From the NCBI GenBank assembly GCA_963664825.1, contig OY761614.1:1184001-1248000 (forward strand): DNA of 64,000 nt, written 5' to 3'. Origin of the DNA: an uncultured Holophaga sp. GTDB lineage: Bacteria > Acidobacteriota > Holophagae > Holophagales > Holophagaceae. A program made the translations under genes and the position numbers. Shown one piece after another: positions 1-64,000 of this stretch. The notes beneath the pieces were generated by a model, which worked only from the letters and a program-made list of their open reading frames with translations, was not told the DNA's origin and ran no database searches. Positions within the stretch are counted from its first letter, which is position 1, and each line of letters begins with the position of its first letter.

Positions 1-622
1 CCATGCACCAATCGGAAGACAGGCCCAAAGGCGCAAGCTGGAAATGATCCGGCACACCTTGAGGCAGGGCACCGGGGCAAGGCGGTGGAGGTGCGAAGGA
101 GGCAGCCCCTGCTTCCAGCCAACAAGCCTTGAGGCGCTCCAAACGGACGGAACTTGTATGACCATCCCTGTCGGGAAGACGGGTCACAGCCTTCTGTAGG
201 GGCAGCTCAGCCACCCAACGGCGCGATTCGCGGTGCCAGGCCTTGATGCGTTCCCGCACACGGTTTTGGTCATCATCCGTCAGCGCGCGCCCTTTGAGGG
301 GGTTCAACCGCTCTACCAAGGCATCAAAATCCTCCGTCATCTGCTTCACCCGGACAGAGTGGACCTGCTCGAAGATTGCCTCCCGGAAACCATCGCAGAT
401 CCTCATGACCACCTTGAGAGCCTCCTGGATTTGCTCCTCATCATTAGGCTGCATCAGGTGTCCTTCCCGCTTGAGCCGTTCCCGGGCGGCCTTCCCGAGG
501 AGCTGACCGATCTCGTTCAGCCGAGCAGAATCGTCCGGGACGATTTTCGACATTGCAGCCATACCTCCTCCACGGCCAACAGGGCCATTACCCTCGGTTC
601 GGGAACCCACTGCTATTTTCAT
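1..622 (-). CDS. Hypothetical protein of the ssrA-integrated element; 3' end runs off the window
   Basis: Read by hand: the minus frame is open from ATG 622 (ATGA overlap with the integrase stop) to position 1. Alternative ATGs lie at 562 and 553 after GGAGGAGG. It is absent from the ORF track because no stop falls in the window. Confidence 0.55.
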   Translation of the reverse strand, partial: MKIAVGSRTEGNGPVGRGGGMAAMSKIVPDDSARLNEIGQLLGKAARERLKREGHLMQPNDEEQIQEALKVVMRICDGFREAIFEQVHSVRVKQMTEDFDALVERLNPLKGRALTDDDQNRVRERIKAWHRESRRWVAELPLQKAVTRLPDRDGHTSSVRLERLKACWLEAGAASFAPPPPCPGALPQGVPDHFQLAPLGLSSDWCM

Positions 623-1830
623 TGAGGAGGGTTGTGCTTCAGGCGGTCTGCACCACCCTTCAAATCGTCCAGGTAGTCCGCCCAGGCCTGCATCATCTTC
701 CGCCGCCCTTCCAAATGGGCCGTACGATTGTAAGCACGCCCGTTGGGGTCCTTCACAGCATGGGCAAGTTGGTGCTCAATGAAGTCGGGACGGAAGCCTA
801 GCACTTCATCCAAAATGGTGCGGGCAACGGCACGGAACCCGTGGCCGCTCATCTCCTCCTTGCCGATGCCCATGCGCCGCATAGCGGCAAGTATTGCATT
901 ATCGCTCATGGGGCGAGCGCTACTGCGGGCACTGGGGAAGACATACCGCCCCTTCCCAGTCAGGGGCTGGATCTCTTTCAGAATCGCGACGGCCTGAGTG
1001 CAGAGCGGGACAATGTGAGGCGTCTGGGTCTTGGTCACGAGGTAGCGCCACTCGGCCGTTTCGAGGTTGATGTCGGCCCACTGGGCCATCCGCAACTCTC
1101 CGGGACGGACAAAGACGAGGGGAGCCAGTCGCAGGGCACAGCGAACGATGAGACTTCCTTCGTAGCCCTCCATGGCCCGAAGAAAGTCGGCGAACTTCTT
1201 GGGGTCCGTGGTGGCGGCCATGTGCTTGCCTTGGGCTGGGGGTATGGCTCCTTTCAGGTCGCCCGAAGGATCCCGTTCGACTCGGCCCGTGGCCACGGCA
1301 TAGCGGAACACCTGCCCACAGCCGCTCAAGGCCCGGTGTGAGGTTTCCACGGCCCCCCGCGCTTCAATCCGACGCACGGTGGTCAGCAGCTCCTGAGCTG
1401 TGATCTCTGAGATGGGGCGAGCTCCCAACCAAGGGAAGATATCCCGTTCGAAGCGCTTGAGCACTCCAGCCCAATACTTTTCGGTCATGGTGCCCGCGAA
1501 TTTCTGGAGCCATTCGCGTGCAATCAGTTCGAAGGTATTGGCCGCAAGGTCAGCCCTAGCGGCTTTCTGGGCCTTCCGGTTAGTGCTGGGATCCACGCCA
1601 TCGGCCAGAAGCTTGCGTGCCTCGTCGCGCCGCTCACGGGCCTCCTTGAGGCCCACATCTGGATACACACCCAGGGACAGGCGCTTTTCCTTGCCTTCGA
1701 AGCGAAATTTGAGTCGCCACCACTTGCCCCCGCTTGGGGCGATCTCCAGGTAGAGGCTTTTTTCATCCGAGAGCCTGATGACCTTCTCAGCGGCCTTAGC
1801 TTTGCGGATGGCAAAATCGGTCAGGGCCAT
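619..1830 (-). CDS. P4-like tyrosine integrase (Arm-DNA-binding N-terminal domain)
   Basis: MALTDFAIRKAK...LSLGVYPDVGLKEAR arm domain; catalytic motifs VRPGELR, HGFR, EHQLAH, AYNR; lies next to the tmRNA 3' end. Real start taken as ATG 1830. Confidence 0.95.
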   Translation of the reverse strand: MALTDFAIRKAKAAEKVIRLSDEKSLYLEIAPSGGKWWRLKFRFEGKEKRLSLGVYPDVGLKEARERRDEARKLLADGVDPSTNRKAQKAARADLAANTFELIAREWLQKFAGTMTEKYWAGVLKRFERDIFPWLGARPISEITAQELLTTVRRIEARGAVETSHRALSGCGQVFRYAVATGRVERDPSGDLKGAIPPAQGKHMAATTDPKKFADFLRAMEGYEGSLIVRCALRLAPLVFVRPGELRMAQWADINLETAEWRYLVTKTQTPHIVPLCTQAVAILKEIQPLTGKGRYVFPSARSSARPMSDNAILAAMRRMGIGKEEMSGHGFRAVARTILDEVLGFRPDFIEHQLAHAVKDPNGRAYNRTAHLEGRRKMMQAWADYLDDLKGGADRLKHNPPQ

Positions 1831-1890
1831 GGGGGCAACTCCCGAGGGCAACATCCCAGTTGCCCCCAATCTTGCCCCCAGTTGCCCCTG
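1830..1890. repeat. Putative integrase arm-binding repeats (TTGCCCC motif)
   Basis: GTTGCCCCCA 1859-1868, CTTGCCCCCA 1871-1880, GTTGCCCCTG 1881-1890, plus an inverted copy TGGGGGCAAC 1830-1839 touching the integrase start codon. Confidence 0.6.
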
Positions 1891-1993
1891 GATTTCAACG
1901 GATATAAAAAGACCCAATAGGACCATGAATTCAGTTAAATTCGCGATTCTACTGGGTTTTTTGGATGGCTTCGGATGTTCTAGGAAGCCGTTT

Positions 1994-2383
<390 letters not shown>

Positions 2384-2487
2384 AAGGTTCTCTTCCGGGG
2401 CCCCTCGAGGCCCGCCGTGGATGTCTGTGAGTATGGGGGCCCTCGGCAAGGGCCACAAGGGAAGTAAGATGAGGGTCGGGAGTTCCT

Positions 2488-3102
2488 TTGCCTCAGACCG
2501 GATCCATCTTCGTCCTCTCCGCGCCCTCGGGAGCCGGGAAATCGACACTGGCCAAGCGCCTCGTGGCCGAGACGCCTAGCCTCATCTTCTCCACCTCCTT
2601 CACCACACGGAAGCCGCGCCCCGGCGAAGAACATGGCCGGGAATACTTCTTCGTGGACGACGCCACCTTCGATGAAATGATCCAGGAGGACGATCTCCTG
2701 GAGTGGGTGCAGGTCTACGCCAACCGCTACGGCACGGGCAAGGCGTGGCTCCGGGAGCAGGTGGCCAAGGGGCTCGATGTGCTCCTCGATATCGAGACGG
2801 TGGGGGCCAAGCACGTGAAGGCCACCCTGCCGGAAGCGGTGATGATCTTCCTGCTGCCCCCTTCCGCCCAGGTGCTGGCCCAGCGCCTGCGGGGCCGGGG
2901 CGATACGGACGAGGCCCAGATCACCCTGCGCATGGCCCACGCCAAGCACGAGATGGAGCAGTACCCCCAGTACGATCACCTGGTGGTCAACGAGGATCTG
3001 GAGGGGGCCTACCGGCGCCTGGAATCCATCGTCCTGGCCGAGCGGGCCCGCAGGCCCCGCATGGAAGCCACAGCCCGTCAGATCATTCAGACCTTCATTT
3101 AG
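2488..3102 (+). CDS. gmk: Guanylate kinase
   Basis: SAPSGAGKST P-loop, TTRKPRPGE..G.EYFF, RYGT, LDIE motifs. Confidence 0.95.
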   Translation: MPQTGSIFVLSAPSGAGKSTLAKRLVAETPSLIFSTSFTTRKPRPGEEHGREYFFVDDATFDEMIQEDDLLEWVQVYANRYGTGKAWLREQVAKGLDVLLDIETVGAKHVKATLPEAVMIFLLPPSAQVLAQRLRGRGDTDEAQITLRMAHAKHEMEQYPQYDHLVVNEDLEGAYRRLESIVLAERARRPRMEATARQIIQTFI

Positions 3103-3161
3103 TCCGAGACCCGGGAGCGGCAGTGGCATCATTCCAGAAACAGGGCAAGGCGGGGCACACC

Positions 3162-4751
3162 ATGGCGCGATGGATGGGGAAGAACTGGATGTGGACGGTG
3201 GCCCTGGGCACGGCCGTCATTTACGCGCCCCTGGCCGGACGCACCGGTGAGGAGCGGGCCAAGCAGCGCCAGCTCGACACCCTGACCGAAGTCATGGGGC
3301 TCATCCAGAGGGAGAGCGTGGAACCGCCCACTCCCAAGCAGATCACACACGCCGCGATTCAGGGAATGTTGCACACCTTGGACCCCCATTCCAATTACAT
3401 GGACGAGAGCGAATTTCGCATGATGCGGGACGATCAGCGGGGCACCTTCTTCGGCATCGGCTCCATCATCCAGCAGCAGCCCGATGGCATCGTGGTCGTC
3501 AGCACCGTGCGCGGGGGCCCCTCCGAGAAGGCAGGCATCCGCCCCGGCGACTACTTCCGGGAGATCGACGGCAAGAGCACCGAGGGCTGGACCAGCACCC
3601 AGGCCGTCCAGAAGCTCCACGGGGACAAGGGCACGGTGGTGGAGATCGCCATCCAGCGGGTGGGTTCCCCGGGCCTGCTACGCATCAGCCTCACCCGAGC
3701 CGAGATCCCCTCCAATAGCGTTTACTACAGCTTCATGCTCACCCCCACCACGGGCTTCATCACCATCAAGGATTTCGGGGAGACCACTTCGGAAGAATTC
3801 GAGAAGGCCGTCTCCGCCCTCAAGAAGCAGGGCATGAAGGAGCTGATCCTGGATCTCCGGGGCAATCCCGGCGGCATCGTGGACGCCGCCGTGGGCATCT
3901 GCCGCCAACTCCTGGGGCCCGACGAGATCATCGTGAGCCAGAAGGGCCGGGAGGGCGTGCTCGTGAGCGAGACCCGCACACCCAAGGGCGCCGCCCTCGA
4001 TCCCTTCCCGCTGGTCGTCTTGATCAACCGGGGATCGGCCTCGGCTTCCGAGATCGTGGCCGGAGCCATCCAGGATCACGACCGCGGCCTGGTGGTGGGG
4101 CAGACCAGCTGGGGCAAGGGCCTCGTGCAGGTCGTGCTCTCCATCGGGAGGACGAGGGGCCTGGCGCTGACCACCGCCCGCTACTACACGCCCTCCGGCC
4201 GCTGCATCCAGCGGGACTACCAGCATGGCCTCGACGACTACCTGCTCCCGGAGGAGGCCAAGGAGACCGCGCCCAAGGGGCCCGAGTACAAGACCTTCCT
4301 GGGCCGGAAGGTCTACGGGGGCGGGGGCATCACGCCGGACTACACGGTGGAGACAGCCAAGCTCACCAATTTCGTCGCCATGCTCCGCATGCGCTACGCG
4401 CCCTTCTTCAAGTTCGCCGTCTTCGAGAAGGACCGCCACGCGATCAAGGCCCAGGAGGTTCCAGACGAGGCCCTGATGGCGCGGTTCCGGGCCTACCTCA
4501 AGGAGCAGAAGATCTCCTGCACCGATGCCGAATGGAACGATGCGCAGAACCAGTCCGATATGCGGGACCAGATCGCCTTCGAGATGCAGAACATCGCCTT
4601 CGGCGTGGAGGGCGGCTGGCGCTACCTCTGTTCCAAGGATCCCCAGGTGCAGAAGGCCCTGGAGGTGCTCCCGGAAACCGAGCAGCTGATGAAGAAAAAT
4701 ATCCTCGCCCAACAGTTGCAGAGCGAGAAGAACGTCGCGACCAAGATCTGA
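3162..4751 (+). CDS. S41 family carboxyl-terminal processing protease (PDZ + S41)
   Basis: LDPHS, PDZ region, LDLRGNPGG, SASASEIVAGAIQD, WGKGLVQ, TTARYYTPSGR. Confidence 0.92.
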   Translation: MARWMGKNWMWTVALGTAVIYAPLAGRTGEERAKQRQLDTLTEVMGLIQRESVEPPTPKQITHAAIQGMLHTLDPHSNYMDESEFRMMRDDQRGTFFGIGSIIQQQPDGIVVVSTVRGGPSEKAGIRPGDYFREIDGKSTEGWTSTQAVQKLHGDKGTVVEIAIQRVGSPGLLRISLTRAEIPSNSVYYSFMLTPTTGFITIKDFGETTSEEFEKAVSALKKQGMKELILDLRGNPGGIVDAAVGICRQLLGPDEIIVSQKGREGVLVSETRTPKGAALDPFPLVVLINRGSASASEIVAGAIQDHDRGLVVGQTSWGKGLVQVVLSIGRTRGLALTTARYYTPSGRCIQRDYQHGLDDYLLPEEAKETAPKGPEYKTFLGRKVYGGGGITPDYTVETAKLTNFVAMLRMRYAPFFKFAVFEKDRHAIKAQEVPDEALMARFRAYLKEQKISCTDAEWNDAQNQSDMRDQIAFEMQNIAFGVEGGWRYLCSKDPQVQKALEVLPETEQLMKKNILAQQLQSEKNVATKI

Positions 4752-4765
4752 TCCAGGGAGTCCCC

Positions 4766-6790
4766 ATGCGTATTCCAGTCCTAGCCTTCGGCCTCGCCGC
4801 CGCCACCCTCATGGCTTCCCGGCCTCTGCGGGTCGACGACCTCTTCAAGGTGCAGCGAGTGGCCGACCCCCAGGTCTCCTCCAGGGGTGATATCGCCTAC
4901 CAGGTGGCCCTGCCGGACCCCGTCGCCAACACCATCACCACGAAGATCTGGTTCAAGGCCGCCGGGAAACCCGCCCAGGAATTGGATCTGGGGCCCGGCA
5001 GCCAGGATCGTCCCCGCTTCAGCCCGGACGGCCAGCGCCTGGCCTTCGAGGCCCAGGACCAGATCTGGGTGCTGGATCTGGCCACGGGCAAGCGCGCCCA
5101 GATCACCCATCTCTCCGGCGGCGCCTCAGGCCAGATCTGGAGCCCGGATGGCACAATGCTGGCCTTCACCAGCACCACAGTACCCAGCGGGGACGACGGA
5201 GAAAACGCCGCCTACCTGAAGGCCAAGGGGGAGCGCAAGAGCAGCGGCATGGTTTTCGATACGCTGATGTACAAACACTGGATGAGTTGGCGGGACCCCA
5301 AGCAGGTCTCCCACATCTTCGTGGTGAAGGCCGGGGGCAGCGCGCCGAGGGATCTCACGGCGGGTTGGACCGAGGACGCGCCGGGCTTCAATTCCGATAC
5401 GGTGGCCGCCGGGGATGATATCTCCTGGAGCCCCGATTCCAAGGTGCTCGCCTTCGCCAGCAACCTGGAAGCCGGGAAGGCCATCAGTACCAACCACGAG
5501 GTCTTCGAAGTGAGCGCCCAGGGCGGCCCCATCCGCAAACTGAGCAACAACCCCGCGGCCGATTCCACGCCCCGCTATTCCCCGGACGGGAAGTACCTGG
5601 CCTGGCGCGCCCAGCGGGTGCCCGGCTTCGAATCCGATAAGTGGGAACTCTGGGTGATGGACCGCCGGAGCGGCCAGGTGATCCGCACGACGCAATCCTT
5701 CGACGCCCAGGTGAGCGACTTCGAATGGGTGGGCCAGGACATCCTGTTCACCGCCGCCGACAAGTCCCATCAGGAGCTCTTCCGCTGGGATGGCCTGCAT
5801 CAGCCCAAGGCCCTCACGAAAAGGCTCTTCGTGGCGGGCTTCGCGGCCATGCCCGGCGGTCTGAAGGCCCTGGCCCTGGTGAACGATTCGGCCACCCCCC
5901 CCGATCTCTATGAGATCGATCTGGCCAGCGGCACCACCGCCCGGGTCACCCACCACAACGAGGCCCTGGACAAGGAACTGGGCCTGAACCGCGCCGAGGA
6001 ACTCTGGTTCAAGGGCGTCGTCGGCCTCGATGGCAAGGCGCCCAGGATCCACACCCTGGTCCTGAAGCCCGTGGGCTTCGATCCTTCCAAGAAATACCCC
6101 GTGGTCTTCCTGGTGCATGGCGGCCCCCAGGGCTCCAACGAGGACAACTGGCATCCCCGGTGGAACTACCAGGCCTTCACGGGCCAGGGCTTCATCGTGG
6201 TCGCCCCGGATCCCAGAGGCTCCGTGGGCTACGGCCAGGCCTTCACGGACCAGATCAGCGGCGACTGGTCCGGCCTGCCCATGGGCGATCTCATGAACGT
6301 GCTGGATGGCGTCCTGAAGACTGTCCCCCAGGCCGATCCCAGCCACGTCGTCGCCGCGGGGGCCAGCTACGGTGGCTACGCCATGAATTGGATCGCGGGC
6401 CACTATGCGGACCAATTCTGCGCCTTCATCAGCCACGCGGGCATCTTCAACACCCAGAGCATGCAGCTGGCCAGCGAGGAGATGTGGTTTCCCCGGCACG
6501 AATTCAAGGGCTTCCCCTGGGATAGCCCGGAGACCAAGGCCCTGTGGGAGAAGCACAGCCCCCACAACGCCTATGCCGATTTCAAGAAGCCCATGCTCGT
6601 CATCCACGGCATGCGGGATTTCCGCGTGGTCTATACGGAAGCCCTGCAGCTCTACAACGTCCACCAGCTGCGGGGCATCCCCAGCGAGCTCCTGATCTTC
6701 CCCGACGAGGGCCATTTCGTGGCCAAACCCGCCAACGCCATGCTCTGGTTCGATACCATGCTGGCCTGGTGCAACAAGTGGGGGAAGTAG
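4766..6790 (+). CDS. S9 family peptidase with PD40 repeats, secreted
   Basis: Signal peptide, WSPDG repeats, HGGPQ, GASYGG nucleophile, D(FRV), PDEGH. Confidence 0.92.
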   Translation: MRIPVLAFGLAAATLMASRPLRVDDLFKVQRVADPQVSSRGDIAYQVALPDPVANTITTKIWFKAAGKPAQELDLGPGSQDRPRFSPDGQRLAFEAQDQIWVLDLATGKRAQITHLSGGASGQIWSPDGTMLAFTSTTVPSGDDGENAAYLKAKGERKSSGMVFDTLMYKHWMSWRDPKQVSHIFVVKAGGSAPRDLTAGWTEDAPGFNSDTVAAGDDISWSPDSKVLAFASNLEAGKAISTNHEVFEVSAQGGPIRKLSNNPAADSTPRYSPDGKYLAWRAQRVPGFESDKWELWVMDRRSGQVIRTTQSFDAQVSDFEWVGQDILFTAADKSHQELFRWDGLHQPKALTKRLFVAGFAAMPGGLKALALVNDSATPPDLYEIDLASGTTARVTHHNEALDKELGLNRAEELWFKGVVGLDGKAPRIHTLVLKPVGFDPSKKYPVVFLVHGGPQGSNEDNWHPRWNYQAFTGQGFIVVAPDPRGSVGYGQAFTDQISGDWSGLPMGDLMNVLDGVLKTVPQADPSHVVAAGASYGGYAMNWIAGHYADQFCAFISHAGIFNTQSMQLASEEMWFPRHEFKGFPWDSPETKALWEKHSPHNAYADFKKPMLVIHGMRDFRVVYTEALQLYNVHQLRGIPSELLIFPDEGHFVAKPANAMLWFDTMLAWCNKWGK

Positions 6791-6795
6791 CCTGA

Positions 6796-6823
6796 CAGCC
6801 GGGCCCCCACGGGGGCCCGGTTG
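6796..6823 (+). terminator. GC-rich hairpin after the S9 peptidase
   Basis: CAGCCGGGCCCCC-AC-GGGGGCCCGGTTG inverted repeat; weak U tail. Confidence 0.5.
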
Positions 6824-6835
6824 CTATTATCAGGT

Positions 6836-9397
6836 ATGAAACGCGCGGCCCTTCTTCCCCTCCTGCTGGTCATCGGCCTGCAGGCCCCCGCCCAGCCCGG
6901 GCCCGGCATTTCCGAATCGCTGGCGGCAAATCGGCGGGCGCGGATCCGCGCACTGCGCTACGAACTGAGCTTCCTCATCCCAGCGGAGCCCAGGGCCCCC
7001 ATCGAGGGCCGCGAAGTGCTGCGCTTCACCTTGAAGCAGGCGAAGCACCCCCTGGTGCTGGACTTCGCGCCCGGGGCGGCGTCGGTAGCCTCCATCGTTT
7101 CTCCCCGGGGCCCCGTGGCCTGGAGGGCCGCGGAGGGCCATCTGATCCTGCCGACCTCGGCGCTCCGGGTCGGAGAGAACCGCTTCGAGATCGCCTTCAG
7201 GGCCGGAGACGCCCCCCTCAACCGCAACCCGGACTTCCTCTACACCCTCTTCGTACCGGCGAGAGCCCACCAGGCCTTCCCCTGCTTCGACCAGCCCGAC
7301 CTCAAGGGTCGGTACCGACTGACCCTGGAGCTTCCCGCTACCTGGCAGGCGGTGGCCAACGGCGCCGAGACGAGCCGGGAGCTCCTGGGCGACCGCATGA
7401 CGGTGCGCTTTGCCGAGACACAGCCCCTGCCGACCTACCTCTTCGCCTTCGCCGTTGGCGCCTTCCAGGTGGAGACCGCGGAGCGGAATGGGCGCACCCT
7501 GCGCATGTTCCATCGGGAACGGGATGCCGCCAAGCTCGCCCGGAATCGGGAGGCCATCTTCGATCTGCACGCCTCCGCCCTGGCCTGGATGGAGCGCTAC
7601 ACGGACATACCCTATCCCTTCGGCAAATTCGATTTCGTCCTCATCCCCGCCTTCCAGTTCGGGGGCATGGAACACCCCGGGGCCATCCTCTACAAGGAGG
7701 CCTCGCTAATGCTGGACGAGAGCGCCACTGCCCACGACCGACTGGCCCGGGCGGAGCTCATCTCCCACGAGACCGCCCACATGTGGTTCGGGGATCTGGT
7801 CACCATGCGCTGGTTCAACGATGTGTGGATGAAGGAGGTCTTCGCCCAATTCATGGCCTCCCGGATCGTGAGCCCCTCCTTCCCCGAAGTTACCCACGAG
7901 CTGCGCTTCCTCCTGGACACCACGCCCGGCGCCTACCGCGTGGACCGCACGGCCGGTGCCAACCCCATCCGCCAGCACCTGGAGAACCTCTCCGGGGCGG
8001 GCTCGCTCTACGGGCCCATCATCTACAACAAGGCGCCCATCGTGATGCGCAACCTGGAGCTGCTCTTAGGGAAGGCGGGCCTCCGGGACGGCCTGCGCAC
8101 CTACCTGAGGCGCCATGCCTTCGGCAATGCCGCCTGGCCGGACCTCATCGGACTCCTGGCCCGGGGCGGCCATAGGGATCTGCGGACCTGGAGCCGTGTC
8201 TGGGTGGAGCAGGAGGGGCGGCCCACGGTGAAGACCCTGCTGGAACTCCGGGACGGGAAGATCCACCGCCTCGCCTTCAGCCAGGAGGATCCCCGGGGAC
8301 GGGGACTCCTCTGGAACCAGCCCCTCAGGGTGATCCTGGGCGGCCCTGCTGGCGAGCGGTGCCTGGAGGTGAAGCTCGACCGGGCGGTGGTGGAAGTGCC
8401 GGAGGCCATGGGTCTGCCGGCCCCGGAATACGTCCTGCCCAACGGGGGCGGCCTGGGCTACGGCCAATTCGAGCTGGATCCGCGGAGCCTCTCGGCCCTG
8501 TGTGCGCGCCTGCCCGAGGCGCCCCTGAGCCGCGGCGGCGCGCTCCTCACCCTCTGGGACGCCGTGCTGACGGGCGCCCTGCGCCCCCAGGCCCTGGCGG
8601 AATGCTTCCTCGGAGTCCTGCCCCGAGAGACCGATGAACTGAACACCCAGTTCATGCTGGATCATCTGCAGCGCCTGGTATGGGACTTCCTGAGCCCGGA
8701 GGCCCGGCTGGCCCTGGCACCCCGGGTGGAGGGGACACTGCGGGCGGCGCTGGAAGCCTCTCCGACTCCGAGCCGGAAATCTGCCTGCTTCAAGACCTTC
8801 CGGAGCCTCGCCCTCACGAGAGAGGGCACGGACTGGCTGGAGGCCCTCTGGCGGAGGACCCGCACCGTGCCCGGCCTCACGTTCGCCGAGCGCGACGACA
8901 TGGTGCTGGCCCAGGAACTGGCCCTGCGGGAGGTACCGGGCTGGAAGGGCATCCTGAGCGAGCAGCTCGCCCGCATCCAGAACCCGGACCGGAAGGCCGA
9001 GTTCACCTTCCTCCTGCCCAGCCTGGACGCCGATCCGGCCCCGCGCCGCACCTTCTTCGAAAGCCTGAAGGAACTACCCAACCGCAGCCACGAATCCTGG
9101 GTCCTCCAGGGACTGCGGAACCTCAATCATCCCCTCCGGGCGGCCTCGGCCCTCGACCAGGTCCGCCCCGGCCTGGAAATGCTGAGGGAGATCCAGCGCA
9201 CCGGCGATATCTTCTTCCCCCAGGGCTGGGTGGCCGCCCTCCTCAACGGCCACACCTCCGCCGCCGCCGGGGAGGTGAAGGCCTTCCTCGCGGGCCTGGG
9301 CCCCGAATACCCGATGCGGCTGCGCATGGATGTGGAAGTGGAGGCCGACCGGCTGTGGCGGATCCAGCGGGTGCGGAGAGAAGAAGGAAAGCCCTGA
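6836..9397 (+). CDS. M1 family aminopeptidase N-like, secreted
   Basis: FPCFDQPDLK, GGMEH, HETAHMWFG...WMKE zinc motif, IYNK. Confidence 0.92.
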   Translation: MKRAALLPLLLVIGLQAPAQPGPGISESLAANRRARIRALRYELSFLIPAEPRAPIEGREVLRFTLKQAKHPLVLDFAPGAASVASIVSPRGPVAWRAAEGHLILPTSALRVGENRFEIAFRAGDAPLNRNPDFLYTLFVPARAHQAFPCFDQPDLKGRYRLTLELPATWQAVANGAETSRELLGDRMTVRFAETQPLPTYLFAFAVGAFQVETAERNGRTLRMFHRERDAAKLARNREAIFDLHASALAWMERYTDIPYPFGKFDFVLIPAFQFGGMEHPGAILYKEASLMLDESATAHDRLARAELISHETAHMWFGDLVTMRWFNDVWMKEVFAQFMASRIVSPSFPEVTHELRFLLDTTPGAYRVDRTAGANPIRQHLENLSGAGSLYGPIIYNKAPIVMRNLELLLGKAGLRDGLRTYLRRHAFGNAAWPDLIGLLARGGHRDLRTWSRVWVEQEGRPTVKTLLELRDGKIHRLAFSQEDPRGRGLLWNQPLRVILGGPAGERCLEVKLDRAVVEVPEAMGLPAPEYVLPNGGGLGYGQFELDPRSLSALCARLPEAPLSRGGALLTLWDAVLTGALRPQALAECFLGVLPRETDELNTQFMLDHLQRLVWDFLSPEARLALAPRVEGTLRAALEASPTPSRKSACFKTFRSLALTREGTDWLEALWRRTRTVPGLTFAERDDMVLAQELALREVPGWKGILSEQLARIQNPDRKAEFTFLLPSLDADPAPRRTFFESLKELPNRSHESWVLQGLRNLNHPLRAASALDQVRPGLEMLREIQRTGDIFFPQGWVAALLNGHTSAAAGEVKAFLAGLGPEYPMRLRMDVEVEADRLWRIQRVRREEGKP

Positions 9398-9463
9398 GGG
9401 GCTTCCACGATATCCCCCCATACCAAAGTGCGGACAGGGTAGAGGGAAGCGACCTTGGAAGGC

Positions 9464-10798
9464 TCAGAAGCAGTACTTGGCCTGGAGGGAAAGGACATCA
9501 ATATAGCTCCGGTAGGAGCCCGACAGTTTGCCACGCAGGAAGTCCGGGCTGCCGGGCGCGCCAGCTTGCAAGGCCAGAACCGAATCCTGGACGAAGATAT
9601 GGCTGAAACTCAGATCCAGGCCGAAGGCGGGCGTAAAGGCGTAGCCCGCGCCGACGCTGAGCCAGGTTCGATCCGCATCGGGAATGCGGGGCGTGCGATA
9701 GGCATCCGTGGTGGCGGCCTGGTCGTAGGCGAGGCCCGTACGAAGGGTCCAGGCGTCACAGGGACGCCAGGTGCAGCCCAGGGCCAGGAACCAGGTGTCC
9801 TTCCACTTCTCCTCGGTCACGGAGTCGTTCTGGCCGGACGCGAACTGGATGCGGATCTCGTGCATGCATTTCCAATAGGTCCGTGCCGCCTCCGCCTGTA
9901 GCGTGAAGGCGGGCGCGAGATCCCAGGCGATGCCCAGAGAAGCCGTGGCCGGCTGGTTGGCCTTGGGCGTGGCATCCCCATCGGGAATCGCCGTTCTGAG
10001 GACGGCGGGCACGTTCTCGTAATGCACATCACCCTTGAGCTGAAAATCCATGCGCGAATGGTAGGCCACGCCCACGCGAAGGGCCTGGGTGGGTTCAAAG
10101 AGGACGCCCAGCTTGTAGCCGGGCTTCCATTGCTTGCCCTGCACCCTAGCGATGCCGTCCTGGCCGCCCGGCATGAAACCGGGAATTTTTTTGGCCGCCC
10201 CGATGGCGCCGAAATCCACGGCATTGGTCAGTTCGGCATCCACATGCCGGGCCACCAGAGCGGCGCCCAGGGACCACATGGGGTGCACGCGCCAGGCCAC
10301 GTTCGCCCCGATCTCCACGATGGTCATCTTGGATTTCAGGGCGTGGTAGCGGCCAATCCACCCGCTCTCGTACTCGCTGCCCAGGCCGAAGGGACTATTC
10401 ACCGAAAGCCCCAGCTTGAGATTGGCACTGAGGCTCCAGAGCCCGTAGGCCATGGGCACCAGGGTCGGGCATCCCGCGTTGCCGCCGGCATTGCCGGAGA
10501 TGGCCGAGCCCCCCAGGGCCGTGGCCCGGGAGGCGCTGCCATCCTCCAGGCGCACGGTGGGATCGATGCTGCTGAATCCGATGATGGCCTGGTTCCCCTG
10601 GAAGCGGGTGAGGGTGGCCACATTGAAGAACATGCTGCCGATATCGGAGCCCCCGGCGCTGATGCCGGCGAAGGAATTTCCCTGGGCGCTGGGACTCTGC
10701 TCCCGAAGCTGGAAGCCCGAAGCCTTCAGCGCTCCCGAGGCTGGGCCCGCGAGCAGGAGGGCCAGAACACCCTGGGAAGTGCGAAACGTGAGATGCAT
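9464..10798 (-). CDS. FadL/OmpP1/TodX family outer-membrane transporter
   Basis: Signal peptide then SGFQLREQS...GNSFAG, PFGL, RTPRIPDADR, C-terminal Phe. Confidence 0.88.
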   Translation of the reverse strand: MHLTFRTSQGVLALLLAGPASGALKASGFQLREQSPSAQGNSFAGISAGGSDIGSMFFNVATLTRFQGNQAIIGFSSIDPTVRLEDGSASRATALGGSAISGNAGGNAGCPTLVPMAYGLWSLSANLKLGLSVNSPFGLGSEYESGWIGRYHALKSKMTIVEIGANVAWRVHPMWSLGAALVARHVDAELTNAVDFGAIGAAKKIPGFMPGGQDGIARVQGKQWKPGYKLGVLFEPTQALRVGVAYHSRMDFQLKGDVHYENVPAVLRTAIPDGDATPKANQPATASLGIAWDLAPAFTLQAEAARTYWKCMHEIRIQFASGQNDSVTEEKWKDTWFLALGCTWRPCDAWTLRTGLAYDQAATTDAYRTPRIPDADRTWLSVGAGYAFTPAFGLDLSFSHIFVQDSVLALQAGAPGSPDFLRGKLSGSYRSYIDVLSLQAKYCF

Positions 10799-10915
10799 GC
10801 GGAATTCTCCGGGCCAAAATAGGAAAGGGCGGAGACTTCTCCGCCCTGGCAATGGGGACAGTTTGTCCTTCGAAGCAAAAGGGACCCTAGGCCCCTGCTT
10901 GCCTCAGGCAGTATC

Positions 10916-11389
10916 TCAGAAAGAGAGGCGTTCCCGGCCCTCAGGAGCGCATTGGGCTTGGAGGGCGCGCCAGGGCTCCATCACGAAATCCCGCTGAAGG
11001 GCTCGGGGATGGGGCAGTTCCAGCACCAGCTCCCCCCAGGGCACAGCCAGATCCTCGGGCCGGGGCCATCGCCAGGTGCCTCGGAGCCCTTCGATGGCGA
11101 TGAGATCCAGATCGAGAGTGCGGGGGGCGTTGCGTCCCCCGTGGCGATCCCGTCCCTCCGCCAGCTCGAGGCGGAAGAGGGCCTCCAGGAGGCGCCGGGG
11201 GTCGGTCTCCTCGGATTCCAGCAGGGCGATGGTGTTCAGGTAGGCGGGGCCCAAACCCGATTCGTCCGGGGTCTCTAGCACCAGGGGGGAAGGCCTCAGG
11301 ACCCCCAGGCCCCGGAGCCCCTCCAGACCCGCCTCCAGATGGGCCTGGCGATCCCCGAGATTGGAGCCGAGGGCGATGAGCGATTTCAC
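10916..11389 (-). CDS. folK: 2-amino-4-hydroxy-6-hydroxymethyldihydropteridine diphosphokinase
   Basis: IALGSNLGD, YLN, PRTLDLDL, LPHPR...RDFV. Confidence 0.92.
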   Translation of the reverse strand: MKSLIALGSNLGDRQAHLEAGLEGLRGLGVLRPSPLVLETPDESGLGPAYLNTIALLESEETDPRRLLEALFRLELAEGRDRHGGRNAPRTLDLDLIAIEGLRGTWRWPRPEDLAVPWGELVLELPHPRALQRDFVMEPWRALQAQCAPEGRERLSF

Positions 11390-11391
11390 GC

Positions 11392-12531
11392 TCAGTCCTC
11401 GATGTAGTGGGGCAGGAAGGAGCTGCCGTTATCGGTGATGGGCCCGGAGGCCTCGCGGATGCCCATGCCCGCCGGTTCCCCGTCCACCACCCAGGAGCCC
11501 AGCACGGGCTGGAAGCCCTCGAAGGAGGGCAACGGAGCGTAGGCCTGGAAGACATGGCCCTCGGCGCCGTAGCATTCCAGATTCTCCCCCGCCTCTACAC
11601 GGGAGCCCCGGTGGATCTCGACGTTCGCCCCCTCCCGAGCCAGGATGGGCTTCTTCACGTAGGAGCCCAGTTCCCGGGGGCCGTCCAGATAGGTCGGCAG
11701 GAGGTAAGGGCAATCGGGGAAGAGCTCCCACAGGATCGCCAGCAGGGCCTTGTTGCTGAGGAGCATCTTCCAGGCGGGTTCCAGGAAGATGCAGGGGCGG
11801 GGCTCCCGGGCCAGATGGGCGCCGAAGGCGTCCTTCCACATGAACTCCCAGGGGTAGAGTTTGAAGGCCGCCCGCACAGGCCGACCATCCAGATCCACGA
11901 ACTGATTCCCATCCCAGCCCAGGTCCTCCAGGGCCATCTGGGCCGTGGAAAGGCCCGCCTGGTCGGCCGTATCCCGCAGGTAGGCCACGGTCTGGTGATC
12001 CTCCCAGGTGTCCTGGTAGAGGAAGTAGATCGTGCCCACGGGCAAATAGCCCGCCGCCCGCCTCCAGGCTTCCACCAGGCGCTCGTGGAGGGAATTGAAC
12101 TGGTCCTTGCCCGGGAGGCGCTGTTCCAGCCAGTACCACTGGGCGATGGAGGCCTCCACCAGGGACGTGGGGGTGTCGGCGTTGTACTCCAGCAGCTTGG
12201 GGAAGCCCGTGCCGTTATAGGCCAGATCGAAACGCCCATAGATGGAGACCTCGTCCCGCTCCCAGCTCTCCCGGATGAGGGGGATCAGCTCCGAAGGAAT
12301 ACCGTATTCCTGGAAGCGCCCCCGCTCCAGCACGTGTTCCACGGCCTTCAGGCAGAGCCTCTGGAGTTCAAGGGTGGCGCGCTCCAACACATCGATCTCG
12401 CCCTTGGAGAAGACGTAGCAGGCGTCCTCCCGCCAGTAGGGGCGGCCATCGTCGTGGGTGTGGTAATTGAGGCCCTGAGCTTCCAGGCGGGCCTTCCAGT
12501 CGGGACGGGGACTGATTACCTGACGACGCAT
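11392..12531 (-). CDS. Glutathionylspermidine synthase family ATP-grasp ligase (YgiC/YjfC-like)
   Basis: YGRFDLAY, KLLEYNADTPTSL.EA, QFNSLHE, FKLYPWE, EPAWK.LLSNK, KP..AREGANV, F.PH. Confidence 0.92.
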   Translation of the reverse strand: MRRQVISPRPDWKARLEAQGLNYHTHDDGRPYWREDACYVFSKGEIDVLERATLELQRLCLKAVEHVLERGRFQEYGIPSELIPLIRESWERDEVSIYGRFDLAYNGTGFPKLLEYNADTPTSLVEASIAQWYWLEQRLPGKDQFNSLHERLVEAWRRAAGYLPVGTIYFLYQDTWEDHQTVAYLRDTADQAGLSTAQMALEDLGWDGNQFVDLDGRPVRAAFKLYPWEFMWKDAFGAHLAREPRPCIFLEPAWKMLLSNKALLAILWELFPDCPYLLPTYLDGPRELGSYVKKPILAREGANVEIHRGSRVEAGENLECYGAEGHVFQAYAPLPSFEGFQPVLGSWVVDGEPAGMGIREASGPITDNGSSFLPHYIED

Positions 12532-12532
12532 C

Positions 12533-13432
12533 CTAGCTCCCCGCGTGGCCCGCGACATGACCTGCCGCCCCGAAGCCGCCCCGGGAGAGGCTTCCCATGG
12601 GCGCTCTCCCCGAGACCCCTGCCCCCCGGGCCGTGAAGGCCTGGCCCGGCAGGGGACCCACCTGGCTGGCCACGGGAGGCCGCCAGGCGCTCCCCCCCAG
12701 GAAGACCATGGAACGCCCGCCGGTGGCGGCGGCTGCCCCCCGGAAGGGCTGGGCATCCTCGGGCCGCATGGGATGGCCCGGATCCTGGAAGCGGAAGCCC
12801 GGCGCCATGGGGCGGAAGCCCTGGCCAGGCCAGAAGCCCATGGCCGAGGGACGACCGAACAGGAAGTGCCAGAGCAGGTAGTCGTCCAGCCAACTGCGAT
12901 GCCCCCAGGAAGCGCCGTGGCGGTATCCGGGATCCTGGCGGCGGATGGCCTCGACCTCGGATTCCAGGCCGTGGCGGCGCGCCAGGACCTGCATCTTCTG
13001 GGCGTCCAGGTAATCGATCACCCACAGGAATTCCCCATTCTCATGGAGATCGCCCTCCTCATCCGGCGCCACGTCCCGGAGCCGTTCGGCCGTGAGTTGT
13101 TTGAGGTAGGCGTTCCCCCGCAGTTTCTCCCGCACCGACACGCCCACCAGGAAGAGGTTCGGCGTGAGGGCCGTGAAGGTGCTGCCCTCCAGGTTCAGAT
13201 CGGCGTGATGCTCGGCCATGAAGGCCTCCGTGGCCGCCCGCACCTGGTTCAGCACCAGTTCCGTGGGGGCCTGGGTCTCGGCCTCCCGCCGCAGGGAATC
13301 CTCCAGCTGACGCTGGCGGGCCTTTTCCGCGGCCTCACGTTGACGGCTGGCTTCGGTGTCACAGCCCGTGATCCCGGCCGAAAGGGTGAGGATGGCCACC
13401 AGGGGAGGCGTCAGTGTCCGGTAGGCGCTCAT
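12533..13432 (-). CDS. Lipoprotein with low-complexity C-terminal SRGGFG tail (YgiB/DUF1190-like partner)
   Basis: Lipobox ITGC; ends [23 protein letters not shown] overlap with queF; ends 1 nt before the GSP-synthase start. Confidence 0.75.
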
Positions 13433-13836
13433 TTCCGCTGCCCGTGTTCGGCCACCACCAGGGTACGGATGCCGCCCCGGATGAGGAAGTCCCCCTCGAT
13501 GCGCATCCACTGAGGGTTCAAGGCCGCCACCAGATCATCCAGGATCTGGTTGGTGACGGCCTCGTGGAAGGCCCCCTCGTTGCGGAAGCTCCAGAGGTAG
13601 AGCTTGAGGCTCTTGCTCTCCACGCAGAGCTGATCGGGCTGGTAGGTGATGCGCAGCTTGGCGAAATCCGGCTGACCGGTCATGGGGCAGAGGCAGGTGA
13701 ATTCTTCGGTCTCGAAGACGATCTCGAAGGGCCTGCCAGGACGGGGGCTGGCGAAGGTGTCCAGGTGCTTCGAAGGCTCGGTCACCTTGCGCTTGGGCAG
13801 TGTCTTGAGTGTGGGTTCCATCTTCTTGGTGGCCAT
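13429..13836 (-). CDS. queF: NADPH-dependent preQ0 reductase
   Basis: [32 protein letters not shown]. Confidence 0.96.
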
Positions 13837-13846
13837 GGCGCTCTCG

Positions 13847-14545
13847 TCAGGTGCGGAGGTTATCGGGGATATAAGAATAGGGAATGGGATCGGGCCTGCC
13901 CGCTTCCTGGAAACCTCTCAGGCGCAGGAGACAGGAATCGCAGCGGCCACAGGCCTCCTCCTGGCCCTGGTAGCAGCTCCAGGAGAGCTGGAGGGGAGCC
14001 CCCAGGGCCAGCCCCCGAGCCACGATCTGGGACTTCTTCAGGTGGATGAGGGGCGCGTGGAACTTCAGCTGCGTCTCGGGCTTGGTGCCCAGATTGGCGG
14101 TGGCCTCGAAGGACTCGAGGAAGACCTCCCGGCAATCCGGATAGCCGCTGCTATCCTCCTCCACGAAACCCACGAAGATGTGGCGAGCCCGCAGCACCTC
14201 GGCCCAGCTCACGGCCGTGGCCAGCAGGTGCGCGTTGCGGAAGGGCACGTAGCTCACGGGCACGCCCTCCCGATGCAGATTCCCCTCGGGCAGGGGGATG
14301 CTCGCGTCCGTGAGGGCCGAGCCGCCGATCTTGCGGAGGTTCTCGAAGCTGATGACAAGGCGACGGGCCTCGGGCACGCCATAGAAATCGGCGATGGCCT
14401 CGAAGGCGCGCCGCTCACGCTGTTCGGTGAGCTGGCCGTAGTCCGCGTGGAGCAGGGCCAGTTCGAAGCCTGCCTCCTTGGCCATGGCGGTGGCCACACA
14501 GGAATCGAGGCCGCCGGAGAGGGATACCAGGGCGAGTTCAGCCAT
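13847..14545 (-). CDS. queC: 7-cyano-7-deazaguanine synthase
   Basis: SGGLDS, YGQ, YVPFRN, GYPDCR, SCY...CGRCDSC. Confidence 0.96.
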
Positions 14546-15263
14546 GCTGGAAGCCCTCGGCTTGAGTCTCCAGGAGATTCAAGGTCTCCTCCAGGGAGGC
14601 CAGGAGGGCGTCTTCCTCCTGAACGGTGGTCACGCGGAAGGGCTCACCGTAGTGGACGCTGACCTTGGAGAAGGGCTTGGGCACCAGCATCTCGTCCCAG
14701 GTGTGGAGCCTCCAGGCCCGGCTGTAGCCCACGCAGACGGGCACGAGCCAAGCCCCGGTCTTGCGCGAGACGGCAAGTACACCGGCCTTGGCCTTCTGCC
14801 GGGGGCCCCGGGGGCCGTCCACCGTGATGCCCAGATCCCAGCCCTGCTTGACGATCTGGATCATCCTCACCAGAGCCTGGGCGCCGCTATGGCCCGCGGT
14901 GCCCCGCACCGCGTGGATGCCCAGCCAGCGCCAGGTGGCCGCGCTGCGTTCGCCGTCCTTGCTATCGCTGGAGAGGATGGCCACACCGCGCCGTTCGCCA
15001 GCTGCGTTCTTCCGCTTGAAGGGATAGGCCAGGGGCATCATCACCAGGCGGCGATGCCAGAAGGAGAGCACGAAGCGCTCGTCCCGGTCCACGAAGCCCT
15101 GCACGGCCTCGAAGCCCACACGCTCTACCCGCAGGGTCCCCTTGAGCAGCCAGTGGCAGCAGAAGACGAGGAAGGGCACCATCCGGAAATTCACCCACTG
15201 GGAGAAGGGTGAGCCCAGGGGCCGTCCCCGGTCGGCGATCTGCACATCGGGTCTAATGGGCAT
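14538..15263 (-). CDS. DUF374 / lysophospholipid acyltransferase family protein
   Basis: FWH, S.SKDGE, VRG, DGPRGP, WD...PKPFS. Confidence 0.85.
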   Translation of the reverse strand: MPIRPDVQIADRGRPLGSPFSQWVNFRMVPFLVFCCHWLLKGTLRVERVGFEAVQGFVDRDERFVLSFWHRRLVMMPLAYPFKRKNAAGERRGVAILSSDSKDGERSAATWRWLGIHAVRGTAGHSGAQALVRMIQIVKQGWDLGITVDGPRGPRQKAKAGVLAVSRKTGAWLVPVCVGYSRAWRLHTWDEMLVPKPFSKVSVHYGEPFRVTTVQEEDALLASLEETLNLLETQAEGFQHG

Positions 15264-16086
15264 CGCGCATCACCTCCTGGCGATGGATCGCGAAGGCCTT
15301 CCCGCAGTATTCGCAGCGGACCTCCGCGGAACGGCCTTCGGCAAAGATCTCTTCGAGTTTCGCCTCTGAAAAGCGGCCGAGAGTTTCCAGCAGCGAAGCC
15401 TTGCTGCACCGGCAGCGGTATTCGATCTCCTGGGTGGAGAGGAGGGTCGCCTCCTGGCCCTGGTTGACCCAGCGGAGCAGGAATTCCGGATCCCGCTCCC
15501 AGTGGGGCACCACATCGAGGCCTTCGATGGCCGCCACCAGGCTCTGCATGCGCTCCAGGGGGCACTGGGGCAGGGGTTCCACCAGAAGGCCTCCCCCTTC
15601 GCCGGTGGCCGGGTCGCACCAGACCGTGAGGCTCGCCTGGATCTGCTCCGAATGCTGCAGGTAGGCCTCGATCTGCTGGGAGATGCCTCCCTCCACCAGG
15701 GGTAGCCTTCCGATGTAGGGTTCCCCCTTCGGGCCGGAACGCATCACCTGGAGCAGGCCCGGGGCTGCCACCCAGGGGCCCTGAAGGCCTTCGGCCTCGT
15801 CGAGCATCCCTCGCACCATGCCATCCGGCCAGGCATCGGAGACCAGGACCTTAGCCCGCCCGGCCCCGCGCACCAGAATCTGCAACCGTTCTTCGAAAAG
15901 GCCCCGGGACTGGCAGAGGAGGGTCGCCGCCAGGAGTTCCACTAGGCAGGCGCAAGCCTCGGCCTCCAGATGGGGATGGCCCATCCGCACGCCATTCCAA
16001 AGCGGACGGGCGTCCAGGGCGGCCAGGCGAATGTGATGATCAGTCGTGAGGGCCCGGACGACCCGGGCCGAAGAGGATTCCGTCAT
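15253..16086 (-). CDS. hslO: Hsp33 redox-regulated chaperone
   Basis: YL..SEQI, GGLLVEPLP, CRCS and CEYC zinc motif. Confidence 0.9.
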   Translation of the reverse strand: MTESSSARVVRALTTDHHIRLAALDARPLWNGVRMGHPHLEAEACACLVELLAATLLCQSRGLFEERLQILVRGAGRAKVLVSDAWPDGMVRGMLDEAEGLQGPWVAAPGLLQVMRSGPKGEPYIGRLPLVEGGISQQIEAYLQHSEQIQASLTVWCDPATGEGGGLLVEPLPQCPLERMQSLVAAIEGLDVVPHWERDPEFLLRWVNQGQEATLLSTQEIEYRCRCSKASLLETLGRFSEAKLEEIFAEGRSAEVRCEYCGKAFAIHRQEVMRDAH

Positions 16087-16149
16087 GGCACCAGTGTAGC
16101 GGGTGCCCGGCTGTCGCTTCGGGTACCCTCATAAGATCTGGATGCGCCC

Positions 16150-17418
16150 ATGCCCACTGAAAGTAGAACCCGAGTCGCCGCTGCCCTCCATGCCGTCTTT
16201 GGACGCACCTACCGGGTGCCCGATGCCTGGGATGCAGGGCTTTCTTCTGAGGACGCGGCCTTGGCCCAGGCCATCTTGGGGCTCTGTTTGAGGAACTGGG
16301 GGCGCCTCCATCGCTGGTTCCGCCCTCGTCTCAAGAACCCCGATCGGGATATCCCCCTGGGCAGCCGGGTGGCCCTGACCATGGGTCTCGTCCAACTGGC
16401 CTGGCTCTCAGGGGTACTGACCCATGCCGCGGTGAACGAATCGGTCCTGCTGGCCGCCGATCCCCAAATCGGCTTCCCGCCCCACAAGGGGCTGGTGAAC
16501 GCGCTGCTGCGCCAGGCCTCCAAGGACCGTTCCGCCCTCCAGGCCGAACTCGAGGCCCTGCCCCCCTCCCTGGATCGCACCGAATTCACCCATCGCGCGC
16601 TGAGCGCGGCCCTCGAGGGTCAGGAGGATCGTCTGGAGGAGCTCTGGCGCTCCCTGCAGGAGCCCCCTCGCCCCAGCTTCCGGGCCCTCAGCCCTGCCCC
16701 ACTCCCGGAGGGGCTGGAACCGGATCCCCTCTTCCCCCAGGCCCTGCGCCTTGTCGAGGGGGCGCCCTTCCCCAGGACCTGGCTGGCCGAGGGCCACGGC
16801 ATGGTCCAGGATCTCAGTTCCCAGGCCATGATGGCCTTCGAGTGGAAGGGACAGCCCACCCACATCCTGGACGCCTGCGCCGCCCCCGGGGGGAAGACCA
16901 CCGCCCTCGCCCAGCGCTGGCCAAAAGCCGAGCTGCTCGCTCTGGAATCCGATGGGAAGCGCGCCCGGCGCCTGGAGGAGAACCTGGCGCTCCGCCGCGT
17001 CAAGGCCCAGGTGATCCCCGAAGAGGCCAGTGCCTGGCTGCGCCAGGATGGGAGCCCCTTCGAACTGATCCTGGTGGACGCCCCCTGCTCGGGCTCGGGC
17101 ACCCTGCGGAAGCATCCCGAGCTGAACTGGCTGGGGGACTTCCTCGATCTGCCCCGGCTGGTGCGGAATCAGCGGGCCATCCTGGAGGCCGCCCTGCCCC
17201 GGCTCGCCCCCGGTGGATTACTGATCTACGCCGTCTGTTCCTGGCTCCCCGAGGAGGGACTCGCCCATCGGCAGTTCCTCCTGGAGCAGCATCCCGAACT
17301 GCGGCCCGCCGAACTCTGGCCTCCAACTCTCGGCACCGGCAGCCTCTTCCGGCCCAATCCCATGACCTGGCCGGGAGAGGGCTTCCAGGCCTTCGGTTTC
17401 ACCCGTCCCGGAGCCTGA
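16150..17418 (+). CDS. rsmB: 16S rRNA m5C methyltransferase RsmB/Sun family (NusB-like N-terminal domain)
   Basis: HAAVNESV, GLVNALLR, VQD, LDACAAPGGKT, DAPCSGSG, YAVCS. Confidence 0.85.
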   Translation: MPTESRTRVAAALHAVFGRTYRVPDAWDAGLSSEDAALAQAILGLCLRNWGRLHRWFRPRLKNPDRDIPLGSRVALTMGLVQLAWLSGVLTHAAVNESVLLAADPQIGFPPHKGLVNALLRQASKDRSALQAELEALPPSLDRTEFTHRALSAALEGQEDRLEELWRSLQEPPRPSFRALSPAPLPEGLEPDPLFPQALRLVEGAPFPRTWLAEGHGMVQDLSSQAMMAFEWKGQPTHILDACAAPGGKTTALAQRWPKAELLALESDGKRARRLEENLALRRVKAQVIPEEASAWLRQDGSPFELILVDAPCSGSGTLRKHPELNWLGDFLDLPRLVRNQRAILEAALPRLAPGGLLIYAVCSWLPEEGLAHRQFLLEQHPELRPAELWPPTLGTGSLFRPNPMTWPGEGFQAFGFTRPGA

Positions 17419-17449
17419 TCCCGAATTCGGGATGCGTGCAGGAGACGCC

Positions 17450-19045
17450 ATGCTCGGCCATCTACCCATAACCTGCCTTTTTTCTGCGGCCCTGGCGGCC
17501 CAGGCTCCTGTGGCCCAAGAGGCTCCCCTGCGGGCCCATATGGCCTTCCTGGCCGATGATCTGCTGGAAGGCCGGGGCCCGGGTACCCGGGGAGGGCGCC
17601 TCGCGGCCCGCTACCTCGAAGCCCAGCTCCAGGCCCTGGGCCTGCGCCCGGCCTTCGGAACGTCCTTTCTGCAGCCCGTGAAGCTCCTGGGCATCCGCAC
17701 CCTCAGCGCTGGCACGCATCTCTCGTTCCTGGGCCCTGGGGGCGAGCTCGATTTCAAATGGGATCAGGATTTCCTGGTGGGCAGCGGAGCGCCAGTCTCG
17801 GAGCTGAAACTGGATGCCCCCCTTCTCTTCGTGGGCCATGGCATCACCCTGGGGGACCGGGACGACTTCAAGGACATGGATGTGCAAGGGAAGATCCTGG
17901 TGGCCCTGGTGGGCGATCGCCCCGGAGAAGCGCCGGATTGGGGCGGCCCCGGCCACTTCAAAGGACGATGGACCGCCAAGCTCGACGAAGCGCGCCGCCG
18001 GGGCGCCGCCGGCATCCTGCTCATCCACATGCCTGCTCGGGCGGGCTACGGATGGGACGTGGTGCGTTCCGGATGGACCTCCGAGCGCTTCCAGCGGGAT
18101 CCGGCTCCGGCCAAGGCCGGGCTCCAGGGATGGATCACCGAGGGTGCCGCCCGGAAGCTCTTCAGCGCCTCGGGCTTGGATTTCGATAGGCTCTGCCAAG
18201 CCGCCAATGGCCGGGACTTCAGGCCCATTGCCCTGGGTGTGCGCCTGAAGGGCACGCTAAGGAGCGCCTTGCGCCGCTTCGAAGACCTGAACGTGGCGGG
18301 GGTCCTGCCGGGCACGGACCCCGCACTCCAGAAGGAACTGATCATCTATTCCGCCCACTGGGATCACTTGGGCGTGGAACCCACCACGGGGCGGATCTTC
18401 CACGGGGCCGTGGACAACGCCTCGGGCTGCGCCGGCGTCCTGGCCCTCGCCCAGGCCCTGCGGCCTCAGGCCCTCCGCCGCAGCCAGATGTTCCTCTTCA
18501 CCTGCGCTGAGGAACCGGGCCTATTGGGAGCCGAAGCCTTCGTGGCCGCCAGTCCCTGGCCCCTGGAGCAGATCCTCGCGGTGCTCAATCTGGAGAGTCT
18601 CAATTTCGCGGGGCCCACCCGGAATATCGGGTTAGCGGGTTCCGAGCGCAGCAGTCTGGCGGACCAGGCCCAGCGGATCGCCCGGGAGATGGGCCTCACC
18701 GTCGCCCCCTCCAGGTCCGATTCGGCAGGGCTCGCCTTCCGGGCCGATCACTTCGCCTTCGTGAAGGCCGGCATCCCCGCCTTCTCGCCGGGTTTCTCCC
18801 TGGATGGAGGATGGGATTTCCTGGACCCCCAGCAGGGGAATCTGGCCAAGACCTTCCTGGCCCGGCACTACCACCGGCCCTCGGATATCTATGCCCCCTC
18901 CTGGGATCTGCGAGGCATGCTCCAGCAGGTCCAGTTCGTCCTGAACCTGGGCCTGAGCCTGAGCCTGGCCAATAGCCCGGAACGCCCGGTCTGGAAGGGC
19001 CAGGCTCCCGCCTTCGGCAGCTTCCTTTCGGACCCTAAAAAGTAA
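17450..19045 (+). CDS. M28 family metallopeptidase with PA domain
   Basis: LADDLLEGRGPG, SAHWDHLG, GAVDNASG, AEE.GLLG, RADH, YHRPSD. Confidence 0.9.
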   Translation: MLGHLPITCLFSAALAAQAPVAQEAPLRAHMAFLADDLLEGRGPGTRGGRLAARYLEAQLQALGLRPAFGTSFLQPVKLLGIRTLSAGTHLSFLGPGGELDFKWDQDFLVGSGAPVSELKLDAPLLFVGHGITLGDRDDFKDMDVQGKILVALVGDRPGEAPDWGGPGHFKGRWTAKLDEARRRGAAGILLIHMPARAGYGWDVVRSGWTSERFQRDPAPAKAGLQGWITEGAARKLFSASGLDFDRLCQAANGRDFRPIALGVRLKGTLRSALRRFEDLNVAGVLPGTDPALQKELIIYSAHWDHLGVEPTTGRIFHGAVDNASGCAGVLALAQALRPQALRRSQMFLFTCAEEPGLLGAEAFVAASPWPLEQILAVLNLESLNFAGPTRNIGLAGSERSSLADQAQRIAREMGLTVAPSRSDSAGLAFRADHFAFVKAGIPAFSPGFSLDGGWDFLDPQQGNLAKTFLARHYHRPSDIYAPSWDLRGMLQQVQFVLNLGLSLSLANSPERPVWKGQAPAFGSFLSDPKK

Positions 19046-19068
19046 AGGGCGCGATCCACCGCGCCCTT
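19045..19068. terminator. Hairpin between the convergent M28 peptidase and pilC
   Basis: AAGGGCGCG-ATCCAC-CGCGCCCTT. Confidence 0.55.
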
Positions 19069-19089
19069 CACTCTTCTTAGGATGCTTGA

Positions 19090-20289
19090 TCAGTCCTTGC
19101 CCATGACGTTGGCCAGGTTGAAGATCGGCATATACATGGCGATGACGATGAACCCGATGACCCCGCCCAGGATGGCGATGATCAGGGGTTCCATGAGGGA
19201 CGTGAGGGCCGAGACGGCATTATCCACTTCGTCCTCATAGAAGTCCGCCACCTTATTGAGCATGGCGTCCAGGGCACCGGTGGCCTCGCCCACACCCACC
19301 ATCTGGACCACCATGGGGGGGAAGACCTTGGTCTCCGCCAGGGGCGTGGCGATGTTCCGGCCCTGTTCGACTGCGCTCTTGCACCTGAGGATGGCGTTCT
19401 GGATGACCATATTGCCCGAGGTGCGGGCCGTGATATCCATGCCCTCCAGGATGGGCACGCCGGAGCTGGTGAGGGTCCCCAGGGTGCGGCAGAAGCGCGC
19501 CACGGCCGTCTTCCGAAGGATATCGCCCAGGACGGGGATCTTCAGGAAGATGGTGTCGATCTGCAGGTGCCCGGCGGTGGTCTTGTAATACTGCTTGAGG
19601 CCGATGACGATGGCCGCCACCACGATGCCAACGATCCAGAAGTAGTGAATCAAGACATTGGACATGGCGATGCAGACGATCGTGGGGAAGGGGAGGCTGG
19701 AGCCCATGCCCTCATACATGGCCGAGAACACCGGGATCACCTTGACCATGATGACCACCACCACCACCGCGGCCAGCGTGAGCACGACGATGGGGTAGGT
19801 CATGGCGCCCTTGACCTTGCTGGTCAATTTCACAGCCTTCTCGATGTAGATGGAGAGGCGCTGGAGGATGATATCCAGGATGCCGCCGGCCTCGCCGGCC
19901 CCCACCATGTTCACGTAGAGATCATTGAAGGCCTTGGGATGCTTGGCCATGGCGGCCTGGAGGGTGGCGCCCTGCTCGACGTCGCCGCGCACGGCCTCGA
20001 TGATCTTCTGGAAGCCCTTGTCCTGCTGCTGGGCCCCCAGGATCTCCAGGCACTGCACCAGGGGCAGGCCCGCGTCGATCATCACGCTGAACTGGCGGGT
20101 GAAGATGGCCAGATCCCTGGATTTGACCTTGCCGAAGCTCTTGGTGACCGTGGTCTGAGGCTTGACGAAGAGGACCTGGATGCCGTTGCGTTTGAGCGTA
20201 GCCGAGGCCTGGTCCTTGGTATCGGAGACAATGATCCCCTCCTGGACCTCGCCCAGCCGATTCTTGCCTTTCCATACGTATGCGGGCAT
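19090..20289 (-). CDS. pilC: Type IV pilus platform protein (T2SS F family)
   Basis: FTRQFSVMIDAGLPL, GEAGG, AMTYP, GEATGALD, LMEP, YMPIF; downstream of pilB-pilT. Confidence 0.93.
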   Translation of the reverse strand: MPAYVWKGKNRLGEVQEGIIVSDTKDQASATLKRNGIQVLFVKPQTTVTKSFGKVKSRDLAIFTRQFSVMIDAGLPLVQCLEILGAQQQDKGFQKIIEAVRGDVEQGATLQAAMAKHPKAFNDLYVNMVGAGEAGGILDIILQRLSIYIEKAVKLTSKVKGAMTYPIVVLTLAAVVVVVIMVKVIPVFSAMYEGMGSSLPFPTIVCIAMSNVLIHYFWIVGIVVAAIVIGLKQYYKTTAGHLQIDTIFLKIPVLGDILRKTAVARFCRTLGTLTSSGVPILEGMDITARTSGNMVIQNAILRCKSAVEQGRNIATPLAETKVFPPMVVQMVGVGEATGALDAMLNKVADFYEDEVDNAVSALTSLMEPLIIAILGGVIGFIVIAMYMPIFNLANVMGKD

Positions 20290-20360
20290 GGGGACCTCTT
20301 AGTGAAGAATGGATATTCGTGGACTCAGCATAGGCCGGAAGAGAATCTCGGGGAAGCCCC

Positions 20361-21554
20361 TCAAGAGTACTTGATGTTCGGGTTCCTTCCCCCCAGGAGC
20401 GCAGAGCCCGCCCCCTTCTGGGCCGCATGGGAGGCGGCATTGGCCGCGGCACCCCCTTGAGTGCCCACGCCGCGATTGATGAGTTCCCGGAGTTCGTCCT
20501 GGTTCGAGCTGTATCCGAGGGCCATCTCCTGGGTGATCTCCCCCCGGAGCACCAGATCGGAGAGGCTCTGGTTGAAGGTCTGCATCCCGAACTTGAGCTG
20601 GCCCGTCTGCATGGAGCTGTAGACCTGGTGGATCTTGTCCTCGCGGATCAGGTTGCGGATGGCCGGGTTGGGAACCATCACCTCCAGCGCCAGAGAGCGC
20701 CCCTTGCCGCTGGCCTTGGGAATCAGGGACTGGCAGATCACCCCCTCCAGCACCAGGGAGAGCTGGGCCCGCACCTGGGGCTGCTGGTAGGCGGGAAACA
20801 CGTCGATGATGCGGTTGACGGTCTGCACCGTGGAATTGGTGTGGAGGGTCGCGAAGGTGAGATGGCCCGTCTCCGCGATGGTGAGGGCTGATTCGATGGT
20901 CTCCAGGTCCCGCAGTTCCCCCACGAGCACCACGTCTGGATCCTGGCGCAGGGCGGAGCGCAGGGCCTTCTTGAAACTGTGGGTATCGGCGTGGATCTCC
21001 CGCTGGTTCACCAGGCAGCGCTTGTGTTTGTGCACGTACTCGATCGGGTCCTCGATGGTGAGGATGTGCAGTTGCTCCCGCTCGTTGATGTAATCGATCA
21101 TGGCCGCGAGCGTGGTGGACTTGCCTGAACCCGTCACACCGGTCACCAATACGAGGCCCCGGGGCTTTTCGCAGAGGCTCGCGGCGACGGGCGGCAGGCC
21201 GAGAGCCTCGAAGCTGCGGATATTCTCGGGGATGGTGCGGAAGGCCCCGGCTGTGGCGCCGCGCTGGTTGTAGACATTGGCGCGGAAGCGCGCCACACCC
21301 TGGAGACCGAAGGAGAAATCGACCTCCAGATCCTCCTCCAGGCGGTGCTTCTGCTGGTCGGTCATGACGCTGTAGCAGAGCCAGCGGGTCTGGGCGGAAT
21401 CCAGGGGGGGCAGTTTGAGGGGCACCATGCGCCCATCGATACGGATCTGGGGCGCGCTATCGGTCGTGATGTGGAGGTCGGTCCCACCATACTCCACCAT
21501 GGTCTTGAGCAACTGCTGGAGCGGAGCGACGTACTGGGTATTGGCTTCGACCAT
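20361..21554 (-). CDS. pilT: Type IV pilus retraction ATPase
   Basis: GVTGSGKSTT, TIEDPIE, LRQDPD, AETGH, TLHTN, AIRNLIRE. Confidence 0.96.
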   Translation of the reverse strand: MVEANTQYVAPLQQLLKTMVEYGGTDLHITTDSAPQIRIDGRMVPLKLPPLDSAQTRWLCYSVMTDQQKHRLEEDLEVDFSFGLQGVARFRANVYNQRGATAGAFRTIPENIRSFEALGLPPVAASLCEKPRGLVLVTGVTGSGKSTTLAAMIDYINEREQLHILTIEDPIEYVHKHKRCLVNQREIHADTHSFKKALRSALRQDPDVVLVGELRDLETIESALTIAETGHLTFATLHTNSTVQTVNRIIDVFPAYQQPQVRAQLSLVLEGVICQSLIPKASGKGRSLALEVMVPNPAIRNLIREDKIHQVYSSMQTGQLKFGMQTFNQSLSDLVLRGEITQEMALGYSSNQDELRELINRGVGTQGGAAANAASHAAQKGAGSALLGGRNPNIKYS

Positions 21555-21570
21555 GGAGACCTCCCGGGTT

Positions 21571-23421
21571 TCAGAGCACCGTCTCGCGGACGATCTCTTC
21601 GATGGTGGTGACGCCATCCAGCACCTTGCGGCAACCGGAGCGGCGAAGGGTGATCATGCCTTCCTTCACAGCCTGTTCCCGGAGTTCCATGGCGCTGGCT
21701 CCGGTGAGGATCATATCCCTCAGGGTTTCCGAGATCTCCAGCACTTCATAGAGACCCACGCGGCCCTTGAGCCCCTTCTTGTTGCAGGTGGGGCATCCCA
21801 TGCCCTTCATGATCGTGATGCCCTTCCGGACCTCTTCCTCGGTGAAGCCCACCTTCAGGAGGGCCTCGGGCGGCGGCTGATGGGGATCCGGGGCCTTGCA
21901 TTCCGAACAGATGCGCCGAATGAGGCGCTGGGCGCAGATGATATTGACGGAGGTGGCCACCAGGAAGGGCTCCACACCCATGTTCATGAGGCGGCTGATG
22001 GTGCTGGGCGCATCGTTGGTATGGAGGGTGGAGAGCACCAAGTGCCCCGTGAGGGAGGCCTTGATGGCGATTTCCGCCGTTTCGAAATCGCGGATCTCGC
22101 CCACCAGGATGATATTGGGGTCCTGGCGCAGGAAGGAACGCAGGGCGGCTGCGAAATTGAGGCCGATCTGCTCCTTCATCTGGACCTGGTTGATGCCCGC
22201 GAAATTGAATTCCACGGGATCCTCGGCCGTGAGGATATTCACATCTGGCTGGTTCAGTTTGGCGATGGAGGAATACAGCGTGTTGGTCTTCCCGGAGCCC
22301 GTGGGGCCCGTGACTAGCACCATGCCGTAGGGCTTAGAGATCTGCCGGTCCCACTGGGCCAGGCTCTCGGGCTCGAAGCCCAGCTTGGTGAGATCCAGCA
22401 TCAACTTGTCGCTATCCAGGAGCCGCAGCACGATCTTCTCGCCGAAGAGGGTGGGCAGGATGGAGACGCGATAATCGATGGTCTTCTGCTGGCCGCCCAG
22501 ACTCACCCGCAGCTTGATACGGCCATCCTGGGGGAGCCGCTTCTCGGCGATATTGAGCTTGGCCAGGATCTTGATGCGGGAGGTGACGGAATCCTTCAGC
22601 TTGATATTGGGCCGCATCACCTCCATCAGCTGACCGTCGATGCGGAACCGGATGCGGTAGCTCTTCTCGTAGGGCTCCACATGGATATCCGAAGCGCCCT
22701 TCCGGATGGCATCGATGAGCACCATGTTCACCAAGCGCACCACCGGCGCCTCTTCGCTGCCCTTGGCCAGGGCGGCCGCGTTGATGTTCTCCTCTTCATC
22801 GATGGTGTCGTACTGGGTCTCGCTCTCCTCCAGTTCGTCTTCCAGCCCCTTGAGATCCAGCGCCTCATCGGCGGCATCCTCGAAGGCACCCTTGTTGAAG
22901 GCCCCGAGGCTTCCGGCCTCGGGAGCCCCGAAGGCCTGATTCGCCGGTTTCTTCGCTCCCAGGGGCCCATCTTCCCGGAGGCGCAGGCCGCTGGAACCGC
23001 CGTAGTAGCGCTCGATCCCGCGGATCAGCCCCATCTCGGAAGAGACCACAGGATCGATGTTGTAGCCCGTATGAAAACGCACATCGTCCATGGCGAAGAT
23101 ATCGGTGGGATCGGACATGGCCAGGGTCAGCACATTGCCGGAACGCTGGAGGGGCAGGACCTTGTGCTTATTGGCCAGTTCCGAGGGCACCAGGGCGATC
23201 ACGGAGGCCTCGATGGTGGGCCACTGATCCAGATCCGCCGCCGGGACTCCGTACTGCATTCCCAGGAAGCTTACGATGTCTTGGTCCGAGCAAAAACCCT
23301 GGCGAACGACGATGCTGCCGAGCTTCCCGCCCTCCCGCCGCTGGATCTTCAATGCGTCTTCCAGCTGAGGGTCGGTGATCAGCTGCGCCTTAACAAGCAT
23401 TTCGCCGAGCTTGCTAGCCAA
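21571..23421 (-). CDS. pilB: Type IV pilus extension ATPase with N-terminal MshEN-type domain
   Basis: KLGEML...QLEDAL..Q, ASDIHVEP, RLPQDGR, GPTGSGKT, LRQDPN, tetracysteine motif, GRVGLYE. Confidence 0.96.
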   Translation of the reverse strand: MASKLGEMLVKAQLITDPQLEDALKIQRREGGKLGSIVVRQGFCSDQDIVSFLGMQYGVPAADLDQWPTIEASVIALVPSELANKHKVLPLQRSGNVLTLAMSDPTDIFAMDDVRFHTGYNIDPVVSSEMGLIRGIERYYGGSSGLRLREDGPLGAKKPANQAFGAPEAGSLGAFNKGAFEDAADEALDLKGLEDELEESETQYDTIDEEENINAAALAKGSEEAPVVRLVNMVLIDAIRKGASDIHVEPYEKSYRIRFRIDGQLMEVMRPNIKLKDSVTSRIKILAKLNIAEKRLPQDGRIKLRVSLGGQQKTIDYRVSILPTLFGEKIVLRLLDSDKLMLDLTKLGFEPESLAQWDRQISKPYGMVLVTGPTGSGKTNTLYSSIAKLNQPDVNILTAEDPVEFNFAGINQVQMKEQIGLNFAAALRSFLRQDPNIILVGEIRDFETAEIAIKASLTGHLVLSTLHTNDAPSTISRLMNMGVEPFLVATSVNIICAQRLIRRICSECKAPDPHQPPPEALLKVGFTEEEVRKGITIMKGMGCPTCNKKGLKGRVGLYEVLEISETLRDMILTGASAMELREQAVKEGMITLRRSGCRKVLDGVTTIEEIVRETVL

Positions 23422-23518
23422 TGGTTGCCTCCGATTGGGGGGAGGTCAGAAGTCTACCACCCCAATACTCAACGCGCCGCACATGGCGAGTTTCAAATGA
23501 GCGGCTATGCTGTGGAGC

Positions 23519-25480
23519 ATGTCCTCTTCTATCCCGTCAACACTGCGCCTGGATAAGGCCCGGGAACTCATCCGGGAGAAGGGGCTCTCTCGCCAGGATC
23601 TGGAGCTGCTCGAGGAGATCCTCCGGCTGGGCGCTTCCGACCTCCCTCCCCTGCTCGCCGCCTCCGACACCACACCCCTCCTCGAGGAATCCCTTCCCCT
23701 GGCCAAATTGCGACGGGGCCTGGGACTGTTCCTGGCCTTCCTGAATCAGTTTTCGGATCGTCGGTTGGGTGAAATCCGTCCCGCCATGGGCCTCGTCCTG
23801 CAGCACAGCCTGACCCATCTGGGCCTATTGGCCAAGGCCGCCCATCGGGATCTGCTCTGCCGCCACCAGGAACCGGAGTGGGTGATCAATCTCCTGGATC
23901 TCATCGCGAGCCTCCACGCCATCTCCACTTCCCTGGGTACCGAGGAGGCGCCTCGGCTGCTGGAACACTGGGCCGCCTTCCTTCAGGAGAACCGCGATCA
24001 CTTCCGGGGCCTCTTCCAGGCCGTGGGCGAAGGGGAGGAAGTCCACGCCCTCTCCCTCCGTTTGAACCAACAGATGAAGGCCCTCAACCAGGCCCTCCAA
24101 AACCCCACGGGCCGCCCCCTGGACCACATCCGTCGGCTGGAAACCCTGCTGGAAAGTGCCATTCCGGAGGCCACCCGCACACGGGGGGAACCCCTCCTGT
24201 TGGTCCAGCATGTCATCGCCAGCCTGCGGATGAGCCTGGTGCGTCCCCTGGATCGGGGCGTCCACTGGCCTGCGGTGGAGCAGGTCCGCGGCAGCCTGCA
24301 ATGGCTCTGGAACCACCTGGGATGGACCCTGGCGCGCATCGAGGGGAGCTTCTTCGAAGAGCGCCTCCCCCTGGAAGTGCGGGATCTGCTCAAGCAGTTG
24401 CGCAGGGAACACCCGCTGGCCTTCAGGGTCGTGGCCCGGGCCCTGGCCAGCCACCTGGCCCTGCTCAGCCTGGTGGAACGCATGGAACCGGCGGCCAACG
24501 CCTCCATTCCCGAACGCTACGCCGCCGTGCCCACCTTCTTCGTGGTGGAATCCGAACTGGGCCGCCTCGCGGAGCGGGTCTACCACCCAAGGGCCGCCGA
24601 GCAATTGCCCAAGGGCAGCGAAGAGGGGCTGCTGCTGGGCGCCTTCCTCCGCCAGGCCGTGCTCTCCCTCATGCAGGACCAATCCACCATCCGAGGCCTC
24701 CTGCAGCAGGCCTTGGCCAATAACGATGTGGATCAGCTGGCCAGCAGCCTGGACAACCTCAAGGCCCTCCTTCTGTCCCACCAGCGCCAGCTCATGGCCG
24801 ATCTGGTGGGGCTCTTCTCGCCGGATCTCCGCCAGCGGCTCTTCCCCGATTCCCCTTCCCTCACCGAAGAAGGCGATCGCCTCCGCCAACGCCTGCATCG
24901 CCTCTGGGAGTATCTGGACCCGGCCCACCAGCAGATCCTGCTCCACCTGGAACTCCTGGATCTGCCGCGGCTGGCCCTGGCCCTGGGACAGGCCCAGAAC
25001 CAGGTGGCCTCCTTCCGCCGCAGTCCTGAATTCCTGTTGATCCGCACCCAGGACCGCCAGGAATTCGATCACCTCACCCAACAGCTCAGCCGCACCCTGG
25101 AAGGCCCCGGGGAAATCGAAAACGCGCTCCGGGATGGCAGCGAACTGGTGGGGGAACTGCTGCGTTTCCTGGATGTCTTCCTGCTCCGAATCAACGCCCG
25201 AGTGCCCCTCATCCGCCTGGACCTCAATACGGCCCGGGAGGCCCACCAGCTCTGCATGAGCCTGGCCGACCCAACTCATCCGTCCCCGGATCGGGCCCGG
25301 ACGGCCCACAAACTGATCCAGGCCGCCAAATCCCTGGGCGTCCGAGACACCCAGGCTGTGAGCCTGCTCAAGCGCTGGGTCCGCGCCGAGCGGGGCGGCA
25401 AAGACACCTGTGGGGCCCTGGAGCCCCTGGGTTCTCATCTCGAACACCTGGCTGCGCGGCTCGAAGCCGCCCTCAACTGA
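23519..25480 (+). CDS. Hypothetical Leu-rich all-helical protein (~650 aa)
   Basis: Long ORF with genome-typical codon bias, GGAG before ATG, 8 nt before the GGDEF gene; no motif recognised. Confidence 0.75.
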   Translation: MSSSIPSTLRLDKARELIREKGLSRQDLELLEEILRLGASDLPPLLAASDTTPLLEESLPLAKLRRGLGLFLAFLNQFSDRRLGEIRPAMGLVLQHSLTHLGLLAKAAHRDLLCRHQEPEWVINLLDLIASLHAISTSLGTEEAPRLLEHWAAFLQENRDHFRGLFQAVGEGEEVHALSLRLNQQMKALNQALQNPTGRPLDHIRRLETLLESAIPEATRTRGEPLLLVQHVIASLRMSLVRPLDRGVHWPAVEQVRGSLQWLWNHLGWTLARIEGSFFEERLPLEVRDLLKQLRREHPLAFRVVARALASHLALLSLVERMEPAANASIPERYAAVPTFFVVESELGRLAERVYHPRAAEQLPKGSEEGLLLGAFLRQAVLSLMQDQSTIRGLLQQALANNDVDQLASSLDNLKALLLSHQRQLMADLVGLFSPDLRQRLFPDSPSLTEEGDRLRQRLHRLWEYLDPAHQQILLHLELLDLPRLALALGQAQNQVASFRRSPEFLLIRTQDRQEFDHLTQQLSRTLEGPGEIENALRDGSELVGELLRFLDVFLLRINARVPLIRLDLNTAREAHQLCMSLADPTHPSPDRARTAHKLIQAAKSLGVRDTQAVSLLKRWVRAERGGKDTCGALEPLGSHLEHLAARLEAALN

Positions 25481-25488
25481 GGTCAGCC

Positions 25489-26643
25489 ATGGCCGATGTC
25501 TACTGGACGGAAATTCACCAGGCCAAAAGCGCCCCTCTGTTGCAGCGCGCCCTGGGCGAATGGGGCTTCCGGGTCCTGCCTGGCGCTGGCCGAGGGACGG
25601 TGCTCATCGTGGCCGATCGCCCGGACCCGCGGCTCATTCCCCTCCAAGCCATGGAGATCCTCTGGTGGATCCGGGAGGCCTGCCCCGAAGAGACCAGTGA
25701 AGTCCTGGCCCGGCGCCCCGGTTGGGTATTGCGCCAATCCATGCCCCTGGAGGCCGTGAGAGAGGCCCTGCATCATCTTCAACGGCGGGACCTGGGCAGC
25801 GAGGGTTGGCTCCGACAGATGCTGCACTTGGCCACGCTGGACGAGCTGCTGCGTCTCGTGCTGGTGCGCGCCGAACAACTCTCCGGTGCCCGACAAGGCG
25901 CCATCTGGATCCGCCAGGAGGGAGCCTACTTCCAGCGCTGCGGGGAAGGCTTCCCGGAGGCCCCCCTCAACTATCGGGAAGCCGCCGAGCTCGTGCGTCT
26001 GGGGCAGGCGTGGCTCCTGTGTCCGGGCACCCAGATGGGAATTCTCCGCCTTAAGGATCCCCAGGGCGACCCCGAGCACTACCTGGGCTGGATCAAGGAT
26101 GTGGAGGATCTCCTGCTCAACGCCTGGAACCTGGAGACGAGCAAGGCGCTCTCCTTCCGGGACGATCTCACCGTGGCCCGCAATCGCCGCGCCCTGGAGG
26201 CCGATCTGCCCCAGATCATCCGCGAGGCCGCCGCCCGGGGGGAATCCGTCTCCCTCCTCTTCCTCGATGTGGACAATCTGAAGGGACTGAACAGCCAATT
26301 CGGACATCCCACTGGCAGCAAGGTCATCACCCATATCGCCCTGGAGGCCCAGCGGGTCATCCGCGCCCAGGACCGCCTCTACCGCTATGGAGGTGACGAA
26401 TTCTGCGTGGTCATTCCCGGCACCACAACCCTGGGCGCCGCGAAGATGGGGGAGCGCCTCCTGCAGAAGCTCCTGGAAACGCCCATCCGCGTGGGGGACT
26501 GCGATGTGCCAGTTTCCACCAGCGTCGGCATCGCCACCTACCCCACCCACGCCGATGGGGCCGAACACCTGCTGGAAAGGGCCGATCAGGCTCTCTTCCA
26601 GGCCAAGGCCATGGGCAAGGCCCGGGTGGTGGTGGCCGAGTAA
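25489..26643 (+). CDS. Diguanylate cyclase (GGDEF) with RxxD I-site
   Basis: DDLT, FLDVDNLK.LN..FGH..G, RAQD-RLYRY-GGDEF, ADQALFQAK..GK. Confidence 0.92.
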   Translation: MADVYWTEIHQAKSAPLLQRALGEWGFRVLPGAGRGTVLIVADRPDPRLIPLQAMEILWWIREACPEETSEVLARRPGWVLRQSMPLEAVREALHHLQRRDLGSEGWLRQMLHLATLDELLRLVLVRAEQLSGARQGAIWIRQEGAYFQRCGEGFPEAPLNYREAAELVRLGQAWLLCPGTQMGILRLKDPQGDPEHYLGWIKDVEDLLLNAWNLETSKALSFRDDLTVARNRRALEADLPQIIREAAARGESVSLLFLDVDNLKGLNSQFGHPTGSKVITHIALEAQRVIRAQDRLYRYGGDEFCVVIPGTTTLGAAKMGERLLQKLLETPIRVGDCDVPVSTSVGIATYPTHADGAEHLLERADQALFQAKAMGKARVVVAE

Positions 26644-26693
26644 GCGTCGCGCACAGGGCCGAGGAGGGTTGCCCCCGCCGGGAGGTAGCCCGT

Positions 26694-27689
26694 TCAGCCC
26701 CTGAGGATGAGGGCGATCTCCCGGAGCAGGGACTCGGCCGAAGGGTTGCGCACCAGGTTCCGCTGAACCTCGTGGATGAGGGCCACGGGCCCCTTGAGAT
26801 CCAGGGGCGAACGGGCCAAGCCCTCCAGGCCTTCCCTCCAGGACTCAAGGCTTGGGCTCCGCCCCTCCCGGAGGCGACCGATATCCCCCAGGATGCGCAG
26901 GAGGAGCTCCAGGCCTCGGGCCATCTGCTCGCTCTGGGCCAGGGTCGAATTCTTCTCCGGCAGGAGGGGACCGGCGGCTTCCGCGAAGGTCGCACCGCCC
27001 GCCAAGGCCAGCCAAGCCTCGAGCCGGGCTGCGGCCAGAGCGAAATCGGCCGGATCCAGGTAGCGCAGGGTGCCCGCCGACAGGGACGTCCAGCGTTCCC
27101 GGTCTTCCTCCCCCCAGCCCGCCGCCGCAGCCACCCTCCAGGCCTCTTCGCCTTCCAGGGCCTTCATGGGGATGCGCTCGCAGCGGGAACGGATGGTCTG
27201 GAGCATGGCTTCGGCCCGATGGGTCACCAGCAGGAAGTGAGTCCCGGCCGGAGGCTCTTCGAGCGTCTTCAAAAGCATATTGGCGCTGGCGCCATTCAAG
27301 CGGTGGGCGTCCTCCACCAGGATCCAGCGATGGGTGCCGGGCAGAGAGGCCTGGTGCGCCCATCGAATGACCCCACCCTCCACCAGATCATCCTCGCGGA
27401 TGGCGCCGATCCGAATGAGGCCAGCCTTGCCTTCCGGGGCGATGCGCAGGAGATTGGGAAGTTCCACCGGGAGAGGCTCGGCCTTGAAAGGCTTGCAGCC
27501 CTCGCAGACGCCGCAGGCGCTCCGCCTGAAACAGAGTTCCCGTTGAGCCAGTTCCAGCGCGACGCGGCGCTTGCCGATGCCCTCGGGCCCCGTGAAGAGC
27601 AGGGAGCCCGAGAGCTGCCCCGATTGGACGCGCTCCCAGAGGCGCTGACGGATAGGCAGATGACCCTGGATCGCGGGATCGAACATCAT
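26694..27689 (-). CDS. holB: DNA polymerase III delta' subunit
   Basis: LFTGPEGIGK, C....ACGVCEGC, ANMLLKTLEEP, TIRSRC; follows tmk. Confidence 0.92.
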   Translation of the reverse strand: MMFDPAIQGHLPIRQRLWERVQSGQLSGSLLFTGPEGIGKRRVALELAQRELCFRRSACGVCEGCKPFKAEPLPVELPNLLRIAPEGKAGLIRIGAIREDDLVEGGVIRWAHQASLPGTHRWILVEDAHRLNGASANMLLKTLEEPPAGTHFLLVTHRAEAMLQTIRSRCERIPMKALEGEEAWRVAAAAGWGEEDRERWTSLSAGTLRYLDPADFALAAARLEAWLALAGGATFAEAAGPLLPEKNSTLAQSEQMARGLELLLRILGDIGRLREGRSPSLESWREGLEGLARSPLDLKGPVALIHEVQRNLVRNPSAESLLREIALILRG

Positions 27690-28351
27690 GCCACCGGGAA
27701 CCCGGCCCGCCGCAGGCTCGGCAGGATTTCGGCCCAGAGCGCGGCCTCCACCACATCGGCATCGGCCTCGGCCGGGACGAGCCGCACGCGCTCGGGCTCC
27801 GCCCGGACGATCTCCAGGAAGCGCGCACGCACCCGGTGATGGAAGGCCAGGGTCTCATCGTCGAAACGCGTCTCCTGGAAGGCTCCCCCCAGGGCGGCAT
27901 TCCGGGCCGCCACCCGGCGCAGGGAGGCCTCCGGGTCCATATCCAGGACCAGGGTCAGGTCCGGGCGGAAATCCCCGAGCACCAGCTCCCGCAGGCGCTT
28001 CAGCGCCTCCTCCCCGACACCGGAGGCCCCCTGATAGGCGCGGGTGGAATCTTCGAAGCGGTCCACCACGACGATCTGGCCGCTAGCGAGGGAGGGCTTG
28101 ATCAGCCTGGCCACATGCTGGGCGCGATCGGCGTAGAAGAGCAATAGCTCGGCCTCCGGGCACCAGGACTCCCCACTCTCGTGGGGCGCCAGGAGCAGGG
28201 TGCGCAGATCCTGACCCAGGGCCGTGCCTCCGGGCTCCTTGGAGAAGACCGCCGGCAGGCCAAAGGCCTGTAGCCTCGCCTCCAGACGGCGAATCTGCGT
28301 GGATTTTCCAGAGCCCTCCACGCCCTCGATGGTGATGAATATGCCCGTCAA
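27686..28351 (-). CDS. tmk: Thymidylate kinase
   Basis: FITIEGVEGSGKSTQ, KEPGG, ADRAQH, DRF..ST.AYQG; TTG start after GGAGG. Confidence 0.95.
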   Translation of the reverse strand: MTGIFITIEGVEGSGKSTQIRRLEARLQAFGLPAVFSKEPGGTALGQDLRTLLLAPHESGESWCPEAELLLFYADRAQHVARLIKPSLASGQIVVVDRFEDSTRAYQGASGVGEEALKRLRELVLGDFRPDLTLVLDMDPEASLRRVAARNAALGGAFQETRFDDETLAFHHRVRARFLEIVRAEPERVRLVPAEADADVVEAALWAEILPSLRRAGFPVA

Positions 28352-28437
28352 TGCCCCTCCGATGACACCTTGAGCATAAGGCACCCGAGATCGATGACGC
28401 TGCACATTCCCTGGGATTGCGCTTATCCTGGAGGCAA

Positions 28438-29472
28438 ATGCCTCTGGAGACGACCGTGCTCGAATCCCTCAGCTGTCCCAGCTGCTTCACCCACTACGGA
28501 CTTCGGCCCGAGCGGGTCCATGCAGGCATCCGCCGCGCCCGCTGTTTCCGCTGCGGGAACGTGTTCGGTGTCGAGGAGGCTGTCCAGCACCTCCTCGCAC
28601 CCAGCCCCACGCCCGCTCTGGCCGAGGCCTCGGGCACGGCCACCCTGGAAGCCATCCATCCCGAGGATCTCCTGGAACTCGATTCGGTGCTCTCGAGCCC
28701 ATCTCCCATGGAGGCATCTCCAGAGGATTCCGCCCTCACCCTGGGCGATCTGGAGGGATCCGAAGACGAGATCCTGGAGAAGACTCTGGTCATCGAGCCC
28801 ACGCCTCAGGCGGAAGTGGCTGATGAAGGGCCTGCCGCCTTCAGCTCGGCCAAGGACGCCATCTCCAGGCTGTTGGGAGACGAGCCCTCTCCAACGGTGG
28901 AGCGCCGCACCAGCCGGAACAATTCCATGGATGTGGAAGCCACACTGGACGCCCTGGAGCACACCCTGGGGGGAACCCCCACCAGGAGCCCAGAGGCCGT
29001 GGCTCCGCCCCCGGGGCAGGCCGCGGCCCTGGGCAGCACGGTCCGCCTCAGTCCCAGCGAACTCCATGCGGCCATGGCCGCCGGGGCTCCCTCTTCCCGG
29101 GCGCCAACAGTGGCCTTGCCCCCCCGCCCAGCCTTCACACCTCAGCCCCAGGCACCCATCAGTCTGGAGGCCACTCCCTTGGGGGATTCCAATATCTTCA
29201 AGATCCAAGTGGGCCAGGAGACCTTCCAGAATGTCACCCTCGACCAAGTCACGGCCTGGATCGAGCAGGGCCGTGTCCAGGATTGGCACATGGTGGCCCG
29301 GCAATTCAGCGATAACTGGATCGAGGCCGCCAAGGTGCCCTCCCTGCGCCCGATTTTCGAAAGGGTCCGCCGCACCAACCCATCCGTTGCTCTTCCCCCG
29401 GAAGCACCCGCCCTCTTTGAGGTCGCCCCTGTCAAGAAGGGCCTCTTCGGGTGGATGACCCATCGCCATTAG
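28438..29472 (+). CDS. MJ0042-type zinc-ribbon protein with acidic/Pro-rich linker and C-terminal GYF_2-like domain
   Basis: CPSC...RCFRC; late WIEQGRV...W domain; C-terminal KKGLFGW. Confidence 0.78.
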   Translation: MPLETTVLESLSCPSCFTHYGLRPERVHAGIRRARCFRCGNVFGVEEAVQHLLAPSPTPALAEASGTATLEAIHPEDLLELDSVLSSPSPMEASPEDSALTLGDLEGSEDEILEKTLVIEPTPQAEVADEGPAAFSSAKDAISRLLGDEPSPTVERRTSRNNSMDVEATLDALEHTLGGTPTRSPEAVAPPPGQAAALGSTVRLSPSELHAAMAAGAPSSRAPTVALPPRPAFTPQPQAPISLEATPLGDSNIFKIQVGQETFQNVTLDQVTAWIEQGRVQDWHMVARQFSDNWIEAAKVPSLRPIFERVRRTNPSVALPPEAPALFEVAPVKKGLFGWMTHRH

Positions 29473-29481
29473 AGGCTGCCC

Positions 29482-29955
29482 ATGTTTCCCCTGCTGCTCT
29501 CGGCCCTCCTGGGTGTTCAGATGCCCGCACCCCAAGCCCCTCAGGCCGCCGAAGCGCCTAAGGCCCAGGAGCTGAAGCCCCTGGGCTTCCTCAGTCAGAG
29601 ATTCCCCTACCAGTGGGATACGATCCTGCCGCTGAAGGTGGAGCTCGATGGGTTGAAGCTCAATACCATCTTCTTCAACCGCCGGGAGATCCGCTCGGGA
29701 CTCCTGAAGGGAGCCGAATTCGGCACCCGGGCCCAGATCGAGGTCACCAACACGGCCCTGAAGGTGCGTGTGCCCCATTTTGCCGTAGCTGTCTTCGATG
29801 GCGAAAACCGCCTGCTGGGAGTGGCCACCGGTGGGACGAAGATCACCGGCGTGAGGCCCGGGGACACGGAGACCTTCGACTTGAACTTCTCGCGGATCAC
29901 CCAGAGGCTGCCCAAGGGCACCTACTTCGTACTGAGCCTGGAATTCGCCGAATAG
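29482..29955 (+). CDS. Secreted hypothetical protein (beta-rich)
   Basis: Hydrophobic N-terminus, typical codon bias, 9 nt after the previous gene. Confidence 0.7.
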   Translation: MFPLLLSALLGVQMPAPQAPQAAEAPKAQELKPLGFLSQRFPYQWDTILPLKVELDGLKLNTIFFNRREIRSGLLKGAEFGTRAQIEVTNTALKVRVPHFAVAVFDGENRLLGVATGGTKITGVRPGDTETFDLNFSRITQRLPKGTYFVLSLEFAE

Positions 29956-29988
29956 CGTTCCCCAGGAGCGCAGTCAAAAAGGGAAAGC

Positions 29989-30054
29989 CGCCACAGGACA
30001 CGAAGGACACAGGTTCCTCTACCTGCTTTTCTTCGTGTTCTCGGTGCCGTGGCG
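29989..30054. repeat. REP-like imperfect palindrome between convergent genes
   Basis: CGCCAC/GTGGCG outer arms, GACACGAAG/CTTCGTGTT middle arms, CAGGT/ACCTG inner arms. Confidence 0.5.
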
Positions 30055-30070
30055 AATCTGCTTTCGGAAA

Positions 30071-31078
30071 TTATTGGGCTTCCTGTTCCCGGTAACGGGC
30101 GAGGATCTCTTCGGCCGTGACGGTGGCCGTGCCCATCTTCCCCACCACCACTCCCGCAGCGGCATTGGCCAGCATGGCCGCGTCTTTCCAGTCCGCTCCG
30201 GCAGCCACTGAGGCGCCGAATACGGCGATCACCGTATCGCCTGCGCCGCTGACATCGAAGACTTCCCTGGCCACCGTGGGGATCCACCAGGGAGCCTCGT
30301 GGGGCGTGTCGCAGGCGAGGAGGGCCATGCCCTTCTCGCTGCGGGTCACCAGGAGTCCAGCCAGACCAAGGGCCTCCGTCACCTTCCGCCCGGCCCGGGC
30401 CACCTCCTCATCCGAGCGAGCGGAGAACCCGGCCAATTCCGAGAGTTCCTTGGTATTGGGCGTCATCAGCGTGGCCCCATGATAGAGCTCGCTATGGGCG
30501 GGCTTGGGATCCACGATCCAGGGCAGTGCGGCTTTTCGGCAGAGTTCCCGGACCACATCCATGATCCCTGCCCCCACGACGCCCTTGGCGTAGTCCGAGA
30601 CGATGAGGCCCCCCGCGCCCTCCAGGGCCCGCTGGAGGCTGGCCTTCAATCCTGCGAGGGCGCTCCCATCCATCAACTCCCCGGGTTCCTCGCGATCAAT
30701 GCGCAGCATCTGCTGCTGCTGGCCGATGACCCGGGTCTTGATGATGGTGGGGCGGGAGGGATCCGTGACCACCCCCATCCCATCGACCCGGTGGCAGGCG
30801 AGCAGCTCCAGCATGCGTCGCCCCGCAGCATCATCCCGCAGAGTGCCCACCAGACAGGGCTCCGCGCCGATGGCCTTGAGGTTGGCGGCAACATTGGCGG
30901 CCCCACCCAGGACAGCCATCTCCCTCAGCACACGCACGACGGGCACGGGGGCCTCGGGGCTGATGCGATCCACTTCGCCATAGAGATACTCGTCCAGTAT
31001 GAGATCGCCGAGCACCACCACTCTGCAACCCTGGATCCTCTCCAGCAGCGCCTTGGCCCGGTCCCGTTCCAGCCTCAT
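30071..31078 (-). CDS. rfaE1: D-glycero-beta-D-manno-heptose-7-phosphate kinase (HldE kinase domain, PfkB family)
   Basis: [49 protein letters not shown]. Confidence 0.93.
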
Positions 31079-31260
31079 CCCTCCACCTGCTTGGCCTCTT
31101 CCTGCAGCATCACGGGAATGCCGTCCTGGATGGGATAGAGAAGCCCGCAGGCCTTGCAGCGCAAGCCATCAGCCCGCTCTTCCAGATCGCCATGGCAGGC
31201 CACCCCCTCCCTTTCGGCGGGGCAGCATAGGATCTCAAGCAAGCGGGGATCGAGGGGCAT
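31075..31260 (-). CDS. Trm112/YcaR family small protein
   Basis: [14 protein letters not shown]...C..C...[18 protein letters not shown]. Confidence 0.88.
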
Positions 31261-31270
31261 GGGAACTCCT

Positions 31271-31321
31271 AGCACATCGTGTAGCAGCAGCAGTCCACGA
31301 TCCGCCTCAGCACATCGTGTA
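31271..31321. repeat. 13-bp direct repeat (38-bp period) duplicating the last codons of the ETF-QO gene
   Basis: AGCACATCGTGTA at 31271-31283 and 31309-31321. Confidence 0.8.
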
Positions 31322-33055
31322 CTTCGGCCCGCCACCCCCCTCCGGGGCGGTCCAGACCACGTTCCCCTCGGGGCACTTGATATCGCAGGTCTTGCAGTGG
31401 ACGCAATTGGAGAAGGCGATCTCCACCTGGGTGACCTTGCCCTTCTCATCGGGGTGCATCTCGTAGACCTGGGCGGGGCAGAAGACTGTGCAGGGCGCGC
31501 CCTTGGTCTCGAAACAGGCCACGCAGACCTCGTGGCCCTTGACGATCTTGAGATGGGCAGGCTGGTGCTCATCGTGCATGACACCCGCCAGGTAGACATC
31601 GTCGAGCTTCTGGTAGAGGCGCTGGCCATCGAACTTGATGCCGAGGTCCAGGTCCTCCCGGTGGAGGCCGGCCTTGCCGTAGAAGCGTTCGGTGCTTTCC
31701 GTCATGGCGGCATCCGCCTGGCCCTTCAGGGGATCTCCCGGCACCCAGCCGCCGGTGACCAGGCTCAGGCCGAGCTTGAGGCCAGCCCCCACCCCGAGGC
31801 CATGGGACAGGATGCGGTGGAAGTTGCGATAGGACTTCAGCTCCTCCCCGGCCCAAGATTCCAGATAAGCCTTGGAATAGCGCATCAGGCTGCTTTCGGA
31901 AAAGTCAGCCTCGACCAGGGCATCCAGGATCGTCTCCGCGGCCTCGATGCCACCCTTCATGGCCAGATGGATGCCCTTGAGGCGGGCGGCGTTGACCATC
32001 TGCGCCGCGTCCCCCACCAGCATGCCGCCCGGGAAGGCCAGGCGCGGCATCGAATGCCAGCCGCCGATGGCCAGGGCCTTGGCACCGTATTGGACGAGCT
32101 TGCCGCCCTCCAGCAGGGCCTGGATGCGCGCATGGGTCTTGAACTTCTGAAGGCCGAGATGGGCGTCGGCGAAGGGATCAGCCGTATCCAGGCTCATCAC
32201 GTAGCCCACGGCCAGGTGGTTGCCCGACATCTTGTAGACGAAGGAACCGCCGCTCTCGCCGTCCGCCATGGGCCAGCCCGTGCTGTGCAGGACGAAGCCC
32301 TCTGGCACGCGCCCTTCGGGGATCTCCCAGATCTCCTTGGCGCCGGTCTCGAAGAACTGCGGGTTGGGGGCGTCCTTCTGGAGGCCCAGCACTTCCTCCA
32401 GTTCCCGGGCCAGATGACCCCTGGGCCCTTCACCGAAGACCGTCACCTTGGCCCTCAGGTTATTGCCGGGTTCGAAGTTGGACCTGGGCGTGCCATCCCC
32501 ATTCACGCCCTTATCGGCGGTCTGGACACCCACCACCCGGCCATCCTCCCAGAGCACCTTGAGGCCCGCGAAGCCCGGCAGCAGCATCACATCCACTCCC
32601 GGCACTTCCCGGGCCTCGATCTGCTCGGCCATCCAGCGGACCATCCGGGAGAGCGAGACGATATGGGAACCGTGGTTATGGAAGAAGGGCGGCAGGATGG
32701 GCAGTTTGAAGCCGTTGCGCTCGCTGGTGAAGAGCCAGACCTCCTCCTCCTTGACCTTGCCTTCCGAAGGGAAGCCGCGCTTCCGGAAATCCGGGCAGAG
32801 TTCCTTCAGGGCGATGGGGTCCAACACGGCACCGGAAAAAGCGTGGTCCCCGATCTCGTCGGCCTTCTCGATGAGGCCGATGGTGAGGCCTTCCAATTTC
32901 TTGGAACCCTCCCGGCCATTGTGAGCCTCGATGAGGTCCAGCAGACGCCAGAGGCCAGCTAGGTTGGCCGGGCCGCCACCCACGAAGAGCACATCGAAAT
33001 CCAGGTCCTCGCGTTCCACATCCGGCCGTAACGACTGGGTCGAAAAATCTCGCAT
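31307..33055 (-). CDS. Electron transfer flavoprotein-ubiquinone oxidoreductase
   Basis: VGGGPA FAD site, SGAVLDP, GDAA...[33 protein letters not shown]. Confidence 0.95.
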
Positions 33056-33118
33056 GGGGGTCTCCAACTAACAGAACACCCAGTTTAACCGTTGTCGCGG
33101 CTTTCCGCCGAGGTGGCC

Positions 33119-34039
33119 TCAGCCCGCGATGAGCCTCACCAAGGGGATCACCGCCAGGCTGCAGATGACGCCGGAGTAGAAGCTGAGGAGGGTGTACTGG
33201 CGACCGCAGTAGCGCTGCACGAAGGGGAGCATCACGTCCATGCTGGTGGCGCCTCCCAGATACACCGGCAGGTAGGGCGACACCCGGGCCGCCAGGGGCG
33301 CGCTGAGGATGGAGAGCAGTTCGCGGAAGACATTGTGGATGAAGGCCAGGAGGGAGAGCAGCACCAGGCCGCGCTCGGCGAGGAGCACGGAGGACAGCGA
33401 GTACCAGCCCATGCCGGAATAGATCAGCATGCCTTCCCGGGCGGAATGCCGGGAGACCAGGCTGAACAGGAGGCCACACCCAAGGCTGGCCAGGATATTC
33501 ACGAAGGGCGCCAGCAGCAGCAAGGGCGGGAGCTGGCGCAGATCCAGGCGATGCAGTTCGGCGCCCAGATCGAATCCGATGAAGAGGAGGAGGGCGCGCA
33601 GGATCCATTCCCCCAGGAGATCCATCGGAATGCGCGCCGCGACGGCCCCGGGAAGGGCCAGGAAGAGGAGGAAGCCCGCCAGGATGCAGCCGCTATTGAG
33701 GGCCACGGCCCCCAACTCATGGCCCTCACCGGTCTCGGCCGAGGCCTCCTCCGCGTGAGGCCCCACACCACGGCCGCGCACCCGGTCGACGAGGAGGAAG
33801 ACGCCGAAGAAGACCGCCACCAGGAACAAGCTCGAGGCGATGGCGGCGAAAAATACGCTGAGGTCCTTGGCGAAGAGGCCCCGATTCAGCGCCAGCTTCA
33901 TGCCCATGACGGCCAGCAGGGCCCACAGCGTTCCACGCCCGAAACCGCGATTGAGGAGGACGGCTCGCTCGGAATCCCGGGCGCACCAGCCCAGAGCGCC
34001 CCCAAGCACCAGCACAGAGAAAAGAATCAAGACGCCCAT
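33119..34039 (-). CDS. LysO (DUF340/YbjE) family exporter
   Basis: Multi-TM; GMGWYSLS, NVFRE, GGATSMDVMLP. Confidence 0.88.
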   Translation of the reverse strand: MGVLILFSVLVLGGALGWCARDSERAVLLNRGFGRGTLWALLAVMGMKLALNRGLFAKDLSVFFAAIASSLFLVAVFFGVFLLVDRVRGRGVGPHAEEASAETGEGHELGAVALNSGCILAGFLLFLALPGAVAARIPMDLLGEWILRALLLFIGFDLGAELHRLDLRQLPPLLLLAPFVNILASLGCGLLFSLVSRHSAREGMLIYSGMGWYSLSSVLLAERGLVLLSLLAFIHNVFRELLSILSAPLAARVSPYLPVYLGGATSMDVMLPFVQRYCGRQYTLLSFYSGVICSLAVIPLVRLIAG

Positions 34040-34051
34040 GGAAGGATCTCT

Positions 34052-34633
34052 TCAGCTCAGACGCATTTTCAGGGCCCGGGCGGCGCGGCCCCGGTGGCTG
34101 AGGCCGTGTTTGATCTCGGTGGCCAGTTCGCCGAAGGTCTGTTCGAACTCGTCGGGGATGAAGATGGGGTCGTAGCCGAAACCATGGATACCCCTGGGTT
34201 CCAGGGCCAGCGTGCCTTCGACTGCGCCGCTCACGGTGAAGGGCTCTCCCTCCAGGGGCGCGAAGGCCAGCACGCAGACGAAGCGGGCCGTGCGGGGGGC
34301 ATCGGCGGGAATCATGGAGAGGAGCTTCCGGTTCTTGGCCGGGTAATCCAGGTCGGCGGCGAAGCGGGCCGAGAGCACGCCGGGACCGCCCCAGAGCGCG
34401 TCCACGCAGAGGCCTGAATCGTCGGCCAGGACGCCCTCCACGGGTTCAAGACCCTGCTGTTTCCACCAATCGAGCGCGTAGGTGACCTTCTGGAGGGCAT
34501 TGTCCTGGAAGAAGGCGCCGTCTTCGGGGATCTCGGGGGCCTCAGGCGGCCAGAGCACGAATTCGATGCCCGGCAGCAGTTCCGAGAGTTCCTGGGCCTT
34601 GTGGGCATTGCGGGAGGCGAGGAGGAGCTTCAT
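34052..34633 (-). CDS. rdgB: Non-canonical purine NTP pyrophosphatase (HAM1)
   Basis: ASRNAHK, NALQK, ADDSGL, PGVLSAR, GFGYDPIF, SHRG.A. Confidence 0.95.
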   Translation of the reverse strand: MKLLLASRNAHKAQELSELLPGIEFVLWPPEAPEIPEDGAFFQDNALQKVTYALDWWKQQGLEPVEGVLADDSGLCVDALWGGPGVLSARFAADLDYPAKNRKLLSMIPADAPRTARFVCVLAFAPLEGEPFTVSGAVEGTLALEPRGIHGFGYDPIFIPDEFEQTFGELATEIKHGLSHRGRAARALKMRLS

Positions 34634-34637
34634 GGCT

Positions 34638-35636
34638 TCAGCATCCCACGACTTCCGTGTACCACGCCCTCGCCCGCTCCGGCGTCAGGTCGCCGTGGAG
34701 GAGGGCCCGGCCATCCCGGAAGAGCATGACGCGCCAGGCCCCGTCCATGCCGGAAAGAGCCAGGCTGCTGAGTTTCCAGGCGTTGCCCGTGCGCGCTTCC
34801 AGGCGCTCCTGAAGGGATGGCAGGTCGAGGTCGCCGGGGGGGTTCACACGGATCTGGACGCCTTCCAGGCCGCAGAGCCGAGAGGCTCGCAGGCTCCAGC
34901 GGGCATCCAGGAATTCGGTAATCTTCTCCGTGCAGAAGCGGCAGCGAGATTTCGGGGGATGGATGAACTGGCGTTCGTTGCGCCAGAAGTCGAAGCGGGC
35001 CAGCTCCGAATGGGGTTCCTTTCCCGTGAGGAGCTTGATGGCCTCTAGGGCGGCCCAGCTCCCCACCACGCCCACGGCGGGCCCCAGCACACCCGCGCTA
35101 TCGCAGGTGTCCACGTCGCCGGATGCGGGCGGCTCCTCCATGAGACAGCGCAGGCAGGGCGTCCGGGGGGGGTGGATGGGCCAGACCATGCCCTCGGCGC
35201 CGAGAGCCCCGGCGTAGATCCAGGGCCTGCCCGTGAGGATCGACACATCGTTGATGAGGTAGCGCGCCTCGAAATTGTCCGTGCCATCCAGGATCAGATC
35301 GAAGCCCGAAAGCAGTTCCCGGGCGTTGCCGCTGGTGAGATCGGCGATGATGGGCCGGATCTCGATTCCCGAATTGGCCTCCCGGAGCCGGGCCGCGGCC
35401 ACCTCGGCCTTGGGCCGCAGCAGATCGCTCTCCCCATAGAGGATCTGGCGCTGGAGGTTGCTCCGCTCCACGAGATCCCGGTCCAGGATCGTCAGATGCC
35501 CCACCCCTGCCCGCACCAGCCAGGGCGCGATGACCGAGCCGGTAGCCCCCAGGCCCACCAGCACCACCCGCGCCTCCCGCAGCCGGGCCTCGGCCTCGGC
35601 GCCAAGAAAGATACGCTGCTTCGCGTATCGGTCCAT
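34638..35636 (-). CDS. ThiF/MoeB family E1-like adenylyltransferase (long form with C-terminal extension)
   Basis: RYAKQ, GLGATG, DRD.VE.SNLQRQ, DGTDNFEAR, CLRC, TCDSAGV, CRFC, F.DGR. Confidence 0.93.
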   Translation of the reverse strand: MDRYAKQRIFLGAEAEARLREARVVLVGLGATGSVIAPWLVRAGVGHLTILDRDLVERSNLQRQILYGESDLLRPKAEVAAARLREANSGIEIRPIIADLTSGNARELLSGFDLILDGTDNFEARYLINDVSILTGRPWIYAGALGAEGMVWPIHPPRTPCLRCLMEEPPASGDVDTCDSAGVLGPAVGVVGSWAALEAIKLLTGKEPHSELARFDFWRNERQFIHPPKSRCRFCTEKITEFLDARWSLRASRLCGLEGVQIRVNPPGDLDLPSLQERLEARTGNAWKLSSLALSGMDGAWRVMLFRDGRALLHGDLTPERARAWYTEVVGC

Positions 35637-35743
35637 CACCGAAGCCCACCCCTTCCCTCGACCCACATGTCCAGAAGGGAGGGCCTCGGCATCGCCGAAG
35701 GCGGCACCGAGACAATGCGCTGTTTCCCGTGCCGGTCCATCAT
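35636..35743 (-). CDS. Array peptide D, MMDRHGKQRIVSVPPSAMPRPSLLDMWVEGRGGLR (35 aa)
   Basis: ATGA overlap upstream; its TGA overlaps the thiF/moeB start (GTGATG). Confidence 0.4.
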   Translation of the reverse strand: MMDRHGKQRIVSVPPSAMPRPSLLDMWVEGRGGLR

Positions 35744-35847
35744 CGAAGCCCGTCCCTTTCCGCGGCCGACCTACCCAAAAGGGAGGGCCTCGGCATCGCC
35801 GGAGGCGATACCGAGAGGATTCGCTGCTTTGCGTGCCGGTCCATCAT
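35740..35847 (-). CDS. Array peptide C, MMDRHAKQRILSVSPPAMPRPSLLGRSAAERDGLR (35 aa)
   Basis: ATGA overlap at both ends. Confidence 0.4.
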   Translation of the reverse strand: MMDRHAKQRILSVSPPAMPRPSLLGRSAAERDGLR

Positions 35848-35951
35848 TGAAGCCCGTCCCTTCCCTCGACCCACATGTCCAAAAGGGAGGGCCTCGGCAT
35901 CGCCGAAGGCGGTACCGAGAGGATACGCTGCTTCGCGTACCGGTCCCTCAT
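35844..35951 (-). CDS. Array peptide B, MRDRYAKQRILSVPPSAMPRPSLLDMWVEGRDGLQ (35 aa)
   Basis: ATGA overlap at both ends. Confidence 0.4.
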   Translation of the reverse strand: MRDRYAKQRILSVPPSAMPRPSLLDMWVEGRDGLQ

Positions 35952-36052
35952 CGAAGCCCACCCCTTCCCTCGACCCACATGTCCAAAAGGGAGGGCCTCG
36001 GCATCGCCGAAGGCGATACCGAGAGGATTCGCTGCTTGGCGTACCGGTCCAT
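35948..36052 (-). CDS. Array peptide A, MDRYAKQRILSVSPSAMPRPSLLDMWVEGRGGLR (34 aa)
   Basis: Hand translation; TAAGCT hexamer 6 nt upstream; stop overlaps the next ATG. Confidence 0.45.
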   Translation of the reverse strand: MDRYAKQRILSVSPSAMPRPSLLDMWVEGRGGLR

Positions 36053-36061
36053 ATCGATAGC

Positions 36062-36481
36062 TTACCTGGGCAAGGGGATCCACCCCCATCCGTGAGCCAG
36101 GATGTTCAGGAAGTTCTGAGCGCCCCGGGAGAACAGCGTGTATTTCACGGACATCTGGATGGTCCGGTCTTCGGGGCCCACCAGTACAAAATTGAAGGGG
36201 CGCTCGGAATTGGCCCACCTCTCGGCGCGCACCTTCCACCGAGCCGCGGCCTTGCCGTCTACGGTGACGATCTCCATGGCCTGTTCTTCGCCCACGGCCT
36301 TCGGTGTCCAGCTGCCCAAGGGCAGCGGCAGCGTAATCACCCAGAGGTCTCCTACCTTGCGGGCATCTGCTTGCAGCGTCTGAGCAGGGTGGCCGCTGAT
36401 ATCGGGAGTCAGGATGTGGTGGCGGCAACCCAGGCAGCAGAGCAAGGTGAGCCCAAGGCCCAGAGACAGCTTCAGTTTCAT
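36062..36481 (-). CDS. Hypothetical lipoprotein
   Basis: MKLKLSLGLGLTLLCCLGC lipoprotein signal. Confidence 0.75.
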   Translation of the reverse strand: MKLKLSLGLGLTLLCCLGCRHHILTPDISGHPAQTLQADARKVGDLWVITLPLPLGSWTPKAVGEEQAMEIVTVDGKAAARWKVRAERWANSERPFNFVLVGPEDRTIQMSVKYTLFSRGAQNFLNILAHGWGWIPLPR

Positions 36482-36501
36482 TCACGCACCTATCGCCCAA
36501 A

Positions 36502-36535
36502 CAAAAGGGGACGAGCGTGAGCCCGTCCCCTTTTG
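36502..36535 (-). terminator. Intrinsic terminator
   Basis: Perfect 12-bp stem CAAAAGGGGACG/CGTCCCCTTTTG with T-rich tail on the minus strand. Confidence 0.75.
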
Positions 36536-36549
36536 GGTTGAAGGGAAGC

Positions 36550-37029
36550 CTAGGACTGGACGGGAGCGGGAGCGGCAGTGCCCTGCTCGGCCATGGCCTT
36601 CTCGTACTCGGCCTGGAGACGGCTGGCGTCGGAGACGGCGAACTTATAGACATACTCGAAGCGGTCCGTACCCTTGGTGAGGCCGATGATCACTTCGAAA
36701 ACGCCCTCGGCGTTCACTTCGAAGGGGCTGGCGATGACGTTGAAGGTGCCTTCCTTGGCGCCGTCGGGGATCTGCACATCGCTATCGCGGATGATGTCCT
36801 TGCGCTCGCCATTGGGACTCACAATGGAGAAGCTGAACTTGAACTGGCCGTCCATGCGGCTGAAGCGGGTGTAGAAGCACACCTTGGGGAGGACGAAGGG
36901 GATCTGGGGCACAACGATGTGATGGTCATAGATGCCCATGAGGGAAGTCTTACCCCCCATTTCCTGCCGGATATCGTCGCAGAGCAGGGTGAACTCGTGC
37001 TTGGGGGCTTTGATCTGAACTTCCTGCAT
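36550..37029 (-). CDS. Conserved hypothetical protein (DUF6941-like)
   Basis: LLCDDIRQE.GGK.SLMGIY motif; GGAG SD; strong codon bias. Confidence 0.75.
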   Translation of the reverse strand: MQEVQIKAPKHEFTLLCDDIRQEMGGKTSLMGIYDHHIVVPQIPFVLPKVCFYTRFSRMDGQFKFSFSIVSPNGERKDIIRDSDVQIPDGAKEGTFNVIASPFEVNAEGVFEVIIGLTKGTDRFEYVYKFAVSDASRLQAEYEKAMAEQGTAAPAPVQS

Positions 37030-37147
37030 GGGATCTCCTGGGTGAACGGTCAGTTTACCTTCAGGCCGGGCCTTTTCCAATGAAAGCCTGAGAATCCAGC
37101 CTGGACGGCCTTCCAGGGTATCTTGGAGAGAGTCCCTGGAGGCACCC

Positions 37148-38758
37148 GTGTTTCGTTGGATCTGCATCCTGTTCGCATCCTTTCTGCTGTCGGCCCAGGA
37201 ACTGCGCCTTCAGGTGCTGTCCACCACCGACATGCACGCGACCGTCATGCCGGAGGATTCCTATACCCTTCAGCCCGTCCCCCGAGGTTGGGCCAAGGTG
37301 GCCACCCTCATCCGGGAACTGAAGGCCAAGAACCCCAATACGCTGCTGGTGGATTGCGGCGACACCATTCAGGGCGAACCCCTGGCCTACGTGGGAGCCC
37401 GCCTTCACCCCGAACTGCCCGATCCCTCCATGGCCATCATGAACGCCCTGGGCTATCACGCCATGACCGTGGGCAATCACGACTTCGACTGGGGCATGGC
37501 CCCCCTCCGCCGGGCCGAGGAACAGGCCACCTTCCCCTGGCTGGGGGCCAATGTGCGCCTGAGTTCCACGGGCAAGAGCGCCTTCACGCCCTACGCCGTG
37601 GTGGAGATGGGCGGCGCCCGGGTGGGCATCCTGGGGCTGACCACCTCGGCCATGGCCCGACTGGGGGATGCCACCACCCTCGGGGCCCTGCGCTTCCAGG
37701 ATGCGGTGGAGACCGCCAAGACCCTTGTGCCCATCCTCCGGGACAAGGAGAAGGTGGATGTGGTGATCGTCGCCCTCCACGGAGGCCTGGGCGATCCGGG
37801 AGCCGTGCCCTTCGAGGCGAACCAGGCCCTGGCCCTCATCGAGCGGGTGCCGGGCATCGATCTGGTCCTGGCGGGCCATACCCACGAAGCCATCACCCTC
37901 CGCCACAAGGGCGTGCCCATCCTCCAGAGCCTCTCCCAGGGCCGCGCCCTGGGCGTCACGGAGCTGGTCCTGAATAAGGAAAAGCGCCACTGGAAACTGG
38001 TCTCCAGCGAGACCCGGTTGGTGCAGCCCACGCTGGAGACCCCCAATGACCCCCAGGTGCTGGAACTCACGGCCCCCCTGCGCGCCTTGACGAATGCCTA
38101 TCTCAACACCCTCGCCACCAACCTGACCATGGATCTGGATGGGCGCTGGTCCCGCATGGAGGATTCGGCCCTGGTGCAGCTCCTCCACAGCGTGCAGAAG
38201 AAGGCCGTAGGCGCCCAGCTCTCGGCGACCTTCAGCCCCTCCACCCATTACTTCGTGCCCAAGGGGCCCACCTCCATCCGCCAGTTTTGGGCCCTGATGC
38301 CTTTCGAAAACAAGGTCGCCCGCATCCGCGTCACGGGCCTCCAGGTGAAGCTCTGGCTGGAGCAAGCGGCCCGCTACTACAACTTCAGCCATCTGCCGGA
38401 GCTCTTCAATAAGGAAGTGCCCGGCTACGACTTCGACATGATCGATGGAGTCAGCTACGCCCTGGATATCTCCAGGCCTGTGGGCCAGCGGGTCGTGGAC
38501 CTGAAGTTCCAGGGCCAGCCCGTGAAGGAGAACCAGCCCTTCACCATGGCCATCAATAGCTACCGCCTGAGCGGCGGGGGCGGCTACCTGGAGGCCATCC
38601 ACTTCAAGGGGGAGGCCGAGGAAGTGAACCCCACGCCCCTGCGCAATCTCCTCTTCGAACGGGTGCTGGGACAGTCCAGCCTGAGCGTGCCCCTGGCCTC
38701 CAACTGGCACATCATCCCCGCCCTGGACCGGGTGCGGGTGCTAGCCCAGTCGAAATAG
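37148..38758 (+). CDS. Bifunctional 2',3'-cyclic-nucleotide phosphodiesterase / 5'-nucleotidase family, secreted
   Basis: TTDMH, DCGDTIQG, GNHDFDWG, LAGHTH, PFEN, NSYR..GGG. Confidence 0.9.
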   Translation: MFRWICILFASFLLSAQELRLQVLSTTDMHATVMPEDSYTLQPVPRGWAKVATLIRELKAKNPNTLLVDCGDTIQGEPLAYVGARLHPELPDPSMAIMNALGYHAMTVGNHDFDWGMAPLRRAEEQATFPWLGANVRLSSTGKSAFTPYAVVEMGGARVGILGLTTSAMARLGDATTLGALRFQDAVETAKTLVPILRDKEKVDVVIVALHGGLGDPGAVPFEANQALALIERVPGIDLVLAGHTHEAITLRHKGVPILQSLSQGRALGVTELVLNKEKRHWKLVSSETRLVQPTLETPNDPQVLELTAPLRALTNAYLNTLATNLTMDLDGRWSRMEDSALVQLLHSVQKKAVGAQLSATFSPSTHYFVPKGPTSIRQFWALMPFENKVARIRVTGLQVKLWLEQAARYYNFSHLPELFNKEVPGYDFDMIDGVSYALDISRPVGQRVVDLKFQGQPVKENQPFTMAINSYRLSGGGGYLEAIHFKGEAEEVNPTPLRNLLFERVLGQSSLSVPLASNWHIIPALDRVRVLAQSK

Positions 38759-38767
38759 CCCTCATCG

Positions 38768-39331
38768 ATGTTCATCCTGGCCATCTCACCCGGCGAGGGC
38801 TACGACGAGGCCCGCTGGAGCCGGGTGCTGGCCTCGGGCATCGACGGCCTCATGCTCCGGGAAAAGCAGATGGAGACCGGAGCCCTCCTGGGGTTCGCCC
38901 TTCGGGTTCGGGACGAGGCGCCGGGGCTCGAGCTCTGGGTCAACGGCCGACTGGACGTGGCGCTGGCGGCGGGTTGCGGCCTGCACGCCCCGGAGGCCTA
39001 TCCCGAAGTGCCCGAGGGCCTGGTCCCCCTTTCGCGGCCCCTTCATGATCCGGCCTCTTTTCCTGCGCGCCGCCAGGCCCAACAGCTGATCCTTTCCCCC
39101 ATCTTCGAGACACCTGGCAAGGGCCCCGCCCTGGGGGCGGCCACCCTTCGAACCTGGCTGGAGGCCCTGCCTCCCTTCCCGGGACGCCTCCTGGCCCTGG
39201 GGGGCATCGGGCCCTCCAATAGCGGGGAACTCCGCCACCGGCGCCTGGGGGGCGTGGCTATGATCCGTGCCCTCTGGCACGCGCCCGATCCCGAGGCCGT
39301 GGTGGCGGGATTGCGGGAATCCTGGCGATAG
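38768..39331 (+). CDS. Thiamine-phosphate synthase family (ThiE/TenI-like)
   Basis: LREK, NGRLDVALA, SPIFETPGK, ALGGI. Confidence 0.8.
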   Translation: MFILAISPGEGYDEARWSRVLASGIDGLMLREKQMETGALLGFALRVRDEAPGLELWVNGRLDVALAAGCGLHAPEAYPEVPEGLVPLSRPLHDPASFPARRQAQQLILSPIFETPGKGPALGAATLRTWLEALPPFPGRLLALGGIGPSNSGELRHRRLGGVAMIRALWHAPDPEAVVAGLRESWR

Positions 39332-39370
39332 GGCTCCTCCTCTAGCAGTACAATCTCACCGGAGGCCGTG

Positions 39371-39712
39371 ATGGAGATCCCCGAACATCTGCACGAACTC
39401 GTCGACCAGCTCGGCCAGGCACTCGTGCAGGCCCTGGCCACCGATCCCACCAGCCGGTCCCTGGCCCGGGAGATCCAAGGGGAAGGCTTCGAAGTGACCC
39501 TCCTCCTGGAAGCCACAGTGGCCCTGCACAAGCGGGAGGAGGCGGAGCTCGAAGCGGAGGGCGAGGCCCCCGACCGGGCCGATCCGGGGCCGGAAGGCGA
39601 CCCCGAGGGTTGGCCCACGCCCGAGGCACGGCGCAGCCAGGCCGCACCCGAGCCCCCCTGGTCCGAGGAGGACCGTGCCTTCCTGCGCACCTTCAAGATT
39701 TCCTTGGATTGA
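39371..39712 (+). CDS. Small acidic hypothetical protein
   Basis: GGAGG SD; ends EEDRAFLRTFKISLD. Confidence 0.7.
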   Translation: MEIPEHLHELVDQLGQALVQALATDPTSRSLAREIQGEGFEVTLLLEATVALHKREEAELEAEGEAPDRADPGPEGDPEGWPTPEARRSQAAPEPPWSEEDRAFLRTFKISLD

Positions 39713-39751
39713 CCGGGCTCCGTGCCCCAGGCTGCAGAGTGGAGGAACTCG

Positions 39752-40951
39752 ATGTCAGAACGCAGCCAAGGCCCTGCCTGGGATAGACCCGCGCCCGAGG
39801 TCGTGCCCTCCGTACGCCCCAATGCGGCCGGGATGTCCAAGGCTACGCTGAAGGAGCTGCTGAAGTCCTTCGGCGAACCGGCCTTCCGCGCCACCCAAAT
39901 CTTCGAGGGCCTCTACAAACACCGCTGGGCCACCTGGGAGGCCTTCACCAATCTCTCCAAGCCCCTGCGGGAGCGGCTTCAGAGCGAGGTGGACCTGACC
40001 TGGCCCGAGATCGTGGAATCCCTTCCTAGCGCCGATGGCAGCACCAAGCACGCCTTCCGCATGGCGGATGGCCGCATGGTGGAAGGCGTCCACATGCCCT
40101 ACGCGGGACGCACGACCCTCTGCCTCTCGAGCCAGGTGGGATGCGCCATGGGCTGCGTCTTCTGCGCCACAGGCCAGATGGGCATCATCCGAAATTTGAG
40201 CGCCAGCGAGATCGTGGGCCAGGTGATGGCCATGCTGAACGCCCACGGCCACGAGGCCGGAGTGCCGGTGAATCTGGTCTTCATGGGCATGGGCGAGCCC
40301 ATGCACAACCTGAACCAGGTGATGAGGGCCTTCGAGATCCTGAGGGACGCCTCGGGCCTGGCGATCCCCCCCCGGCGCATCACCCTTTCCACCTCGGGCC
40401 TCGTGAGCGGCATCGAGACCCTGGCCAAGTCCAAGATCCGGCCCCGGCTGGCCCTCAGCCTCAATGCCACCACGGACGGCTACCGGTCGAAGATCATGCC
40501 CGTGAACCGGGTCTGGAACCTCCTGGCCCTCACCAAGGCGCTCCAGGCCTTCCCCCTGGAGCGGGGCGAACGGATCACCCTGGAATACGTGCTGCTGAAG
40601 GGCCTCACCGATAGCATGGAGGACGCCCGCCGCCTGGCGGCCTTTGCCCGGAAATTTCCCTGCAAGATCAACCTGATCCCCTTCAACGCCCATGAGGCCG
40701 AAGCAGGAGCGGAGGCCCACGGAACCGCCGGTTCCGCCCGAAGGGCGCGCGCCACGGAGGGCGCGCGTGACGCCGAAGCAGTTTCGGAGCACACCTTTGA
40801 GCCCCCCACCGAGGAGCGCCTCCACGAGCTTTGCAAATACCTCGCCTCCAAGGAAATCACCGTGAACGTGCGCCGCAGTCGGGGCCAGGACGTGGCGGGA
40901 GCCTGTGGGCAACTGGTGCGGGAAGGGCAAAAGAGACTCCAGGCCCCTTGA
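39752..40951 (+). CDS. rlmN: 23S rRNA A2503/tRNA A37 radical-SAM methyltransferase, carrying an in-frame insertion
   Basis: CLSSQVGCAMGCVFCATG, FMGMGEP, ITLST.G, EYVLL, NLIPFN, GQDVAGACGQL. Confidence 0.95.
   Translation: MSERSQGPAWDRPAPEVVPSVRPNAAGMSKATLKELLKSFGEPAFRATQIFEGLYKHRWATWEAFTNLSKPLRERLQSEVDLTWPEIVESLPSADGSTKHAFRMADGRMVEGVHMPYAGRTTLCLSSQVGCAMGCVFCATGQMGIIRNLSASEIVGQVMAMLNAHGHEAGVPVNLVFMGMGEPMHNLNQVMRAFEILRDASGLAIPPRRITLSTSGLVSGIETLAKSKIRPRLALSLNATTDGYRSKIMPVNRVWNLLALTKALQAFPLERGERITLEYVLLKGLTDSMEDARRLAAFARKFPCKINLIPFNAHEAEAGAEAHGTAGSARRARATEGARDAEAVSEHTFEPPTEERLHELCKYLASKEITVNVRRSRGQDVAGACGQLVREGQKRLQAP
40693..40781 (+). repeat. 75-bp in-frame palindromic insertion bounded by a 14-bp direct repeat (13/14 match)
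   Basis: TGAGGCCGAAGCAG 40693-40706 and TGACGCCGAAGCAG 40768-40781; three internal hairpins. Confidence 0.7.
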
Positions 40952-41083
40952 TTCCTTGCTCCACGGCCTTGGCACCAAGGGGTCCGGACTGGGGCCGAGG
41001 GATCAGAAATCATGCTTTTCCGGAATGTACCGAAAACGATGGAAACGCCTTTGTCCCCCGCTTTTCTGCTATGAATACCGATC

Positions 41084-43210
<2,127 letters not shown>

Positions 43211-43269
43211 CACGGTCATGGGAGGATGGGAGTCCAGGCCGCGTGCGGCCCTTTGGATAAGGCGAAGCC

Positions 43270-45180
43270 ATGACCTCTCCCACCCCGGAAACCCTGAACT
43301 TCAAGAGCGAACTCAAGCAGATGCTCCATCTGATCACCCATTCGCTCTACTCCCACAAGGAAGTATTCCTGCGGGAACTGCTCAGCAACGCCAGCGACGC
43401 CATCGATCGGGCCCGCTTCAATAGCCTCGAGAACGAGGCGCTGCTGGAGGGGGACAAGGACTGGGCCATTCGCATCTCCGCAGACCGAGACGCCCATACG
43501 CTGACGATTTCCGATAACGGCCTGGGCATGGACCGGGAAGCCATCATCGAGCACCTGGGCACCATCGCCAAGAGCGGCACCCGGGCCTTCATGGAGCGCC
43601 TCAAGACCCTTGGGACTGCGACCCAGCCCGAGCTCATCGGCCAATTCGGCGTGGGCTTCTACAGCGCCTTCATGGTGGCCGACAAGGTGACCGTGATCTC
43701 CCGGGCCGCAGGTTCTACTGAAGCCGTGCGCTGGGAATCCGATGGCCAGGGGGAATTCACCGTGGCGCCTGCGGAGCGCTCCTCCCGCGGCACGGACGTG
43801 ACCCTGTACTTGAAGGCCGAGGAGAAGGAATTCCTGGAGACCTGGCGCCTGCGTGGCCTGGTGAAGCAGTTCTCCGACTTCATCGAACACCCCATCCTGA
43901 TGGCCGTCGAGAAGAAGGCTGACGGCAAAACGGAAACGGAAGAGGCCAAGACCACCGTTGAAGACGAGACACTCAATAGCCGGAAAGCCCTCTGGCTGCG
44001 CAGCAAGGCGGAGATCACCGAGGAGGAGTACAACGCCTTCTACAAGCAGGTCTCGGGGGATTTCGAGGAACCCCTCAAGGTGATCCACGTCCAGGCCGAA
44101 GGCACCCCCAGCTTCCGCGCCCTCCTCTACCTGCCCAAGCACAAGAGCATGGATCTCCAGTTCGGAGACGCCAAGGTGGGGCCGAGGCTCTACATCAACC
44201 GCGTGCTCATCCAGGATCCCTGCGAGGCCCTGCTGCCGGCCTGGCTGCGCTTCGTGAAGGGCGTGGTGGACTGCCCGGATCTGCCCCTGAACGTGAGCCG
44301 GGAGACCCTCCAACAGAACCCCCTGCTGGAGAAGATCCAGAAGAACCTCGTCAAGCAGGTGCTGAAGGCCCTCGAGGAGCTGAAGGCCAGCCAGCGGGAG
44401 ACCTATAGCGACTTCTTCCAGGAGCTGGGTCAGATCCTCAAGGAGGGCCTGGGCCGGGACTGGGAGCGCCGGGAGGCCATCGCCGATCTCCTGCTCTTCG
44501 AGCACCTCCAGGGCGAAGGAGGAAAGCGCATCACGCTGGCGGAGTATGTCGGCGCCATGGGCGAGGACCAGAAGGACATCTACCACGTGGCTGGCGAGGA
44601 GCGCGCAGCGCTGGCCCATGTGCCCAGCCTGGAGGCCTTCAAGGCCAAGGGCTGGGACGTGCTCCTGCTCACCGATCCCATCGATCCCTTCGTCATCCCC
44701 GGCCTGCCCGAATACAAGGGACACCCCCTGAAGGCCGCGGATCGCCATGCCCCCGAGCTGCCGGAAGAGGACAAGAAGAAGGCCGAGGCCGCCGAAGGGG
44801 AGTACCGCCCCCTGCTGGAGCTATTCAAGACCCAGCTCACCGGGCTCAAGGATGTGCGGCTCTCCAGCCGCCTCAAGGAGAGCGCCGCCTGCCTAGTGGC
44901 CGCGGAAGATTCCATGGATCCCCGCATGGAGCAGCTCCTGGCCCGCCTGGGGCAGGGTCAGGGCCACGGCCCCAGCCCCCGGGTGTTGGAACTGAACCCC
45001 GGTCACCCCACGGTCCAGGCCCTGCTGGCCAAGTGCAAGGCCGATCCCAAGGACGCCCGCCTGGGGAGTTACGCCCAGCTCCTCCTGGACCAGGCCCTCA
45101 TCGCCGAAGGCTCCCGCCCCGAGGACCCCATGGCCTTCCTGGCTCGCATCAACGAGCTGGTGACCAAGGAATTGGCCTGA
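43270..45180 (+). CDS. htpG: Chaperone HtpG (Hsp90)
   Basis: HSLYS..EVFLRELLSNASDA, GTIAKSGT, IGQFGVGFYSAF, LPLNVSRE. Confidence 0.97.
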   Translation: MTSPTPETLNFKSELKQMLHLITHSLYSHKEVFLRELLSNASDAIDRARFNSLENEALLEGDKDWAIRISADRDAHTLTISDNGLGMDREAIIEHLGTIAKSGTRAFMERLKTLGTATQPELIGQFGVGFYSAFMVADKVTVISRAAGSTEAVRWESDGQGEFTVAPAERSSRGTDVTLYLKAEEKEFLETWRLRGLVKQFSDFIEHPILMAVEKKADGKTETEEAKTTVEDETLNSRKALWLRSKAEITEEEYNAFYKQVSGDFEEPLKVIHVQAEGTPSFRALLYLPKHKSMDLQFGDAKVGPRLYINRVLIQDPCEALLPAWLRFVKGVVDCPDLPLNVSRETLQQNPLLEKIQKNLVKQVLKALEELKASQRETYSDFFQELGQILKEGLGRDWERREAIADLLLFEHLQGEGGKRITLAEYVGAMGEDQKDIYHVAGEERAALAHVPSLEAFKAKGWDVLLLTDPIDPFVIPGLPEYKGHPLKAADRHAPELPEEDKKKAEAAEGEYRPLLELFKTQLTGLKDVRLSSRLKESAACLVAAEDSMDPRMEQLLARLGQGQGHGPSPRVLELNPGHPTVQALLAKCKADPKDARLGSYAQLLLDQALIAEGSRPEDPMAFLARINELVTKELA

Positions 45181-45243
45181 GGAACTCAGGCTTCCTTCAG
45201 AATCGCGCTTGATCCCCTTGGATTCCCTTGGGATTCTGAAGGG

Positions 45244-47901
45244 ATGGAACGTTACACGCCCTCCCTCATCGAACCCAAATGGCAGGCCTACTGGACCGAG
45301 CACAGGACCTTCCAGACCTCTGAAGACCTCCAGCTGCCCAAGAAATACGTCCTGGATATGTTCCCCTACCCCTCGGGAGCGGGCCTGCACGTGGGCCATC
45401 CCGAGGGCTACACGGCCACCGACATCTACTGTCGCTACATGCGCTCCACGGGCCACGCCGTCCTGCATCCCATGGGCTGGGACGCCTTCGGCCTACCTGC
45501 TGAGCAGTACGCGATCCAGACCGGCACCCACCCGGCCGTCACCACCCAGAAGAACATCGCCACCTTCAAGCGGCAGATCCAGGCCCTGGGCCTCTCCTAC
45601 GACTGGGACCGGGAGGTCGACACCACCGACCCCACCTACGTGAAGTGGACCCAGTGGATCTTCCTCCAGCTCTTCAAGCGGGGGCTGGCCTACCAGTCGG
45701 AAAAGCCCGTGAACTGGTGTGCGGCCCTGGGCACGGTGCTGGCCAACGAGGAAGTCATCGATGGCAAGAGCGAGCGGGGCGGCCACCCCGTCACCCGCCT
45801 GCCCCTGCGCCAGTGGATGCTGAGGATCACGGCCTATGCCGACCGGCTGGCGGACGATCTGAAGCTGGTGCAGTGGCCGGAGAGCACCAAGACCATGCAG
45901 GAGGAGTGGATCGGCCGCAGCGAGGGCGCCGAGGTCCGCTTCCCCCTGGAGGACGGCAGCGGCTTTTTGGAGATCTTCACCACCCGCCCCGATACGCTCT
46001 TCGGCGTCACCTTCATGGTCATCGCCCCGGAGCACCCCGCCTTGGAGCGGCTCACCACACCTGAACAGAAGGCCGCCGTGGAGGCCTACGCCAGCCAGGC
46101 CCGCAACCGTTCGGACCTGGACCGGCGCGCCGCCAAGGAGAAGACCGGCGTCTTCACGGGCGGTTTCGTGACCAATCCCCTCACGGGCGCCCGGGTGCCC
46201 GTGTGGGTGGCCGACTACGTGATGATGGGCTACGGCACCGGGGCCATCATGGCCGTGCCCGGCCACGATCAGCGGGATTTCGAATTCGCCCGCAAGTTCC
46301 AGATCCCCGTGATCCAGGTGGTGAGCGGCGATGGGCGCCTGCTCCAGGGCGAGATGACCGAGGCCTTCACCGAATACGGCCTGGCCGTGAATTCCGGGGC
46401 CTACGATGGCCTGGCAACGGCCGACTTCAAGAGGAAGGTCACGGCAGATCTGGAGAAAGCGGGCCAGGGCAAGGCGCGTGTGGAATTCCGCCTGCGGGAC
46501 TGGGTCTTCAGCCGCCAGCGCTATTGGGGGGAACCCATCCCCATCTATTTCCCCGTGGAGACGGACGGTGACCCCCGGAAGGGCGATTCCTACACCATCC
46601 GCTACGATCTGCCCCAGGCGGTCGATGAATCCGAATTGCCCCTCTGCCTGCCGGAGCTGGAGGACTTCAATCCCGGCGAGGATCCCGCGGGCACACTGGC
46701 CCGTGCCACCGAATGGAGGTTCTTCCAGAAGGACGGTCACTGGTTCGCCCGGGAGACCAACACCATGCCCCAATGGGCGGGTTCCTGCTGGTACTACCTG
46801 CGCTTCATGGATCCCAAGAACCCCGAGGCCCCCTGGAGCAAGGAGGCTGCCCAGCGCTGGCTGCCGGTGGATCTCTACGTGGGTGGCGCCGAACACGCCG
46901 TGCTGCACCTGCTCTATGCCCGCTTCTGGCACAAGGTCTTGCTGGACGCGGGGCATCTGGACGCGCCGGAGCCCTTCGCCAAGCTGGTGCACCAGGGCAT
47001 GATCCTGGGGGAAGTGGAATACACGGGATATCAATTCTCTGGCAACTTCGTCTCCAGAGAATTGATAGAAGCAATCCCCGAGGGGGGATACCGACTCAAG
47101 ACAACCGGCCAGGAAGTTGAAGCCCTGCGGATGCCTGAGGACGCCACGGAGAAGAAGGGCGGCAATGTGGTGTTGAAGGCCGATCCTTCGATCGTGCTGG
47201 ATGGGCGGGCCTTCAAGATGTCCAAGTCGCGAGGCAACGTGGTCAACCCCGATGAAGTGATCCGGGAGCACGGCGCCGACGCCCTGAGGCTCTACGAGAT
47301 GTTCCTGGGCCCCCTGGAGGCCACCAAACCCTGGAACACCAATGGCATCCAGGGCGTGAGCCGCTTCCTGGAGCGCACCTGGAACCTGGGCCAGAAGCTC
47401 ATGACCGCCCCAGAGGCGCCCTCTGACATGTCCCCGGAACTGCGGCGCCTCATGCACAAAACCATCCGCAAGGTGGGCGAGGATATCGAGGCCCTGCGGC
47501 TCAATACGGCCATTTCGGCCATGATGATCTACCTCAACGAACTGGCCAAGGCCGATCCCTTGCCTCGGGAGGCCGTGGAAATTCTGGTGCGCCTGCTCCA
47601 TCCCTTCGCGCCCCATCTGGCCGAAGAACTCTGGGAGAGCCTGGGCCACGCCCCTTCCCTCCAGGCCGTGCCCTGGCCCGCCTATGACCCGGCTCTCTGC
47701 GTGGAGGAGGCCGTCGTCGTGGTGGTGCAGGTGAACGGCAAGGTGCGGGGTCGCCTCAGCCTGCCCGCGGACGCCACGCCCGAACAGCGCCGGGAGGCCG
47801 CCCTCGCCTGCCCCGAGGCCCAGAATTTTCTCAGCGGCAAGGAGATCGTCAAGGTCGTCGTGCCCCCCAACGGTACGCTGGTGAGCATCGTGGTAAAGTA
47901 A
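45244..47901 (+). CDS. leuS: Leucine--tRNA ligase
   Basis: MFPYPSG.GLHVGH, GWDAFGLPAE, FTTRPDT, RQRYWG, KMSKS, VQVNGK. Confidence 0.98.
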   Translation: MERYTPSLIEPKWQAYWTEHRTFQTSEDLQLPKKYVLDMFPYPSGAGLHVGHPEGYTATDIYCRYMRSTGHAVLHPMGWDAFGLPAEQYAIQTGTHPAVTTQKNIATFKRQIQALGLSYDWDREVDTTDPTYVKWTQWIFLQLFKRGLAYQSEKPVNWCAALGTVLANEEVIDGKSERGGHPVTRLPLRQWMLRITAYADRLADDLKLVQWPESTKTMQEEWIGRSEGAEVRFPLEDGSGFLEIFTTRPDTLFGVTFMVIAPEHPALERLTTPEQKAAVEAYASQARNRSDLDRRAAKEKTGVFTGGFVTNPLTGARVPVWVADYVMMGYGTGAIMAVPGHDQRDFEFARKFQIPVIQVVSGDGRLLQGEMTEAFTEYGLAVNSGAYDGLATADFKRKVTADLEKAGQGKARVEFRLRDWVFSRQRYWGEPIPIYFPVETDGDPRKGDSYTIRYDLPQAVDESELPLCLPELEDFNPGEDPAGTLARATEWRFFQKDGHWFARETNTMPQWAGSCWYYLRFMDPKNPEAPWSKEAAQRWLPVDLYVGGAEHAVLHLLYARFWHKVLLDAGHLDAPEPFAKLVHQGMILGEVEYTGYQFSGNFVSRELIEAIPEGGYRLKTTGQEVEALRMPEDATEKKGGNVVLKADPSIVLDGRAFKMSKSRGNVVNPDEVIREHGADALRLYEMFLGPLEATKPWNTNGIQGVSRFLERTWNLGQKLMTAPEAPSDMSPELRRLMHKTIRKVGEDIEALRLNTAISAMMIYLNELAKADPLPREAVEILVRLLHPFAPHLAEELWESLGHAPSLQAVPWPAYDPALCVEEAVVVVVQVNGKVRGRLSLPADATPEQRREAALACPEAQNFLSGKEIVKVVVPPNGTLVSIVVK

Positions 47902-48045
47902 GCGAGCCCTTAATAGGTATCTTCCCCCAAAAAAAAGAGACATGGATCCATCCAAAAAGATGGCCAGGTTTTTTTTACTTACACATTATCGCAAACAACA
48001 TTTAATCACGGTGGGATTGTACACACCGTTCAATTGGATATCCCC

Positions 48046-50094
48046 ATGGGTCATAGGTTATTTGTTAATCTCATAGCCGGAATGGTCTGTACACTAGTGG
48101 CAAACGCGACAGAACCGCTCCACAGGATGTTTATCGAGCCCATCCACCCAAAAATATGGGCCATGCGGGACGATGCAGCCCTTGTGGCAGGCGGGGCCGT
48201 GGTTCTGGAGGATCGGTGGCGGCTGGGGCTCCAGGGGTTCTTTCTAGAACACATTCTGCGAGTACGCGTTTTAAACAGTGCAGGTCAAGCCGCAGCCAAA
48301 ATCGCCAAGATTACAGGAAAGCTGCTAGAGATCGAAGGCAGAATTGCCTACCCCGATGGAACTTTCCTAATCCTGGACAAAGTGTCGGATCTCCACGAAA
48401 AAACAGGGCTTAACTACAAGCAATCCATCAATGACTATGTTTCACGCACGTACCACATGAATCGCACCATCCTGGACGTTCCAGGCATTACTTCCGATTG
48501 CGTTTTTGAACTCAAGTTAAAGATTCGTCCAGAAACCATCAATTGGATGGAGGTGGTCACGCTTCAGAACACCTTTCCAACCCAGGCACAGAGTGTTGAG
48601 ATCAATAATGGATTTGATTTTAAAGTACTATTTTGTGCCATTGCGGAATTAAAACCTAGCATCCAAAAAAAAGGCAACATAATCACAACAACATTCTTGA
48701 ATCTCCCCCCCATCCAATCAGCACCATTCAGCGCAAATTTCACGAAGTCGGTGAATATGTTGTTCATATATCCTCCACAGATTGGTGTTGAATCCCAACA
48801 AAATGAAAGCCCTGGTGCATTTTGGGGAAATGTGGCTACAGAAATATGGAAAAGGGAACTTGAATTCGATCCATTCTTTCGCATCAAGGGTGGCTACAAG
48901 CAGGGACAATTCATCCCAGGCTCAACTCCCAAGGAGCGAAAGCACTATGACAACCTCCTGGCCTCCATAAGCAAGGACCTTCCGGCTTCACCCCAAGCCA
49001 AAGCCAGGGAACTTCACGCCCGCCTATCCTCACGGATCAAACAATGGCCTTACTGGTCTAAAGAATTCGCGGAATGGCACAAGAAGTTGGACAGTCCAAG
49101 AGATGCTTTAGATGCTTCCGACATTGAATGCATTATCAAAAACGGAGCAACCTTCGAGAAGGCCTGGGGAACCCTCTATTACAATCTGCTACGGGACAAT
49201 GGATTACATCCAAGCCTTGTAATGGCGGTCTCTGCTCACACGCGCCCATTCCTGGTCAACCTACGCAGTACTCTTCAGTTCGAGAGAACTTTTTTAAGAA
49301 TTGAGGAGGAAGGAAAACCTCCCCTGTACCTCGACACAACGCAGGAAGAGGGAAACCTTGGAACCATACCTCCCTGGTTTCAGGGAACAGAGGCGATGAT
49401 TATAGAGACCGCGAATTGGACCCCTGCAACGCTTCGACTACCCTGGCAATCCCCCTCCAATGAATCCACGGAAATGGCGTACACGATAGAACAGGACGGC
49501 CCCCGTTTCCGGTTCCAGACCCGGGCGAGCTTCTACGGAGTTGCACAATCCAAGGCCCGAGAGGATTTCATCCATGAGAGTGATACCAGCCGGAGCGACC
49601 ATCTGGCGAAAAGCCTGGAAAATGCCTGCCTGTATCTGGCAGTAGATGAGGCGAGCGTCAGTGACCCCGAGGACAAAAAGACTCCATTCACATGGTCGGC
49701 CAAAGGGCATTTGGCCATTTCCGGCGAAGACACCGTTTTCATCCCCCCTTTTCCGGCCCATTCAGAGTTCTTTCCATTACCCCATTTTTTCCCATCAGAA
49801 CGCCATGAGAGCCTTTATCTTGGTCCGCCACGCAAGATGAAATGGACGTCCAGGATCGCAATTCCCAAGGGCTTCAGATGGGTTTCAGAGCCACCCACCG
49901 AATCGACTTTCGATTTCGCACTTATCCGACGCGGGGCTCACCTTTCCGAAAACGGAACTCACCTGGAGATCACCACAGAAGTTACAACTACCCGCGGCCT
50001 TCTTCCCGCCTCCAGCTACAAGGACTTCCGAAAATTCCTGACCCATCTCCAGTGCGCAACCAATGACCCCCTCGTCCTGGAAAGAATTTTATGA
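48046..50094 (+). CDS. Secreted DUF3857/transglutaminase-like superfamily protein, probably non-catalytic
   Basis: Signal peptide; ...RVRVLN.AG, P.ITSDCV; central YLD segment but no recognisable catalytic Cys/His; paired with the next gene; atypical codon use. Confidence 0.65.
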   Translation: MGHRLFVNLIAGMVCTLVANATEPLHRMFIEPIHPKIWAMRDDAALVAGGAVVLEDRWRLGLQGFFLEHILRVRVLNSAGQAAAKIAKITGKLLEIEGRIAYPDGTFLILDKVSDLHEKTGLNYKQSINDYVSRTYHMNRTILDVPGITSDCVFELKLKIRPETINWMEVVTLQNTFPTQAQSVEINNGFDFKVLFCAIAELKPSIQKKGNIITTTFLNLPPIQSAPFSANFTKSVNMLFIYPPQIGVESQQNESPGAFWGNVATEIWKRELEFDPFFRIKGGYKQGQFIPGSTPKERKHYDNLLASISKDLPASPQAKARELHARLSSRIKQWPYWSKEFAEWHKKLDSPRDALDASDIECIIKNGATFEKAWGTLYYNLLRDNGLHPSLVMAVSAHTRPFLVNLRSTLQFERTFLRIEEEGKPPLYLDTTQEEGNLGTIPPWFQGTEAMIIETANWTPATLRLPWQSPSNESTEMAYTIEQDGPRFRFQTRASFYGVAQSKAREDFIHESDTSRSDHLAKSLENACLYLAVDEASVSDPEDKKTPFTWSAKGHLAISGEDTVFIPPFPAHSEFFPLPHFFPSERHESLYLGPPRKMKWTSRIAIPKGFRWVSEPPTESTFDFALIRRGAHLSENGTHLEITTEVTTTRGLLPASSYKDFRKFLTHLQCATNDPLVLERIL

Positions 50095-50956
50095 ACCACC
50101 TCGCACATCGCATCCTATTGTGCATTCTTCTCCTGGGTCCCATTGCCGCCTTCGGGCGGACCACCGATTTACCCTTGTGGGCAGCCAAGGCCGTAGCCGA
50201 GGGAGCCAAGGAAACAACTCCTCTGAGGGCTGCAGCCTGGATCCTCTTGGATCGCACCAGCCTGTTCTATAAAGGGAAAGGCCAAATCCAGATTCAGCGG
50301 CAAAAAGTCGTCAGGGTTCTCAGTAGGGAAGGTATGGACCACGCAGTGTTCAACCTCTTCGGCGACGAAGGCCCGAGCTATCGAGTTCTGGATGTCCAAG
50401 GCTGGAATTCCCCCCCCAAGGGCAATGTCAACAAGCTGAACCATAATTCAGCTTTTCAGTTGGATCCTGACGCCAATCAAGTGCTTACCTCCCAGATCAA
50501 GACCGTAATTGCCCTACCGGAAGTGGTGCCTGGGAGCATCGTGGCCTTTGAATCCATGGAGGTCATCACACCACCCCAGGGCCCTATTCTCACGGAATGG
50601 GTGGGGCAGCGGGATCCCATATTGCGTTGGGAATTAAAGGTGGACAGTGAATGGGCCCTTACAAATAACATTCGGGCAGTATTCAAACCTTGGAACCTGG
50701 AAAAATGGACCCGGGAAATGGAGTTGGTTCCAGAAAGAACCCTGACACTTCATCACATCCCCGGCGTCCGGTCCCCAGAAACCGCAGCTCCGGGCTCGTT
50801 TGAATATAAACCTATTGTTTCTATTCGTTTTTTCGATCCCTTCCACCCCCTGGCTTTTGAGGGATCTGGGAAACAGCTTGGGAAATCGACTTACGAACAG
50901 ATGAACTTCACAGAGCCACCGCCCACAGAGTTACCCGTTTTTGAGGGAGATCCGCT

Positions 50957-52585
50957 GTATCGATTCACCCCCCCCCCATGCAGGCTCAACTCGTGATTGA
51001 GGATAAAATCACCGCAAGTGAATAATTCGCTTGTACTTTGGTCTCAAACCAGTCAGATTCTGAAGGATGGAGCTTGATCCTGTTCTGACTGATCCGCGTT
51101 ATCTGGCCCTGGCTGCCGAGAACGGGGAACTGCGTGCGGAAATGGTCTGCCTGCGGGAGGCGATGGAACGCCTGGAAAAATTGCTGGAGTCGCTCCAGGA
51201 TCGCCTCGGGAAGGACAGTCGCAACAGCAGCAAGCCCCCCAGTTCGGACGGACCCGCGGCGCCACCCAAGCCACCGGCGCCGCCCACGGGGCGCAAGCGC
51301 GGCGGCCAACCGGGACGGAAGGGATCCGCTCGGGTGATGCTGCCGGAAGGCAGCGAGGACCGTACGGTTTCGGTGCCCCTCGCCTGTTGCCCCCACTGCC
51401 GAGGCGAGGTTCCTTCAGGGGCCATCACCGGGACGCGCCTGCACCGGGTGGTGGATCTGGCTCAGCGCCTCACAGAAGTCATCGCCTACGCGCTGGAGGA
51501 GGGGATCTGCCCGCACTGCCAGAGGAAGGTGCAGGCGCCGCTTCCCCCAGAGGCTGCGCCGGGCGGGATCGGCCCGCGCCTTCAGGCTGCGGCGGCCTAT
51601 CTGCGCACAGAGGGCCGCATGAGCCTGACGCCGCTCCAGCGTTTCCTCTCGGAGGTGACGGGCGTAGCGGTCTCACGCGGTTGGCTGCACGAGAGCGGTG
51701 TGGCGCTGGGGAGCCACCTACTCCCCGCCTGGGAGGACCTCTCCCAGCAGATCCGTACGGCGGATGTGCTCAACCTCGACGAGACCGGCTTCGGCCGGAA
51801 GGACCGGGACTGGATCTGGGTGGCCCTTTCCGCCCGTACGGCCCTCTTCCACTTCAGTGACACCCGTGGGGCGAGGGCCCTAAAGGCGATACTTCCCGAG
51901 GACTTCCAAGGCGTGATTGGCACGGACCGCTACGGCGCCTACAACGCCTTAAAATCTGCCGTTCGCCAGTTCTGCTGGGCCCATTTGCGCCGCGAGTTCG
52001 TCGCCCTGAGCGAATCCCAGAAGCCCGAGGTGGCCGCACTGGGAAAGCGACTGCTCGCCGAGCAGGAGGAGATCTTTGCGCTGTGGCACACCTTCCGGGC
52101 GGGCGACATCAGCCGGAAAGAGCTCCGGGCCTGCACCGCCATCAATCTGGCGCGGCTCAAACGCGGTCTGATCCAGGCCAGCGCGATGGATCACAAGGCC
52201 GCCCGAAACCTCGGGAAGGACCTCCTCCGGAAATGGGACAAGCTCTGGGTGTTCCTGAAGGTCGAGGGCGTGGAGCCGACGAACAATGCGGCCGAGCGGG
52301 CCCTGCGCCCCCTCGTGATCCTCAAGCGGATCTTCCAGCGACTGCCCAGCGCGGACGGAAAGCGATTCTTCGAACGCCTCCTGAGCCTGGGCACCACCGC
52401 CCGCATCCGCGGCGTCCCCTACTTCGACTGGCTGCTCAGGGCCCTCCACTCCGCCCGATCCAACCAGCCCCTACCGGCACTGGAACCAGCCTGAGGCTGC
52501 CAGGGCAAGCGGGACATCACCAGCCCATCATGGCTGCCTGCCACCGGCTTACGTGGTCACAGGGACAAGGGGGGTGAATCGATAC
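50957..52585 (+). mobile_element. IS66-family insertion sequence, single-ORF (ISBst12-like), 1629 bp
   Basis: Perfect 17-bp terminal IRs GTATCGATTCACCCCCC; 8-bp target duplication GATCCGCT at 50949-50956 and 52586-52593. Confidence 0.95.
51067..52494 (+). CDS. IS66 family transposase
   Basis: NSSKPPSSD, GGQPG, two CxxC, DETG, TDRY..Y, CWAHL.R, TNN.AER.LR. Confidence 0.95.
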   Translation: MELDPVLTDPRYLALAAENGELRAEMVCLREAMERLEKLLESLQDRLGKDSRNSSKPPSSDGPAAPPKPPAPPTGRKRGGQPGRKGSARVMLPEGSEDRTVSVPLACCPHCRGEVPSGAITGTRLHRVVDLAQRLTEVIAYALEEGICPHCQRKVQAPLPPEAAPGGIGPRLQAAAAYLRTEGRMSLTPLQRFLSEVTGVAVSRGWLHESGVALGSHLLPAWEDLSQQIRTADVLNLDETGFGRKDRDWIWVALSARTALFHFSDTRGARALKAILPEDFQGVIGTDRYGAYNALKSAVRQFCWAHLRREFVALSESQKPEVAALGKRLLAEQEEIFALWHTFRAGDISRKELRACTAINLARLKRGLIQASAMDHKAARNLGKDLLRKWDKLWVFLKVEGVEPTNNAAERALRPLVILKRIFQRLPSADGKRFFERLLSLGTTARIRGVPYFDWLLRALHSARSNQPLPALEPA

Positions 52586-53842
52586 GATCCGCTGGCTCGT
52601 CTGGAGGCCATAGGGAAATGGATGGGTCGCACGTTCATGTACCAACAGGTCTATCTCACTCCCAACCGGTCCTGGAAACCTCTCCCCCCTGCCCAAACCC
52701 TTCGCCAACGAGCGGGAGATTGCAAGGACCTGGCCGTCATGGCTATTGCCGCCGCAAGACAAGCAGGGTTCCAGGGCTTTCCCGTTCTCTGCCGAATCCA
52801 TGATGGAGTTCTCCACGGAGAAGAGCCCGCGAGAATGGAAATGTGTAATCACGCCATCACTGCAATCCAGGTCCCTCCTCCCGTGGATCTGCCTTCCATC
52901 GTAGAGGTTAATGGCGCACGCTACCTCCTGTACGATCCAACGTCACGCACAACACCCATCGGTCGACTGCCCGAGGCCCATCGGAATGCAAAGGTATTGA
53001 TTTGCTTCCCCACCGGAGGTCAATGGGTGGAAGTCCCCGCGAAAGCGATCCCGGACGCCCGCGTGAATGTCACCCTCACGGCCGACGTGGACAAGACAGG
53101 CCACCTTGTTGGAGTTCTCTCCGTGCAGGAATGGAATGATGCCCTGGGACTTGCCTCGACCCATCTTGAGAGGGGACCATCGACAATCACGGAGCTTCTG
53201 GCTTCTCTTTTCTCCATCAACGCCACGTCTGACTTCAGGATCCTGAAAACCACAAGCAGTTCGCTTCCCCAGGCTTCCATCTTTGAGATTCAACTGGCCG
53301 TTGATGCCGACAATGCCAGGAGAATTTCTGGGGAATTCGACCGACTTAGTCTGCCAGGCCTTCCACCGGGTCCCCACCCGATTCAACCCCTGGACCAGCC
53401 TAGGCGGACAACCATCAAAGCGGGTCGAGATCTCCAATGGCTATGGAAGGGCTCAATCAAGTTCCCTTCCGAGATGAAACTCCAGCACCCGGAATGGAGC
53501 GCGAGTACGGCATTTCGAGAGATCCACTGGAAAGGCCAGACCGTTCAGAACCGGCTGGACTTAACTCTGGACATGAAACAGAGCCAGGGCATTTGGGAAG
53601 GAGACCAGATCCCCGAAGGGCTGAGGAAGATTGATTCAGATCGCCATACCTGGGAGTTGTTTCTGGGGACATGCCTAAAAATCAAACCAGAGGTCCACGA
53701 ATAGGTGTCGAGAGGGAGTCCGATCAAAACGCTTCGAGACCAAAACAGCCTTCATTCCTGTTTCTGAAAACCCGCGTGAACGTTGGCTTTTGGTTCACAT
53801 CAGGGCTTCTGGCTCCGCTAGAATGAAGGATCGGGAGCCCTG

Positions 53843-54784
53843 ATGTCTGCACCTGCCGTGATCGATTCCATCCTGGAACTCGTGGGGAATACCCCGCTGC
53901 TGAGGCTGCACCGCTTCGCCCCGGAACTGGAGATCTTCGGAAAACTGGAATACCTCAATCCGGGCGGCAGCATCAAGGATCGCATCGGGGTGGGTATGCT
54001 GCGGGCCGCGGAGGCCCGGGGGGAACTCATCCCGGGGGCATCGACGGTGATCGAGGCCACGGCGGGCAATACGGGCCTGGGCTTGGCCCTGGCCTGCAAG
54101 GCCCTCGGATACCGCTGCATCATCGTGATGACCACGAAATACAGCCGGGAGAAGATGCAGCTCGTGAAGGCCCTGGGCGCCGAACTGGTGGTGCTCCCCA
54201 AGGAGGGGGGCATGGATAGCGCCGTGGCCCACACGGAAGCCCTGGCCAAGACCATCCCCCACGCCTGGCTCGGCCATCAGTACGACAACTGGGATAATCC
54301 GGGCACCCACGCCGCCACCACCGCCGAGGAGATCTGGGAACAGATGGAGGGCCGGGTGGATGGCATCACCATCGCGGCGGGAAGCGGGGGTTCCTTCACC
54401 GGCATCGTCCGGCGCTTGAAGGAGCTCAATCCCGGGCTCGTGGCCTGGTGCGTGCAACCCCAGGGGAGCTGCTACGGCGACAAGGCCGTCTCCGAATGGA
54501 AGATCGAGGGCATCGGCAGCACTTCCGTGCCTGCCGTATTGGATCTCTCCCTGGCCGATCACATCCTGGATGTGGCCGACGAGGATAGCCTGGCCACGGC
54601 TCGCCGGCTGATCCTCACCGAGGGCTGCCTGGTGGGCGGTTCCAGCGGCTGCAACGCCTTTGCGGCCGAACAACTGGCTCGCACGCTGCCCAAGGGTAGC
54701 CGGGTGGCGACCCTCCTCTGCGATGGGGCCGAGCGCTACCTCAGCAAGTTCCCCGTGGCCGATATCTCCCAGGAGTTGCTGTGA
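53843..54784 (+). CDS. PLP-dependent cysteine synthase family (resembles OAS-dependent cystathionine beta-synthase MccA)
   Basis: GNTPL, NPGGSIKDR, EATAGNTG, SREK, GSGG, EGIG, G.SSG. Confidence 0.88.
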   Translation: MSAPAVIDSILELVGNTPLLRLHRFAPELEIFGKLEYLNPGGSIKDRIGVGMLRAAEARGELIPGASTVIEATAGNTGLGLALACKALGYRCIIVMTTKYSREKMQLVKALGAELVVLPKEGGMDSAVAHTEALAKTIPHAWLGHQYDNWDNPGTHAATTAEEIWEQMEGRVDGITIAAGSGGSFTGIVRRLKELNPGLVAWCVQPQGSCYGDKAVSEWKIEGIGSTSVPAVLDLSLADHILDVADEDSLATARRLILTEGCLVGGSSGCNAFAAEQLARTLPKGSRVATLLCDGAERYLSKFPVADISQELL

Positions 54785-55416
54785 CGGCCCTCGATCTCGC
54801 CTCCGGTCTGATGGACGCCGGGGCCGTGCGCCTTTCCCCCCGGGAGCCCTTCACCTGGGCCAGCGGCATGAAGGCGCCCATCTACTGCGATAACCGGCAG
54901 ATGCTGGGGACCCCGGAATTCCGTTCGCGCATCGTTGAGGCCCTGGCCCAGCTGGCCCTGGAAGCCAAACCCACACTCATCGCAGGAACCAGCACGGCCG
55001 GCATCCCCTGGGCCGCCCTGGTGGCCGATCGCCTGGGCCTGCCCATGTCCTACGTGCGGCCCGAACCCAAACAGCACGGCATGGGCCGCCAGGTCGAGGG
55101 GCCCGATACCTGGGGCCACCGGGTGGTGCTGCTGGAGGATCTCATCTCCACCGGAGGATCCAGCCTCAAGTGTGCCGCAGGCCTCCGGACCGAGGGCGCC
55201 GAGGTGCTGGAGATCCTCGCCCTCTTCAGCTACGGCCTGCCCGTGGCCGAAGAGGCCTTCCGCGCTGCCAACGTGAAGCTGCGCGTCCTGGCCACCTTCG
55301 ATGAACTGGTGACCCGAGCCGAGATCAAGGGCATCCTCCTGGGGGATGACCGCGCGTCCCTGGCGGAATGGCGGAAGGACACTGGCGCCTGGAGCAAGGC
55401 CCGAGGGGGAGCCTGA
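54781..55416 (+). CDS. pyrE: Orotate phosphoribosyltransferase
   Basis: FTWASG..APIYCDNR, YVR...K.HG, LEDLISTGGS. Confidence 0.95.
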   Translation: MTALDLASGLMDAGAVRLSPREPFTWASGMKAPIYCDNRQMLGTPEFRSRIVEALAQLALEAKPTLIAGTSTAGIPWAALVADRLGLPMSYVRPEPKQHGMGRQVEGPDTWGHRVVLLEDLISTGGSSLKCAAGLRTEGAEVLEILALFSYGLPVAEEAFRAANVKLRVLATFDELVTRAEIKGILLGDDRASLAEWRKDTGAWSKARGGA

Positions 55417-55418
55417 TC

Positions 55419-55979
55419 GTGAGCCGACTCTACACACGTACCGGGGATGAAGGAATGACAGGCCTCTTCGGGGGCAAGCGGGTATCCAAGGCCGACGCCC
55501 GCATCGGGGCCTACGGCACCCTGGACGAGCTGAACAGCGTCATCGGCGTACTGCGTCTGCATGTCTCCGAGGGCTCGGGCGCCCGCCAGCGGCTGCTTGA
55601 GGTCCAGCAGGATCTCTTCGTCATCGGCGCAGTGCTGGCCACACCCTCGGATCAGCTTCCGAAGCTCGGGACCAAGATGACCCGCCCCACCTGGGAGATC
55701 GCTGCCATGGAGGCCGATATCGATCGCCTGGGCGCGCTGGCTCCCGCCATGCAGCACTTCATCCTGCCCGGCGGCTGCCCGGCTTCGGCCTACGCCCACT
55801 GGGCCCGCACCCTCTGCCGCCGGAGCGAAAGGGAGGCCGTGGCCCTTTCCCGGCTGGATCCCCTGCCCCCCCTGGTGCTCACCTACCTCAACCGCCTCAG
55901 CGACTGGCTCTTCGCCCTCTCCCGGGCCGAAAACGCCCTGGCCCAGGTGCCGGACGTGGAGTGGGTGCCCAAGGGGTGA
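55419..55979 (+). CDS. PduO-type cob(I)alamin adenosyltransferase
   Basis: YTRTGD.G.T, YGTLDELNS, FILPGG, R...RR.ER, YLNRLSD. Confidence 0.93.
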   Translation: MSRLYTRTGDEGMTGLFGGKRVSKADARIGAYGTLDELNSVIGVLRLHVSEGSGARQRLLEVQQDLFVIGAVLATPSDQLPKLGTKMTRPTWEIAAMEADIDRLGALAPAMQHFILPGGCPASAYAHWARTLCRRSEREAVALSRLDPLPPLVLTYLNRLSDWLFALSRAENALAQVPDVEWVPKG

Positions 55980-56078
55980 TGCCCCGGGAACAGGATGACT
56001 GCGGTCCGGTTCGCGCACCCTCTGTCCACCTCAGTGCCCTGTGGTTCAGCTTTTGTGGCCAGGAGCCGAAGTTGAATA

Positions 56079-56675
56079 TCAGATTCCCCGCTCCGAGTGG
56101 CTATCCCCCATCCGAGCCTCCACCTCGGCCAAGAGGGCTTGAGCCCGGGGTTCACCGGCGACAGAGGCGCGGAGCAGCCAACCCTGGGCCGAGGCCAGAT
56201 CCCGGGGACCACCCCGGCCCTCCCGCAGATCCTGGGCCAGATCCACCATGGCCGCGGGCACACCGGCGCAGGCGGCCTGAATGAGCCAGGCCCGGGCCGA
56301 CCCGGGGTCCCGGTGGCCATAGTGGAGGCCCAGGCGATGGGCCGCGAGGCCGTCCCCCCCTTGGGCCGCCTTCAGGTCCCCATGAATGGCCGCGGGCTTG
56401 CTCCCCCGGGCGAAGTGCCACCACACGTAGTAGAGCGAGACACCAACGATAAAGAACATCGCGCAGAGCCACAGGAGGGCCATGGGGTTGCCCTTGGAAT
56501 ATTCCGCATCCTCCCGACCGGCCACGGCTCCGAGGATGATGAACCCGGTGGCGATGAGCACCAGGAGGCTGAGTATCACCAAGAGAATGGCCAGCAGCAG
56601 GAGGTATCCCATCCAGGGCCGCCCCTCAGAGGCCCAGGAATCGAGGATCTGCTGGAGCCGGGCGTTGAGCTTCAC
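56079..56675 (-). CDS. Membrane protein with C-terminal Sel1-like repeats
   Basis: Two TM helices, then A..G...A...LA....GRGGPRD...A..W. Confidence 0.75.
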   Translation of the reverse strand: MKLNARLQQILDSWASEGRPWMGYLLLLAILLVILSLLVLIATGFIILGAVAGREDAEYSKGNPMALLWLCAMFFIVGVSLYYVWWHFARGSKPAAIHGDLKAAQGGDGLAAHRLGLHYGHRDPGSARAWLIQAACAGVPAAMVDLAQDLREGRGGPRDLASAQGWLLRASVAGEPRAQALLAEVEARMGDSHSERGI

Positions 56676-57664
56676 GCGTCCTCACCCTTGAGCAGGCGCT
56701 TCTCGGCGATGCGCATCCAGTGCTCGGCGGCCAGGACCCCTTCGCCGTGGTTCACGCGGCGGAAATGGCTCAGGATGTGGCGCAGGGTGCGGGGAATGGC
56801 CGGGGCGAAGTAGGCCTTGTTCTTGTGCAGCAACTGGTGGCCGAAGGTGCCCAGGGCCTTGAAATTGCGCTGGAGGGCACTGAGGTTCAGCTCCTCCCAG
56901 AGCAGGCGCTCGGACCAGCCTAGTTCCTCGCGAACCCTCTGGACCAGCAGGTTCCCGGCTTCCGGTGACCAGTCCCAATAGCCATCGTAGAGGATGGAAG
57001 CCAGATCGTAGGTGGCCGCACCCCGGCGGGCATCCTGGAAATCCAGCATCACCAGGCGATCGCCGTGGATCATCAGGTTGCGCACATGGAAATCCCGATG
57101 GGCCAGGAAGCGCACCCGGGGCTCCAACCCCGCGTGGACCTCGTGCATCAGGCGCTCCAGCCACTGGGGCGGTTCTTTCTGGAGGAAATCGTGGAAGAAA
57201 TTCTCCCGACAGTAGCCCCATTCGAATTCGAACTTGGCCTGATCGAAGGCCCGCAGCATGAAGAAGGCCCGGCTGGGAGCCCCCTCGGTGAGGAGCCCCA
57301 ACCAGGTGGCCAGGAGACCGGCCACTTCCTCGGCCCAGTGCAGCTCCTCCTCGGGGTGGAGGGTGAGGCGCTTTTCCAGGGAGACATCCCCCAGATCCTC
57401 CATGAGCATGGCCCGTTCGCCATCGGCGCACTGGATGATGGTGGCCACCCGCACCACGGGATCGAGGTAGGCCTGGAGGGCTCGGTAATCGTAGTAGGGA
57501 TCGTCGAGCTTATCGGGATCCTTGGGGGGATAAAGCACCACCAAGGCCTTCCCCAGCTGGGGATGCTCCACCCGGAAATACTGCCGTGCCCCCGCGTCTC
57601 CGCTGAGGGGGCACGGGTTGCGGCAATCCCAGCGTTCGAGCACGGCCTGCAGACGGGGTTCCAT
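56672..57664 (-). CDS. amgK: Anomeric MurNAc/GlcNAc kinase-like (APH phosphotransferase family)
   Basis: GDAGARQYFR, EDLGD, HRDFH.RNL, LDFQDA, YDLAS, QR.FKALG.F; adjacent to murU-like gene. Confidence 0.8.
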   Translation of the reverse strand: MEPRLQAVLERWDCRNPCPLSGDAGARQYFRVEHPQLGKALVVLYPPKDPDKLDDPYYDYRALQAYLDPVVRVATIIQCADGERAMLMEDLGDVSLEKRLTLHPEEELHWAEEVAGLLATWLGLLTEGAPSRAFFMLRAFDQAKFEFEWGYCRENFFHDFLQKEPPQWLERLMHEVHAGLEPRVRFLAHRDFHVRNLMIHGDRLVMLDFQDARRGAATYDLASILYDGYWDWSPEAGNLLVQRVREELGWSERLLWEELNLSALQRNFKALGTFGHQLLHKNKAYFAPAIPRTLRHILSHFRRVNHGEGVLAAEHWMRIAEKRLLKGEDA

Positions 57665-57750
57665 GGCACCAGTTTGCCACGAAGGGAAAGCCCTGGCCCG
57701 AGGTCCTCCTGGAACACCTGCGCGAGTGTCCAAACAAGGCCCAAGCGCCT

Positions 57751-58596
57751 CTAGTCCAGGCCCAGTCGCACCTGCCGCCCCTCATCCAGGAACCAGAGGG
57801 CATTCGCGTCCCTGAAGGCCGGATGGAGCCGCGCTCCGGGGCCCAGGACGCAGCGCTGAAGCTCTCCGGCGGGAAAGGCCTCGGGATGGACGTAGCATCC
57901 GGACAGGCGGCCTTCCATCCCCGGTGCCAGTGCCGCGGCAGCGGCGATGAGATGATCGGGGCTGCCGATATCGAACCAGGGGAAGGGCTCCATCACGATG
58001 CCCGCGTGATGCCTGAGCCGGGGCAGGATATCGCCCTTGGTGTCCGAAAGTCCTTCCGGCAGCAGAGCCAGCGCCTCCAGTCCCCAGAGGGCGGCGCCCG
58101 TGAAATGGTAGGGGCCCTCACCCGTTTCCCCCGGGGGCAGTACCCGGCCTTCCTCGTCCAGCCAGACGGGGTTCCAGGGGCCGCCGGAATGGGGCACCAG
58201 AAGCCAGCTCAACTGGGCTCGTCGGCGCATGTGTTCGGCCCGGAAGGCCGCCCAGGGTACTTCGGCCAGGGCATCGCCATTCCACACCGCGAGCGGGTCG
58301 GCGGCCCTCCCCAGGGCATGACGGAGACCCCCCGCACTTCCCAGCAGGACCGGCTCCATGCAGACTTCGATTTCACTCCCCGCGGCGGCCCTCAATTTAT
58401 CCGGCAGGTGATGAGCGTTGCAGGCGATGCGCGTCATCCCAGCCTGGCGCATCCCCTCGGCCCCCCACTGAAGCAGGGGCTTCCCCCCAAGAGTCCAGGC
58501 GGGCTTGGGCAATACGCAGGAGAGGGGCCCCATGCGCGTGCCCAGGCCCGCCGCGAGGATGAAGCCGTCAAGGCTGGAGGGCATGGCCATTCCCAT
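57751..58596 (-). CDS. murU: Nucleotidyltransferase (MurU-like)
   Basis: ILAAGLGTRM.PL...PKP, HHL, LGSAGGL, NGD, WFDIG; start may be 58584. Confidence 0.7.
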   Translation of the reverse strand: MGMAMPSSLDGFILAAGLGTRMGPLSCVLPKPAWTLGGKPLLQWGAEGMRQAGMTRIACNAHHLPDKLRAAAGSEIEVCMEPVLLGSAGGLRHALGRAADPLAVWNGDALAEVPWAAFRAEHMRRRAQLSWLLVPHSGGPWNPVWLDEEGRVLPPGETGEGPYHFTGAALWGLEALALLPEGLSDTKGDILPRLRHHAGIVMEPFPWFDIGSPDHLIAAAAALAPGMEGRLSGCYVHPEAFPAGELQRCVLGPGARLHPAFRDANALWFLDEGRQVRLGLD

Positions 58597-59884
58597 TCAT
58601 GGGTCTCAGCAGGAACTTGCCCGGCGCCATCCCCCGCATCTCCAGCACGCGGATGCGCCAGCCCTGGACCTGGATTTCATCGCCCACCCGCAGGATCCGC
58701 CCCAGCCTCTCCTGGAAGAAGCCGCCCAGGCTCACGGAACCCGCCTCGGCCTCCAGCCGGAGATCCAGATGATCCTCCAGCTGCTCGAGGGTGACGGCCC
58801 CTTGAGCCAGCCAGGCCCCCCCCCGGGTGCGGCGCAGATTGATGACCTCGCGGTCGAATTCATCCTGGATCTCCCCGACCAGCTCCTCCAGGATGTCCTC
58901 CAGGGTCACCAGACCATCCGTGCCGCCGTGCTCGTTGATCACCAGGGCCAGGTGCTGCTTCTGCTTCTGGAAGTCCAGCAGGAGATCCTGGATCAGGCGC
59001 ATCTCCGGCACCAGGAAGGCCGGGCGCGCCAGAGCCCGCAAATCGAGTTCCTTCCCCTGGTCATGGAGGGCCCAGAGCAGCTCCTTGAGATGGATGACGC
59101 CCACCACGTGATCCAGATCGCCCTCCGCCACCGGAATGCGCGTGTGGGGCGAGGAGCGCGCCAGTGCGAGGTTTTCCTCCAGGCTGCTCCGCAGATCGAA
59201 GAAGGCGATCTCGCTGCGGGGCACGGCCACTTCCTTCACCGTGCGCTTGGAGAAGGCGAAGACATTCTCGATCAGCTCGGCCCGGGAGAGTTCGAGATCC
59301 CCGCTGGCCTGGCTCTTCACGAGCATGCGCTTGAATTCATCCTCGCTGGGGGGGCGCTCCTCCAGGCGGTGGTTCTTCACATCCACCCCCAGGAGCCGCT
59401 CGATCAGGCGGGTGAGCCCCACCAGCACCCAGGTGATGGGTCGGATGAGGCGCGACCAGAAGAGGAGGGGGCGGGCCGTGCGCAGGGCCCATGGAAGGGC
59501 CGAGCGGATGGCGAAGCTGCGGGGCAGCAGTTCAGCCAGCACCACCTGGAGCAACGTGAGGCTGAGCAGGCCCAGGGCCGAGCCCAGGACCAGTCCCACC
59601 CGGGGCCAGAGCAGACATCCGAAGAGGAATCGCCACCCCCGCACGAAGGCATCCTCCCCCACGGCGCCCAGGCAGACGGTGAGGAGGGTGATGGCCACCT
59701 GGATGGCCGAGAGATGCAGATCGAGATGGCGATGGATTTCCAGGGCCAGGAAAGCCCTGGGGTCCGCATCCTGAAGGCCTTCGAGCTGGGTGGACCTCAC
59801 GCGGATGGCGGCGAATTCCGACATCACGAAAAAGCCCGTGAGCATGATCAGGATGGCCGTGGCCACCAACGCGCCGAGATGCAT
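58568..59884 (-). CDS. Hemolysin/CNNM (DUF21-CBS-CorC) family transporter-associated protein
   Basis: GFFV.SEFA, ELLP, HTRIPV, EHGG..GLVTLEDILEELVGEI.DE.D. Confidence 0.92.
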   Translation of the reverse strand: MHLGALVATAILIMLTGFFVMSEFAAIRVRSTQLEGLQDADPRAFLALEIHRHLDLHLSAIQVAITLLTVCLGAVGEDAFVRGWRFLFGCLLWPRVGLVLGSALGLLSLTLLQVVLAELLPRSFAIRSALPWALRTARPLLFWSRLIRPITWVLVGLTRLIERLLGVDVKNHRLEERPPSEDEFKRMLVKSQASGDLELSRAELIENVFAFSKRTVKEVAVPRSEIAFFDLRSSLEENLALARSSPHTRIPVAEGDLDHVVGVIHLKELLWALHDQGKELDLRALARPAFLVPEMRLIQDLLLDFQKQKQHLALVINEHGGTDGLVTLEDILEELVGEIQDEFDREVINLRRTRGGAWLAQGAVTLEQLEDHLDLRLEAEAGSVSLGGFFQERLGRILRVGDEIQVQGWRIRVLEMRGMAPGKFLLRPMNGNGHALQP

Positions 59885-59893
59885 GAGCCGCGG

Positions 59894-61675
59894 CTAGACG
59901 GGACGGGTGAGATCGGAGGCTCGACGGATGCCCGTCTCCAAGTCCGAGACCGCTTCGCTGAGGGCCGAAAGGCGCGCGCTCTTCTCATTCAGGTTGCCCT
60001 CGAGCTCCCGCTTTTCCATCTCGAGGGAGGCGATGCGCTCCCGCTGGGCGTCGATGCCGGCGTTGAGGCGATTGAGGTGGGCCTCCCGCTCGTCGATGCC
60101 CTGCATCAATTCCATCTGGAGCTTCTCGTGCTCACTGACGGCCCGGGCCATCGCCTGCTGGGATTCCGAGAGCCTGGATTCCAGGTCCCGACGAAGCTCC
60201 CGGAGTTCGGAGGCTTCGGTCGTGGTGGCCTGGAGCAGGGATTCCTTTTCGAGGAGCGTGGCATCGAGTTCCAGGCAGCGGGATTCCTGCTCCGTGAGGC
60301 GGGTCTGCAGGGCTTCGCATTCCCGGGTGAGGCCTCCCAGGCGGCCGCCCTGATCGGCGAGCTCCCGGCGCTGGCCCCGGAGGGTGGCCTCCAGGCCCGC
60401 GATATCGACCTTCAGGGCATCGCCCTCCTTGGTCCGCTCGGCCAGTTCGACATTCCGAGCCTCCAGTTGGTTCTGGAGTTCCTGGAGCCGGGCTTCATAG
60501 CCATTGACCTGGCCTTCCAGATCCCGAAGCTTCTCGTCGACCCCCTGGCTGGCCTCCTCGTGTTCCCGCAGACGCCCAACCTCTTCCTCGAATTCAGCGC
60601 AGCGGCGTTCGGCGGCATCCTTGGCTTCGGCAAGTTCGGCGAGCTGGCCCTGGGAGGCAGCCTTGGCCTCCTCCAATTCGGTGGCCCTGGTCTCGGCGGA
60701 AGTCTTGGCGGCCTCGAGTTCGGTGCAATGCCGTTCGGAGGTGGCCCGGGATTCTTCGAGTTCAAGGGCCTGGCGCTCCTGCGCCTCGATCCGGCCGCGG
60801 AGCTCCTCCCGCTCCTTCTCGGCGTCTTCCAGCGCCTCCTGGAAGTGAACCGTCTGGTGTTCGGCCTCGGAGGCGCGGCTTTCCTGGGAGAGCAGGGCCT
60901 CCTCCGTGTCCTTGAGCTTCTGTTGGAGTTCGCCGAGTTCGCCCTGGCGGCGCTCGGCTTCATCCAGATTGCAGGTGACCCTCTGATGATCGGAACGGAG
61001 GCTATCGAGTTCCTGGTCCCTCTTGGCCAGGAGTCCCTCCTGGTCCTGGAGCTTGGTCTCCAGATCCCTCACCCTGGCCTCCAGCAGCTCGACCTTGCCG
61101 GCATCCCTGGGGGGAAGCGCCGAAGGCAGGGGAATGGCGATGACTGGCCGGGAGGGAGCCAGGGGCGCCGTACTGCGCAGAGGAGGCGGGAACGGAGAAA
61201 TGGATTCTTCGTCGGTCTCCAACTCGGTCTTGAGGCTCTCCAGCCATTCTTCCCCCAGATCGGCGCCGGAGAGATCCCCCAACGGATTATCCGGATCCAC
61301 CCCCCGCAGGGGCACCAGGGGCGTCAATTCGGCCACCAGGGAGGTGGAGTCCATGGGCTTGTGCAGGTAGAGATCGGCCTTCCCCTTGAGGCTCCGATGG
61401 CGGTTGTATTCCTCCTCGGTGGCCTTGGCGCTGATGAGGACGACCTTGACGGCGGCCAGGAGCGGATTCTTCCGGATGGCAGAGCAGAGGGCGTAGCCCT
61501 TGTTCTCGGAGACTTCCACGCAAATCAGCACCGCGGCGTAATGGCCGCTCTCCAGGCGCTGAGGAACCCCATCGGTGCTGAAGCAGAAATCGACTTCGAA
61601 GACGGATTCCAGGGCGACCTGGTGATCCTGGATGAATCTCCTGTCGCTATCCACGAAGAGGAGGCGTTGGGCCAT
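59894..61675 (-). CDS. Pseudo-receiver domain + Pro-rich linker + long coiled coil (FrzS-like)
   Basis: Receiver fold with LLFVDSD and KP but Cys at the phospho-Asp position; HRSLKGKADLY; about 400 aa of heptad repeats. Confidence 0.85.
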   Translation of the reverse strand: MAQRLLFVDSDRRFIQDHQVALESVFEVDFCFSTDGVPQRLESGHYAAVLICVEVSENKGYALCSAIRKNPLLAAVKVVLISAKATEEEYNRHRSLKGKADLYLHKPMDSTSLVAELTPLVPLRGVDPDNPLGDLSGADLGEEWLESLKTELETDEESISPFPPPLRSTAPLAPSRPVIAIPLPSALPPRDAGKVELLEARVRDLETKLQDQEGLLAKRDQELDSLRSDHQRVTCNLDEAERRQGELGELQQKLKDTEEALLSQESRASEAEHQTVHFQEALEDAEKEREELRGRIEAQERQALELEESRATSERHCTELEAAKTSAETRATELEEAKAASQGQLAELAEAKDAAERRCAEFEEEVGRLREHEEASQGVDEKLRDLEGQVNGYEARLQELQNQLEARNVELAERTKEGDALKVDIAGLEATLRGQRRELADQGGRLGGLTRECEALQTRLTEQESRCLELDATLLEKESLLQATTTEASELRELRRDLESRLSESQQAMARAVSEHEKLQMELMQGIDEREAHLNRLNAGIDAQRERIASLEMEKRELEGNLNEKSARLSALSEAVSDLETGIRRASDLTRPV

Positions 61676-61772
61676 GAGGCGATCCTTGAGCTGGCTTGTA
61701 GTCTAAACCTAATCCCCCCGGAAAAACACACCGCCGGGACGGGCCCGGCGGCGCGTATCCAAGGCGGGAGAA

Positions 61773-63305
61773 TTAGCGGGCCGGAATGGCCACGGTGTAG
61801 GGCTGGTTCACCTGGCGATCCCGCACAAGCAGGATGAGAGGCTTCCCATTGCACTTGCGCACTTCCGCATAAAACTCCGGCAGGCTGCCCACGTTCTTGG
61901 TGCCCACGGCGCTGATCACGTTGCCCACGCGGAGCTTGTCGGCCGAGGCCGCCCGGGTGGCCACCGCGGTGACGATCACGCCCTTCCAATCATTGGCAAT
62001 GCCGTACTGGTGGCGGGTGGCCGCGTCCAGCGCCGCCACGTCGAACCCGTAGAGTTTCTCCAGGTTCAGTTTCTTGGACTGGGCGCCGCTTTCCTTGGGC
62101 GTAGCCGTGTCGTCGTCCTCGCCACTCCCGTCGTTCTTCTGCATATCCTTGCGGTCCCCCAGGGTCACGGTGAGTTCCTTGGCCTTGCCATCGCGGATGA
62201 TGGCCAGCTTCACCACATCCCCAGCCCGATGACTGGAGATGACGGTGATCAGCTCCTCGGGGCTATTGAGCTTCTGGCCATCGATGGCCGTGATCACGTC
62301 CAGGCGCTGGACCTTGGCCTTATCGGCGGCCTGGCCCTCCATGACGCTATTGACCACCACCCCCTGCCTGACGCCGAGGGCGCTCTGGAAATCCTTGTCC
62401 AGCTCGACGGGGGTGATACCCAGGGCCCCCCGGCTCACGGGTCGACCCGAGCGGAGATCGCGCAGGATGCGCTTCACCATATCGATGGGCACGGCAAAGC
62501 CGATGTTCTGGCCATCGGCGCGGATGGCCGTATTGATGCCGATGATCTCCCCCCGAAGGTTGAGCAGGGGGCCACCAGAATTGCCTCGGTTGATGGCGGC
62601 GTCGGTCTGGAGGAAGGACTCCAGGCCGCTGGGACCGCCCATGGCCCGGGCGCTGCGCCCCTTGGCGCTGATGATGCCCTGGGTGACCGTGTGGTCCAGG
62701 CCCAGCGGATTGCCGATGGCCACCACCCATTCACCCACCTTGGCTTTTTCAGAATCCCCGAGGGCCGCGAAGGGCAGATGATCGGCCTCGATGCGGATCA
62801 AGGCGATATCGAGCTCCTTGTCCTTGCCCAGGACCTTGGCCTTGAAGGTGCGGCCATCCGAGAGCTTGACCTCCAACTCCGCCTCCCCGCCCTGCACGCC
62901 CTCGATGACGTGATAGTTGGTGAGGATCTCGCCATTGGCGCTGATGATCACACCGCTGCCGCCGGCCAGGACCTTCTGTTCCTCCTCGGCGCGAGGCTGG
63001 CGGGGAGTGCCCTGGCCAGGCCGGGGATTGAAGAAGAAATCGAAAAAATCGTCCCCCCCAAAGGGGCTGCCCGTATTGGCGCGCGTCTTCACGAAGCTCG
63101 TGTTCTTGATGGAGACCACCGTGGGATTGAGCTTCTCGGCCACCTCCGCGATGGGGGGCATCCGGTCCAGCCCCTTGGCGTCGACCATCACGGGCTTCTC
63201 CTCCTCGGCCTGAGCGACCCAGTGATAGCTGAGCCCCATGCCAAAGGCTAGACAACCGGCCGCGAAGACCGAGAGCCCCAGTGTCTGCTTGACCTTGCGA
63301 TTCAT
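61773..63305 (-). CDS. degP: HtrA/DegP serine protease with two PDZ domains
   Basis: GSGVII, TNYHVI, DIAL, IGNP.GL, QTDAAINRGNSGGPL. Confidence 0.93.
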   Translation of the reverse strand: MNRKVKQTLGLSVFAAGCLAFGMGLSYHWVAQAEEEKPVMVDAKGLDRMPPIAEVAEKLNPTVVSIKNTSFVKTRANTGSPFGGDDFFDFFFNPRPGQGTPRQPRAEEEQKVLAGGSGVIISANGEILTNYHVIEGVQGGEAELEVKLSDGRTFKAKVLGKDKELDIALIRIEADHLPFAALGDSEKAKVGEWVVAIGNPLGLDHTVTQGIISAKGRSARAMGGPSGLESFLQTDAAINRGNSGGPLLNLRGEIIGINTAIRADGQNIGFAVPIDMVKRILRDLRSGRPVSRGALGITPVELDKDFQSALGVRQGVVVNSVMEGQAADKAKVQRLDVITAIDGQKLNSPEELITVISSHRAGDVVKLAIIRDGKAKELTVTLGDRKDMQKNDGSGEDDDTATPKESGAQSKKLNLEKLYGFDVAALDAATRHQYGIANDWKGVIVTAVATRAASADKLRVGNVISAVGTKNVGSLPEFYAEVRKCNGKPLILLVRDRQVNQPYTVAIPAR

Positions 63306-63423
63306 GCTTCAACCTCGCATAGAAAGACCCTAGGCATTGGGTCAGACCCAAAATGATGCCACCATTCCAAAGGTTTCACCCTAGCCAGGAGGAGCGAACC
63401 GGGTTAGTCTAAGGGGCTCCAAT

Positions 63424-63501
63424 GGCGGCTGTAGTTCAGTTGGTTAGAGCACTGGATTGTGATTCCAGGTGTCGTGGGTTCGAATCCCATCAGCCGCCCC
63501 A
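63424..63501 (+). tRNA. tRNA-His(GTG) with encoded G-1 and CCA
   Basis: GGCGGCTG...anticodon arm CTGGA-TTGTGAT-TCCAG...GGTTCGAATCC...CAGCCGCCCCA. Confidence 0.97.
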
Positions 63502-63505
63502 GATC

Positions 63506-63540
63506 AAAAGCCCCGCAGACATTACGTCTCCGGGGCTTTT
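63506..63540 (+). terminator. Hairpin immediately after tRNA-His
   Basis: AAAAGCCCCG-C-AGAC / GTCT-C-CGGGGCTTTT. Confidence 0.65.
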
Positions 63541-63699
63541 CGCTGCCTGCTGAACCCAGTGTTTCTGGGTGCAACTGGGGGCTTCTCGGTGCTCCTAAGT
63601 CCTTTGTTTGAGCACTGGGTTCCGGTGGTTGTGGTGTATGTGTGGGGTGGATTCTTGACCCACACCACCCCGGGTGGTGTGGGTGGGGGCAAGGGGGGC

Positions 63700-64000
63700 A
63701 CCAAAGACCCTGGTGGTTGCCCTCCGAATAAACGAATTCTCCCACACCGGCAAGGAAGACCACGTGATCTCCCAGATCCTCATCGGTTTGTACCACTGTC
63801 GTCGCGCCAAGGTTCTGCGGGGCGTCAGCTGGGCCAATAGGTTCCCTCCGCCCTTCAACGGCACCAACGGGGCCGAGACTGACCAGGGCGTTGAGCTGGT
63901 TGGACCAGATGGCCTTGCCCTGCAGGCTGTTCTCGTAGCGTGGAAGCCAGATGATGGCGGCGGGCACCTCCAGGGGTGTCCGCCGTTTATCTCCCAGGGC
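63700..64000 (-). other. Probable coding fragment entering from the right edge; may be truncated
   Basis: Frame ...EVPAAIIWLPRYENSLQGKAIWSNQLNALV has strong GC3 bias near the edge, then loses it and finds no stop before the tRNA. Left boundary is approximate. Confidence 0.35.

Follow-up and report, generated by a model that had tools for sequence, protein, structure and literature searches.

The window analysed here, a 64,000-nucleotide stretch of DNA, carries on its minus strand a live, intact gene for a ThiF/MoeB-family adenylyltransferase (34638..35639; PF00899, E 1e-71), for which the best NCBIfam model was PRK12475 at a score below the model cut-off. On the same strand, rdgB-like (Ham1) and lysO genes lie downstream (33119..34633), and a lipoprotein-like ORF of 139 aa without a family match lies upstream (36062..36481). 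Between the latter and thiF, Tandem Repeats Finder detected an array at 35610-36057 with a period of 104, 4.3 copies, 86% matches, 0% indels and a score of 672, which bore out the four 104-bp units described in an earlier, sequence-only reading of this DNA. The four minus-strand ORFs of 34-35 aa that it had seen chained by ATGA/GTGA overlaps into thiF/moeB were likewise found, at 35948..36052 (mini-ORF 1, 34 aa), 35844..35951 (mini-ORF 2, 35 aa), 35740..35847 (mini-ORF 3, 35 aa) and 35636..35743 (mini-ORF 4, 35 aa, whose TGA overlaps the GTG/ATG of thiF). The junctions along the chain are, in order, CGATGA, CAATGATG, CGATGATG and then CGGTGATG into thiF. Each peptide had been said to restate the first nine residues of the enzyme; eight thiF-like residues, DRYAKQRI, are indeed restated together with the Met (DRH replaces DRY in two units), while the next L/V codon belongs to the insert. 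An assembly artefact was ruled out, since three other public runs yielded contigs over the array with zero differing letters; this coverage consists of overlapping pieces (X3: 35644-35887, 35858-35911, 35882-35981 and 35986-36609; X4 and X5 partial), no single one of which spans all four units. An Rfam search over the array gave no match, and its three weak matches all lay at 36212-36540.

Within each unit, thiF-like codons are followed by a 12-bp hairpin, a spacer of ~45 nt and the next start, and the insertion point in thiF is codon 8-9. Because the hairpin lies between two gene-end copies at each locus, the unit is best cut as hairpin plus spacer plus replacement gene end. On this division, the displaced original thiF start, Met to Ile8, occupies 36027..36052 (minus strand), with the same hexamer spacing as the live start in empty relatives such as L005. 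It is followed on the minus strand by cassette 1 (35923..36026; hairpin, spacer and the replacement start ATG AGG GAC..., with a left boundary uncertain by 2-3 nt), cassette 2 (35819..35922), cassette 3 (35715..35818), whose spacer is the most diverged, and cassette 4 (35611..35714), which provides the live thiF start. The hairpin copies lie at 35995..36024 (copy 1; 12-bp stem, 3-nt loop), 35891..35920 (copy 2), 35787..35816 (copy 3) and 35683..35712 (copy 4, the most decayed), and copy 1 folds as DNA with z of -4.5 and -3.4 on the two strands. A second stem, which would pair a purine-rich SD-like tract, is weakly predicted in the spacer of cassette 1 (35956..35996, minus strand); RNA prediction places it in all four units, and as DNA it folds no better than shuffles (z -1.0, -1.7). 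The cassettes agree pairwise at 82-96 of 104 positions. The family consensus hairpin has one bulged base, which all four window copies lack, suggesting one ancestral cassette followed by amplification and exchange. A Tyr-to-His change is common to two starts of the array and is absent from the live starts of the compared orthologues. Given this shared change, and the identical units that local amplification has left in some other arrays, not every unit is a separate import.

The hexamer TAAGCT (36059..36064, minus strand) is -10-like and, as had been noted, lies 6 nt upstream of the first ATG, the original thiF start; its TAA doubles as the stop codon of the lipoprotein-like ORF. A TANNNT motif 5-8 nt before the first start was present in 19 of 57 orthologues, compared with 3.5% in shuffles, which supports the proposal that the first unit holds the ancestral start. 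A sigma-70 scan returned 0 full promoters, and a promoter role for TAAGCT is putative. These observations suggest that thiF in this genome (G000) is probably leaderless and starts at unit 1, in which case the enzyme would now be made by re-initiation along four overlaps.

The sequence-only reading had proposed comparing the non-thiF part of the unit with the rest of the genome. BLAST matches of the thiF units elsewhere covered the hairpin only, and a profile search together with a structure-based scan revealed a hairpin between two local gene-end copies at 14 loci of this genome (12 clear; etfA and the peptidase S13 gene with weak repeats), so that this part does turn up at the ends of other genes, always accompanied by the end of the gene concerned. 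The 5'-end loci are thiF, polA, manC, purE, uppS (two units) and two MacB-type permeases; the 3'-end loci, where the cassette is antisense, are adenosine deaminase, a response regulator, motA, rpsT, a gene at 1360223, etfA and peptidase S13. Periods were 101-107 bp, apart from 67 and about 110, and Pfam named all 12 of the 12 target proteins submitted. In a reversed-genome control, 1 of 50 hairpin candidates passed, at a lower repeat threshold. These results demonstrate that the thiF array is not a thiF-specific device, although it is among the longer examples, and they sustain the first of the options raised earlier, a selfish element rebuilding the 5' end after insertion near codon 9, extending it to other gene ends.

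The hairpin consensus is TCTYGGYATCSSC-N3-GSSGATRCGCRAGRC, a covarying 29-nt structure. Both sides of the stem had changed in 7 of 13 pairs, a score reached by 0 of 500 shuffles, although the 26 copies were hand-picked and their kinship inflates it. Counted by eye among the matches listed, the two free stem positions were complementary in 112 of 113 exact rows, in four variants. Besides G000, 132 genomes of the family were scanned with the pattern that has free stem positions, and 115 matched; none of 24 genomes from two sister families of the class did, and the backward control gave 0; a narrower pattern matched 85 of 133 family genomes. At least 80 GTDB loci carried the hairpin, and among the matches listed 67 were titled Holophagales, Holophagaceae, Geothrix or Holophaga, 11 unspecified Acidobacteria and 2 other, so the family is most probably Holophagaceae.

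The layout seen at thiF was found across these genomes. Of the 147 genome hairpins whose flanks were long enough, 75 had a second copy of their upstream 45 bp no more than 300 bp downstream (control, 0 of 107). The same held for 55 of the 111 metagenome hairpins left after 19 of 130 had been set aside for lying at contig edges (control, 0 of 60). In the pooled 130 duplicated cases the period was 102-107 bp in 92 and 154-158 bp in 24, the remaining periods being 68, 170, 178, 214-215 or multiples; inserts ranged from 67 to 215 bp overall. Every target among those listed was a gene terminus, and the gene body always lay to the same side of it. The cassette, made up of the hairpin, a short target-specific spacer conserved per target and a copy of the terminus of the target gene with an RTYHT core at its end, lies some tens of bases within the gene end and displaces the old end; with the gene body constantly on one side, the gene stays whole. 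At 20 loci with other stem variants, 19 were gene-end cassettes and one was a MITE; their sites included polA, uppS, rpsT, manC and adenosine deaminase, several being the same sites as in G000. Two to three units were present at 11 of these 20 loci, eight regions of which had been chosen for showing neighbouring matches. Unrelated genes, too, bear arrays of 2-5 units, some of them antisense at 3' ends, and in certain arrays the units are identical. The elements fall into a few dozen target families and are not independent, so P values overstate.

About half of all hairpins have another setting, a TA-flanked MITE with terminal inverted repeats. Most non-cassette hairpins lie 66-70 nt from the end of such a TA-flanked element, often 313-315 bp long, and a few are diverged gene-end cases below the repeat threshold. 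Of 21 MITEs that could be aligned, 20 showed the hairpin as a clean 42-bp insertion relative to the opposite arm. The bases after the hairpin are AAAC/GAAC in the MITE class; in the gene-end copies they are C49 T45 C68 C42 of 75, which reads GGAG on the other strand.

We compared the stop of the displaced frame, which runs on through the hairpin, with the new start at 5'-type elements. All 7 units of genus g1 overlap by ATGA or GTGA, and g5 units have their stop 8-9 nt ahead of the new ATG. Family-wide, in 54 of 61 5'-type elements the displaced frame came to its stop between -13 and +15 nt relative to the new start, compared with 43% when spacers were shuffled, and in-frame fusion occurred in 1 of 61 against 22%; the -4/-1 overlap class alone was barely above its shuffled frequency (31% vs 25%). 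Five of the six distant-stop cases were wrong start or strand picks by the script. Stops near the new start across the family indicate that stop-start coupling is a family trait, best read as a condition for harmless insertion, as expected if an insertion persists only when the gene remains translated.

The origin of the replacement end was examined from the two gene-end copies at each locus. In the cases listed, homology between displaced and live ends ceased around the start or stop codon, even where coding identity was 95-100%, with the exception of tandem units, L043 and L124. In the 55 elements that scored as single there were 277 differences, 174 of them at third codon positions, and changed codons comprised 145 synonymous and 84 non-synonymous. 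Mostly synonymous differences, together with homology that ends at the start or stop codon, lead us to infer that the new end came from another lineage; such silent divergence is unlike that of a dead local duplicate and points to two ends that each worked in a different lineage. Over 86 junctions, identity between copies was 0.87-0.99 until five bases before the hairpin and fell in the last four save an invariant T, which places the crossover in the RTYHT core, whose two T are near-invariant.

At thiF itself, the site was filled in 14 of 56 orthologues and without a unit in 42, a count to which four orthologues were added as known filled and from which G011 was left out for its long branch. 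The filled/empty label required 13 changes on the gene-body tree, compared with a shuffled mean of 12.6 and hence without clustering, and at least 6 of these changes were forced by strong branches; filled/empty sister pairs include G007/G008 and G061/G012. The scatter fits repeated gain, repeated precise loss, or both; movement is judged here from distribution, and old insertions lost precisely time and again could account for most of the pattern. A single spacer type recurs in interleaved g5 species, where it carries a start, MSIDRY, that differs from their native ones.

Taken together, we consider it probable, at about 0.72, that in the array a miniature, non-autonomous cassette for gene-end replacement is stacked in four copies. 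The cassette would arrive from another strain or species in which the carried end was the working one, and would find its site by homology. By analogy with TnpA-REP, an enzyme of the HUH/Y1 type may act on the hairpin as folded single-stranded DNA, making the first cassette at a site and setting its length; further units could then arise by re-insertion or when the direct repeats recombine unequally, and units may be precisely lost by the same route. Coupling would make the insertions tolerable, with the peptides as by-products.

In one competing account, the hairpin inserts locally and duplicates a long staggered target (~75 bp), only terminus-spanning events survive, arrays form by slippage and foreign DNA is unneeded. 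It accounts simply for the fixed length and terminal position; the repeat reaches almost to the hairpin in a few cases (L043, 126/129 bp; L124, 74/74), and by eye the stretch from stop to terminator that precedes thiF in G019 looks like the thiF spacer. A precedent exists in the long direct repeats (>30 bp), often spanning a start or stop and leaving the gene intact, that the cited portion of PMC2853133 describes for restriction-modification genes. There, the inserts carry restriction-modification genes and the repeats are variable in length and near-identical, whereas the cassette lacks such cargo and has one shared hairpin, a fixed length and silent divergence. At 95-100% coding identity, moreover, the spacer mismatches the host upstream sequence (L045, L059, L062, L067, L071, L072, L080), a dead copy should decay at all codon positions whereas the differences are mostly silent, and local duplication does not account for the single spacer type and non-native start of the interleaved g5 species. 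We therefore regard target duplication as rather unlikely. Replacement of a gene end by a recoded copy is known behaviour of genomic islands and prophages, and scars of such larger integrative elements, their cargo deleted, would agree with spacers conserved per target. One hairpin nevertheless serves dozens of targets, random deletions would not yield 102-107 bp so often, viral contigs held 0 exact hairpin matches, and repeat-less hairpins had no partner further downstream within flanks of up to 5-6 kb, save an array and the MITE copies, making this account improbable.

Two further explanations concern function rather than origin. Unit number might tune translation of thiF-rdgB-lysO by serial re-initiation under selection, as the coupling of all seven g1 units, the leaderless appearance of thiF and a second stem that may hide an SD-like tract would allow; an effect of the units on thiF expression is itself likely. 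Such a rheostat is not needed for the array, because most orthologous sites have no unit and arrays of several units stand at unrelated genes; coupling, moreover, belongs to the whole family, and the antisense 3'-end arrays have none, which leaves this explanation slightly less probable still than island scars. The peptides of 34-35 aa had also been suggested to act on the E1-like enzyme or a partner, and most changes among their thiF-derived codons in the array are indeed silent (7 synonymous, 2 non-synonymous). The other 25 codons, which are element-derived, showed 3 synonymous and 11 non-synonymous changes (Fisher P 0.013, small numbers), a variation that makes selection on the peptides as proteins unlikely; the tails are wholly different between lineages, and two units have His in place of the RY-motif Tyr. 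The suggestion thus went unsupported, and we regard it as very improbable.

Returning to the replacement cassette, its family is best explained as an undescribed miniature gene-end-replacing element that works like REP/BIME combined with island-type gene repair and is a member of neither. The likeness to REP/BIME-RAYT systems, as PMC3333891, PMC8266576 and PMC3733652 describe them, lies in a short imperfect palindrome with a bulge (20-40 bp), dispersed in many copies, although the window copies lack the bulge. REP clusters are reiterated in tandem with flanking DNA, according to the relevant part of PMC3733652; extracts of PMC3333891 and PMC8266576 describe TnpA-REP as dependent on a bulge in the hairpin and as cleaving at C|T sites that flank it, with circle excision and unit addition among its proposed activities. 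That model, as set out in those extracts, with cuts 5' and 3' of the hairpin, circle excision and unit addition, would give the cassette layout. In contrast to REPs, which are extragenic, the cassette lies inside coding sequences and carries a recoded host gene end at a fixed size of ~105 bp, and it has neither a GTAG or CGTC tag (the nearest is the GGAG on the reverse strand of many gene-end copies) nor an adjoining RAYT/Y1 gene. With islands and prophages, of which e14 in icd is reportedly an example that integrates in a gene end and restores the terminus, the cassette shares a replacement terminus, a displaced fragment and, as is said of such elements, tandem stacking at hot spots; it differs in having no integrase or cargo within flanks of up to 5-6 kb, in its ~105 bp and in the one hairpin used for dozens of targets. 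Mycobacterial MIRUs, in the portion of PMC3184786 that treats them, are small, dispersed, often tandem, intergenic elements with 4-nt direct repeats and small ORFs that overlap neighbouring genes. Such overlapping ORFs are present at thiF and family-wide, but the cassette inserts within coding sequence and duplicates about 30-125 bp of it as long, diverged repeats, so the label MIRU-like given to it earlier fails. Unlike the separate TA-flanked hairpin host, which has both, the gene-end cassettes have no terminal inverted repeats or short target duplication. A CRISPR array was rejected, as the spacers are homologous host gene ends, the flanking genes are metabolic and an Rfam match over the array is absent. 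No description of the element, or of such repeats in Holophagaceae, was found in the open-access literature, supplementary repeat catalogues aside. A Geobacter repeat family with long duplications was not found in the main-text portions of PMC2700814, PMC2996986 and PMC3543383.

We searched for an enzyme or a cargo-bearing version. PF01797 was found in 22 of 133 family genomes and not in G000, and 0 of 30 of its loci had a hairpin within about 1.5 kb, a count limited by incomplete genomes. G000 had no reverse transcriptase; its other candidates were one IS110, one small GIY-YIG, one UvrC-sized GIY-YIG, three GxxExxY loci and 14 tyrosine-recombinase matches, and the hairpin profile had no match in the inspected flanks of the IS110, small GIY-YIG and GxxExxY loci. 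An integron was discarded, the integrase at 831k of G000 having no cassette array in the next 3.5 kb. The 2055 ORFs near hairpins were clustered, and by eye the 70 largest clusters held only target genes, neighbours and spurious frames; no cargo-bearing version appeared within flanks of up to 5-6 kb. A more specific and tentative possibility, to which we give well under even odds, is that these are cargo-free, homology-programmed mini-elements: one enzyme would read the folded hairpin, excise about ten helical turns including the gene end and insert them where a related genome has the matching site, so that species exchange starts and stops. Placement of the inserted DNA at the matching site would mean that targeting is set by the DNA carried. 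If an enzyme does pair hairpin recognition with homology-set targeting, it would represent a new site-directed integration activity.

On the cassette reading, a chain of what look like uORFs is explained as the footprint of a mobile element, and similar leader peptides should therefore not be read as regulators without this check. An abundant element rewrites the translation starts and C-termini of housekeeping genes such as polA, uppS, rpsT and purE across a bacterial family. Its sharp length rule and many filled/empty pairs offer a concrete system for studying how REP-like hairpins spread. The 42-bp hairpin module of the MITE arms and the 105- and 157-bp modes correspond to whole helical turns and 67, 170 and 215 do not; helical-turn periodicity as a rule is suggestive only. 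Arrays of 4-5 units also occur at manC (L091, L359).

Within different biotin-carrier genes, the codons of the MKM motif were in every case the insertion spot for the family hairpin of the gene-end-replacing cassettes (loci L031, L316, L387, L400 and L402), and the period, measured between the two copies of the gene end around the hairpin, was 154-159 or 170 at these sites. At a biotin-carrier gene end in a relative's genome (L028:1500-1760; G044:C6), a unit of 68 bp occurred four times, and its hairpin did not differ between the copies. This stretch resembled a CRISPR array in appearance only, its units being the same cassette element.

The hairpin was also hosted by a modular, TA-flanked element with terminal inverted repeats (L057, L063, L132, L158, L358 and about 80 further loci), in which a 42-bp insert was the same hairpin as that of the gene-end cassettes. 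This element, often 313-315 bp long (range seen, 147-556 bp), comprised several subfamilies, and its two ends co-varied. Purine-rich inverted repeats likewise contained the hairpin (L050, L054, L055, L087, L219, L282 and L297); we take these repeats to resemble those beside GxxExxY genes (compare L228). In the source genome, a GxxExxY gene was adjoined by a small tyrosine recombinase gene followed by a transposase-like gene split across two frames, presumably of IS91 type (L237; G000:C1:829982-833455). Two additional hairpins in this genome, at G000:C1:2267313 and 1649363, had short flanking repeats with periods of about 118 and 72, respectively, and fitted the consensus only partially.

The interval between the DUF6941 gene and thiF was a variable slot (L001-L024; window 36062-36481, minus strand). 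It was empty in most cases, held a lipoprotein-like gene in the window and G005, retained just a 3' remnant of that gene in G002, and was occupied by other genes in G006, G007 and G008. Upstream of thiF in genus g5, CTGACAG- and CTGAGGA-like heptamer runs lay on the flanks of a terminator and a -10-like box (L206-L217, L409-L433). Elsewhere in the window, weak tandem repeats were located at 12776-12821 (period 21) and 60585-60681 (period 42).
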